A stretch of 63,931 nt of DNA, filler included, from Octopus bimaculoides (taxonomy: Eukaryota), in the NCBI RefSeq assembly GCF_001194135.2. It is 7 parts of 6 records of this genome, joined end to end, with 100 filler letters (N's around TTAATTAATTAA, not from the genome) between each part and the next. Parts side by side here need not be neighbours in the genome. Positions count along the whole stretch, not along the records: positions 48,405 to 58,073 come from NC_068981.1; 6 more parts are not named here. One strand, given 5' to 3'. Below the pieces are notes generated by a model. The model was not told the DNA's origin. It made no database searches and saw only the letters and a program-made list of their open reading frames with translations. A program made the translations under genes and the position numbers. Positions 1 to 63,931 of this stretch are shown one piece after another. How positions within the stretch are numbered: position 1 is the stretch's first letter; each line of letters opens with the position of its first letter.

Positions 1-49
<49 letters not shown>

Positions 50-69
50 GTGTGTATATGTTTGTGTGT

Positions 70-250
70 CTGTGCTTGTCCCCCCAACATCGCTTGATGG
101 TGGTGTGTTTACGTACCCGTAAATTAGCGGTTCGGCAAAGGAGACCGATAGAATAAGTACTAGGCTTACAAAGAATAAGTCCCGGGGTCGATTTGCTCGA
201 CTAAAGGTGCTCCAGCATGGCCGCAGTCAAATGCCTGAAGCAAGTAAAAA
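70..250 (+). mobile_element. 3' half of tRNA-derived CORE-like SINE (octopus OR2-like)
   Basis: ttagcggttcggcaa...gaataagtactaggcttacaaagaataag...ctccagcatggccgcagtcaaatg...caagtaaaa matches the 3' part of the full copy at 59228-59610. Confidence 0.75.
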
Positions 251-443
251 AGTAAAATAGTATATATGCGAGTGTGTGCGCGTGACTGTACTTGTTCGCG
301 CGCGCGCGCGACGTCACTGGTGTCAAGTTGTATGTATAGGTGACAACTATCTTCCGTAAAATCAAACTTGTCCGGACTTGTGCCTTGAAGGAGAACTGCC
401 TAGGTACAATCCCATGGTCATTTATGACTGAAGAGGATATCTA

Positions 444-508
<65 letters not shown>

Positions 509-584
509 AACATATATATATAAACTCACTTAGAAATGGATACGTGGCGTTCAATTAAATAGTAATTTAAATAATATATATATT

Positions 585-649
<65 letters not shown>

Positions 650-659
650 ATGCATATAT

Positions 660-2230
660 GGGTACAGGGCGTCACCAACTGTAAACAACATGAAATACGA
701 AAACGAATGAGTTAAATACGCAAATAACGAGAGATTATGTCACACTTCACTTCGTCCTCGCGTTCTTCACCCAACTACCATCCACTTATACCCTAAATAT
801 ATCCTATATAATCTGCACCAATTCTGTCGACAGAAACGTCGAAAACATTCTTCAATGAAACCATTACCAGTTTTGTTAACTTCAACCTCACAAAAACACA
901 CATTCACTGCACATGTCATGAAAACGAAATTCTACAGAAGTTCGCAGCTACGTCCAATTGTTGCGGCAACGAAGAATTTCAAAGAAGATGAAAATAATTT
1001 CGATTGTTTATAGTGCGTAAATTTAAATTTTAAATAATTCCATTTCTATCATTCTCCTTCCAGAAAATTAACGAACTATGACAAAAACGCAAAACTTCAA
1101 ATGAAATATTTTGTATCCTTGGCTGATCTTTTTCTTTGCCAAAATATTTTCTTTTTTCAAAACGAAATAATATAATATAATCAGTAAGTTCACAATTTCT
1201 TTGTGTTGATGAGATTCAACTAGATCGAAATAGATGACGTGACAATGGTATGTGTTACTGTCTCCTATAAATCGTAGGTTCTTGATGTGATTTGTGTTGA
1301 TATTATTAAAGGAACTTGAACAAAATCTGTAAGATCTATACGTCGCCATTTATACGTGGATGCTATTTGCATGTTTTTATTTTGTTACATTCTGTTATGT
1401 GTATTGATTCCTTTTTAAATTACATACTTTTGTTTGGAATCTTGTAGCATATTGATGTGTTGTCTACATATGTTTTCTTATCTAGTTGTGTTTCTGCTGT
1501 GCAAAGTGTAGGATAGCGTATGGTACCTTCTCCTTATTCTAAGTGTATGGTGTTTTGGCAAGGGAGTTCCATATTTCTGTGGTTAGTGAGGATCGTATAT
1601 GAAGTTTACAACTACCAGGTTTGTAATGGAATTTATAAATCGCATTTATATTGGAACTTGATCCTGGGTTTACATGCTTGGGGCTACTAATAAATATGGT
1701 TTAGTGTGGTTCTTGTATATCATTATCGCTAGTTTTGGCTAGGCCTGATCTATTTTATGTAAATCTATCAATGCGTATTTTGCATATAACAAACCTTGTG
1801 GTCTGGTTTATATTGAATAAGGCTTGTTGGTCATGCAAATACGAAACTCAGTGGTGACTGCTTGTGTGTATGTGTAGAAGGGTGGAGAGTAAGGGTACGG
1901 TCAAAGTTTCGAGCCCGGCGAGATATGCTTGACCGTTTAATAGTTTCACGAACTGAAAAGTGGTCTCGTTTCGTTAAATATGGAATTGAATTTGGGATCT
2001 TTGTAGGGCAATGGATTTGGCTATTGGGATGAGAGGCAGAATATCGGATATAGTAGTAAGAAATGGAGTTCTAATAGGGCTCTTGAGGTGGACAAATGAT
2101 GTTTATGTAAAATACATGCCTAAGAACCTGATAATGATGTTGGAAACATCAGAAAGGAATTCTGGAGCAAGGTGAAGCGTGAAGTAATAGTCAGATAAAT
2201 GTTGGTGAAGCCGAAATACTTATCAATGGA
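660..2230 (-). mobile_element. Highly decayed Penelope-like element with 3' terminal repeat
   Basis: Minus-strand fragments TKDPKFNSIFNETRPLF and SYTLHSRNTTRYKKTYVDNTS resemble the PLE linker and GIY-YIG. The terminus (660-735) is related to the repeat at 3870-4040. Confidence 0.35.
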
Positions 2231-3037
2231 GCAGAGACGTGGATTTATGGGAGCAGGCGTGGCTTTATAGGCGCAGGTGTGGCTTTATGGGCGCAAGAGC
2301 GGGTCTGTGTGGTAAGGGGNNNNNNNNNNNNNNNNNNNNNNNNNNNNNNNNNNNNNNNNNNNNNNNNNNNNNNNNNNNNNNNNNNNNNNNNNNNNNNNNN
2401 NNNNNNNNNNNNNNNNNNNNNNNNNNNNNNNNNNNNNNNNNNNNNNNNNNNNNNNNNNNNNNNNNNNNNNNNNNNNNNNNNNNNNNNNNNNNNNNNNNNN
2501 NNNNNNNNNNNNNNNNNNNNNNNNNNNNNNNNNNNNNNNNNNNNNNNNNNNNNNNNNNNNNNNNNNNNNNNNNNNNNNNNNNNNNNNNNNNNNNNNNNNN
2601 NNNNNNNNNNNNNNNNNNNNNNNNNNNNNNNNNNNNNNNNNNNNNNNNNNNNNNNNNNNNNNNNNNNNNNNNNNNNNNNNNNNNNNNNNNNNNNNNNNNN
2701 NNNNNNNNNNNNNNNNNNNNNNNNNNNNNNNNNNNNNNNNNNNNNNNNNNNNNNNNNNNNNNNNNNNNNNNNNNNNNNNNNNNNNNNNNNNNNNNNNNNN
2801 NNNNNNNNNNNNNNNNNNNNNNNNNNNNNNNNNNNNNNNNNNNNNNNNNNNNNNNNNNNNNNNNNNNNNNNNNNNNNNNNNNNNNNNNNNNNNNNNNNNN
2901 NNNNNNNNNNNNNNNNNNNNNNNNNNNNNNNNNNNNNNNNNNNNNNNNNNNNNNNNNNNNNNNNNNNNNNNNNNNNNNNNNNNNNNNNNNNNNNNNNNNN
3001 NNNNNNNNNNNNNNNNNNNNNNNNNNNNNNNNNNNNN

Positions 3038-3080
<43 letters not shown>

Positions 3081-3869
3081 TGTTACTGTTCATATATAAA
3101 GAACATATAAATTATCTCATGTTTCATGTTTCAGTATGTAATCATATGTATCTCTCTCTCTCTCTTAGCAAATCTCTCGTTCAGTCTCTCTCCATCTCTC
3201 CCTCCCCCTCTCTCTTTCCCCCCTTTCCACCGTTATCCATGTCTTCCGATTTGTTTCTTACGTTGATATCAATTGGTGCAAAGCAATCTCATTTCTCAGC
3301 TTTCGTGACCTATCATTATCGTTCAGTTGTGATCTTTGAGAGATACAAACCATCACAATGACAGGTAATACATAAATCAAGTGAGAAACAAAGATGTTAA
3401 CAGTGAGTGTGTATTATTTATCGCCTATTGATTCACATAGATATTGTAATTCAGTCGCCTCATGGCTGTATATTTATATACAATCACCCATATCTACGCT
3501 GCTATAAACACTATTAAAGGAGACTCAGCCACCATGCATTAATTAGTCGTATTGTATCATCAAATAAGGATTTTGCGTCAGATTATCTTCTATAAATGTG
3601 AGATGCTAAAGAATTCAGGAATTACGCAGAAGTGTTTCATCCATTTATCTAATTCCACGACAAGTATCAATGATAAAGAATAAAACCAGAAGCGCGAAAA
3701 TAAATTAAACAATAACATGTTAGCTAAGTTTCTGTGAATTTTAATGGTTTTATAGCGTCTCATCATATTTAGAATGCGTGCCTAGTTGAATACACTATAT
3801 ATATATATTACTCGTTATATTTTTCCTATCTACGTAACTGTTTTATCGAAAGCATATATTGATTTAAAT

Positions 3870-4040
3870 GTTCGAAATACGAGACTAGGAAAAACAGCCA
3901 ACAACTGATGAAGGGTCGTTCTTTATATTGTTTGTTTTGTTTTCCATTTGTGCCTTTCGTTGTTCGAAAGAATAGTTCACGCTCCATGTATTTGTGCTTC
4001 GTATTTTTTGTTGTACATGTTTCGTGACGTCCTGTGCCCA
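3870..4040 (+). mobile_element. Dispersed repeat, probable PLE terminal region
   Basis: ctgatgaagggtcgttc...gtgacgtcctgtgcccacatat; its 3' end is an inverted homologue of 660-735. Confidence 0.4.
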
Positions 4041-4665
4041 CATATGCATATATATATATATACGTATAGATGTACGTACGTATATATGCGTATGTATATA
4101 TACATATATATANNNNNNNNNNNNNNNNNNNNNNNNNNNNNNNNNNNNNNNNNNNNNNNNNNNNNNNNNNNNNNNNNNNNNNNNNNNTATATATATATAT
4201 GAGCGAATTGACCGAGTGCTTCGAGTATTGAATAGCTCACCATGTAGTCACCGATCAGACTCTCTGACTTCTCAATTGAATATGGCGAAAGTCGCCTTTG
4301 TCTTACACCTTTTCGAATTTAATAAGTAAAATATGAATTCTATTAATAAGTAAAAAGAGTTCTCTTTCTGCCTCAATCTCTTAATCTGTTTGTCTTTGGT
4401 TGTCTTTCCTAAAAAATTCTTTCAAGTCAGGAAAGTAATATCTTGGAGGCATTTTTGGAGAAATGTTGATGATATGAGGAATATTTTCCACAAAGGTATG
4501 GTGCAATCGACTGTTTCTATTACATCATTGAGGTCTAGTGGAATCATTATCTCTTTTGTTGATCAAGTATGGGTAACACAGAGCTAAAATATCCAAAGCC
4601 TTAAAATATCTGATACCACAATGTCTGATAATCGGTCAGAAGCACAACCGATGTGTGAGATTGGC

Positions 4666-5328
4666 AGAACAAATTGCATGGGTGACATTTCGACAGCAAA
4701 CCTGTGAATATTGCTTCAATATAAATAGATAGTAACAGTACTTTGATGACTTTCGACCGAACCCAAATATTTCACACATAAAGGCTATTATTGCTGTTAT
4801 TGAGTATTATTGTTCACACATCTAGAGAATTATTCATATATCCAGAGAAATGTTCAAATATCTAGGGAACTTTTCACGTACGTAGAGAATAATTGACATA
4901 TCTACAGAGATCTTCATACAGCTAGAGCAGTGCTTAAGTTTCACGCACTTACATATATCACAAAATATTAATGAGTGATCTCGTGATAATGTATTTACTT
5001 TAGTCAGAATAGTAATAATATCGCAAACGTCTTCATACGTGGAGGTAAAGATACACTGCACCTCCAATGTAGCGTAGGGCATTCGAAGTATGTGGACTCC
5101 AAAGGGCTCTCACTCTGGATTAGGTGTACAAATATGTTGAAATCATGTTGTAGTTATTAAAGAAGGGGACGTCCAACTTGGCCACGACATTGAGCGGCTA
5201 AATTCCGTACCAAAACGAACGCCACGCAACTGCTATACGTACAGTGACTCGAACACTGTTACTATCTATTTATATTGAAGCAATATTCACAGGTTTGCTG
5301 TCGAAATGTCACCCATGCAATTTGTTCT
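4666..5328. repeat. Perfect 74-bp inverted repeat enclosing a 515-bp spacer
   Basis: 4666-4739 is the exact reverse complement of 5255-5328. Confidence 0.9.
4813..4932 (+). repeat. Degenerate 20-bp tandem array (6 copies)
   Basis: ttcacacatctagagaatta / ttcatatatccagagaaatg / ttcaaatatctagggaactt / ttcacgtacgtagagaataa / ttgacatatctacagagatc / ttcatacagctagagcagtg. Confidence 0.8.
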
Positions 5329-7218
5329 CGACTAATCTTATCTATCAGTGTTTTAAAACGAATTCATCCATTTTTTACCTCTTGTACAATTCTTTAAGTA
5401 TAATTTATTTGAGGTTTTATTTTTTTAGAGGACTGTCAAAATTGTTGAGATTTTCATTAGTAAAGATGCCGATAAAATGTTTATTTAGTGATATGTGGAG
5501 GAATGTTTCTTTATGTTACTATGACAACCGATTCAACTAAGACACAAGTGTCTTTTAAAGAGACCCTTTATTGAGGAAATATTTTATGAAGGAAAAAAAG
5601 TTTAGTTTGACTTGTCAGGAAAATATACTGATGTTATATCGGATTGTTATAAATAGACGATTGATTATAATTGGATCAACTCAGTAGGTTGTTATCCTAG
5701 CATTCCTCTTATTATAGAATACTTGGGAAATATTTCACTTAGACATCGCAAGAAGATGAATAAGAAATATATTGACAATAATATATAATTTTGTTTCCAA
5801 TCCGGACATGTTGTATGTCACTGAAACAAATAGTTTTAGCGGTTTATTTCATTTCTAGCTTCTCCCGATCATGGGGCTCTACAGCCTGATTTGTTAGTTG
5901 TGACTCACTTTAGAAATATAACCTGGTTTATAAATCATAATTGACAGCCTGTGTATTTTAGTTTATATATTCTGTATTTAGCGAGACTTCAGGATTATTT
6001 GCCATAAACCAATTACTAACACATATGGCACATTTATTTCAACAAATCTTTAACCATTCTCAACAATAAATTCATCATTTTCGAATACATTTCCAAAAAT
6101 ATGTCATCGGCAGCAATGAACTTTCCCAAACAAATCCCTAGCAGACACCTTGCTCAAATTTCATGTAAAAGAGAAAAAAAAAATGTTGAACTCAAAAGAA
6201 GACAAGTCAAATCATTATTCTTTCCTTTTAAACTTAAAAGTATTTTTCACTCACAATCTCTGCTCCCCCCACCAATCCAACATCTTTACAGACCAATACA
6301 TTTGCTGCTTTTAATTGATATAAAATACATAAAACGTTAATTTTAATATTTTGGTGAATATTTCAGTTTTTCAATAAGAAAAAAAACATTTAATCTGTTG
6401 CTGTTTAGTAATTAGTAAAATATTTGTTTTGGGAGATGAAAAAATATTAAACCAATTAACCACATAAATCTCTTAAAAAGTTATCACGTGTTCTGACCAA
6501 TTAATTATAGTTATTGTCTTAATATACACAATAAATATATTCCTTAACCGACTTCTATTCAATCAATTAGACAAATCAGCATAGTACATTTTTCAGATTT
6601 AGCCAAGCTGAAGAAAAAGAACTTGATTCAGGATTCAAAGACAATTTTGGCACCGGTATCATGTCTGTAGCGAATTAAATGCACCAAATGTGTTTGTCGA
6701 TCAAGGCTTTGATTTGTTAGTAATAGTTTAGAAAATTATATCTGTTCAGTCATGTTGGTGACTTTTGCTTTAAAAAGAAGACATTTTTCTAAAGACAAGT
6801 TTAATCGACATTTAAAAAAATCAATACTTGATATTACATTATACGTTATGTTGTTTTATTCCCTTGCGTATTTGTATTCAAACCGTAATAGCTTAGTTCT
6901 TCCAAGGCACGGGCCCATCGGGTGTTTTCGAACAAATAATAGTAAAAGATCATTAGATTAAACACGTCCAATTTTGTTAATTAAGTAATTATCCTGTGAA
7001 TATCTAAAATCGATATATATGACATTTTTAACCTTGTAGTTCTTTTTGGGTTTGTAACAAGATAAGGAAGCTGCAGAATAAATAATATTAATGGTTTTAA
7101 GGAATAAAATAAAGACTAAAGAGATTTTATGACAGAATCTGAAAATATTAGGCCAGAGTTCAAGTAAACCTGGAATAAAATGTGTTCTATGGTGACTGTA
7201 CACTTATTTACTTTGTAG

Positions 7219-7370
7219 AAAGCAATATTTACTCTGTGGAAAGCCAGGTGTCCCAGCTAAATTCATCTTATGCTCACCTGGGAATGGACGTCATAAAGAA
7301 TGACACGAATGCTCTCTTTACTCCTCTCATTAAACTATCGAAAACAAAACGAAAATGGCTTTTTAGATAA
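7219..7370 (+). other. Candidate terminal coding exon
   Basis: Acceptor cacttatttactttgtag; frame open SNIYSVESQVSQLN...KRKWLFR*; no recognised homology. Confidence 0.2.
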
Positions 7371-7533
7371 TGGCTTAAAGCAACAACACTCTTGACTATT
7401 GCTCACGTGGTAGAAGATATGAAGGTTAGCGACGAAGAATTCAATTTGACGACGGCTGATTATCAATGGCAGACTACCAACGACTGCATTGTTAGCACAG
7501 TTGACTGTACTGTGAAAATATAAATATTATGCA

Positions 7534-7567
7534 TCTATCTATATATATAAAAATGAGAATGTGTGTG

Positions 7568-7628
<61 letters not shown>

Positions 7629-10063
7629 GCCTGTGTGAATCCCTAAAACTCGAGAACTACGCAACCAATTTCATTCAAATTTTACAGATGCCTTACTTAG
7701 GGTTCCAGTTGTGTTTTAGTCAAAAAAATTTTAACTTCTTGNNNNNNNNNNNNNNNNNNNNNNNNNNNNNNNNNNNNNNNNNNNNNNNNNNNNNNNNNNN
7801 NNNNNNNNNNNNNNNNNNNNNNNNNNNNNNNNNNNNNNNNNNNNNNNNNNNNNNNNNNNNNNNNNNNNNNNNNNNNNNNNNNNNNNNNNNNNNNNNNNNN
7901 NNNNNNNNNNNNNNNNNNNNNNNNNNNNNNNNNNNNNNNNNNNNNNNNNNNNNNNNNNNNNNNNNNNNNNNNNNNNNNNNNNNNNNNNNNNNNNNNNNNN
8001 NNNNNNNNNNNNNNNNNNNNNNNNNNNNNNNNNNNNNNNNNNNNNNNNNNNNNNNNNNNNNNNNNNNNNNNNNNNNNNNNNNNNNNNNNNNNNNNNNNNN
8101 NNNNNNNNNNNNNNNNNNNNNNNNNNNNNNNNNNNNNNNNNNNNNNNNNNNNNNNNNNNNNNNNNNNNNNNNNNNNNNNNNNNNNNNNNNNNNNNNNNNN
8201 NNNNNNNNNNNNNNNNNNNNNNNNNNNNNNNNNNNNNNNNNNNNNNNNNNNNNNNNNNNNNNNNNNNNNNNNNNNNNNNNNNNNNNNNNNNNNNNNNNNN
8301 NNNNNNNNNNNNNNNNNNNNNNNNNNNNNNNNNNNNNNNNNNNNNNNNNNNNNNNNNNNNNNNNNNNNNNNNNNNNNNNNNNNNNNNNNNNNNNNNNNNN
8401 NNNNNNNNNNNNNNNNNNNNNNNNNNNNNNNNNNNNNNNNNNNNNGACCGACCCATCTTGGCAGGGGGTAGGGTAGCACAATGAGCTATGGTATTTGGGA
8501 TGAATAGGAGAACAAGAATTGGCGGCAAAAGCAGTTAGCAGAGAATTTAGCCAGTGGAGTTCTGGTAGCCAGCGGGGCAGTCGAGCGGTAGCAGCCAGCC
8601 GAGGCAGTTGGGTTGTAGCAGTCGTCCGAAGCGGTTGAGGGACAGCAGTTTGCCCGTGGAGATGAAGCAGTTGTACAGAGATGAAGAGAGAAGAATAAGT
8701 CTGACGGATAAAGCTTTGGTCAGCAGAAATGTATAGAGAGGGACAGAGAGAGAGACGGAATCGTAGTGGCAGACTACCTTGGTCAGTGGAAGTAGCGGAC
8801 CTGAAGGAAATGAACTTCGTTGTTGGTAAATGTGCTTTTATATTATTTTAGAGAAAAAAAGAACTCTGAGTTGTTAACTGTGTTGTTAAATGCTTCTAAA
8901 AGAAAGGAAAAGAAAAGAAATACAAAAGAAAGAAGCAGAAGAACTTTGTTGTCAAATGAAACTTGAGACACGAACTTTGCGATGTAAAAATGATTGGAAA
9001 GCTTATAATTGTTTGGAAACTTTGTCAACGTTATTGAACTGTCATNNNNNNNNNNNNNNNNNNNNNNNNNNNNNNNNNNNNNNNNNNNNNNNNNNNNNNN
9101 NNNNNNNNNNNNNNNNNNNNNNNNNNNNNNNNNNNNNNNNNNNNNNNNNNNNNNNNNNNNNNNNNNNNNNNNNNNNNNNNNNNNNNNNNNNNNNNNNNNN
9201 NNNNNNNNNNNNNNNNNNNNNNNNNNNNNNNNNNNNNNNNNNNNNNNNNNNNNNNNNNNNNNNNNNNNNNNNNNNNNNNNNNNNNNNNNNNNNNNNNNNN
9301 NNNNNNNNNNNNNNNNNNNNNNNNNNNNNNNNNNNNNNNNNNNNNNNNNNNNNNNNNNNNNNNNNNNNNNNNNNNNNNNNNNNNNNNNNNNNNNNNNNNN
9401 NNNNNNNNNNNNNNNNNNNNNNNNNNNNNNNNNNNNNNNNNNNNNNNNNNNNNNNNNNNNNNNNNNNNNNNNNNNNNNNNNNNNNNNNNNNNNNNNNNNN
9501 NNNNNNNNNNNNNNNNNNNNNNNNNNNNNNNNNNNNNNNNNNNNNNNNNNNNNNNNNNNNNNNNNNNNNNNNNNNNNNNNNNNNNNNNNNNNNNNNNNNN
9601 NNNNNNNNNNNNNNNNNNNNNNNNNNNNNNNNNNNNNNNNNNNNNNNNNNNNNNNNNNNNNNNNNNNNNNNNNNNNNNNNNNNNNNNNNNNNNNNNNNNN
9701 NNNNNTTCATTGTGATTTCTGCAATGTGGTGCATAAATTGTCAAGTAAATGAGACACATCTTTGCCTCCACTGATTCACTTGCAAAGTGTTGAGTAAAAT
9801 TATTTCGTTGCAGACTTCCTTTGGGTCTTATTATCACTACGACACACATAGTCCCCAGTTGGTAACATTGATTTCAAGGCCCTCCTAGATGAGAGACTGG
9901 CATTCCACTTAATGTCTATGTTCCATGCTGGCATGGATTGGAGAGTTATTAATGTAGAAATATGGTATCGTAGCTACTAACAGTTGAGGGTTGCGTAGTC
10001 TAGACGGCGTTTTTAGATTTCATTATTCTCTTTAACCCGGGCAAAGCCGGGTATTTCTGCTAG
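7534..10063 (+). mobile_element. Non-autonomous Helitron termini (one element with insertions, or two copies)
   Basis: 5' A|TCTATCTATATATATAAAA followed by (CTGT)n. At the 3' end, hairpin CCCGGGCAAAGCCGGG (10036-10051) then CTAG|T (10060-10064). Two N-gaps lie between the ends. Confidence 0.6.
8446..9844 (+). mobile_element. Possible LTR-like segment inside the Helitron ends
   Basis: GC- and purine-rich non-coding block unlike its flanks, ending ...ACTACGACA; interrupted by gaps, so the TG start is not visible. Confidence 0.25.
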
Positions 10064-10529
10064 TACACTATAAATATGTACAAAGAAGGAGGGGTATCTG
10101 ATTCCAGGGTTAGATAGATGCAACCTCCCATCTATCTCTCTCTCTCTCTCACTAAAGCCACCTCTTCTTGTCTCCTCTCAGTGAAAAGTATGAGTTGAAG
10201 AATGCGTCTACTTACAACCACATGCAGCGACTGCATTGTCTATAAGACAGAAAATGTTTATGCTGCACCTTCAGGCGCGATTGCGAATATCATGCATACA
10301 TACAAGCAAATACATTTATACATGAACACATACATTTATACATACATACATACACACATTTATACATACAAACATAAATACATTTATACATACATACAAA
10401 CAAATAAATCATTATACGTCTCACCATCAACGACTGAAGAAGGAGATAGAAGCGATGTCTGGAAACAGCAAAACGGGGACACTTACTTGCAAACTGATCC
10501 CGCTCAAGCAGGAGCGAAAAGCTGTCAGT

Positions 10530-12385
10530 GAGAAACTTCAATATCAGGAGAAAATAACCGACAAAAAAAAAATAAGCAAAAGAATTTAATTCAAACCAAA
10601 CAGCAGTATACAGAGACATGAGACGGGGGTGGGGGGGCTCTAGTAAACATGACGGAAGCTCCTTCACGAGAAGACATAGACTCCTTCTGGAGGAAAATAT
10701 GGAGTGAAGAGAAGCAATTTGGCCAAGATGCTCTGTGGCTGGAGGCAATTCGAAGAAGTTATTGTCCTTGCATTACATCCAAGACATACAACATTGATGT
10801 AACTGTGATCCAGAAACTTCGGAACTGAAATGCACCTGGAAGAGACTTGCTTGTTGGATATTGGTACAAGAAGCTAACCTTCTACCGACCATATCCAATC
10901 AATCTGTATCAGCAAGCTTTCATTGGGAACAGAAGCATACCACACTGGTTAGCTCTGGCAGAGACAAATTTGATCACCAAATGCCGAACCACCCACATGG
11001 TAAAAAGAAAAAAAGATCCTGGCCAATTACATGCCAGAACTTAATGTATAAGATATATACAGCATGTATAAACAGCTTCCTCCAAGACCATTGTGAAAAC
11101 AACATTATCACAGCAGAACAAGCAGCTGGGAAGAAGGGAGTCTGAGGATGTGCCGAGCAATTGTTAATCAACAAAATTGTGGTGCCAGAGGTACGAGAGC
11201 ATAGGGGGAACCTAGTTTCAATGTGACTAGATTACAAGAAAGCCTTTGACTCTTTTGCCCAGTTCCAGGGAGAATAGTCAAAGCCTTAACTGGCCTGACT
11301 TCATCGTGGACCACCATCGTAAAATTACACGCAAAGAGTGACTGTATTACCACCAAGAGAATACAATATCGCAAAGGCATATTCCAATGATACATCCTCT
11401 CTGTGATGCTGTTTATACTTTCAGTAAATCCCTTGTCATTCATGTTAAGGAGGTCTGAAGGATATCTCACTGGTTCACAAAGAAACAGAAATACCAAAAA
11501 TACACACTGTTATATGCTAAGAATACGCATGACATGAAAAAGACCCTTGACCTGGAGTTTGGTCAGGATAAATGTTGTTATATGGTTGTAATAAGAGGGA
11601 AAACTGCAAACCAGACTAGCAAGATATCCATCAATGACTTAACTGTTTCCCCTATATCTGATGAGGAATGTTTCAGATATCTAGGTGTAGATGAAATCAT
11701 ATTACAATGGTACCTGCAACAAAGTAAGTATCACTAGTGAATATTACAGTGGAATAAAAAAATAAAAACTTCGGAACTTACTGCATTCAATAAAACAGTG
11801 GCCCAATATGGGAATGCAGTGCCAGTATTCATACCAACGTTTGGGCTGCTTGATTGGACGCTGAGATCTGAGCCGTTGATATGAAAACCGGAAGATACTG
11901 AATGTCGCATATCCCTTCGATAACATCTTTTAACCATCAAGTGTCGAAATGCATCCCTTGACCAAGTTTGCATACACGAGGCTGATAGTACCGTAAGACT
12001 TGGAAAGCAGCTCCTTGAGCAGCATTGCTTGTCTAATAAACTTAAATAAATTCCCAAAGAAGTCGCACGACTCTACTGCAACGTGTCAACAGGTGAAAGG
12101 ATGAGCCTATATACGCAGAACACTATGTCTGGATATGTTAGTAGAAAGCTCCGAGATGATAGTAGCATTGATCATCAAAACAGTCTATCATGGACCAACA
12201 ACCGGATTACAACCTATCACTTAGAAAGATAAGATAAATATTAACCAAATACCTGATGCAAAAAAGCTACAGAGATGCAGGAAAAACAGAGAAATGTGAC
12301 AACAGATGCAGACTTTGTAGAGTAAACACCAAAGATATAACCCACTTCATAAGCAGAGGTCTAAAAATGTCATCACCGGTAAGTA
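10530..12385 (+). mobile_element. R4/Dong-clade non-LTR retrotransposon remnant (RT plus CCHC), frameshifted
   Basis: Fragments APGRDLLVGYWYKKLT, MYKIYTACI..EQAAGKKGV*GCAEQLLINK, LDYKKAFDS, FGQDKCCY..FRYLGVDE, PTFGLLDWT, CDNRCRLC..DITH. Confidence 0.85.
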
Positions 12386-12514
12386 GCTTTAGATACGTCG
12401 AAAGGATAACCCCGAGGGCAAAGATATAAGCATAATAGAAGCCATAGCCAATCATAATAAAAGGAGTACTGGTGGAAGGTCTCAATGAAAACCTCAACAG
12501 AATGTAAACACAAA

Positions 12515-13210
12515 AGACTTGATATAATAATACGGTGTATACTTTCAGTGCTGATATCAGAATGGAGTTAGAACTGAGAAAGTGTAGTGTGTTAGTATTG
12601 AACAGAGGCAAAATCAAATGTATAGACGGGCTAGGGATACCGTCGGTGGAGGTTGTAAAGCAAGTAGAAGAGACGGGTTCTAAGTACTTGGGAATATTGG
12701 AACTGGATAAATTGATGGAGAAAGAAATGACAGAAAAATTTAAGGTAGAGTACTTGCGCAGACTGAGACTGATCCGCAAATCGAAATTAAACGGACGGAA
12801 TAAGATTGAGTTTATCAACACCTGGGCGGTTTCACTAATTAGTCATGGAGCAGGGGTAATCGCATGGATAGTAGACAATGATTAGACAGAAAGGCAAGGA
12901 AGTTGCTGACTCAATAAGGGATACTCCACCCAAAAAGTGACACAGACAGACTGTATGCACCAAGAAAACGAAGGGGAAAAGGACTGATTGGATGCGAACA
13001 CAGCATTAGAGCAGAAAAAAACAACAACATGGTATGCAAAAAATGCCACAGAACCGCTATTATTGGAAGTAAGAAGGTCAGGCTTGTGTAGGATGGAAGA
13101 TTTCAAAGATAAAGCACTGTACAAGGACATGAGAATGAATGAAACTGAAAATAGGTGGATATAGAAAAGAATGCATGGACAATTTCATAGGGTTGTTGAA
13201 GATAACAGAC
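12515..13210 (+). mobile_element. Second, distinct R4/Dong-type LINE remnant (RT C-terminal half)
   Basis: FSADIRMELELRKCSVLVLNRGK..KYLGILE..EYLRRLRLIRKSKLNGRNKIEFINTWAVS..LHPKSDTDRLY..MHGQF. Confidence 0.85.
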
Positions 13211-14721
13211 AGACTAAAATTCCTCTGAGAATCAAGCAAATACAACTACCGATGCCGATCTGTAGAATATACACATTGTAAAGTATATATTAGGAGCAAC
13301 ACTTATTTACTCCAAATTATCTCAGGTTTGGTATTATTTTCTTGTTCAATTCTGTATATTTTATGAAATGTGGACAACAGAGCAGAATTAGAAAGTATAA
13401 ACGCTTCAAATGTTGAACTAATTGCATCACTGACAGAGTCTCGAAACGTCAGTCAGTTTTTAATAGTCTAGGCATCTTACTGAATTGTACTCAGCAACAT
13501 ACAGGAGATTTTAAAACAGAGCGTACATTATTGTAAAACACAATTTTGTCATGCAGAATCGTCGCTACCAAATAAACCTCGTCCTCCCACTCTTTCTCAC
13601 TCACTAGACACATACACATACACGCACACAGACACATACGGAGACAGACGCACACAAACACACACACACATACAAACACGCGCGCGTGCGTAAACACTCA
13701 CATAATTGTTGTGTAATCATTATAAACCATATCCAAGGAAATTACGATCTCAATTGATAACATAGCCTTAAACTCCAATACTTATCACAATACATAAATC
13801 CACTACAAAGAAACTTAATTACACGAATGATAATATTTATACTATCGAGACAACTTTTTAAGCAGATTAAATTATAATTTATGCATATGAAGGTTATGTT
13901 ATCTTGCTTATATATGTCAATATATTATGCATATTCACAGACCTATACAAACGTGCATACACATGGACACACACATATACATGCACATCTGTCTATTAGA
14001 GCAAATGTTAAATGAATGAATCTTACTGTAAAATAACTTTTATGATGAAAGAACACCAAACTCGGTTTTTAAGGATTCTACGAAAAATATATGCATTTGA
14101 TTTAATAATTCATGTGTCAGTTGGTCAGCATTTCACTATCAAACTACCCATAGATTAATCAACTTAAGCAATCATTAGTAATTTGATGTCAAAAAAATAC
14201 AAAAATAACCGAATTATCGCTTCAGGTGTAAAGGGAAACAGCGTCGACGATAAATTGGATCAACGTTTCATTGTTACTTGACTGACTTACATAATTGCCA
14301 GAGCTGACATGATGGAGAATACATGACTTTCTGGCAACATATGGGTTGATTTAAAAATATATTGATTCTATTAAAAATTTCCATTCAACTCGAGTTAGAG
14401 CGATAATAGGAAAATAAGCGAAATTTGATCAAATTCTTTAATGTGATTGGTGCTAATTTTGCCTAATTTACTTTCGTCATTATTAGTTCAGCTACCTTCA
14501 TACCACCTGACAGAATATGTGAACACAAAGAAAAAGCCAACAAAAAATATTGAAGAAGTAATTCTCATTTCAACTAAATTAAAGTAAAACCACTGATTCT
14601 ATTCTCAATCTTGCTGCATCGTCACCATTGTTTCTGAAGGCACCGAACAGAATGCACACATATACACATACAGCCAGACACTCACTATCATACACAGGCA
14701 TGTATGCACATGCATATGCCA

Positions 14722-14792
14722 TCCTCATTAGTATAGTGGTAAGTATCCCCGTGTGCACGCGGGAGACCGGAATTCGATTCCACAACGGGGAG
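14722..14792 (+). pseudogene. tRNA-Asp(GTC)-derived pseudogene
   Basis: TCCTCATTAGTATAGTGGTAAGTATCCCCGTGTGCACGCGGGAGACCGGAATTCGATTCCACAACGGGGAG closely follows canonical eukaryotic tRNA-Asp. The anticodon loop has a 1-nt deletion plus substitutions and the T-stem is broken. Confidence 0.85.
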
Positions 14793-15260
14793 GCGCGTAA
14801 ATTGTCAATAGGCAGAGAAATAACTGAACAAGTAAAAGTATAAAATAAAAGAGTATATATGTATANNNNNNNNNNNNNNNNNNNNNNNNNNNNNNNNNNN
14901 NNNNNNNNNNNNNNNNNNNNNNNNNNNNNNNNNNNNNNNNNNNNNNNNNNNNNNNNNNNNNNNNNNNNNNNNNNNNNNNNNNNNNNNNNNNNNNNNNNNN
15001 NNNNNNNNNNNNNNNNNNNNNNNNNNNNNNNNNNNNNNNNNNNNNNNNNNNNNNNNNNNNNNNNNNNNNNNNNNNNNNNNNNNNNNNNNNNNNNNNNNNN
15101 NNNNNNNNNNNNNNNNNNNNNNNNNNNNNNNNNNNNNNNNNNNNNNNNNNNNNNNNNNNNNNNNNNNNNNNNNNNNNNNNNNNNNNNNNNNNNNNNNNNN
15201 NNNNNNNNNNNNNNNNNNNNNNNNNNNNNNNNNNNNNNNNNATATATATATATAAATAGA

Positions 15261-15270
15261 TATATAGATG

Positions 15271-15340
<70 letters not shown>
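15261..15340 (+). repeat. (GATA)n microsatellite
   Basis: Directly visible. Confidence 0.95.
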
Positions 15341-15341
<1 letters not shown>

Positions 15342-16944
15342 TCAGGTGAATATGGTACTTAAGTTGCAGCACCAGAATTTAGTACGGCATTATCCATACA
15401 ATTTCAAAGTAAGGCGATTAAAGTCAAAATAAGCAACAAGGATATCCAGAGATAATGTAGTGCGATCGTTTCATGCAACTCCATTTAATTGAACAATGTA
15501 ATCATTACATCAATCTAAAGTACAGAGCAATCCCCAGGTGCACAAAGACAGAATTTACTTAAATTAGAACACAGGGACACAGTCAAAATTTTGGATAATT
15601 CTTTATTAACGCTTTTGTTCGTTTATCGAGGTTCGTAAAAACAAAATCAACATCAAAATGATAAAAACAAAACGTTTCCTTGTTCATTTATATGAATCGG
15701 ATGTTTTTTGCTTTGTTTAGAAGAGGAGAAAAATGTTTTTGCTATTTTTGGGGAATGTTCATCATATTCAATAGATTTAATAACATAACTGTTTTGATGA
15801 AGAGGTGAAGTAGTTTCTGATCGTGAAAATGTATCACGACACACAAATGTTAGTGTCTTACGTAAGGCTGATGCCGGCTCGACACTGCGTTTCTCGCATG
15901 TCTGTTGATCACATAGAAACTGCAACATAATATCTATAGGTCTCTATGCTGTTACTTGGTCCGTTAGAGACAGCAGCACAATCCACCTCAAAGCACAAGC
16001 TACCGTGTTAGGAAGAGAAATGTTGTATAATGTAGCTTAGGGTTCACTGAATATACGAAAGGATAGAATGGGCACGGCTGGAATGACTTTAATGACAACT
16101 GGATCTGGGCTAACCTTGGTTTAAAAAACGGCAGCAGCCATGATTACGACAATAGCGAGAGTGCTGATATCTTTGAATTATTGGTTAGAAATAAGGAACT
16201 TGCTTAATAATAAAGAGTACAAGAGTGACACCTAGGGAGTATAAAAATATCTAGATTCGACATTTAATACTTAAATAAGGAAAGCAACAAAATGAAATGT
16301 ACTTAGTGCATACGATATGATCATGCACCACTACGATAACGACGGCAACCACCAACAGCAACAATAACAGCACATAAATCCAACACAAACCAAACATACA
16401 CGAAATTCCAGTGAGTTATTGTAATGTTAGAATAGAAATCAATATCATTTCTTGCAATTCACGAGATACACAGAAGAGGAGAACCACCGATTCTGTCTCA
16501 AAATAATCTCCTCTTGGAGATGTGATGGCGATGACAGCGGTGAACTCCTGCTAAACACGCCTTACCTTAGAGAAATAGCAAATTATATAATAACAATATA
16601 TTACAATTATTCTTAACAAGATTAGTAATTGAATAATAATGCTAATTAATTCCTCACCAACATTGAGAGAATCAGTTCCAATGGATTTAACTTTTGCAAG
16701 TATTTTCACCTGTGAAGTAAATCTGATTGAAATCTTGATGATGTTTATTAGTGAAGATAAAACTGTCTTGGAAGATAATGTCAGGCACGAATTCAAAGAT
16801 GAATTATTCACCTTTTCCCCATTCTAACTTATTAAATATCCTCGGGTATAAAGGAAGAAACAAGACATCATATGATTGATAGATTCCTGCTATTCAAATG
16901 ATGTCTGCGAGGAGAAAACATCACAATAATGATTCTAGGACATT

Positions 16945-17068
16945 TACCTCTACCCCCACCACAGACAATGACCCCACAAGGACAATCACCCCTGAGGACA
17001 ACAGATGATGATTTAAAACTTCTTAAAATTGTCCAAAGGTGGACAATTGTCCTTGGGGGTAATTGTCA
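16945..17068. mobile_element. Short MITE-like element with GGACAAT motifs
   Basis: Imperfect termini ggacatttacc / ggtaattgtc with internal ggacaa repeats. Confidence 0.3.
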
Positions 17069-17154
17069 TGAGACGCACAATAATATGGTAAACATTCAAG
17101 TTTATTTATATACACAAACACACACACAAAAGCATATTTATACCTAGACCAAAG

Positions 17155-17195
17155 AATCAATCAATCAGTCAATCAATCAATCAATCAATCAACCA

Positions 17196-17270
<75 letters not shown>
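17155..17270 (+). repeat. Compound (AATC)n-(TATC)n microsatellite
   Basis: Directly visible. Confidence 0.95.
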
Positions 17271-17456
17271 ATCATGGACGGACGGTAGACACATCGGCTC
17301 CCATGTAAGTTGCATTTTTCACCTCTTAAAAGACCTATTTTGTTTTAAAATTTTGTATAAGTTGTGTATAACACAAAATACTTCGTGAACATATATTTTT
17401 CAAATCGGAAATNNNNNNNNNNNNNNNNNNNNNNNNNNNNNNNNNNNNNNNNNNNN

Positions 17457-17468
17457 TTAATTAATTAA
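17457..17468. other. Assembly linker TTAATTAATTAA inside a 100-bp gap (also 30827, 39007, 48349, 58118, 62862)
   Basis: Identical 12-mer inside N-runs at six sites (44 N on each side where counted); it places stop codons in all six frames. Confidence 0.95.
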
Positions 17469-17815
17469 NNNNNNNNNNNNNNNNNNNNNNNNNNNNNNNN
17501 NNNNNNNNNNNNATATACATTCTATATATACGTAGATACATACATAACCACGTGTTATTATTTCAGGTTTGTACTTACTTTACTCACTAGACAGCGACCA
17601 TGCTGAAGCAGTCTTAAAACTTATCAACATAATATGATATATATAATATATCAATTTTGTGTGTCTGCATCATTTTATTCCGTTGTAAGAACTTACAAAA
17701 ATAAGCACAGATTTCTTTATAATAGTTTTGTGTATACGCATATAAACATTGACATGTCTAAATAAAAATAACCATACACACACACACACACACACATACA
17801 CACACACACACACAC

Positions 17816-17846
<31 letters not shown>

Positions 17847-18256
17847 TTTATATATACTTACGAAGCAGATGGGTGATTATTAATATATTTTCGCACATGT
17901 GTTGCGTGTACATGAAAATGTCCAGAATATATTTCCTAATATATTTGTGATTGAAGTAAGATGCGACAAATACATATTCTCACTGCAGATGAATTGACGC
18001 CATGCTAATATACACCTGGATAGTTGTATATAGAATGTCACATTCAGCAGTGTGACCAGAGACACTTATAACGTTATACAGGTAATAATATAGCCCACCA
18101 ACAATGATTTACCTGCAGCGTGTATGGTCTGAATTCCATAACCACAGGGCAGATTACTATACCTACTCATTATTCAATGTATGTATGAATGTATATGTGT
18201 GAATGTAAATGATCTTATGTGTATATGCGCATATGTGAAAGTATGCATACAAGCGC

Positions 18257-18333
<77 letters not shown>

Positions 18334-18742
18334 NNNNNNNNNNNNNNNNNNNNNNNNNNNNNNNNNNNNNNNNNNNNNNNNNNNNNNNNNNNNNNNNNNN
18401 NNNNNNNNNNNNNNNNNNNNNNNNNNNNNNNNNNNNNNNNNNNNNNNNNNNNNNNNNNNNNNNNNNNNNNNNNNNNNNNNNNNNNNNNNNNNNNNNNNNN
18501 NNNNNNNNNNNNNNNNNNNNNNNNNNNNNNNNNNNNNNNNNNNNNNNNNNNNNNNNNNNNNNNNNNNNNNNNNNNNNNNNNNNNNNNNNNNNNNNNNNNN
18601 NNNNNNNNNNNNNNNNNNNNNNNNNNNNNNNNNNNNNNNNNNNNNNNNNNNNNNNNNNNNNNNNNNNNNNNNNNNNNNNNNNNNNNNNNNNNNNNNNNNN
18701 NNNNNNNNNNNNNNNNNNNNNNNNNNNNNNNNNNNNNNNNNN

Positions 18743-18793
<51 letters not shown>

Positions 18794-19567
18794 ATGTTAT
18801 GTTATACATATATATAATAATATGTATAACATAATATATATATACACACACAGTCATATGCATACATGATTATAATCATACATCCAAACATATATATATA
18901 TACTTACCTACACACAGGTGCAGTCAGGCAGCAAGATATACTACGTGCACACAGTGCTTGCGTAAATACGCACACACATACACACACACGCACACACACG
19001 CACACACACACATTCACACTCACACACACATTCACACTCACACACACAAAAGCACACCACACATGCAGCTTCTTAGGGTGAGAACCTCACAGCCTCGCAT
19101 ACACGCATGCATTCATAGTTTCAGGTAGAGACAATGTGGGGGAAACGTGGACCGGTATTTAGATGAATGGATGGATATTAAAATACCAGTGTTTATATAA
19201 AGACAAAACGGTATAACTCCATTTATTCATTGTCGATATTATGGCAAACCTCTACGAGAGGAGTTTCAATACACACACACACACACGCACACACACACAC
19301 ACACATCTGTCGTAATTCTGGCTATAATTTCCAGTGGCAGTGATATGTGTATTAAACTCACAACCACAACAAATGTCTCCTGATCATCGCTTGTGCTGAG
19401 GGTCGATCTGTTTGTTATATTATAAAACCGTTATTTCCTCATAAAAAAACTAAACTGTTGAGCTCTGTTTCTACGTATATATTTTTCCAATAAACCTGCA
19501 ATGACGTTTACAAGCGAATTTCTAGAAAACTTTGATCCTGTGAATTTTATGTGCATTTTAATCTCTG

Positions 19568-19608
<41 letters not shown>

Positions 19609-19693
19609 ATATATATACATATATATATATAGATAGATAGAGATAGATAGATATATACATACATATAAATATATGTCCAAATTTATACGTAGT

Positions 19694-19728
<35 letters not shown>

Positions 19729-19759
19729 TTACACGCATACATGTATATTTTTACATACA

Positions 19760-19803
<44 letters not shown>

Positions 19804-20053
19804 TATATATATATATATATATATATCGTTTTTTAATTTGATTTACAAGGTTCTTCATGTGAATTCGTGTTCTTAGGCATATTTTATTCTGTGTGGAGAG
19901 AGTTATTCTGTTTTTGTGCCCTGTTATTTAATACACGCCATGATGCAACAAAAAGTTTTGAAAAAGTAAATAAATAAATGAGTGGCAATCGAACTGGTGT
20001 GTGTGTTAAGTAATAAGACACTAAAAGGGAATGACTCTCCCCGGACACAGTAA

Positions 20054-20121
<68 letters not shown>

Positions 20122-20416
20122 NNNNNNNNNNNNNNNNNNNNNNNNNNNNNNNNNNNNNNNNNNNNNNNNNNNNNNNNNNNNNNNNNNNNNNNNNNNNNNN
20201 NNNNNNNNNNNNNNNNNNNNNNNNNNNNNNNTATATAGAGAGAGAGAGAGAGAGAGTTATTAATATTTCTAAGTCTCTCTAAAGTCTCTCTAAAGGTTAT
20301 AAAGGACACAGGTTTCGTGTGTCACATAGCTAGCTAGAGGCGATGGCTTCTTGGAGCTAATTCACGGTAGCTTTCGTCCTAATTTTGCGACTGCCATGTT
20401 GGCTTGGCGATAACTA

Positions 20417-20454
<38 letters not shown>

Positions 20455-21549
20455 TGCATGTATGCATATATTTGTGCGTAAATATTTACGCACGCGGATG
20501 CGTGTCTGAGTCTATGTTATTCTTGGGAGTTCCTTCAAAATTCTATGTAGCAGACGACTAAAGAGGGTCACTAAGAAAGGCAAGACAGCCGATCAGTTAT
20601 TCCCTCGGCTGAAATGGTTGGTGTCTACAGCTGTATTTGTGGCTGCATATATATGTGCGTGTGCATAAAACTCCACATGGGCATTGTATATGCATGTCAT
20701 TTAGTACACACATGTGCGTAGGTTTCATTGCAGTGTATGTGTTCGTGTGTATTGTATGTGTTTGTGTGTGTGTGCGTGTGTGTGTGTTGGGTGTGTGTCT
20801 ACAATTAGATGCTATATATAAAATCNNNNNNNNNNNNNNNNNNNNNNNNNNNNNNNNNNNNNNNNNNNNNNNNNNNNNNNNNNNNNNNNNNNNNNNNNNN
20901 NNNNNNNNNNNNNNNNNNNNNNNNNTATATATATATATATATATGCATATAAATATATACATACAACATGTATATGTGTGTGTGTTAAATATTTGTATAC
21001 CACTATATATTTGTAATATATATTGCATATGTATATAGATATGCACACAAACACCTATATGTTTGTAAATATATGCATGTTTATATATTCATTATACTAT
21101 AGACATACACTCACACACACACACATGAATAAATGTAGCCATATATATTTATGAACATATGAAATATATATATATATACATATGTATACATAAATGTATA
21201 TACATTCATATACATATATATAGATATAGACATACAGCCTCTCACTCTCTGTCTCCACACACAAAACAATTTCCACGTACACCAACATGCACACAAACAC
21301 CCGCGTCATATACCCAACAGAACGCGCATATCCCCAATCTATCAAACACACCTGACATAATGAGTATGGCTTTGGATCATCATGTACATGTATGAATAGA
21401 TACGTACTTTCATACATGTGTGCGTATTGGTATGTCTGCACACATGTACATATAATGCAGTACATGTATGTAAATCTATATATTTCTCGATATTTTACAT
21501 ACTACATTTTGGTATATGCATATACATATGTATATACATATGTATATAC

Positions 21550-21580
<31 letters not shown>

Positions 21581-21761
21581 NNNNNNNNNNNNNNNNNNNN
21601 NNNNNNNNNNNNNNNNNNNNNNNNNNNNNNNNNNNNNNNNNNNNNNNNNNNNNNNNNNNNNNNNNNNNNNNNNNNNNNNNNNNNNNNNNNNNNNNNNNNN
21701 NNNNNNNNNNNNNNNNNNNNNNNNNNNNNNNNNNNNNNNNNNNNNNNNNNNNNNNNNNNNN

Positions 21762-21805
<44 letters not shown>

Positions 21806-23652
21806 CCAGAGTAGTTACATAAATGGGAAACAACGGGGCGAAAAATGGTACTCGAATACCATAGGTGGAGGAACATGCGTTATTAAATAGCAGTAAAAAT
21901 ATCACAAAATCGGTTACTAGGAATTCTGAACAAAACTGTCCGACGAACGGGACCGTGAAACTCTGAGTAACAGTTTTTGTGATATTTTTGCTGCTTTTTA
22001 CTAAAGTAATTAAAGTATCANNNNNNNNNNTATATATATATATATACTACATATCGATAAATTTGTTATTGTCCATATACGTAGATTTTGATTTACATAT
22101 ATTTATGTACACCTCAAACATATATACATATATATATGCATGTAGACGCACAGATTTACATTTACATATAAACACATTTAGTTATATATATATATATATA
22201 TATGATTGTGCTTATATATCTTACATAAACTTCAGTAAATGTATATATTTATACGCTCACATACACACATACACTCACCCCCGCCCCCACAAGATTGATT
22301 TGATTTGATCTAGTTTCAGCTAATGAGCTGGCCTTATATATACATAAAGATGTACATATACACATATATATCTTTTAGGTACCTATCCCTATATTTCTCT
22401 CCATGTATACATTGAAATTAGTCACCTACGTCATTTACAGTCTTAAATCTGTTCCGTCTTGGCCTAATCTGTAATATTAAATTGAAACTAAAGTGCATAA
22501 TTTAATATCCTATAATTACATTTTTACAGTTCCTTATCCGTCAGCGTATCCGCGTCAATCCTTCTTTTATAGTTCATATATTTTCTATAAAATTTAACTT
22601 CTTGTCCTATTAGATTTACCAAGATTTGAATTCTATCGCCATTGTGTGTTATATCACGTGATAATGTGACCGATCAGACTATCAGACATTGTTACACATC
22701 GCTGGTCAGAATGCGTTTTGCATTGTTTTAGCCTTGAAATTATGCCACTCTGTTGGCTTTGCAAGCAGCTGGCATTCCCGACTGATCTAAATGGGGAGTG
22801 AGTAATGTAAGTTGCTATATATTCTTTGTAGAAATACACACTTTTTATATTAGCTTATATTAGTTTCATGAAATGGTTTCTTGCGTAATATTATCTTGAA
22901 TTCTGATATCTTTCTAAATACTTGATCTCAGTTCAGATATTTGAAATTACATCCCTCTTATTATGCGAAGCTGGAAATTGTATTCGTAATGAAATTCTCA
23001 ACTACTCACTGTATATTTAATCTATACCAATTGCAAGTCATTCTGAGAAAGCTCGCAAATTCACGAATCTGATGAGACCCGTATATGTAGAAACTGCTAG
23101 CGTTCGATTGAGAAGCCCGTTAACTCACTTCATGAAGAATATCGTTTCGCTTGTATAGTTTTCTTTGCCCATATGTTAGACACGAAAGCAATTATTAATA
23201 GAAATACCACTTCCACACACATACAGACACTCACACACATTCTTATACACCTTTGCACACACACACACACACACACAAACACACAAAGACACACGCAAAC
23301 ACACAAAGACACACACAAACACACGCATACATAATTTACAATTGCTTGAATATTTCTGACCTGTTTATGCACCCTCTCCACTGGCGTCTACAAATTTCGG
23401 TTGGATGACAGAATACTGCTGGTGCGTTGCACATTTTGTTGTGGGTGTATATGTAACTCCAGCAAGTTTGTATAGCTTTGAAACATATTTGGAGATTCAA
23501 GGTTACAGTAAAATATACAGACCCTCTTACACAAAATGCTGACGAACATACTCAAAGACAGACAATCACACACGTTCACGCATATATAAGCACACATGGA
23601 CAGAGAAATGTATTCAAAATTATTCACATATACATATCCCGAGGGACTTTTA

Positions 23653-23775
23653 TCAGTTTCTGTCTACAAATCTGCTTCACAAGGCCTTGGTGGACCCGGA
23701 GGTATAGTAGAAGACACTTGCCCAAGTTGCCATGCAGTAGGACTTGAACCCGAAGCAATGTGGTTGGACTGTAAA
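23653..23775 (-). mobile_element. 5' fragment of CORE-like SINE
   Basis: Reverse complement contains ggttcaagtcc (B-box) and cttgggcaagtgtcttctactatacc (CORE-like), as in 59228-59610. Confidence 0.7.
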
Positions 23776-24608
23776 CTTATTTCAACAAACCTACATGTTC
23801 ACATATGTATATATATTTGTATATAAGTATATATNNNNNNNNNNNNNNNNNNNNNNNNNNNNNNNNNNNNNNNNNNNNNNNNNNNNNNNNNNNNNNNNNN
23901 NNNNNNNNNNNNATATATATATATATATACATATATATATATGTGTGTATGTATATAAGTAGATAGATAGATAGACACGTAGTTAGAAAGCTTGTATGCG
24001 TACGTATATGTATTGTGTATACGTCTGTATGTTTGTGTTGACATATACACACGTTCATATGTATGTGCGAGAGAAATAGATAGAGAGTGAGAGAAAGAGA
24101 GAGAGAGAAAGAAAGAATGAATGAAAGCAAGAGAAAGAGAGAGAGAGAAAGAAGGAGAATGCCCCCTCTTACATAAGTCAACTTAGAATATCCTCCTTCT
24201 AAACAGAAGACAACATAACATCACATCTTACACTGAAAACAGATCTCACCTGGAATAGCTGATAGCAACACACGAAAATTACATGTTGCATTAGTGGTCG
24301 ATAAATTAAACTGACATGACAGTATAATAAATGTATTATATCAATTCACCTGCTCAGAATATATTCGCAAACGTTGTAACATAGCGAGCATTGGTGAAAT
24401 AGAAATGCTTTTTATTTTTGACACTTGACAGTGCATCGTTTAATACTTGGCAAAATAGCTGAAAAAGTTAGATATCACAAGTTAATGTCAACATTACGAA
24501 AGGTATGTGGAATAATGTTACATTGTTCACCTTGTTCAGATAATAAACTCAACATTTAATAGGAAAGTTACAGGCAATACATGACGAATCAGACTTCAAA
24601 ATACTCAC

Positions 24609-24675
24609 ATATAGTCCGTGGGACATACTGAGCCAGCAGTCCAACATATCGTGTAATGATTTTATAATTTTCCAA
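24609..24675 (-). other. Candidate 67-nt minus-strand exon
   Basis: Acceptor ttgttaatag, donor GTGAGT; two open frames (LENYKIITRYVGLLAQYVPRTI, WKIIKSLHDMLDCWLSMSHGLY). Confidence 0.2.
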
Positions 24676-24920
24676 CTATTAACAACCATTTTCTTAATGT
24701 ATATTTTCAACATAAAAAAAAAAGTTACACTGTTTTCCGTTTGATTTGAACTCCAATCACCAGCAGATGACTTTTTCTTAGACAGAAGTGAAGTAAACTT
24801 CATTCAGAAATAAAAGTTCCAGGTTGTAATGAATTTTGTGATGAAGAATACACGAAGGGATAAGACACGTGACAATATCATTTTAAAAGAAGCAAATACA
24901 AATGTGGTTATGTCCAAGAT

Positions 24921-25058
24921 ATATTGGTTTCAAATTTTGGCACAAGGCCAGCAAGTTCGAAGGTGGCGTTAAGTTGGCTACATCGACCCCACGGCGCAAT
25001 TTGAACTCAGAACGTAAAGACGGTCGAAATGCCGCTAAGCATTTTCCCGACGTGCTAA
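24921..25058 (-). mobile_element. SINE family B copy, internally deleted
   Basis: Reverse complement ttagcacgtcgggaaaatgcttagcggcatttcg..gagttcaaatt..ggggtcgatg..ggccttgtgccaaaatttgaaac. Confidence 0.75.
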
Positions 25059-25280
25059 GACAGGAAACAACTTCAATAATCATTATTCATGAGAGAGAAC
25101 ACAAGAGATTAGTTCTTTTTGTACATGGTATATAGTAATGGAAGTTGAAACGAACGTTAACAACAAACAGACTCATCCACAACACAAGACAAACTGTTTG
25201 CATACTTTTGTTAAGAAGAATTCGTGTACTGAAATAATTTAAATTCAATCATCATGTAAAGTGTTTTTTTTTCTTTGCAG

Positions 25281-25318
25281 ATCACTGGCTGTTTATCGAA
25301 TGAAGCAAGGTTTTGCAG
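25281..25318 (+). other. Candidate 38-nt internal exon of an unidentified host transcript
   Basis: Acceptor ttttttttttctttgcag and donor AG|gtaagc. Two frames are open (ITGCLSNEARFC, SLAVYRMKQGFA). No homology recognised. Confidence 0.45.
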
Positions 25319-25453
25319 GTAAGCAGGGGGTTTATGTGAAACGCATGTATATGTGCATTCATGCACATGAATATGTAGATAACAACATTTATAGATAAAT
25401 ATCTATACGCATTATTATAATGTCATTGCACTAGCTTCGTCAATGACGAATTG

Positions 25454-25650
25454 TTAGCACGCCGGACAAAATGATTGGCGACATTTCGTCCGTCTTTAAG
25501 TTCTGATTTCAAATTCTGCTGAGGTCGACTATACCTTTCATCCTTTCGAAGTTGATAAAGTAAGTACTAATTGAAAATTGGGGTCGATGTAATTGACTTA
25601 CCAACTTGCCCGAAATTGGTGGCCTTCTGCTAAAATATGAAACGAATATT
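25454..25650 (+). mobile_element. SINE family B copy
   Basis: ttagcacgccggacaaaatg..ttcaaattctgctgaggtcgactatacctttcatcctttcg..ggggtcgatgtaattgactt. Confidence 0.8.
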
Positions 25651-25866
25651 TGCATCATCTAAGGCAGAGAGCTGTAAGAATCGTTAGCACGTTGGGTGAA
25701 TTTGTAACATCTGGCCATGTTATGACAAGCTATGAACACCATGTCGCCTTACATTCTTATAGTAAGTAACATTAAGTACTTTCGTTTTCTAGATCTCTCT
25801 CTCTCTCTCTCTCCCTATCTCTCTCTCTCTCTCTCTCCCTATCTCTCTCTCTATCTATCTATGTAT

Positions 25867-25937
<71 letters not shown>

Positions 25938-25944
<7 letters not shown>

Positions 25945-26631
25945 TAATAACAATAAATGAAGCAAAACGCATATAAATAAAAGTTCCTTTAATTCCTACA
26001 TATGTTTCAAAATATATGTGGACCTACTCCAAAGAAGTAAGAGCTGCTGGAATTCCACATATATTCATCGTCAGGGAACCAACATATAGAAGCAAGACAA
26101 ATGCGAAATGATGAGGTAACTTACGAGTTATAATATTACATGGCCAAGTAAGTGACCGTTAGAAGTAAGAATGCTTGTTTACATAGAGTTATAAAGGGAG
26201 GGGGCTGTAAACATTTTTTTATAGTTGATGAATTCTCTTGGTTCTCTCCTTTCAACCACTTTTGACTTAGCAATTAGCTTACGACTTTTCGTTTTACTGT
26301 GATTTATTTTGCCCTCCTCCCCCCATTTTAATCATTTAATTTAAACCTTTAGTATAACGTTTACAGCCCCCTCCCTTTATAACTCTATGTAAACAAGCGT
26401 TCTTACTTCTAACGGTCACTTACTTGGCCATGTAATATTATAGTTCGTAAGTTACCTCATAATTTCGCATTTGTCTTGGTTCTATATGTTGGTTACCTGA
26501 CGATGAATATATGCGGAATTCCAGCAGCTCTTACTTCTTTGGAGTAGGGTACACATATATTTTGAAATTGTATGAATTAAAGGAACTTTTATTTATATGC
26601 TTTTTGCTCCATTTATTGTTATTATTCATAT
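25938..26631. mobile_element. Foldback/MITE element, about 275-bp inverted arms and 146-bp spacer
   Basis: 25938-26212 is the reverse complement of 26359-26631 with only scattered mismatches; abuts a (TA)n tract. Confidence 0.85.
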
Positions 26632-28139
26632 CTACTCAAAATGCATCACTTCAACTTGGTATCTCTACCTATAAAATGGGTGTGATATCCTGTTTCTTTG
26701 TGTAATTTTTGCTACCCATGGTAAGTATTAACATATTTACATTGTCAAAGTTTTTTTAAAACTGAGATAATATTATATATACATAAACTAATATATATAT
26801 ATATGCGTATAAGAAGGGANNNNNNNNNNNNNNNNNNNNNNNNNNNNNNNNNNNNNNNNNNNNNNNNNNNNNNNNNNNNNNNNNNNNNNNNNNNNNNNNN
26901 NNNNNNNNNNNNNNNNNNNNNNNNNNNNNNNNNNNNNNNNNNNNNNNNNNNNNNNNNNNNNNNNNNNNNNNNNNNNNNNNNNNNNNNNNNNNNNNNNNNN
27001 NNNNNNNNNNNNNNNNNNNNNNNNNNNNNNNNNNNNNNNNNNNNNNNNNNNNNNNNNNNNNNNNNNNNNNNNNNNNNNNNNNNNNNNNNNNNNNNNNNNN
27101 NNNNNNNNNNNNNNNNNNNNNNNNNNNNNNNNNNNNNNNNNNNNNNNNNNNNNNNNNNNNNNNNNNNNNNNNNNNNNNNNNNNNNNNNNNNNNNNNNNNN
27201 NNNNNNNNNNNNNNNNNNNNNNNNNNNNNNNNNNNNNNNNNNNNNNNNNNNNNNNNNNNNNNNNNNNNNNNNNNNNNNNNNNNNNNNNNNNNNNNNNNNN
27301 NNNNNNNNNNNNNNNNNNNNNNNNNNNNNNNNNNNNNNNNNNNNNNNNNNNNNNNNNNNNNNNNNNNNNNNNNNNNNNNNNNNNNNNNNNNNNNNNNNNN
27401 NNNNNNNNNNNNNNNNNNNNNNNNNNNNNNNNNNNNNNNNNNNNNNNNNNNNNNNNNNNNNNNNNNNNNNNNNNNNNNNNNNNNNNNNNNNNNNNNNNNN
27501 NNNNNNNNNNNNNNNNNNNNNNNNNNNNNNNNNNNNNNNNNNNNNNNNNNNNNNNNNNNNNNNNNNNNNNNNNNNNNNNNNNNNNNNNNNNNNNNNNNNN
27601 NNNNNNNNNNNNNNNNNNNNNNNNNNNNNNNNNNNNNNNNNNNNNNNNNNNNNNNNNNNNNNNNNNNNNNNNNNNNNNNNNNNNNNNNNNNNNNNNNNNT
27701 CTCTAAATGAAGTATTAACAGTAACTGCACGATAAAGTGTAGTATATTGCCACTTAAGTGTGGCTGACCCCTAGGGGTGGATGTTACTGTTGCTTTTAGC
27801 TCCAGGAGGACATCTCCTCCAGTTGGCTTATCGACACACGACTGTGTCCTGTTTGCCAAGGGTAGTTATCCCTCTCACCAACATCTGCAGCACGAACGGA
27901 TCCGGATTTCAGGGTTATTTCCCTTCATATATATATATATATCTTTAAATACAAACAACTTACAAACAAGCATATATGCATAAATATATATGTGCATGTA
28001 TATGTGTGTATGTGTATGCGTAAAGGCACATTATGATGTTGCATTCACGAGTACGAGATGGTAGTTGCAATTGCAATGAAAAGCAATGGGAATAATAAAT
28101 ATTTTGAAGAACTCCTTTAGCATTGACATATGCCTTCAA

Positions 28140-28325
28140 GCGGCGAGCTGGCCGGGCAAAATACTTAGCGACATTTCGTCCAACTTCACGTTTTGAGTTC
28201 AAATTCTACGGAAGTTGACTTTGCCTTTCATCTTTTTGAGGTCGATAAAATAAGAACACTGGGCTCAATGTAATCGACTTAACCTCTCCCCTAAAATTGC
28301 TGTCCTTGTGGCAAACTTTGAAATA
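28140..28325 (+). mobile_element. SINE family B copy
   Basis: gagttcaaattc..gactttgcctttcatc..gtcgataaaataag..tgtaatcgactt. Confidence 0.75.
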
Positions 28326-28519
28326 TTTATATATGCCTCAGTATTAAAATGCTCCTCATTTTGCCTTGTAATATGTCTCCGAGTAACAATTCTGAAATTG
28401 GTTTAATCTTTTACCACCGCAGGAACTCCTTAGAACATGACAAGATAGTCAAACTGATTCCATTCTCAGAGATTTAATAGTGTTTCATAAGAAGAAAAGC
28501 TCTCTTTCAAAATAAGGCA

Positions 28520-28710
28520 TTGAGCTGGAAAATCATTTGCATGCTGGGAAAAATGCTTAGCAGCAGTTCGTTGGTCCAAACTGGACCGAAGTCAACTTTG
28601 CCTTTCATCCTTTCGGGGCCGATAAAATAAGCAGTTGAACACTAGGGTCGATATAATCGACTTATCAATTCCCTTAAATTGCTGTCCATGGACCAAAATA
28701 TTTGAAACAA
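28520..28710 (+). mobile_element. SINE family B copy
   Basis: aaaatgcttagcagc..ctttgcctttcatcctttcggggccgataaaataag..gggtcgatataatcgactt. Confidence 0.75.
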
Positions 28711-29653
28711 ATAATTTTCTTCAAAATGTTTGTAAAATTCAAATTACAAGTCGTGAACAGTAAAACTGTGTTTATTTCCACTGAAACTTTGTTAAAAAAA
28801 GTTGTGCATATCGATATCAAGATTAAAAAGAAGGGAGAACAAGATTAGAAATGAAGAGAAAACATTTAGCGATAAATCTCGAAAACTAGAATATCGATAA
28901 CATTTGAACTCTGACAACAAAAAGGTTAGAAAACTGCCTGTTAATGTTTGAATACGAAATGACTGAGGGCCGTAGGCAAAAACAAGGCTTTAGAAAATCA
29001 GGTGAAGTTTTAACTCGGAAAAAGTAAAAGAATTCCTCATATTTATAAATTCTTCAATTAAACAACAATTTTACTTCTGATAGAAGGGTCAACAACCTTC
29101 TCACGGAGTCAGAGAAATACTCCGGCAGGAAGGGGGGAGTTTTGTCTCCCTTTTATATACATATACGTTATATATATATATATATATATATATATCATCA
29201 TCATCATCATCGTCTGTGTATGCGTGCATGAGTGATTTTAGATTCGCAAGTCCGTGTAGCTTTGTGAATGTTTGTATATATGATCTGTCTCTTCTCCTCT
29301 AAACTTCTTCTTTCCTCTCTCAGACTCTCTCTGTCTCTCTTTCTCCCTTACAGTATATGCATGTGTGTGTATGCATGTGTGTGTGCACGTGTATGAGTGT
29401 CAAAGGAGAGAGAGAGAGAGAGAGAGAGAGGGGAAGAGGGAGAGAGAGCGGGAAAGAGGTAGAAAGGAGGGGGTGTATTTCCTGCTAACAGAATAGAATA
29501 TGATTCTTTGGGAAGGTACATGACAGACACGTATCTAATGCATTCACTTGGTGGCTTCAAATGTAAAATCCCTCCCATTTGCGTCGTCATTATATTTCAA
29601 AAATCTTGATTAGCTAATTTCAACAGAGTTTATATTCTTTCCTTCTTGTTTAT

Positions 29654-29727
<74 letters not shown>

Positions 29728-30199
29728 NNNNNNNNNNNNNNNNNNNNNNNNNNNNNNNNNNNNNNNNNNNNNNNNNNNNNNNNNNNNNNNNNNNNNNNNN
29801 NNNNNNNNNNNNNNNNNNNNNNNNNNNNNNNNNNNNNNNNNNNNNNNNNNNNNNNNNNNNNNNNNNNNNNNNNNNNNNNNNNNNNNNNNNNNNNNNNNNN
29901 NNNNNNNNNNNNNNNNNNNNNNNNNNNNNNNNNNNNNNNNNNNNNNNNNNNNNNNNNNNNNNNNNNNNNNNNNNNNNNNNNNNNNNNNNNNNNNNNNNNN
30001 NNNNNNNNNNNNNNNNNNNNNNNNNNNNNNNNNNNNNNNNNNNNNNNNNNNNNNNNNNNNNNNNNNNNNNNNNNNNNNNNNNNNNNNNNNNNNNNNNNNN
30101 NNNNNNNNNNNNNNNNNNNNNNNNNNNNNNNNNNNNNNNNNNNNNNNNNNNNNNNNNNNNNNNNNNNNNNNNNNNNNNNNNNNNNNNNNNNNNNNNNNN

Positions 30200-30233
<34 letters not shown>

Positions 30234-32771
30234 ACATCTATGTATGTGTGCGTATGTGGGTGTCTGTGTGTATGTGTATGTAGGCTGCCAGGTGTATACC
30301 ATACGATTCATTATCTAACAATAATAATTATAATAATAATAATAACAGTAAACTTTATGTGTGTTTGTGTGTGTGTCTGTGTATGTATGTATGTATGTTT
30401 TTATATACCTGCATACCATATATCCTAAGCAAATTTAGGGAGACTTTTTATTCTATGTCCATTTGATTCTCTCAATCTCTCACCTGGCTGTCGGTAGAAA
30501 AACACAGGATGGTTCGCACACACATATACACACGCACACATTTATACCCATACGTATATACACCGAATATAAACGTAGCGCATACACACAGAAGCATATA
30601 CATGTGTGTGTGTTTTGTGTACGTGTGTGTTTTTTGTTTGTGTGTGTTTGTGTATGAGGAGGTATAAATTTATATAAGTGTGTATTTCTGATTGAGAAAT
30701 GTGTGGAAGGAAAATATATATATTCCTACACACACACACGCACACACACACACGTACACACACACACACACACACACACACANNNNNNNNNNNNNNNNNN
30801 NNNNNNNNNNNNNNNNNNNNNNNNNNTTAATTAATTAANNNNNNNNNNNNNNNNNNNNNNNNNNNNNNNNNNNNNNNNNNNNATTTGAACAAGGAATGTA
30901 CATAAGGAAGAAGACAAAAAGAAAAACACAAGGAAGATAAGCAATGTAACACTAAACTAATGTCAAAAAGACATAAACAAGGTATTAATGCTTTGTGGTG
31001 TGTCTGGTGGCTTATTTTTAAACTCCGCCAAGATGTATTTCTTAAAATGAGGAGCATAAACAAAAATTCTCATTCCTGGGACTTATGTAGTTGTTGGAGG
31101 CTCTCAAATTTTTTAAGAGATATAGTTTTTCAAGAGAACACATTGAACATCTTTGGATTGGGTCCAAACCCCACCATTATACATGGGATGCTATTTGTTA
31201 CCACTCTTCTATGAAAGACATATCTTGCCATAGGGAAATATTACCTAACATGAAAGGCATCCAAACAATAAAAAAATTACCTGAACGAATTTTATCTGAC
31301 CCATGTACAAATGGACATTAAAACAATGATGATGATGATGTATGGGAAATGTCACAACTGGGAAATTTTCAAATATATGGATGTTATAAAATGTCCATTA
31401 TTATATTTTATAAACCAGATTGGAAGTCGCCATATACCAATGGAAAAATTAATAATATTAGTACAAAGAAAAATGGCTTTAACCTTATCATTTATACCTT
31501 ATACTTATTTTCTTCTAGCTTTTACCATCCTCTTTTTCTTGCTTATTAATCCTTACCCATGTAGTATAATATTACTATATACAGTGAAACTGTGTCTATA
31601 TTTAAGTGACCATTTCAGTTCTGAAATTGTACTTGTTTAGCAAGTGATTTAATATGAAACTTTATAGTGAAACTAAAACAATCAGTGTGGAAAAACACAT
31701 ATTAACCATTTAAAAACACAGTAAAACTATTTACTTAATCATTTAGTATTTGGTGTCAGTGACCAGGTTGCTGAGAATGCAAATAACCATCATTAAATAA
31801 TAAATGATTAAGTGAAGTTCACAGTTTTTGTGTATTTTTGAATAGTTAATATGTTTCTTCCACTCTGTAATTGCCATGTTAGTTCTGCTAACCCTATTGT
31901 ATTAAATATCATATGATACTTTACATTCTAGCACATCTAGAGGTGTTACCAAGTTAATATATCCGTACTTTTACATGAGGCTGACAAACAGCTTTATATC
32001 ATATACACCCACACACATCCTTTAATCCTTACTCCTTTACCCTTTACTCTTCTTCATTTTCTGAATTTATGTTGATCTAAAAATCACATCTTTGCAGATT
32101 CACTTTTAGTTACAAAGTCTGTATAGATAAATAGATTTCAAACCACAATTCTCATTGACAAATCTCTCCCTCAAAATTCCAATTATAGTTTGCATGTAAA
32201 GAATAATTCCTAGCATTTAAAATTTTATCTTGTGAGCACATACCTATAATTAAGCTACCTTTATAATTATTATAGGTTTGCATCTTTCCATTTCTAAGAC
32301 GAAACGCTAATGCTACCCTATTATTATTCCCAATTATTATCAGAAAATACATCAGTAGCATACCTCTTTCTAATATATTTTGAATCAGGTTTCCTACAAC
32401 ATACCATATGATTACAATTTGAAATTTTAACAATCCATTGATATTAGAAATCCATCTTGAGCTGTTTTTCTAAAACTTAGTAACATACTTTTAATATTAA
32501 ACCTGATTTCTAGAAGCAAGCCATTTTAATTATGATTTAATACTTTTGATAGCACACATATTAATCTTGTACCTTACTTCCAAATTATTCACTTTCATTT
32601 TCATCTGTAGCACTATTTCTCCTCAATTTGCATACTATACTTCAACAAACCACAACCTACAACATTACTTTCAATTTACATATATTATCTGACAGTTTTC
32701 TTGTAGAATACTTCAAAGAGCCATATAAACCCCGCTAATTTATCAATCATCACTAATATTATTTTCTACTT

Positions 32772-32870
32772 TAATTCCTATGTGCGTGTAATTCCTATGT
32801 GCGTGTAATTCCTATGTGCGTGTAATCCCTATGTGTGTGTAATTCCTATGTGCGTGTAATTCCTATGTGC
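32772..32870 (+). repeat. 17-bp minisatellite (TAATTCCTATGTGCGTG, about 5.8 copies)
   Basis: Directly visible tandem units, one with two substitutions. Confidence 0.95.
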
Positions 32871-33197
32871 AACATACTCTCTCATATTTCCTCTTACTGC
32901 TTCATTAAGTTCCTTTCTTATAGCTATCCTCTTAGGTCATCCAACTACATATTTTATAAAATATTACTTCTTATCATATGCTTCCTCTTAGGTCTCATAT
33001 TCTTTCACACCATAATTTAAATCTTATTATAAAATTTAATTCATTGCAGAATTTTCCTTTGTCTGTTTCACATATACATAAACAGTTAAGTAAAACTTTA
33101 TTGTTAAAATATGATTGAGATATATTTTTAAATCACCTGATTCCAATTCAATGAACCCAAGATATTCTTGATTTATCATGGATTGATGCTACCGCTT

Positions 33198-33254
<57 letters not shown>

Positions 33255-33807
33255 CTGTTAAATACACGTTATCTTGAAATATCTTTAAAATACAATACTA
33301 ACATGCTATAATCTACATATTTCAATCAATAAGCAGAAATACAAAACATCAAACTCTCTTTTTGAACCATTATACTTTTCTCAGTTAAACAAAAACAAGT
33401 CTTTTCATTTTGAAAAATTTTATAATAACATGTTATATCCCTTTTCTTTTAAGTCACATTAATATTATTATCAATTTTCCATTTGCATAAGATGAAATAA
33501 CTTCCAATTAAAAAAAATTATGATAGTTTTTTTTATAAAATCTTCAAAAAGCTATAACTCCACCCTCTCTAAATATTTGAGCTTTCTCAGTTTTTAATTT
33601 ACCTAAATGCTTCTCTGAATTTCTATTTATTAGTAAATTTTGTTCTCATTTCTAATTATTCTAGTGAATAGATGAAACTATAAAACCTTCCATTATATAG
33701 CACTTTCAGGAAAAATAAAGTGGTGTCAAGGGAGAGCTGCAGTGAGAGAGATAATGTGTAGAGAGGACGAAGATATGAAGAGAAGATACAGTGAGGTGCT
33801 CATTTGA

Positions 33808-33856
<49 letters not shown>

Positions 33857-33879
33857 GTACTTCCAGAACTCAGTTTTAC

Positions 33880-34240
33880 TGAGGCAGATGAATCTTCTTG
33901 AAAAGCCTGGTCCTTTGTCACCACCTCCATGAGATTCAAACTCCTGAGATCAGCTGTCACAACTTCAACTTCCTGGGTCTCCTTCTCCCACAAACTTCTG
34001 CCACATTAAGTAGTTGGCACTTCTTGATATAGATGTCCTCAATGATAACATTACATACCCAAACATTACATGTTCAAACTAAAGCAATCTTCTTTCTTGC
34101 ACACTGTGTTTGATCCCTCTTTTGCCCAGTTTTTATCTCAACACACTTGTACTATACCATTCATGCACACACTGATATTACGTCCCCAGTGGAGAATGTT
34201 TGCTTCATTTCTTAACAATATTCTCAAGGCCTCTGTGTTT
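33880..34240 (-). mobile_element. RTE-clade LINE 3' ORF remnant
   Basis: Minus strand KLGKRGIKHSVQERRL..KKCQLLNV..ADLRSLNLMEVVTKDQ, homologous to 37256-38075. Confidence 0.7.
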
Positions 34241-34424
34241 AAGGCCCAAGTCTTATTACTATTGCAGCTCTAACATTTGCACCATACAATCTGCCTTTGA
34301 TTCTGTGGGAAAATATATTTGTTGCTAATAGTGGTAGAAAGTCCCTAAACTTTTTCAGTCTGTTTTTACTCTGGCTACTATACCTTTAGAATAATCACCT
34401 TCCATGCTAATTAATTACATCTAG

Positions 34425-34427
<3 letters not shown>

Positions 34428-34511
<84 letters not shown>
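34428..34511 (+). repeat. (CA)n microsatellite, representative of dozens of CA/TG/TA tracts in the window
   Basis: Directly visible; similar tracts at 1-46, 445-496, 586-638, 40930-41020 and beside most N-gaps. Confidence 0.95.
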
Positions 34512-34520
<9 letters not shown>

Positions 34521-35229
34521 ACATTTTTGCAGTATTATACACAAGGCTACATATACAGTATGGTCGAAGTATTAGTAGATAGTTTCATAGAAAATGAAAA
34601 TGAAGCTTCTTTAAAAGGAAAGAATGATTATTTTAATTGTTCTTTCATTTTAGGGAAGCTTAATTTTATATGAAAGCTTCTTGTAACAGTTTAGCTACAT
34701 CTGGTGTTTAATTTCTAATACTGTATTAATAATATATCCATTGTGTTAGCTTGTACTGAGTGTATCTTTTCTCTGACTTATGAAACTAGCTTGGAATATA
34801 TGTGTATCTGTGTGTGTGTATGTGTGTGTGTGAATATATATAGAGAGAAAATAGATAGATATAGATAAAGTATCCAGGTGGATACTATATGAGCACTCAG
34901 TTATAATCCAGGTTATGCCTAATTGCATTAAGTGTAGAAATTTCTGAGATTTAAATAAATGCTGTAATTCCATTTTTGTTGTTGGTTTGGTGTTTCTTCC
35001 CTCCTTTCCAGTTGAAGTGATATGCTCACCATCTCATGCAGTGTATAAATAAATTGTTTTTATCAATAAGATTTTTTAGATATATCACTCTCTATCTAAA
35101 AATAGAAATTCTGAAAAACTACAAAATAACACATAAAAATAACCTAATTAATTTATACTTGCAAGCTAAAAATATAATGAAAAAGTTAAATTTAGAGGAC
35201 AAGGGTTAGGGTAAGGGTTACCTTACCTA

Positions 35230-36950
35230 CCTAGAACCTCTCAAATCAACCTGAAAGCCAATAAGCCTAACTCCACTATTAACCCATCTGCCAGAGGCTG
35301 CTCAAAATCAGATTTAGGCAAAATTAGTAAGCACATCATTGATAAGTACATTCCCATACAAAGGTCTAACTCTTACAAAGTAATTGATTGGTTCACTAAT
35401 ATTAGCAATGAAAAATAAACTAAATACATTCAGTTAGATATTTCTAACTATTACGCTTCTATTAACCCCATCCTCCTCAACACTGTTATTTACTATGAAA
35501 AATTCTAGTCTATCCAAAGAAGTAGATATTATATCAACTGCTAGAAAACCTATTATTGAATTTGAGGGAAAGTATTGGGCAGATATGTTTGACATTACCA
35601 CGGGCTCCAGTGATTCTGCTCAGGTAACTGACCTAGTTGGTACATACATCCTATTCTGTATAAGTAGGGAATTTCTGTAATGGGGAGGGGATTATACAGG
35701 GACGATACTCTATTTACATTACATAAATCTAACAATGTTAAATAAGAAAAATATAGCAAAAAGTCATTAAGTTTTTTCAAAGGTCTGGGATTATCTATCT
35801 CCACAAAAGAGCACACTAAAGTTAACTTCTTGGACATTACTTTGGATTTGAGTATAGGTGAATATCAACCATACCACAAACCGAGTGATAACCTCAAGTA
35901 CATCAATTTTAACAGTAATCACCCCCAAAATATTACTCAATAACATTTCATCCCACATCTCTAGACTTTCAGCAAATGAGGAGTTCTTTACAAAAAAATG
36001 AAAACTATTATAATAATGTGCTAGCAGAAGCAGGTGACAAGGATAAGTTACTATATAGTCCCATGACTCAAATGAAGAAGCATACAAGTAAGAATGGAAC
36101 CTGGAACTTAGTAGTTGCAAACACAGGGAATAGTACAATTAACTGGAAAAAGCCCCATAGGCATAAAGTGAAATCAGCAGGCAGCACCCAGAATAGCAAT
36201 AGCAGAAATAACTGCGTATAGGACTAGGTTAGTAACATAAATAATAATAATATTGACAAACGTGATAAAGAAAGTGCAGGTAATAACCTAAGCAATACTA
36301 GGACAGGCATCAAAAATAGGAACAACCTTCTTAAGAAAAGGAATATACAATGTACTATTAATGTAAACAAGGATTATAACAACTTCGAGGATAAACCACT
36401 TAGAAAAATGAATTGTTTTCACAAAATTAGACCAACTCCTAATAATAATAGTGATCTCCACAAAAGAGAAATAAATCAAGGGCTACATTGTGGTATAATG
36501 CAGTATTTGGTAGGCAAATAACTACCAACATTCTGGCTAAACTTTTCGTTGCTGTAAATAGGCAGTTTCCTAAATCAAACAAATACAATAGAAACTTTAA
36601 CTGGCACACTATTAGATTGGATTTTTCCACTAGCAAAAACTGATCACAAGTTACAGCAGCACATAAGACTTGAAGAATATCTAAATTCCAGAGCAAAGAA
36701 TACCACAGTAAAGTACTTAATAGAAATAATGACAATAATAATACTCTTAGTGATGACAACTACACACAAAGAACCAAAAAAGTAGAGAATCAACCTGGGG
36801 AGATTTTGAATACTGCACTTACAGACAATGACAAGGAAATGCACACCAAAATAGAGGCAAGTAGTGGAAGGAGACAACTATTACATTTCCAAATGCTACT
36901 GGATCAGATACAGTAAAAACAAGACAAAATAACATGTGAACTGGAAACTA
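35230..36950 (+). mobile_element. Decayed Penelope-like element (IWFNPP-type), RT plus linker
   Basis: VIDWFTNI..IQLDISNYYASI, FDITTGSSDSAQVTDLVGTYIL, GLYRDDTL, LDITLDL..YHKP..YINFNSNHP, ISRLSANEEF, LWYNAVF..TNI..FPK. Confidence 0.75.
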
Positions 36951-37255
36951 TAGCTGAAATGTAAACACTAGTAGATCTGTAGATAGAGAAATAGACAAGG
37001 TATCTAATTCTGGTTCTTCTAACACAGACAAGGTTAGTAACAATAAAAGTCTTTGTGGCTGTGACAAGGATAAAATCTTTTCCCTAAATGCTCAATGTCT
37101 GAGGAAAAATACAGTATACATGAATAGGGTTACATCAGATGTAATTTGACAATTTTCAAGGCAAGGTTGGCAAATCATTTAGCTTCATTCAGGAATAGAG
37201 AGAAAATACATAGCATGAGCTTAAGTGTGTTCACCTTATCCCTTATATATATATA

Positions 37256-38075
37256 TCATCATCATCATCATCATCATTTAACGTCCATTTTCCATGCTGG
37301 CATGAGTTGGATGGTTTGACAGGAGCTGGCAAGGCTGGGGCCACATTAGGCTCCATTGTAGATTCTGGCATGGTTTTTACAACTGGATGCCCTTCCTAAT
37401 GTCAACCACTTCATAGAGTGTACTGGGTGCTTTTTACGTGGCACCATCACCAGTGCTTTTTATGTGACATCAGCACCAGTATAAATTCTGCTGTGGTGGA
37501 TCTTCTTGAATACAAGGTACCAGATATCTTGGTCCTTTGTCATTTCTTTTGTATGGTTCAGTGTTTTGAGATCAGCCTTCAGTACTTTATCCCATTTCTT
37601 CCTGGGTCTCCTCTTCCATGAGATACATCCACTTTAAGTGATTGTGTACTTCTGTACACAACTGGCTGCAACCATACACTTCATCTGCCCAAACTAGTAC
37701 AGTCTTCTCTCCTGCAAACTGCATCTAATTCCTCTTATGCCTAATTTTTCTGTCAGTACACTCACACTCCATTGCACATCCTTCATTCCTCTGTAGCCTT
37801 CCCATGGCCTCTGCATTCAGGACCCATGTCACACTACGAGGTATTATCGCTGTTTGTACACATGTGTCATACAGTCTTCCTTTTTACTCAGAGAGAGAGT
37901 GGGGAGAGACCTTTAGTTGCCAACAGAGGTAAAAGCTCTCTGAATTTTCTCCAACCTATTCTTATTCTAGCAATTACAGTTTTCAGTACATCCTCCCTCT
38001 CTGCTAATTAGGTTAGCAGAAATTATCCACTACCTCTAAAGAGCCCCCAGGGCATTTAGAAAAATCAATTTCCCA
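37256..38075 (-). mobile_element. 5'-truncated RTE-clade LINE with 3' UTR and (GAT)n tail
   Basis: Minus strand LRVKGRLYDTCVQTA..LTEKLGIRGIRCSLQERRL..GRGDPG; the tail appears as (ATC)n at 37256. Confidence 0.85.
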
Positions 38076-38244
38076 AATATCTGTAGTTTTTGTGGCTCCT
38101 GTGCATCTTTCCCATACAAACACTACTTTCTCTAATAATCTTTCTCTCATTCCACTGCACTTCTTGTGTATCCATAGCTTGCATTGGGTACACTATAATA
38201 TATATATATGATGATGATGATATACATGTATATATGTGTGTATG

Positions 38245-38297
<53 letters not shown>

Positions 38298-38643
38298 GTT
38301 AACTACTTTCAAACAAGAGTGAACTCAATACAATGAAATGATGTAGAGGTCTAATAGTTTATTCAAAAGCTGCATTAAAAATAATTCATGTTATGACTTT
38401 CAGTTTACTGCCCATTGATTCTTTGGGTAATGATATCAATCTCCATTGTTGTATGATGTCAGATGACATGAACCATAAAGAGGGATATGAGTGATAAAAC
38501 CCATTTAACTATTGGCAGCATGAAAAATCAGACATAAAATGATGATTAAGATGATGATCTAAAAATAAATAATGTTTGGATCAAGAGTAATCTTATTCTA
38601 AATATATTTTAAGCACACACACACATGCGCATGGATGTATTAT

Positions 38644-38917
38644 TGTTATGTTTCCCTCGGGTGACTCGCAGAGATAACACAACGAGTTATACAATTTAAT
38701 TATTACATTTATTGTTCAATTACATACAAAGAACGCACTCACCCAATGTTCGTTATGAATAAGCAAAAGTCATGTCCGCCATATATATATCAATGACATT
38801 TTACCACGACAGTCCCACAAGACAACAACAATGAAACAATGAACTCAGACGAACCACATGACACACGGAACGTCAGACGAATTACATATCTAACAGTCCA
38901 TATAACACCTCCCCACT
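38644..38917 (-). mobile_element. 3' LTR (264 bp) of an LTR retrotransposon with adjoining polypurine tract
   Basis: Termini TGTTAT...ATAACA (38644-38907); minus-strand PPT AGTGGGGAGG directly abuts the LTR; TATA-like tract precedes AATAAA on the minus strand. The internal region is lost in the gap at 38963. Confidence 0.75.
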
Positions 38918-39079
38918 GAAATTGATGCTACACAAGAAGTATCAACAGCAAAGTCTCTCTTGNNNNNNNNNNNNNNNNNNNNNNNNNNNNNNNNNNNNNN
39001 NNNNNNTTAATTAATTAANNNNNNNNNNNNNNNNNNNNNNNNNNNNNNNNNNNNNNNNNNNNTATGCATATATATTGTT

Positions 39080-39420
39080 ATTGTTGTTGGCACTACGCCG
39101 CTTACGACGTCGAGAGTTACAGTTGGTCCGATCAACGGAACAGCTTGCTCGTGTAATTAACCTGCAAGTGGCTGAGCATTCCACAGACACGTGTACCCTT
39201 AACGTACTTCTCGGGGATATTCAGCGTGACGCAGTGTGACAAGGCTGACCCTCTGAATTACAGGCACAACAGAAACAGGAAGTAAGAGTGAGAGAAAGTT
39301 GTGGTGGAAGAGTACAGCAGGGTTCGCCACCATACCCTGTCGGAGCCTCGTTGAGCTTTAGGTGTTTATGCTCAATAAACACTCACAACGCCCGGTCTCT
39401 GAATCGAAACCGAGATCCTA
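39080..39420 (-). mobile_element. SINE family C copy (head truncated)
   Basis: B-box-like ggtttcgattc on the minus strand, non-coding body, (CAA)n-type tail; assignment from family resemblance. Confidence 0.55.
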
Positions 39421-39668
39421 ACTGATAGTTAATCCCGGCCATTAACGAGCAAAGCTAATATGAGCTGTCAAATTTCTTTTCACATGCACACACCAAACAC
39501 AACATAGGTATGTTTCGAATATTTCGAGATTTATCAGTAGAAAGTCAGCGTTTTTGCTGGAATCAACTTAGTTTTATGATGTGAATGTCATCTTACGACT
39601 ATTTGATTTCTGGGCTTTTATAATATTTACTTTAGAAGAAGGAGCGTCACACATAGATAAATATTTAA

Positions 39669-39726
39669 GACAGACTGACTTTGACAGACTGACTTTGACA
39701 GACTGACTTTGACAGACTGACTTTGA
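39669..39726 (+). repeat. 14-bp minisatellite (GACAGACTGACTTT x4)
   Basis: Four perfect tandem units. Confidence 0.95.
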
Positions 39727-40299
39727 AGTACTGCATGTCATTACTAAGTATCATCAATGGTTAACTCACGTGATGCTTGCTAACTTAGGTCACCCTTTTA
39801 AAATTAACATGATANNNNNNNNNNNNNNNNNNNNNNNNNNNNNNNNNNNNNNNNNNNNNNNNNNNNNNNNNNNNNNNNNNNNNNNNNNNNNNNNNNNNNN
39901 NNNNNNNNNNNNNNNNNNNNNNNNNNNNNNNNNNNNNNNNNNNNNNNNNNNNNNNNNNNNNNNNNNNNNNNNNNNNNNNNNNNNNNNNNNNNNNNNNNNN
40001 NNNNNNNNNNNNNNNNNNNNNNNNNNNNNNNNNNNNNNNNNNNNNNNNNNNNNNNNNNNNNNNNNNNNNNNNNNNNNNNNNNNNNNNNNNNNNNNNNNNN
40101 NNNNNNNNNNNNNNNNNNNNNNNNNNNNNNNNNNNNNNNNNNNNNNNNNNNNNNNNNNNNNNNNNNNNNNNNNNNNNNNNNNNNNNNNNNNNNNNNNNNN
40201 NNNNNNNNNNNNNNNNNNNNTATTGTGAATAGTATTTCACTGACATAGTATATCCTTACGAAGCTTAGACAGATTTCTTCAGCTAGCCGGTCATGCTAC

Positions 40300-40342
40300 T
40301 TCAGGCTGATGACGAGCAAAGACTCAGAAACATGTCTCAGAA
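40300..40342 (+). ncRNA. Degenerate minimal type I hammerhead ribozyme (PLE/retrozyme type)
   Basis: ttcagg-CTGATGA-c-GAG caaaga CTC-a-GAAA-C AT GTC-tcagaa: core motifs, stem II, palindromic ACATGT stem III, GUC triplet, stem I with 5 of 6 pairs. Confidence 0.4.
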
Positions 40343-40922
40343 TGCAGGCTGGGCTGGCTGGAGGAGTTTGTCTCCCCTTCGTGAGGATAAAGGCACAGAA
40401 AGTGTGTCAAGGCCTAATAGGAAGCGGTCTGGCTTCCTAGGGCTAAACAGGAGTAGTATATTCCCTTATTGGGACTGTCACGTTAAGTTGGCAGTATACA
40501 ACTACTTTATTATGTATATGAAGTTTTCTGTAAAGGCACATCTAACTGCCTTGAGATCGAATTCCGTTGACGGAGGTAATGTAGAAGACCGTTGTGTATA
40601 TGAGTATATTCTATACATATATTTACGTATATTAATTCAGAAACACATACACACGTAAATGTGTATGTATATATATGTTTCACCGTCATGACAAACGGAA
40701 TTGATTCTTTCGCGTTCCGGTATCTTAGTGGTTGAACAATAAAAACCGATTGAACCAACTACCAGTCTTTCAAATAAACAAGTACTATAGTCGATATGAC
40801 AGTAAAGCCTTCAAGGTGGTGATTCAGTATGACCACATTGAAATGACTGGATCAAGTAAAATTATTTTAAATATACATATACATCAGGCAGTCATGAGGT
40901 ATCGACTTGAATAATGTAGATA

Positions 40923-41028
<106 letters not shown>

Positions 41029-41310
41029 TGTCTTTATGTATGTGTACATTTATGATATAAATCAATAGCACAGAAGAATTTTTGAGTTGTTATGCACTAG
41101 CAAGGTTTAAATATGTAGTGTTGAGAAGGGTTTGAAAATATGGATATAATATATATATGTATATATGTGTGTATGTGTGTGTGTGTGCATGCATGTATAT
41201 TTTTATGTATATGTGTATATATGCATGTATATATGTATGTATATGTATATATATGTACATATATATATATGTATGTATATATGTATATATGTATATATAT
41301 ATGCATATAT

Positions 41311-41403
<93 letters not shown>

Positions 41404-41975
41404 NNNNNNNNNNNNNNNNNNNNNNNNNNNNNNNNNNNNNNNNNNNNNNNNNNNNNNNNNNNNNNNNNNNNNNNNNNNNNNNNNNNNNNNNNNNNNNNNN
41501 NNNNNNNNNNNNNNNNNNNNNNNNNNNNNNNNNNNNNNNNNNNNNNNNNNNNNNNNNNNNNNNNNNNNNNNNNNNNNNNNNNNNNNNNNNNNNNNNNNNN
41601 NNNNNNNNNNNNNNNNNNNNNNNNNNNNNNNNNNNNNNNNNNNNNNNNNNNNNNNNNNNNNNNNNNNNNNNNNNNNNNNNNNNNNNNNNNNNNNNNNNNN
41701 NNNNNNNNNNNNNNNNNNNNNNNNNNNNNNNNNNNNNNNNNNNNNNNNNNNNNNNNNNNNNNNNNNNNNNNNNNNNNNNNNNNNNNNNNNNNNNNNNNNN
41801 NNNNNNNNNNNNNNNNNNNNNNNNNNNNNNNNNNNNNNNNNNNNNNNNNNNNNNNNNNNNNNNNNNNNNNNNNNNNNNNNNNNNNNNNNNNNNNNNNNNN
41901 NNNNNNNNNNNNNNNNNNNNNNNNNNNNNNNNNNNNNNNNNNNNNNNNNNNNNTATATATATATATATATGTATA

Positions 41976-42009
<34 letters not shown>

Positions 42010-44966
42010 TGTGTGCGCTTGTGCGTGTATATATATGCATTTATACGAGTGTTTGTAGCATTTAATTTGTTGGGGTATGCGTGAATGTTACTATTTGCAT
42101 ATAACGGGACTCTCCAGCGTGGAAGAGAAAGTATGCGCATTGGAAGTAAGTGTCGAAATTAATCGGGGAAGTTGTTGGCAATAAGGGCGGATATACTACA
42201 CTGTCCTTCTGCACATCATGCTGATGTCATTGTTAAAATCCCGGCGTCGGTATGTGTCGGTTAGGTTAGAAAAATTGATGACGTTTAGGTCTCATATTAT
42301 GCAAAAAATGAACGATATTGCTCATCATTCGACTGATCCGAAATATGGTTAAGGATGGTTCAAATACTGGCGCTAGTTTCACTGGATAGACGAACGAAAT
42401 AGTGCATCATGTGAATTGTACGAAATGAGATGGCCTAACTTCTTGCTGTTTCTTGATATGGCAAAAAAATGTTGTTGGAACTCTTAAGGACGTAGGTGTT
42501 CTAGCTGACATCTCTAGGAAAGTACTGATGGAAAGTAGTCCCGTCCCGGTAACAGCTTGTCTGAATACAGATTCTACTACTAAGGAAACCAAACAGTATA
42601 TCTGTTGATTTATGTCTCATGTACGCTGCAAACTAGAATGTAACGTTAATATTTTCAGTGCATATACAAATTAAGTCCAATCAGTAATTGCTTCAACGTA
42701 AAAAAATTTCCAGTAATGATATGAGGAGAGTTAATTCGTTTAAAAACGTCTCCGAGAGCCCTAACATACCTTGAAAGGAATTTAATAAACATTCTGAGAA
42801 AACAGGGAAATTCATTTGATTTTTTAATGTAAGTTTGTGTGACAGATGTAATATATAACTAAATCAGCATAAACTTGTTCCGCAAGAAGTGCATGTGATT
42901 CTTTTCTCGCAGAATACGCGATGTGATTAACCTCTCTTTCCATTTTACCATATTGAATTTACTAATCTAGCAATACTAAAATGAATGTCCAAAATATTAA
43001 ACCTTTTGCAGTTCGAGCATAATGTTTTCACTAACTCTGAGATTAAGTACCTGGTTGTACTGCAAAATACAGGGTCTTTGTTTTCGGTTGAATAATATTT
43101 CAATAAAATTGAAAGAGAATTGTTAATGAGACTTAGACTGCTTCAGCCGGGAAGAAAAGTACAACAATCAATTTAGACGAAATAGCTAAGCCAAGAACCC
43201 ACACTACATTGCAAGCATCTTTTATTGAGCTACCATCACTACATTGTATGTACTAAGATATTTTGTAACTATTCAGTGAACTTAGCTATGACGTAATATA
43301 AAATATTTATTTCGTAAAAAGAGATTTATTACATAAAACCACTTATTCAGTTGTAATCAAATTTCTGGTAAGAACCCAAGACTGCATCACGTTAGTAACA
43401 AAAAAAATTGTTGAAATTTATTGTAAAAACTTAGCGTCTTTCAAGTAGAGTTAAATTATTTGCTTATAAAGCATTTGTCCAATGAATACGCATTGTTTAT
43501 TTTGCTGTACTCTTTTATGAACAAATACACCCCAGGTTATACAAGATACCCAAAAACGGTAAAAATTGCAATAAAAACTTTTAGATGATTAAGGTCAGCT
43601 AAGGATGTGTTTTATACTAAATTTGTTATTCAGCAAGATTAAATATGTTTCCTCCACGCAATATATTTGATTACTAACTGTAAATATTCACCATGTTCAT
43701 CAAATCGAATAAAATATCTAAAACAATTGCGTCAGATAACATTTATGTTTTATAAATCAATTATCATCTTGAATTGGATGACAAATAAATTTCATTACGA
43801 TTATTCGGGAAATAATTATATTATATTCCACCTATCTTGAAAACTATAAATTATTCCTTTGATTTAAAATATATATGTATCGCTTCGTTTTTCTTTCTCC
43901 TTACTAAATATAATCATACCTATGAATTATAAATTTATGTTCATCTCCATATGTAATGTTTTTACTATGTTCTACACATTAAGTATACAGAATCAAGATA
44001 CTCAAAGTACCATGATAATTCGTTTAATGTATGTAATTTCATCCTTCTATGTTGTAAGTTCCAATTGCATTAGGTTTTTCTTTGACTTTCATCTCTGCAT
44101 TGTTTATAAAATATGTATCAGTTGTTTACGTGTAACTCCACTTCACTACTGATCAGGCAATTCTATTGAAAGTAAGTACGATTATTTACGAACTACAGAT
44201 GATATGATCCAGATATACCGTGCCTACTGAGAGTATGTGAAGGGTTATTGCTGCTCAATGGCGAGTAAAGAAAGATGAAGGTTTTGTTAGCCTTGTTGTA
44301 ATGCAGTGAATGAGGAGAGAAATGCAGCAGAGATGAAATGTAGGAGTGAAGAGGGGTGGGGAGGAATAGTCAGAAAGAAGCAGTATGAGATCTGAATACG
44401 AAGGCGTCAATGGCGGGAAATGAATGAGATGTAATAAACAGGAAAGAATTAAGAAAAAAAAAACAGAATGATGGTCACAGAAATGTAAAGGAGGGAATGC
44501 TACGTAGGTGTGATAGTGGTATGGACAATACAATGAAGAGAGTATTCAATATACATTACAGCTGTACAGGTATTCGCCTTCTTACAGACACAATAATATA
44601 TGTGTGATGGGTATGGAAGCTTGTAAACGGAAGCACATACACAGCTGTATGTGCACACATATAAACAAATGTACAGGCTTTGGCTTTACGTTGTTTATGC
44701 ATGAGCGGGAGCGGGATGTCGTAACCTGTAAATAATATTTCGAACGTATGTCTGCGCGTATATTAGGCTGGGCATGTGAGTATTTTGCTTTATGTAGAGT
44801 CGAGTATATATGTTTAAGATTGTCTATTTGAGGTGGGTGTCTATAGGGTGTTGTACGTACGTTTGATGCAGACTCACAAGCCACATACTCTACTATTTTG
44901 CTCCATCAGCTCTTTTCCTCTCGTCATATGCAGCTTACAGCCAGACCAGCAACCTTTTTAGTATAA

Positions 44967-45026
<60 letters not shown>

Positions 45027-45089
45027 ATACATACACATGTGTGTATGTGAGTGAGTATGCTTGTATGTGTATCTATCTATTTATATATT

Positions 45090-45953
45090 CAGAGTGCGGG
45101 GAATAAATTGTCGTCTAAATTACGCAAAAATAACAATAACAGACATCTCATTTTAACAGATATATTTACCAAAATTACATTAAAATATCTTGAAATACTA
45201 AAGAGTAAATTTATTCAATAAAATCACCACTGGCTTCAACCACAGCCTCCAGACGACTTCGGAATCTCCTGCAACTCTTCAGGACGGTTTTCTTGTTTGA
45301 GTTGGTGAATGCTGCCATAATTCTTGCCTTCAGTTCATCTTTGGCGTTACAAAATCTTTGGTCTCTCGCTCAACTGTGCCCCACACATATTAATCAAGGA
45401 GGCTGCTGTCTGGAGAGTTAGGTGGCCAGGTGTTAGGGCTGATGTGGTCGCAGAAATTGTCTGGCAGCCATGACTGAGTTCTCTTGCCTGTGCGGCATGG
45501 TGCAGAGTCTTTTTGCTAGATATAGGTTCTTCCAGCAGCGACCCTCTTGACCCAGGGCAGCATTACCTCCACCAGTGTTGAGTGTGAAGCCGTGTGGGAA
45601 GATCAATGGAGGCATAACGTCGCCATCACAAGTGATGGCTCTAAACACCATGACGTTGACTAAATATTTGATTTTTATCAATCTCGGTACATATCCTCAG
45701 ATTGCATTGTCCTCAGATTGACACCCAAACACTGATATATTCATATTGGAGCTTCCGGAGTGAATGCTAAGCAGTACACCATGTCGTTTCCAAATTTCTG
45801 GCAGAGTGAATTGCGTCATAGTGCTGTTTTTTTTTCACAGACGGTGCCCAACTGACCCCACTATACTGTGTCGTCGACAAAATCAAACACAAACAATATG
45901 CATGCGCGTAATCAAATGTATAAAGTGGCGACAATTTACCTATCGCAACCTCT
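45090..45953 (-). mobile_element. Internally deleted maT (DD37D-type) Tc1/mariner transposon with both TIRs
   Basis: Imperfect TIRs cagagtgcggggaataaattgtcg (45090) and gcgacaatttacctatcgcaacctct (45928-45953). Fragments RHGVLLSIHSGSSN, VMVFRAITCDGDVMPPLIFPHG, WPPNSPDS-like, KDELKARIMAAFTN. Confidence 0.85.
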
Positions 45954-45979
45954 ATGAGTGTGTGTGTGTGTGTGTTTGT

Positions 45980-46016
<37 letters not shown>

Positions 46017-46134
46017 TGAGTATATTTATATGTATTCAAGTGTGTGTGTGTGTGTGTGTGCGTGCGTGTGTGTGTGTGTGTGCGCGTGTGTATGTGTGTG
46101 CGAGTACATTTATATGTATTCATGTGTTTGTGTG

Positions 46135-46360
46135 TGAGCGTGCGCATGGCTTAGTGGTTATGTTTTTCCTCCCGTGGTCATAAGATAGTAATGTCTATTC
46201 CTGGACCGGACTATGTTGGGCAAAACACTTCCTTTCACGTACCTCCAGTAAACTCAAGTTGCAAAAATGAGTAAACCTGCGGCAGACCGGCGTCCCATCC
46301 AGGGAGAAGATATAAGCACCACAGAATCCAAGAAAACGACCTTATCAGCCTCTGATCGGT
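46135..46360 (+). mobile_element. tRNA-headed SINE with V/Meta-domain-like body
   Basis: A-box tggcttagtgg, gggcaaaacactt, and cctgcggcagaccggcgtcccatccaggg resembling the V/Meta SINE central domain. Confidence 0.55.
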
Positions 46361-46451
46361 GAAAGACATTTGACCTGTTTATGCATGTTACATATATATG
46401 TATGTGTGTATGATTGTATGTGTGTATGTATGTGTATGTGTTTGCATGAGC

Positions 46452-46488
<37 letters not shown>

Positions 46489-46525
46489 TCTGTGTGTGTG
46501 TGTGTTGTGTGTGTGTATGTGTGTA

Positions 46526-46557
<32 letters not shown>

Positions 46558-47616
46558 CGTGAAATTACGATAAACACAAGTTATATCATTTGCATCATGT
46601 GAAGTTTGGAACTCTGTATTGGACGACAGCTGCAAGCTGACTGAAACATTAGAGCAGCTTAATCATAGCATGCTATACGAACTATGTCTGACATTTTTTA
46701 AATGCCTTTACACTGAATTCATTCGAGATCAGCTTTGTCCTTAATTCGAACGTGGAGAATAAAATGAAATACTAGTCTCAAGTATTGGGATCAATGGTAT
46801 TGACTACTTCACTCTCCTCAAAAACGATGAACATTTGCCTAAAGCAGAAATTACTTTGCCGTTGACATTCTAACTTAAAATCCCGCTGAATTCAATTTTG
46901 CTTTTCATCAATCTTTGTGCAATAAAATAAAATGCCTGTCAAGCACTGCTGACGAATATAGCAATTAAACCTCAACTAAAAGATTGCTAACTTTATACCT
47001 AAATCAGGAACTATTCTTATTATCTATTCGAATATTTCATGCTAGTTCCTCCCTCATAACTTGCAAAGACTGTGTTGTTGAAATGAGCACTACACTACCA
47101 TTCAGGAATCTAGATATGTTTTCTCTTCAATAACACTTTTACTGTGTATTGTGGATCACGATTGTAGATTCTCATGTTATTTTAATGATTCTTCTATAGT
47201 ACAGTAATGGTACAAGTAGGAATGGATTCATAAAATCACTCAAGGCTGCCGGCTACATTAATGTGTGATCTTTAATTACATCTCTTTAACTTTTACGTTC
47301 AAATCGGTGTCGCCAACTTCAATTTTCATCTAGTCATAGCCAGACAAAATACGTGTGGGTACGCGCGTGCGTTTGTGCACGTGTATGTGTGTGTGTTTCT
47401 GTGTAAGTGCTTGTGTGCGCATGGCTGTGTGTGCGAGTGTGTGTGTGCGTGCGTGTGTGCCGGATAGACTGCAGTGAATGGTGATAGAAAGCGTTGGAGA
47501 AGAGCCTACATGAAATGTACCTTCTTCAAATTTCTAGTTTGTATGTATGTACAGTATATATCATATATACATGTGTGTATATATGTGCGTGTATATATAT
47601 GTATGTATATGTGTAT

Positions 47617-47672
<56 letters not shown>

Positions 47673-48404
47673 ATGTATATGTGTATATACATACATATAT
47701 ATATANNNNNNNNNNNNNNNNNNNNNNNNNNNNNNNNNNNNNNNNNNNNNNNNNNNNNNNNNNNNNNNNNNNNNNNNNNNNNNNNNNNNNNNNNNNNNNN
47801 NNNNNNNNNNNNNNNNNNNNNNNNNNNNNNNNNNNNNNNNNNNNNNNNNNNNNNNNNNNNNNNNNNNNNNNNNNNNNNNNNNNNNNNNNNNNNNNNNNNN
47901 NNNNNNNNNNNNNNNNNNNNNNNNNNNGACATATGTCTCGAAGAATTACAATTTATGCGATCCATAGGAATCGTCGATGTTAAAAATGTAAACTTCTCCT
48001 CAGGGAAATGTATGGGGATCATCTTAAACGTAAGACATTATGACCGAGTATGAGAACTATAGTTGGATAAGGTTATAACGTAATTCATTTGAAAAAACCG
48101 TTAGAGATGTGGACGTTACCAGATAGTACTTAGGACAAGAAAGGAAGGAAGAGAAGAAGAAAAAAAGAAAGAGAGAGGGAAAGAAAATTCAGAGTGTAGA
48201 TTTTGGAGTAGATGGGATGATATAAATACAATAAAAATTTTTTTTTGGAAAGGAATATTATGTAATAAAAAGGCATTATAAATGGGGTTAATACTGTGTT
48301 TCTANNNNNNNNNNNNNNNNNNNNNNNNNNNNNNNNNNNNNNNNNNNNTTAATTAATTAANNNNNNNNNNNNNNNNNNNNNNNNNNNNNNNNNNNNNNNN
48401 NNNN

Positions 48405-48436
<32 letters not shown>

Positions 48437-49169
48437 AGAATAAGGAAAGGGTGGGAGCGAAAAACAGAAAGGATGAAGAACAAGAGAGGGAGAGAGATAG
48501 TAGAAGAGTGCGCATAGTAATTATTAAGATAAAACTTACTAGGAAAAGGATGCATGACGTTCGATCATATAATAATATAAATATATAGATATATGCATAT
48601 ATCCATATATATATATATATGAACAGACCTATACATATATCAGTTCATTTTGCAAGATTCCTGATGTGAAATTGTGTGCTGAAAGAGATATTGTATTTCA
48701 GGATGGTCATTTTTTTTTTTGCCAAATAATCATACACACTATATATATTTTCTTCACCCATTTATTACTGTTCTTATTCTGTTATTTTAACGCATGTCCA
48801 TTGTCTGGAAAACTTTCATCACACATCTGTGACCTCTTCAGCGACACTTTCATGTGTGTTCTTGCTCCACTTACTCCATTCTATTCTTCTAAGATGTATA
48901 TCCTTATGTGCGCATGTGTGTGCATGCTTGTGAGTGTGTCATAGTTTTTAGCAACAGTGTGGCTGTCCTCTCACCCCATTGTGCTGTTGCTATCCTAAGA
49001 CCCGAAAAAAAATATGATACAGTTCCTGTGTATGTGTTTGCCCACGTTGTTACCATTGTGGTAGTTGTTGTTGTTGTTATTGCCATCATTGGCACCACTG
49101 CTGCTGCTGATGTTAGTTGTGTTGTTGACATTGTTATGACCATCCATTAAATTTCATCCTACTAATATA

Positions 49170-50200
49170 ACAAAAAAATTTGGTTAAAAACATGTCACTT
49201 AGAATCTCTAAATTATCTGCTAATATTAATGTTTTCAATAATGATGCTGATTTCTATAAGCCGTCCTTATATAAGGCAGGATATAAGGAGCAAATTAAGT
49301 ATTATAACCCTCTTGATCCTGATTTAACCTCTAATAATCTGGTTGATAGTAGTTATACTAATAAGAACAATAATAATAATAATATTCATAATGAATGTTT
49401 CTCCTGTAGATAATAAAACAGATAATAACCCCTTATATCAAAATAGCCAAAGACCTAATTTTGGAAAATTTAAGAATAAAGTATAAGAGAGGTAACTATA
49501 CTTCCCCACTCTTTCTGTGAAAATAGAAAAAACTTCAGGTTTTTTTAATGAGAAATCTCCCTATAAATTGCATGACCCTGGTAAAACTATTTGGTTTATT
49601 ATTCCATATGGAAAACAAGTTAAAAGTAACATTCCTTACCTATTTCTTCAAACCATCAAAAGGAACTTCCCACAAAATTCCAGGTACCACTCCATTCTTA
49701 ACACACATCGTATCCGAATTGATTTCTCTAACACCAATAACCTCCTACAAATTATATCCTTGCATAACAACTATATTCTTAACAGTACAAGGGTTTCACT
49801 TAATAACTGTAATAACAACAATAATAATAATAATGCTAATTTCTCCTTAAATAATAGTATCAATAATAATAGTCCTTGTAATTGTGATCCAAACAAAATT
49901 TGCAGAATTAAAAGTGTTGTTTATCAATGTAAAATTTCTGCAGAATCTAAAGAATATTTTTATATTGGCATTTCATCCACAGAATTAAAAAAAAACAAGT
50001 TGCTAACCATCTTTCTACATTTAAATATATTCATAAACGTAATACTACAGGTCTTAGTAAACTAATTTGGCATCTCAAAGACTGTAATAAATAATTTTCT
50101 TTGGATTGGAAAATTTTGTCAAGTTTGTTTCCCTATGATAAAGGGAAATCTTTCTGCTCTCTTTGTATGGATGAACAAATATTTTTCCTTTTTTCCAAGC
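49170..50200 (+). mobile_element. Penelope-like element 3' half (RT thumb, Asn-rich linker, GIY-YIG)
   Basis: LRISKLSANINVFN..YKAGYKEQIKY, IWFIIPYGKQVKSNI..FP, CNC..CRIKSVVYQCKI..FYIGISST, WKIL..FCSLCMDE. Confidence 0.85.
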
Positions 50201-50798
50201 ATACACTGGTCAACACCTATAAAGAACATGTTTACACTGGTCAACACCTATAAAGAACGTGTTTACATACTTTCAGCTTTTTCAAATAATATCTCTTTCA
50301 GCTATTTCAAATATCTGCCCCCTTACCTAATAATATCTGCAACTTAAACTTTATTCTTTCTTTCATCTTTTTTATCCATCTGTCATTCACTTTCTATTTG
50401 TTTATATTTCCATTACCCCTTTAATTCTCTTTCTCTCTTCCTTCTCTCATTCTCTCGTCATATGATGTCAAATTTCTTAACGGTATTTTAAAATTATTAG
50501 CGTTCCCTATCCACCTTCGTTTTCCATGTGTATATATATTATACATTGTAGTTTCTTACATCTGTAAAAATGACATTGATGAGCGCTGTTGTTTATATCC
50601 TCCCTGATGAGATTGATGCATTTTTCTACATTATTCTTCCTCTCGGATTTATTTTAATGCATCTACCAAAATATATGTCAGTGATATATGGTGATATAAA
50701 TGATTTAAATAACATCTTGAGTGTTTGTCTCCATTTTCAATTATTCTTCTATACACACACACATGTATATATACATATATATACACACATATACATAC

Positions 50799-50835
<37 letters not shown>

Positions 50836-50870
50836 TATATGTATATATAAAAATATATATAAAGGAGGCC

Positions 50871-50935
50871 ACTAGGTGGACTGCTAATGTGCTAGAAGAA
50901 GATCACATGTCTAGCACATTAGCAGTCCACCTAGT
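50871..50935. repeat. Perfect 26-bp-arm hairpin at a contig end
   Basis: actaggtggactgctaatgtgctaga / 13-nt loop / tctagcacattagcagtccacctagt, immediately followed by N. Confidence 0.9.
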
Positions 50936-51354
50936 NNNNNNNNNNNNNNNNNNNNNNNNNNNNNNNNNNNNNNNNNNNNNNNNNNNNNNNNNNNNNNNNN
51001 NNNNNNNNNNNNNNNNNNNNNNNNNNNNNNNNNNNNNNNNNNNNNNNNNNNNNNNNNNNNNNNNNNNNNNNNNNNNNNNNNNNNNNNNNNNNNNNNNNNN
51101 NNNNNNNNNNNNNNNNNNNNNNNNNNNNNNNNNNNNNNNNNNNNNNNNNNNNNNNNNNNNNNNNNNNNNNNNNNNNNNNNNNNNNNNNNNNNNNNNNNNN
51201 NNNNNNNNNNNNNNNNNNNNNNNNNNNNNNNNNNNNNNNNNNNNNNNNNNNNNNNNNNNNNNNNNNNNNNNNNNNNNNNNNNNNNNNNNNNNNNNNNNNN
51301 NNNNNNNNNNNNNNNNNNNNNNTATATATACATACATACATATATATGCATATA

Positions 51355-51610
51355 TCACCATCATCATCATTGTTTAACGTCCGTTTTCCATGCTGGCATG
51401 GGTTTGACGGTTTGACTGGGGACTGGCAAGCCAGGGGCCTGCACCAGGCTCCAATCTGATCTGGCAATGTTTCTAGAGCTGGATGCCCTTCCTAACGCCA
51501 ACTACTCTGAGAATGTAGTGGGTGCTTTTTACGTGTCGCAGGTATGAGGAGCCAGTTAGGCGGCACTGGCATCAGCCACGTTCGGATGGTGCTTTTTATG
51601 TGCTACCGGC
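51355..51610 (-). mobile_element. RTE LINE 3' UTR fragment
   Basis: (ATC)n-tttaacgtcc..ttccatgctggcatgg..ctggatgcccttcctaa, same as the start of 37256-38075; a shorter copy is at 61100-61200. Confidence 0.8.
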
Positions 51611-52139
51611 ATACAAATATATACATATACATATATCTACACATACATATATATACACACATACACATACATACAGGCATATACATATATAAACATATAC
51701 AGGTGCAGTAGTGGCTGTGTGGTAAGAAGCTGTCTTCCCAACCACATGGCTTGTCGGGTCTTCTCAAGCACAGCATATCTCCAAAGGTCTTGGTCACTAG
51801 TCATTACCTCGGTAAGGCCCACTGTTTGAAGGTCGGGCTTCACACACACACACATATATGTAAATCACCCATTGTTGACTTTCTGCATGCATTTTATATC
51901 AATGTGCTGTGTAGTCTTGTGTACAGTGTTGCATGATTATTTTATTTTCACTGACCAATATAAATACCTTACTAGTGCGAAGGTGTAATAATAAATGACA
52001 ATCATATTAATGATAGAAAATACAGTAGTAAAGCATGAGAAAAAATATTTCAACTTTTTAAGTCTAGGGAGCTTTTCAGAAACTTTTTGATGTGCATGCA
52101 TGTATATAAAATTCGATATTAAATTCTATTCCTTAAAAG

Positions 52140-52835
52140 TACTAGGGGAAGTCAGAAAATATCTGCACCTTCATCAAAACCTTCTTTAGGTTGGCCACAC
52201 TGCCTTCAGCACTCGTATGTTGAAAGGCAGTAAGTACTCTTGTGGTTACGTAACTGAGATTTGATCCTGATTACTCCAGTTTTCTTTCTTGTGTTAGAGA
52301 GTAAACAGCACTGCTCTGCTGGCAGTGTGCACTAAGGAAGAATAGAGGTCACTGATCCGATTTCTCTGGTCTGAAGTTATGTTAGGGGCTGAAATTCAAT
52401 GCAAGCCTTCAGTACAATATGGGGACAGTACTCTACCATGTAGAAGCGTGTTTCAGTAGATTGAAAAGGTTAAACATGGCTGGACAAGAGTGAAGCTTGG
52501 AAAGGGAGCAAGAGGCCTATCAATCTCCACCATTGATGAGAGATAGTTCTGTGAAAATTAGTCAATGTTCTGCATATGAAATCATTCACAACAAACTTCG
52601 CTTCTGTAAAGCCTGTGTGAGGTGGGTTCCAAAAGAGCTTCCTGAGGTGCATAAGCACAATTGTGTGGAGATCTGTCAACACTTATTTAACCGCTACAAC
52701 AATGAAGGTGAAGCTTGTTTGGTGAGAATTGTGACAGAAGAGACATGGGTTCATCACTGGGTCAGACTTCAAATGACAGAGGATGGACTGGAAACATCTG
52801 GAATCACCAGTGAAAAATAAAATTTAAAGTACCAA
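52140..52835 (+). mobile_element. Mariner transposase 5' remnant
   Basis: TIR-like tactaggggaagtcagaaaatatctgcac; CTKEE*RSLIRFLWSE, AYEIIHNKLRFCKACVRWVPKEL, RIVTEETWVHH; truncated at a SINE. Confidence 0.85.
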
Positions 52836-52837
52836 CC

Positions 52838-53125
52838 AAGTACTGGGGTCAATGTAATTGACTTTCCCACTTCCTTCAAAATTATTGGCCTAGTGCCAAA
52901 ATTAGATTATTATAGTGAGCCAGCAAAATTGTTGCCATGCTGGACAAAGGGATTAGTGGCATTTCTTCTAGTTTTATGTTCAGAGTTCAAATTTCACCAA
53001 AGTTGACTTTGCATTTCATCCTTTTGTGGTTGATAAAATAAGTACCAGTCAAATACTGGGGTTGATATAATTGACTCAGCTATTCCCACCCTAAAATTTC
53101 AGGTTTTGTACCTATAGTAGAAAGA
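52838..53125 (+). mobile_element. SINE family B, tail fragment plus near full-length copy in tandem
   Basis: tactggggtcaatgtaattgact occurs twice; gagttcaaatttcacc..ctttgcatttcatcc..gataaaataagtaccag. Confidence 0.75.
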
Positions 53126-53626
53126 CTCACTATTATATGAATGCATGCATGTGCCCCCCACCCCCACCACCACCACACAAATATACACACAGGAACAAAG
53201 TGTGTGTGTAATAAAATAAACTGAAAGGTTCTTAATATGGATATCTAAAGTCTGATTTATTTGTAAATAAAATTTGAAAGAAAATGAATACATAAGATAC
53301 TAACGTCATGGTAATTATAATTCTTTCACTTCTTTCTGTTTGTTGTTTTAGCCTCAGTCAAAATTTTATAAATCATACTATCTAATACTAACTATGGTGC
53401 ACATGCATGTGTAACTAAATACGCAGGTTATTTGTTGTTCTGCTTTTAACATAATCTTACCTTTAAAGTTAAACATAACCAATCATCTTAGCTTCAAACT
53501 CTGCCTACTGCAAACATTTACATTCCTTATGCTCTCTGTCAGTGTAAAAGGTAAATCACAACTTGAAATTAGAAATAGTTTTCTCAGAATTTCTTGAGGA
53601 TTCATGGAAATACATATTATCTCAAG

Positions 53627-53634
53627 TATAAAAG
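53627..53634 (+). promoter_or_regulatory. Candidate TATA box of the sushi gene
   Basis: TATAAAAG, 114 nt upstream of the ATG at 53741; position fits a short 5' UTR. Confidence 0.5.
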
Positions 53635-53740
53635 GCTCTCTAAACAGCCACTGAAAATATAAGTAACTTGCAAGTATACTTTAAACACAACTATCTTCTA
53701 GTCTTTCTTTCACAAAGTTGCCACCATCAAAATTGAAAGA

Positions 53741-55207
53741 ATGATATTCAAGATTTTGTATTTCCTTTTAATTATCATATTAGTTGTGAAGAGTGAAAAT
53801 ATAATCAATAATGCTATGAAAAATATTCTATTGGATTATAATATCTCCACTTCAACTGAAAACTTTTCTCCGTGGTTTTTTAAACAAATGGTAGATATCC
53901 TAAACTGTGATTCTTTACCAAAATTAAACAACAGTCAAATACAGTTTGTTTTGAAATGGAATGAAGAAAAGATATATCTGGAACAAACTTGCGATCGATA
54001 TTTTGAAGCAAGCCAAAAGAATACGACTGATATTGTTTGTCTGAATGGTAAATGGAGATATGAAGATAAAAAATGTAAGTTAATAACTTGCCCAACTTTT
54101 CATAAGCCTGCTCACAGTAACATGACAAATGTTTCATACACATATAAATCTGTTATTTACTTTTCCTGCTTTCCTGGTTACTTTTTGCAAGGAAACCGTT
54201 CAATACGCTGTGAAGAAACGAAACAGTGGTCATCTCCCCCACCAGTTTGTAAACTTGTTACATGTATCCCACCTCATACACCAAAACATGCCAATGTGTC
54301 CACTACAAAAGAAGTTGAAGTTAACAAAACAATTCATTTCAATTGTTTGGAACCATATTCATTGAAAGGTAAATCAGTATTAACTTGTCTTGAAGATGGT
54401 GATTGGAGCTTTCCAACACCCGTTTGCACTTGGAAATGTTTAGTGCCCAAAATAGCTGGGAGAGTGACAACTCTCTTGCAAAATAAAGTTTTAAAACCAA
54501 AAACATTAATTCGTAGTGGAAAAAAAGTGTTATATTCTTGTAAACAGCCTTTCCTTCCAGTAGCATTCGGAGTCATTCAATGTTTCTCTGGTAAATGGCA
54601 TCCAGATATTCAGTGTAAAAAGACATGTAAAATTGAGAGAGTAAAGAAATTAAACTATACTTTATCACATAATTTTACAGTAATTGAATATTATTGTCCA
54701 GCAGGAGAAACATTATTAGGGGACTCTAAAAGAACCTGTTTAGAAAACGGAACCTGGAGTAGCAAACTTCCAGTTTGTGTAAAAAAATGTCACCTGTTAC
54801 CTAACTTAGGCATTTATAGCTACCGAAATTCAGACAACTTACAATACCTTCCATTCGGAAGCTCAGTTCCAGAAAACACTAATATAACATATTCATGTCA
54901 GCAAAATTACTCAAAGAAAACAAAGAATGTGAGGTGTTCAGATGGTACATTGACTCCAGTACCACATTGCTCAGACAAAAGATTTTATGTAGAGAGCAAA
55001 AATCTTCGATTCAAAAATCAATCAACTTATTATGTTTGTAAAGATAATTATTCTTGCAATTTTTTTGGTTACCGTGATTACGGTAGCTGTGTCCGAACTT
55101 CATGTTCTTATAACAAGTGTGTTAGTATCAGTGTTGACAAAGCATCAAAGCTGTATATTAAGGCATACCATGACTATTGCTGCATTATTAGGTGTCATGA
55201 GAACTAA
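53741..55207 (+). CDS. Secreted six-sushi (CCP/SCR) domain glycoprotein with Cys-rich C-terminal domain, single coding exon, 488 aa
   Basis: Uninterrupted 1467-nt ORF; in-frame TAG at 53699-53701 upstream; A at -3 of the ATG. Hydrophobic N-terminus MIFKILYFLLIIILVVKS (signal peptide). Six 4-Cys modules at aa 56-112, 117-170, 175-229, 233-292, 296-346, 350-410; modules 1-5 have the conserved Trp before the last Cys (e.g. FSCFPGYFLQGNRSIRCEETKQWSSPPPVC) and module 6 lacks it. 16 N-x-S/T sequons; no TM or GPI-like tail. Confidence 0.93.
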   Translation: MIFKILYFLLIIILVVKSENIINNAMKNILLDYNISTSTENFSPWFFKQMVDILNCDSLPKLNNSQIQFVLKWNEEKIYLEQTCDRYFEASQKNTTDIVCLNGKWRYEDKKCKLITCPTFHKPAHSNMTNVSYTYKSVIYFSCFPGYFLQGNRSIRCEETKQWSSPPPVCKLVTCIPPHTPKHANVSTTKEVEVNKTIHFNCLEPYSLKGKSVLTCLEDGDWSFPTPVCTWKCLVPKIAGRVTTLLQNKVLKPKTLIRSGKKVLYSCKQPFLPVAFGVIQCFSGKWHPDIQCKKTCKIERVKKLNYTLSHNFTVIEYYCPAGETLLGDSKRTCLENGTWSSKLPVCVKKCHLLPNLGIYSYRNSDNLQYLPFGSSVPENTNITYSCQQNYSKKTKNVRCSDGTLTPVPHCSDKRFYVESKNLRFKNQSTYYVCKDNYSCNFFGYRDYGSCVRTSCSYNKCVSISVDKASKLYIKAYHDYCCIIRCHEN

Positions 55208-55331
55208 TATCAAACTATTTTCTACGTATATATAAAATTTACCAGCAATGCTGTTTTGATGCATGAGAGACAACCCTACTTTGTAATTTTAAGAGGTTTC
55301 TGATATTTATTTAATGATATCACTAACTGGT

Positions 55332-55337
55332 AATAAA
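55332..55337 (+). terminator. Candidate polyadenylation signal of the sushi gene
   Basis: First AATAAA after the stop codon (about 125 nt downstream), preceded by an ATTTATTTA AU-rich element. Confidence 0.5.
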
Positions 55338-56084
55338 GCAACTGAACATTTAAACAATTTTCAATCTTCAATATAAATCTATTCTTCTGTGTACTGTTGC
55401 AAGAGTATTCTTCTTCCAGTCAGACACATTTCATCACACTTTCTATTCTATCAGTGAGTGTATTTCAGGAACATTTCCAGGTGAAACATTTTTCAATGAG
55501 TAATTCAACACAGATGAATGGCATACCTACATATACACACATGTATAAATTCATTTAAGTATTAACCCTTGAGCTTAATGTATTAAGCTCATCCACAAGT
55601 ACAAATGAATTTTATACTTCTAATGACTAATTCTGTATGTGTCATTCCAATGACACCTCAAGAATCAATAACTGCATATATTATTGCATTATATATCAAG
55701 ATTGATGGGATTGTATTCAGATAAAACAACTGTAAATTGATGTAATAAAAAGACTTGTTCACTCCATTCTTCTTGTGTGTGGTGTGTGTGTGTGTGTGTG
55801 TGTGTGTACACACACAATAAATAAATTTTTTTATTAGTCACTATGAGGATATTTAGACCTCTTATAGGGATATTTTTAACCAAGAAACACTGGTTTAATA
55901 TATTGTAGTTTGAAGAGAGATGTCTTCAATGGATATATTATAAAATATCAAATATTATTATTAAGTTTGAAAATGGAGAGATTCAATGGATATGAATTAA
56001 TTTATTAATCATTTATCATCATTGCTTACGATTGTTTCATTTCACATCCAGTTTAAATTACAAAATATATATAAATATACGGAA

Positions 56085-57760
56085 ATGCCAGACCCGGGAA
56101 TTCACAGTGCACACCAAGGTAACACAGCAGAACAGGGACAACCTTAGAATCTCTGAGGCCATCCCCATACATTGGACCTAAGCTTAAAATCAGACCCTTA
56201 ATATCAGGAACTAATGGTCCTTTCTATAAGATTTCTTGGTTCCTCTCTAAACTCCTCAAGCCCTTACTACACACATTCCCCAGACACATCAGCAGCTCCC
56301 ACAAAATCTTCACAAGACTCAAAGATATCGATCCCTCCATACTTAAAACTAACAAATACCCTTTTAGTTTAGATGTAGTTTCCTCTCTACACCTCTGTAC
56401 CCGCTCTCCTGGCCAATGATATCCTCATAGACCACATCATGTCCTTATCTTACCCCACTTCTCCCTGTCCCCACCTCCCATATCATCTCTCCCTCCCTCC
56501 CTCCCCTTTAACCTCATCCTCCCCATCTTCCCCTTCATCTTCTCTCACCTCCCCATCCATCAACCTCCAGCTCTTCAGCCTCACATCCTCAAACATTTGA
56601 GAGTTACTAACCATTATAGTTGGTAACACCTACTTGCAATATAATGGTGTGATTTACAAACAGACTTTCGGCCTACCTATGGGATCTAGCCTTTTAGGCC
56701 TGCTGGCCATAAGCTAGAATGCACAGCACTCAACACTTGCTGCTCATGCATCTTCTTCTCCAGGTACATTGATGACATCCTTATCATCACATCCTCCAGG
56801 GAGAGGCCATTAATATACACCGGACCTTCAATAACACTGATATAAACATAAAATTCAAGATTGAACATCCAGACGAATCTGGAACTCTCTCTCTCTCTAC
56901 TCGACTTTCAACTCAAGATCACAGAGGAAGGCTCTATATTTACCAAATTCTACAGAAAAGCCGCTAATAGAAAACTTTTAATCCACTACCAATCAGCCTT
57001 ACCCACCAGAGCCAAAGCCGCATATGTGAGAAATGAGATTGCACGTATAAGCAACAATTGCAGCAACATGACTGACGAAGCCGTCAACATCAAACAGTTC
57101 CTCAGAGATCTAACCCTAAATGGCTACCCACCATCTTTAATTAAATAATGGTGCCTAAAGAACATGAAGGTCAGTAGACCTTGGAAGAACCCTCATACTT
57201 CCAAGTCCAGCACACGCTTCCTAAAGCTACTGCACTTTGATGACAGAACTACTGCAGCAATACAACACGCAGTCCACAGGGAAGGACTCAACATACAGAT
57301 AGTGCACACCGGCTCTTCCCTGAGTAAAGCTCTGTCCAAGAACAACACCTCTCACTACTCTGAGGAATGCACATTGTCGAAATGCCCCATCAATGACCCT
57401 GAATTGTGCAAGAGGACCTAATTTGTATATGAGATACATCTGTGGCAATTGTGGCACATCCTACATAGGAAGCACGACAAGAAAACTGCATATATGCATT
57501 AAGGAACACATACAGGCAGACACTTCCATGAAGAAACACCTATGGAATTGCCAGACCCGGGAATTCAGAGTGCACATCAAGGCAACACAGCGGAACAGAG
57601 GCAACCTTAGAATCTTTGAGGCCATCCTCATACACCAAAGGAAACCCAAGATCAACAACAGAAGAGAGTTACAGGAATCTAGCTGGCTGCTAGAGCAACA
57701 CCTTTCTGTGCACGTCCACTCCACACTTGCTGACACATACGCACGTCAGCAACATTTATC
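56085..57760 (+). mobile_element. Penelope-like element (RT plus GIY-YIG; tentatively Naiad-like), pseudogenised
   Basis: KIRPLISGTNGP..SLDVVS-LYTSVP, KQTFGLPMGS, RYIDD, LDFQL..FYRK..LNGYP, CTLSKCPI..C..CGNCGTSYIGSTTRKLH..KEH; stops, frameshifts and a pyrimidine-rich insertion at about 56445-56570. Confidence 0.92.
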
Positions 57761-57997
57761 TATTCCTCGAAATATTGAATACAAGATAAATCTACATTAC
57801 TTCACATATTTGCTTTCTTGTGATTTACCTTGCATTTACTTTGCATTGTTTTGGCATTCCCAAAATCCTTTATACGAATATATAATATATATATGTATAT
57901 ATACATAATAAAAATATATATAATATGCATAATATATATATAATATATATGTATATATATATGTATGTCTGTCTGTCTCTGTCTCTGTCTTTCTCTC

Positions 57998-58073
<76 letters not shown>

Positions 58074-58199
58074 NNNNNNNNNNNNNNNNNNNNNNNNNNN
58101 NNNNNNNNNNNNNNNNNTTAATTAATTAANNNNNNNNNNNNNNNNNNNNNNNNNNNNNNNNNNNNNNNNNNNNGTGAAGAATAAGAGATGTTACAGCAT

Positions 58200-58480
58200 G
58201 ACTGAAAGCTTAGGGAGGGGAAGTGACAAGGGTAGTAGTGAAATGTGTCCATGTAATACAACACAGACATCTAAATTGATAGGGATTGTTTAGGGATGTG
58301 GGCAGTATTTGTCAGCACAAAATTGTGGATTTCTCTGAGACATTGTTCTCCTGGGATGTTGTCTAGATGTTTCTGACACCCCTTTTTTATCATAACTAGA
58401 GCACCTACAATAACAGGAGCAATATTTGCTTTAAGCGATTCTTGCTTTAACATGCCACGTCTTTTGTATTTCAATTTCTA
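58200..58480 (-). mobile_element. R4/Dong-type LINE 3' end (restriction-like endonuclease C-terminus)
   Basis: PVIVGALVMIKKGCQKHLDNIPGEQCLREIHNFVLTNTAHIPKQSLS. Confidence 0.8.
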
Positions 58481-58768
58481 GGACCTTATATTTACTTAAT
58501 TTGTCAAATTCCTTTACAGATGTATTTTTAGCAGTAGGAACACTTACATCTATTAGTCTACAAGTATTTTTTCTTCTCTTTAATAATTATGCCTGATGGA
58601 TTAGCCTGAATCGTTCTGTCGATGTTGACTGGAAAATCTCAGAAGATAGTAACATTTTCCCCTTCAACGACTGGCTAATATAACTAGTGGGGGAGTATCT
58701 TAGGCATGTGTTGAGAGAAATTCTTTGGGGATTTTATAATTCATCTCAGGAAACATGTGTTTCGTTCA

Positions 58769-58860
58769 TTATGTCATATGGAGGATTAAACCAGATGTAT
58801 TTCCTCTTCTAGATTGTTCTCTCACGTCTGATGAGTAGGTAATTCTCGTGTATATTGGCT
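58769..58860 (-). mobile_element. Short PLE fragment (IWFNPPYD motif)
   Basis: About 90% identical reverse complement of 61677-61769. Confidence 0.8.
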
Positions 58861-58865
58861 AATAT

Positions 58866-58875
58866 AATAATAATG

Positions 58876-58954
<79 letters not shown>

Positions 58955-59001
58955 TAATAACAATAATAATAATAATTATTATTATTATTATTATTATTAT
59001 T
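58866..59001. repeat. (AAT)n tract flipping to (ATT)n
   Basis: Directly visible. Confidence 0.95.
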
Positions 59002-59227
59002 TTAGTAGGCTTTGTCTGAAATCGTTCATCGCAGAACAAGAGGAGACACGTGGGATGCAGAGTGGTTGAAGAGGTCACAGGATGTGTGACAAAAAATGTC
59101 AAACAAACGACACTAAATTAAAGATAACTATAAAGCTGAAGCGAAGACCAAGTATATGGTGCGCGTGGTTAACTGATAGAAAATATGACCATCACCAAAT
59201 ATAACAATATAACAATATGTATATTTT

Positions 59228-59448
59228 TTCTTTTCTTGTTTTTACTCATTTGACTGTGGTCATGCTGGAGCACCACGTTTAGTCGAACGAATCGATCCCA
59301 ATACTTATTCTTTGTAAGCATAGTACTTATTCTATTGGTCTCTTTTGCCGAACCGCTAAGTTACGGGGATGTAAACACACCGACATCGGTTGCCTAGTAA
59401 TGATGGGTGGACAAACACAGACACACAAACATATACATACATATGTAC

Positions 59449-59485
<37 letters not shown>

Positions 59486-59610
59486 CGACGGGCTTTGGTC
59501 GGCCCGAAGCTATAGTAGAAGGCACTTGCCCAAGGTGCCACGCAATGGGACTGAACCCGGAACCATGTGGCTGGTAAGCAGGCTGCTTACCACACAGCCA
59601 CTCCTGCGCC
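59228..59610 (-). mobile_element. Near full-length tRNA-derived CORE-like SINE (OR2-like)
   Basis: Minus strand ggcgcaggagtggctgtgtgg (A-box), ggttcagtccc (B-box), ggcaccttgggcaagtgcc (CORE-like), internal (TA)n, 3' body and gcatgaccacagtcaaatg tail. Confidence 0.85.
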
Positions 59611-60400
59611 TTCGATGTATATATATATTTATATATATATATATACATACATATATGTGTGTGTGTGTGTATTATATATCAGTGTGTATCTATATATAAT
59701 AAAGGATATTAAGGACAATTATGAAGCTGAAGTGAAGACCAAGTATATAGTGCGTGTGGTTAATTGGCAAAAAATATGAGCATGCCTAAATATAACAATA
59801 TATATATATATATANNNNNNNNNNNNNNNNNNNNNNNNNNNNNNNNNNNNNNNNNNNNNNNNNNNNNNNNNNNNNNNNNNNNNNNNNNNNNNNNNNNNNN
59901 NNNNNNNNNNNNNNNNNNNNNNNNNNNNNNNNNNNNNNNNNNNNNNNNNNNNNNNNNNNNNNNNNNNNNNNNNNNNNNNNNNNNNNNNNNNNNNNNNNNN
60001 NNNNNNNNNNNNNNNNNNNNNNNNNNNNNNNNNNNNNNNNNNNNNNNNNNNNNNNNNNNNNNNNNNNNNNNNNNNNNNNNNNNNNNNNNNNNNNNNNNNN
60101 NNNNNNNNNNNNNNNNNNNNNNNNNNNNNNNNNNNNNNNNNNNNNNNNNNNNNNNNNNNNNAAGAGAGAGAATGAAAGTGAGAGAAAGAGAAAGAGAGGG
60201 AGGGAGGGAGGGAGAGGAGGGAGAGGAGGGAGAGGAGGAGGAGGAGATGAAAAGAGTGGGCTGCATAAAGTGGAGTAAAAAGAAATTCAAAACAAAGATG
60301 TAGCAAATTGTGTGAGAGTGTAGATTGATAGATAGATAAAATGAGTGAAAATGAAGGCATAGGATGTTCATGACATAAAATTAATGTTATGTATGTATGC

Positions 60401-60433
<33 letters not shown>

Positions 60434-60633
60434 TGTATGTATGTATGTATGTATGGATGGATGGATGGATGTATCTCTGTATCTTTCTATCTTTCTATAA
60501 ATATATATATATATATACTTGAATACGCGCATACATACATACATATAAATATATATGCGTATATGCATATATATCTGTGTATGTGTGTAGATATGTTTAT
60601 ATATTCATATATATATGTATGCCTGTATATATT

Positions 60634-60667
<34 letters not shown>

Positions 60668-60711
60668 AGCATGTATATATATACATGCATACATATATAT
60701 ATATTTGTATG

Positions 60712-60745
<34 letters not shown>

Positions 60746-61439
60746 CACATATATGTATATATATATATTTATATANNNNNNNNNNNNNNNNNNNNNNNNN
60801 NNNNNNNNNNNNNNNNNNNNNNNNNNNNNNNNNNNNNNNNNNNNNNNNNNNNNNNNNNNNNNNNNNNNNNNNNNNNNNNNNNNNNNNNNNNNNNNNNNNN
60901 NNNNNNNNNNNNNNNNNNNNNNNNNNNNNNNNNNNNNNNNNNNNNNNNNNNNNNNNNNNNNNNNNNNNNNNNNNNNNNNNNNNNNNNNNNNNNNNNNNNN
61001 NNNNNATATATACATGCATATATACATACATATATATATATATATATGTATCTATTTATCTCTCTATATATGTATGTATGTATGTATGTAAGTATATATA
61101 TCATCATCATCGTTTAACGTCCACCTTCCATGGCCAGGAGGAAAAGCTACTGTGCTATTCTGTCTATTTTGACAGGGTTTTTACGGCTGGATGCACTTCC
61201 TAGAACTAATCACACACACACACACACACAAACATACACACACACACACACACAAACATACACACACACACACACATTCACACGAACACACATATATACA
61301 CGCGTACCCCTATCTATACCCACATACAATGTAAACAGTTATACCAAAGGCAAATTTCTTAAGAACATAAGATTTTGATTCAGACATAATCAATGGCATT
61401 AAGTTAACGGTAGCCAACTCCATAGACATAACCCTTTAT

Positions 61440-62350
61440 TTCATAATAAAAGCAAGCATTATTATTATAGAAAGTGAAGTGAGAGCATATATGCATTCAC
61501 GAAAATTAAAACATTCATCCAACTTTAACGCGGATTATTTGTCATCGCGATGCGTAGGGATTTATCTTATGTGTCCTTGAACGTGGACTACTTTAACGAG
61601 GCCATCTATTATCTCCTGTTATAACGATGCAGTAGCTTCCAACTACTGCATCGTTATAATAGGAGATATAATAAGAAGCTAATATACATGGAAAATTACC
61701 TATTCATCAGACGTAAGAGAACAATCTAGAGGAGGAAATAAATCTGGTTTAATCCTCCATATGACATAAACCTTGTTACAAACAGAGCCAGAAATATTTT
61801 ATTTCTTGTAGGATAAATTTCCCATGAACACAAATATAAAATACTTTTCAACATATAAGATTAAGGTCAGCAATTTCTGTCCGCACAACAACATTTCCCA
61901 ACTCCATATTTTACAACTGGAAACACATTCACACGGCTTCAACACTCAGAACCAATATCTAGTGATAGAAATCCTGCTAGTTGCTCATTCAGAGGATTAT
62001 GTTTATCTAAAGCAGTTGTATGTCGACAATTCATAATTATCCTAGGGAAATATTGAAAATACTGTGGCTCTTCCGTGAACACCTCGAAGGACAGTTACGA
62101 ACTACACCTACACTCACTTCGGTCAAAGAATAATCTCTGTCGTAATTCACTTGAAAACTCAGCATTCAAAGATTTCAAACCCTGTTTTGTTGTGAAGCAT
62201 TGTCTGTAAAGCCATACAATGCATTAACGGTTAGAAACACTGCAGCCTTTGTTTAACGGAGTAGTTCCAGATAGTAAAATAATCAGCGATATTAACTAAA
62301 CGGGAGATCGGAAGTGTTATCCGATTATCGTCTTCGGATATTTATTCTGG
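61440..62350 (+). mobile_element. Decayed Penelope-like element 3' half (IWFNPP-type)
   Basis: RRDLSYVSLNVDYFNEAIYY, YNKKLIY, IWFNPPYDINLVTN, KIKVS, CSFRGLCLSKAVV..YCGSS, CSLCLTE. Confidence 0.8.
61611..61667. repeat. Near-perfect hairpin (25-bp arms, one G-T mismatch, 7-nt loop)
   Basis: atctcctgttataacgatgcagtag-cttccaa-ctactgcatcgttataataggagat. Confidence 0.9.
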
Positions 62351-62466
62351 ACAGTTTCTAGATGCTTGAAAGCTTCCGGACCAGCGACAAAAATTCGAAG
62401 TCATCGGATTTAACAAGCTTCATAGAATAGTTACTTTGAGGTGGATTGTCTCTTTTTATACCACAG

Positions 62467-62558
62467 AAGTGTAGTTACCTTCAACCTGTAACGCATTCGA
62501 CCACGTGACTCACCACGACTAATGAGAACAGACCTGCCAATAGTGTTTCACCAAATAG
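62467..62558 (+). other. Candidate 92-nt exon (non-coding or start-codon-bearing)
   Basis: Acceptor tctctttttataccacag and donor AG|gtatgt. All three frames are closed from the 5' end, but an internal ATG gives MRTDLPIVFHQI open to the donor. Confidence 0.3.
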
Positions 62559-62918
62559 GTATGTACGCAGTCTTGTATGTATTTATGTGTGCGCGCGTAC
62601 CTGTGTGTGTGTGTGTGTGTGTGTGTACATACATATGTAAGTAAGCTATATAATATCTTTATAAACAGTGATAATTAAGCTGTTTCTCTGTAGGTTGAAA
62701 AAAATGAACGACTATAATCTATTTCCAAATCTTATGGGATTCTCATCAGGGGTGTCTACATCAATTTCACTAATCCCAGAGAAATAGGCCACCATTCTGT
62801 TTGTATACTCAACAGTANNNNNNNNNNNNNNNNNNNNNNNNNNNNNNNNNNNNNNNNNNNNTTAATTAATTAANNNNNNNNNNNNNNNNNNNNNNNNNNN
62901 NNNNNNNNNNNNNNNNNT

Positions 62919-63215
62919 AGCTAGTAGTACATCTTCTTCGCTAATGCTGATGTATTCCATCGTAACTGCCTCACTGGTTATAGGGGAGGTAGCAAAGAAG
63001 TCCACTGGTTTGTTCACTTGTCTGTGCTCCAATGGAGTGGTGAAGACACTTTTGAATTGCTCATTCAGTACCTCACTGATCCTAGTTGGACTGTCTGTGA
63101 GGGAGCCATCCTTTTCGAAGAGGGGTCCAATCTTGCAGCGTACTGAGGCTGTTTCCTTTGCGTAATGAAAGAAGGCCTTTGGGTTTGACTTAATGTTTTT
63201 TAAATATAATTGTGA
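62919..63215 (-). mobile_element. CR1/L2-group LINE ORF2 fragment (EN-RT linker)
   Basis: IKSNPKAFFHYAK..IGPLFEKDGSLTD..SEVLNEQFKSVFT. Confidence 0.85.
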
Positions 63216-63897
63216 AGAAGAGAGAGACAGAGAAAGAGAGGTATAGATATCGAAAGACGACAATATTTTTACAACTATGTATGGTTTCTTAGATTTTGAA
63301 TTTATGTGGTGGGTGCAGGGAAATCAGAAATCGTATCCAAAGGTGAATATATGTATGCAAATACACACATACACACGCGAAGACACAAACACACACATAC
63401 GCACACAGGCGCTCACACACAAACGCAGACACGAAATTACATACAAACACACCGCACACATTCTCGGAGCAATGTATACGAGCAGATACACATATAGATA
63501 TATGCACACCCCGCACTACATATCTGTGTCAGTTTTGAGTGCTCTTCAATGTATTTATTTGCGTTTACTAGCATCTGTGCGCATGAGAATACATATTCCA
63601 TTATCTATTTCCATATATGAATTTTTTATTGAATAAAATGTGTTCAAATATTCATTTTGCAATGTAGGTATAAACAAAATCCATCATTGCTTACTATTCC
63701 GACAGCAATATTTCCCTAAAGGTGACACGACCATCATAACTCTATTTTCAATGTTTTGAATAAATCACTTTATCGGCAATATATGCGGGTGTAGAATGTT
63801 TTTGCAAGTGTCTGCTCCTCTGTGAGCTTGTGTATGCACACGCATCTATAGAATGATGGATGTATTAATGCTTGACTATCTCTACACATGCTCATAT

Positions 63898-63931
<34 letters not shown>

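Follow-up and report, generated by a model that had tools for sequence, protein, structure and literature searches.

The stretch of DNA analysed here (the window; 63,931 nt of Octopus bimaculoides sequence, joined from several parts) contains a gene with a single coding exon at 53741..55207 on the + strand. Its reading frame runs unbroken over 488 codons from an ATG start to a TAA stop, as an earlier sequence-only reading had claimed; at the local base composition, a run of this length would stay open by chance with a probability of 1.3e-15. The second-longest ORF in the piece encodes 182 aa when ORFs that merely cross an N gap are set aside. The CDS is identical to that of a gene called at CM046601.1:132139917-132141383 on an O. 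bimaculoides chromosome, the exact protein exists as an NCBI nr entry, and an Octopus vulgaris gene model is a co-member of its exact-protein cluster. The ORF, from here on the window gene, is a real O. bimaculoides gene that codes for a protein in a single exon and was publicly predicted before, as an ordinary RefSeq prediction.

The locus is embedded in octopus repeats and has a base composition like that of its AT-rich flanks. It is colinear with the locus of the ortholog in O. sinensis (92.5% over 5.2 kb), and the CDS shows 94.9% identity to O. sinensis compared with ∼93% for the flanks. A tblastn search within ±10 kb of the window gene found no arrestin-like neighbour, and synteny with such a neighbour is therefore seen solely in a fused O. 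vulgaris gene model. The flanking ORFs, suspected to be transposon remnants, gave zero matches in a Pfam scan at E ≤ 0.01. A mariner reading of these ORFs is weakly backed by a PDB search (E = 0.05–0.08).

The ortholog in O. sinensis carries the name "P-selectin-like". Selectins consist of a C-type lectin domain, an EGF domain, CCPs and a transmembrane segment. Pfam shows Sushi domains alone in the protein of the window gene, which has no hydrophobic segment beyond its signal peptide, and a selectin identity was therefore rejected. The signal peptide spans residues 1–18 (53741..53794, +) with a predicted cleavage site at VKS|EN; the call is heuristic, based on this site and the −3/−1 rule, and VKSEN is nearly invariant among family members. 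Since residues 1–19 form the only hydrophobic stretch, the protein is predicted to have a signal peptide and neither a transmembrane segment nor a GPI-type tail. The mature protein is basic (pI about 9) and contains 16 sequons, where 5.3 ± 2.0 are expected; this is an approximately 3-fold enrichment, and none of 5000 shuffles reached 16. From these features the protein is predicted to be secreted and heavily N-glycosylated.

The signal peptide is followed by an acidic, family-specific N-terminal segment of 37 residues (19–55; 53795..53905, +), in which W45 and Q49 are invariant. It is conserved in the family and a helix was modelled at residues 44–53 with low to moderate confidence. The C-terminal end (residues 411–488; 54971..55204, +) is a family-private Cys-rich tail of 78 residues with eight Cys residues in the motif VC..C.FFGYR..C..C..CV....CC...C. 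Neither of the two regions matches any family in a Pfam search. Structure models of the tail are of low confidence, and when it was modelled alone the mean pLDDT was 55, a level at which a fold search would say little. The sole match in a tail-only profile search was P0172, a fragment of another paralog with no recorded locus. The sequence-only reading was silent on both segments.

Between these two segments lie six CCP (sushi) modules. Of the 32 cysteines of the protein, eight lie in residues 411–488, and the other 24 show CCP spacing in six sets of four; a Trp precedes the fourth Cys in five of these six sets. Across the family, each of the 24 CCP cysteines is invariant or close to it. As a whole the protein matches the Pfam Sushi domain (PF00084) with 112 bits (E = 1.8e-32) in five stretches. 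Taken module by module, CCP2 (residues 117–170; 54089..54250, +; 46.4 bits, pLDDT 82–90), CCP3 (175–229; 54263..54427, +; 45.8 bits, pLDDT 77–87) and CCP5 (296–346; 54626..54778, +; 29.8 bits) score above the Pfam gathering cut-off of 20.7 bits; the first two are canonical, and CCP5 is the most conserved module of the family. Below the cut-off are CCP1 (56–112; 53906..54076, +; 18 bits over the full profile length, pLDDT 63–76), CCP4 (233–292; 54437..54616, +; 17.8 bits, pLDDT <50) and CCP6 (350–410; 54788..54970, +; 14.4 bits, pLDDT 79–87). CCP1 nevertheless has four invariant Cys residues plus W105, the four Cys residues of CCP6, which lacks the consensus Trp, are likewise all invariant, and CCP4 aligns to CCPs of CR1. 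As three modules score strongly and three weakly, a count of six CCPs is right, with three of them divergent.

Structure prediction agrees with this assignment for five of the six modules. In the AlphaFold (AF2) model CCP1, 2, 3, 5, and 6 are β modules with block-mean pLDDT values of 57–90, and the top Foldseek matches to the model are all multi-CCP structures (probability 1.00). By sequence, the best matches among solved structures are CR1, CR2, factor H, β2-glycoprotein I and MCP. CCP4 is very basic, with 10 K/R against 1 D/E (pI 9.97), and Lys-rich strings are found at residues 249–262 and 292–303. The net charge of this module is +9 in the Octopus lineage-A orthologs (see below) compared with 0 to +5 in other members. 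The architecture proposed in the sequence-only reading, i.e., a signal peptide without a membrane anchor, six tandem CCPs, 16 sequons and two Lys-rich patches, thus holds up, with the qualifications that the signal peptide call is heuristic and that the basic patches, on which its suggestion of polyanion binding depends, are strong only in the Octopus lineage-A orthologs.

The window gene is a member of a small and old family, intron-free in every gene inspected, whose members were detected by sequence searches only in the octopods Octopus and Argonauta. In a word-indexed search of 5.8 billion proteins, family members score at least 658 bits, whereas generic sushi proteins score at most 104 bits, in line with the lineage specificity that had been proposed. 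An exhaustive HMMER search with a full-length family profile found no colinear ∼490-aa protein outside the family among the best 150 of 7593 matches (≥345 bits), nearly all of which are giant multi-sushi proteins that would mask any distant squid or mollusc members. Orthologs and paralogs lie on chromosome-scale scaffolds in three genomes.

Seven genes were inspected, i.e., the window gene, its O. sinensis ortholog, P0002, P0003, and P0005 of O. bimaculoides, and P0008 and P0009 of Argonauta hians. All seven have a single coding exon, the CDS span being 3 × (aa + 1). The split between the window gene, its O. sinensis ortholog and P0008 on one side and the gene cluster and P0009 on the other has 99% bootstrap support. 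Lineages A and B were therefore separate before Octopus and Argonauta diverged. Lineage A, to which the window gene belongs, is represented by a single copy in each species within the collections searched. Lineage B forms a cluster on a second chromosome that has expanded to at least 4–5 copies and shows birth-and-death dynamics, including truncated copies. In neither genus do the two lineages share a chromosome or scaffold. Bivalve "P-selectin" multi-sushi expansions (PMC9484242) likewise reflect lineage-specific duplication of extracellular-domain genes, in a different lineage.

Similarity between the window gene and its lineage-B paralogs extends beyond the CDS. A proximal promoter block at 53553..53692 (+) is homologous to the regions upstream of the paralogs; in local alignments z was 8.3 against the region upstream of P0003 (a score reached by 0 of 200 shuffles), 3.8 against P0005 and 2.7 against P0002. 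The negative control region at −1250..−1000 showed no similarity between the window gene and the paralogs. The homology covers ∼140 nt, including a TATA box and ∼75 nt 5′ of it. The TATA box, TATAAAAG (53627..53634, +), is read directly 114 nt upstream of the ATG and is a putative promoter element; TATAAA is found 80–143 nt upstream of the ATG in all seven family genes. The 3′UTR, too, shares homology with that of the lineage-B paralogs. A candidate polyadenylation signal, AATAAA (55332..55337, +), lies 125 nt past the stop codon; it is kept in the O. sinensis ortholog and is not followed by an A-tract. The transcription start site, an intron-free 5′UTR and the poly(A) site of the window gene are placed by these motifs and are therefore putative.

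The sequence-only reading was right that an intact, intronless CDS encodes a secreted multi-CCP protein. It went on to interpret the gene as a retrocopy set against an intron-containing norm, and this part is not supported. Because the family is old, restricted to octopods and intronless throughout, the window gene is neither a recent retrogene nor a viral import, and an intronless multi-CCP gene is the ancestral state within the octopod family (seven of seven genes). The homology to lineage-B paralogs crosses the presumed transcript start, unlike what is expected of a retrocopy. Since paralogs on different chromosomes share promoter and 3′UTR homology, a recent independent retroposition at the window locus is excluded. 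The parent search that had been proposed yielded no intron-containing parent, either among the 5.8 billion proteins or among the best 150 of the 7593 exhaustive matches, the next-best proteins being the generic sushi proteins at ≤104 bits. No poly(A) remnant or target-site duplication was visible in 53000–53740 and 55208–56700, although such marks would be erased at this age (dS > 1 to Argonauta). With no intron-bearing parent, poly(A) remnant or viral relative found, and with homology from promoter to 3′UTR, the copies appear to have multiplied by duplication of DNA segments that included the promoter and UTRs.

Retroposition can thus only belong to the ancient and unprovable origin of the family founder. 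Under this version a multi-CCP parent with introns gave rise just once, before the Octopus–Argonauta split, to an intact retrocopy that was kept by selection and later multiplied by DNA duplication, a course of events that we regard as possible but would not favour. The CDS is indeed intronless family-wide, and the multi-CCP gene P0012 of the nemertean Tubulanus, a lophotrochozoan used as a partial control, has its exon borders at CCP borders. Molluscan nAChRs offer a precedent in a different protein family, with intronless genes that arose through retroposition followed by tandem duplication into arrays (PMC6896357); the octopod family has expanded little, and its founding by retroposition is no more than conjecture. 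No candidate parent is apparent, as generic sushi proteins stay at or below 104 bits and no colinear relative was found among the exhaustive matches of at least 345 bits. Neither a poly(A) tract nor a target-site duplication was visible at the window locus, paralogs on different chromosomes share promoter and 3′UTR homology, and other routes of intron loss or an ancestrally intron-poor gene would fit equally well.

Taken together, we consider it quite probable that the window gene is a single-exon gene for a secreted six-CCP glycoprotein, belonging to an octopod-only family with two ancient lineages that spread by DNA duplication. Most likely the protein binds ligands outside the cell as part of humoral or mucosal defence. 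In haemolymph or mucus the CCP rod would serve as an extracellular adaptor for proteins or glycans, and it might most plausibly recognise or regulate ligands of innate immunity, e.g., thioester proteins (C3/TEP), polyanions or the surfaces of microbes. The Cys-rich tail may join several copies into disulfide-linked oligomers or hold the protein in matrix or mucus. CCP proteins also include adhesion molecules, synapse organisers, coagulation proteins and cytokine receptors, and because the modules are generic binding units an immune role is one among several possibilities.

A literature search by accessions and RefSeq names of the family members found only a skin-mucus proteome of O. vulgaris, in which the lineage-B member A0A6P7TXA6 was detected with one peptide and one PSM (PMC10138644). 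The peptide residues of A0A6P7TXA6 are identical at 30 of 32 positions in P0006 and at 10 of 10 in P0010. This detection is the only protein-level hint for the family, and it concerns a paralog of the window gene. In haemocytes of the squid Euprymna scolopes, proteomics found C3 (EsC3) together with an uncharacterised protein with six sushi repeats (PMC3349304); this protein is known from a partial ORF of 398 aa and is likened to the octopod family by description only.

A more specific function would be that of a regulator of the cephalopod C3/thioester-protein system, i.e., a soluble counterpart to factor H or C4BP with affinity for deposited C3b-like fragments and host polyanions, possibly oligomerised through its tail in the manner of C4BP. 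We regard this as unlikely. The best sequence and fold matches are to CR1, CR2, factor H, β2-glycoprotein I, CD46, Crry and DAF, and like the RCA proteins (factor H, C4BP, CR1, CD46, DAF, and Crry), which are strings of CCPs, often soluble and glycosylated, the octopod protein is a soluble chain of several CCPs with basic patches. In factor H basic CCPs bind polyanions, and C4BP has a non-CCP oligomerisation region at its C-terminus. A cephalopod C3 exists alongside the squid six-sushi protein, and a paralog occurs in skin mucus. However, the similarity to RCA proteins is that of generic modules (∼20–30% identity per module) without orthology, fold matches have TM-scores ≤0.3 over the full length, the strongly basic CCP4 is not conserved family-wide, and CCP proteins have the other roles named above. 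The extracellular part of RCA proteins consists essentially of CCPs only, whereas the octopod protein adds the 37-residue N-terminal segment and the 78-residue tail, the latter unrelated to the tail of C4BP. RCA genes have roughly one CCP per exon, in contrast to the single exon found here, and no colinear relative outside octopods was seen in the word-indexed search or among the best 150 of 7593 exhaustive matches.

The top fold match, β2-glycoprotein I (apolipoprotein H; E = 7e-18, with a TM-score of only 0.30/0.42), is a short soluble CCP chain that attaches to anionic surfaces through a single aberrant module rich in Lys. CCP4 of the octopod protein is likewise aberrant, with a pI of about 10, although this basic character is not family-wide. 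β2-Glycoprotein I has five CCPs with the basic module last, whereas the octopod protein has six with the basic module fourth.

The window gene is under purifying but relaxed selection, in agreement with the earlier proposal that it is under selection. In the comparison with O. sinensis omega is 0.57 (below 1 at p = 0.027), and in that with Argonauta, where dS > 1, it is 0.30. By region, the tail (0.88) evolves fastest, CCP1 has a value of 0.84, and no region exceeds 1. The fairly high rate overall and in the tail, the birth-and-death dynamics and truncated copies of the cluster, and the lineage-restricted, secreted nature of the protein could also fit a fast-evolving secretion of reproductive tissue, egg coat, salivary gland or venom, shaped by selection through mating or prey. 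Such a role seems distinctly unlikely, as omega is nowhere above 1 and the sole proteomic sighting comes from skin mucus, not from a gland or gametes. A fuller scenario joins several of these elements, namely an octopod invention that acts as a soluble C3/TEP regulator or opsonic adaptor in haemolymph and skin mucus, has a new disulfide-linked oligomerisation domain in its tail, converges on C4BP and factor H, and goes back to one ancient retroposition followed by DNA duplication; as a whole we find it rather improbable.

The weak constraint between the closest species and the small difference between the CDS and its flanks would be compatible with a non-expressed or decaying pseudogene that is open by chance. 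This is very improbable, however, because the ORF is still open and unchanged in length in Argonauta, at dS > 1 and an omega of 0.30, omega is significantly below 1 even in the closest pair, none of the 24 CCP cysteines varies more than marginally, and conservation also covers the TATA box and AATAAA.

Some large DNA viruses typically carry multi-CCP genes without introns, and the poxvirus proteins VCP/SPICE and the herpesvirus CCP homologues resemble the octopod protein in being intronless, secreted and composed of CCPs. VCP and SPICE are among its PDB matches (E ∼1e-10 to 1e-11), but these viral proteins have four CCPs, lie in viral genomes and match far less well than cellular CCP proteins. 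Horizontal gain, which had been proposed as a less likely source, here from a virus of the VCP or CCPH type, is rejected together with contamination or an assembly artefact as extremely improbable, given the lack of any tblastn-confirmed relative in 2.9 million viral contigs, the flank-like base composition, the octopus repeats and O. sinensis colinearity of the locus, the chromosome-scale scaffolds that carry its relatives, and the O. vulgaris gene model in its exact-protein cluster.

The window gene as such is an ordinary predicted gene that was in RefSeq beforehand. What it adds is a family that shows, on a small and tidy scale, how a set of secreted proteins can be old, free of introns, confined to one taxon and equipped with a private Cys-rich domain. 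The lack of introns is a trait of this family at least as old as the Octopus–Argonauta split, and not a mark of recent retroposition or transfer. In the literature searched we found no regulator of cephalopod complement-like immunity. Should the family act on C3/thioester proteins or on mucus-borne microbes, it would provide a first handle on how this immunity is controlled.

The open reading frame at window 53741–55207 (+) runs unbroken from ATG to TAA over 488 codons, as the sequence-only reading had claimed. At the base composition of this piece a stop is expected about every 15 codons and the probability of 488 open codons is 1.3e-15; the next-longest ORF in the piece, leaving out those spanning the N gap, has 182 aa. 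Existing annotation of CM046601.1 (assembly GCA_001194135.2) has an identical gene at 132,139,917-132,141,383, and the protein is already present in NCBI nr. Its O. sinensis ortholog XP_029638524.1 (490 aa, 90% identity) is labelled 'P-selectin-like'.

Pfam assigned Sushi (PF00084) to five stretches of the window protein (112 bits, E=1.8e-32). It has 32 cysteines, of which 24 fall into six CCP-spaced groups of four and 8 into residues 411–488. This spacing bears out the proposed six tandem modules (all +), although three of them lie just under the Pfam cut-off of 20.7 bits when scored singly: CCP1 (residues 56–112, 18 bits), CCP4 (233–292, 18 bits) and CCP6 (350–410, 14 bits). CCP2 (117–170, 46 bits), CCP3 (175–229, 46 bits) and CCP5 (296–346, 30 bits) are canonical, and the consensus Trp is present in 5/6 modules. 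The earlier reading overlooked an N-terminal segment (residues 19–55) and the 8-Cys tail (411–488), neither of which matched a Pfam family.

AlphaFold2, run on a family alignment of 10 sequences, modelled CCP1, 2, 3, 5, and 6 as beta modules (block-mean pLDDT 57–90), with CCP4 and the tail below 50. A Foldseek search with this model returned multi-CCP proteins exclusively, with beta2-glycoprotein I on top, and the closest solved structures are CR1, CR2, factor H, beta2-glycoprotein I and CD46. Residues 1–19 are the sole hydrophobic stretch and thus represent a signal peptide (a heuristic call, with predicted cleavage between VKS and EN), with no transmembrane or GPI-type anchor, again as proposed. 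The mature protein has a pI of 9.06 and a net charge of +26. All 16 reported sequons were recovered, an approximately threefold enrichment (5.3 ± 2.0 expected; 16 reached in 0/5000 shuffles), of which only five or six positions are kept family-wide.

When 5.8 billion proteins were searched with single sequences and with profiles, full-length relatives (483–495 aa) came only from Argonauta hians, O. bimaculoides and O. sinensis, so the protein is lineage-restricted as suggested. Family members share 51–62% identity with the window protein and score at least 658 bits, whereas generic sushi proteins do not exceed 104 bits; an exhaustive HMMER search, in which giant multi-sushi proteins swamped the matches, gave no colinear relative outside the family scoring 345 bits or more. 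The tail motif VC..C.FFGYR..C..C..CV....CC...C is common to the family, and since a tail-only profile retrieved nothing beyond a fragment of another paralog, the tail is family-private. Pfam and hydrophobicity analysis revealed no lectin, EGF, CUB, VWA or TM domains, and the RefSeq labels 'P-selectin-like', 'SVEP1', 'CSMD3-like' and 'complement factor H-like' are generic best-hit names. The protein clearly belongs to the CCP superfamily. Sequence comparison does not place it in the RCA family, to which it has no orthology, and it carries extra non-CCP parts.

Several database models of the family are annotation artefacts. Two older O. bimaculoides models of the window protein (P0022 and P0021) start inside the protein, at Met50 or Met128, and so miss the signal peptide. 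The O. vulgaris model P0017 (CAI9716043.1), which covers the ortholog in that species, lacks the start and last ∼29 residues and is fused to a downstream arrestin-domain gene, which explains the unrelated arrestin-like proteins in the 90% cluster that holds an O. vulgaris model together with the exact window protein. The family model P0010 seems to be a chimera that joins two adjoining family copies.

The intronless structure also stands, and is shared by the family. In 7/7 genes with DNA fetched, the annotated CDS measures 3 × (aa+1) nt from end to end and its translation gives the protein, so each gene has one coding exon; the seven are the window gene, its O. sinensis ortholog, P0008 and P0009 of Argonauta, and P0002, P0005 and P0003 of O. 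bimaculoides. P0002, P0005 and P0003 form a cluster on CM046603.1 at ∼98.09, ∼98.29 and ∼98.36 Mb, respectively. Unrooted neighbour-joining separated the window gene, its O. sinensis ortholog and P0008 (lineage A) from this cluster and P0009 (lineage B) with 99% bootstrap. Since the two lineages also lie on separate chromosomes or scaffolds in both genera, the window-lineage duplication is older than the Octopus–Argonauta divergence (dS of the window gene against Argonauta ∼1.1, saturated).

Every gene (7/7) has a TATAAA 80–143 nt 5′ of the ATG; for the window gene the TATA box read from the sequence is TATAAAAG (window 53627–53634, +). Upstream, the window gene shares ∼140 nt of homology with the lineage-B paralogs, across the TATA box and sequence 5′ of it (z = 8.3 against P0003, 0/200 shuffles; 3.8 against P0005; 2.7 against P0002), and the 3′UTR resembles that of P0002 (z = 11.5), whereas the control segment −1250..−1000 showed no similarity to these paralogs. 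An AATAAA at window 55332–55337 (+), 125 nt after the stop, is kept in O. sinensis. These findings show that the family copies multiplied through duplication of the DNA itself, with promoter and UTRs copied along.

A single ancient retroposition that made the family founder is a reasonable, if tentative, conjecture, because exon borders coincide with CCP borders in a nemertean multi-CCP gene used as control, and because molluscs are known to form intronless families via retroposition and then tandem duplication (PMC6896357). No parent gene is identifiable. A recent retrogene at this locus is not supported, given the age of the split and the promoter and 3′UTR homology; no A-tract or target-site duplication is visible around the window gene. 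Horizontal acquisition, the earlier reading's less likely option, is not supported either; contamination and recent transfer are excluded by colinearity with the O. sinensis locus (92.5% over 5.2 kb) and by an ORF base composition matching the AT-rich flanks, and a scan of 2.9 million viral contigs gave no relative.

Two partial copies in the CM046603.1 cluster indicate birth-and-death turnover. One is an inverted fragment (L002:5351-6135, −) ∼4 kb upstream of P0002 that matches residues 1–91 and 297–486 and has lost the CCPs in between. The second (L007:12508-12823, +), ∼1 kb downstream of P0005, duplicates CCP6 and the tail.

An ORF at window 52497–52820 (+) resembles the mid-part of a mariner-type transposase (weak SETMAR and Mos1 matches, E=0.05–0.08; no Pfam match) and is probably a decayed DNA-transposon remnant ∼1 kb upstream of the window gene. 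Several ORFs at 56090–57908 (+) and 49517–50065 (+) carry motifs that may resemble Penelope-like reverse transcriptase and GIY-YIG endonuclease; they had no Pfam match at E≤0.01 and sit in a strongly C-skewed, GC-richer block (GC 0.42–0.46, GC skew down to −0.59). A 387-N assembly gap (50936–51322) between TA/CA-rich low-complexity sequence accounts for spurious long 'ORFs' across it. A repeat of ∼180 bp, apparently an octopus element of SINE-like or satellite-like type, flanks the window gene on both sides (L001:3432-3613 and 14130-14333), with many copies in both orientations at 70–84% identity in the O. sinensis locus (L005, e.g., 1715-2610 and 6543-6739).

Selection on the protein, also proposed earlier, is purifying. 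Against O. sinensis, dS is 0.081, dN 0.046 and omega 0.57 (Fisher test for omega<1, p=0.027), and CDS identity is 94.9% compared with ∼93% for the flanks. Omega is ∼0.4 against the paralogs and 0.30 against Argonauta. Regionally, against O. sinensis, it is lowest in CCP2 (0.17), CCP4 (0.27) and CCP5 (0.37), while CCP1 (0.84) and the tail (0.88) have the highest values; it is above 1 in no region. Across the family, the 24 CCP cysteines show little or no variation. On these values the gene is functional, under constraint that is relaxed yet real, and a pseudogene is rejected by omega<1 and the near-invariant cysteines. The O. sinensis ortholog (L005:10001-11473) has an odd 33rd cysteine (Ser126→Cys in CCP2) and a Ser in place of the otherwise family-invariant Trp73 of CCP1, which may reflect either genuine change in that lineage or errors in sequencing.

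From its architecture, the product is predicted to be a secreted, glycosylated, basic CCP rod with a disulfide-rich tail. The Lys-rich patches noted earlier are present. Among the proteins compared, however, CCP4 reaches its extreme charge (+9) only in the two lineage-A orthologs from Octopus (+5 in Argonauta lineage A, 0 to +5 in lineage B); if the protein does bind polyanions, this would be a trait special to lineage A. The sole protein-level evidence for the family is a lineage-B paralog in the O. vulgaris skin-mucus proteome, 'complement factor H-like' A0A6P7TXA6 (1 peptide, 1 PSM, 3% coverage; PMC10138644), whose in-silico peptides match P0006 at 30/32 residues and P0010 at 10/10. C3 is present in cephalopods, and Euprymna scolopes haemocytes contain an uncharacterised six-sushi protein (partial ORF 398 aa, 9 peptides) alongside EsC3 (PMC3349304), which may be a decapodiform counterpart of this family's proteins.

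Architecture, mucus paralog, cephalopod C3 and the squid haemocyte protein together lead us to favour a role in defence, humoral or mucosal, as a binding or adaptor protein outside the cell. Factor-H/C4BP-like action on C3/TEP would be an unlikely, minority possibility, and a reproductive or glandular role seems slightly less probable still. The window gene, predicted and uncharacterised, belongs to a six-CCP family that is restricted to octopods and has been intronless since ancient times. The gene itself is ordinary and would not surprise a specialist, but with its family, the private tail and the sighting in mucus it is a reasonable candidate to follow up in cephalopod immunity.
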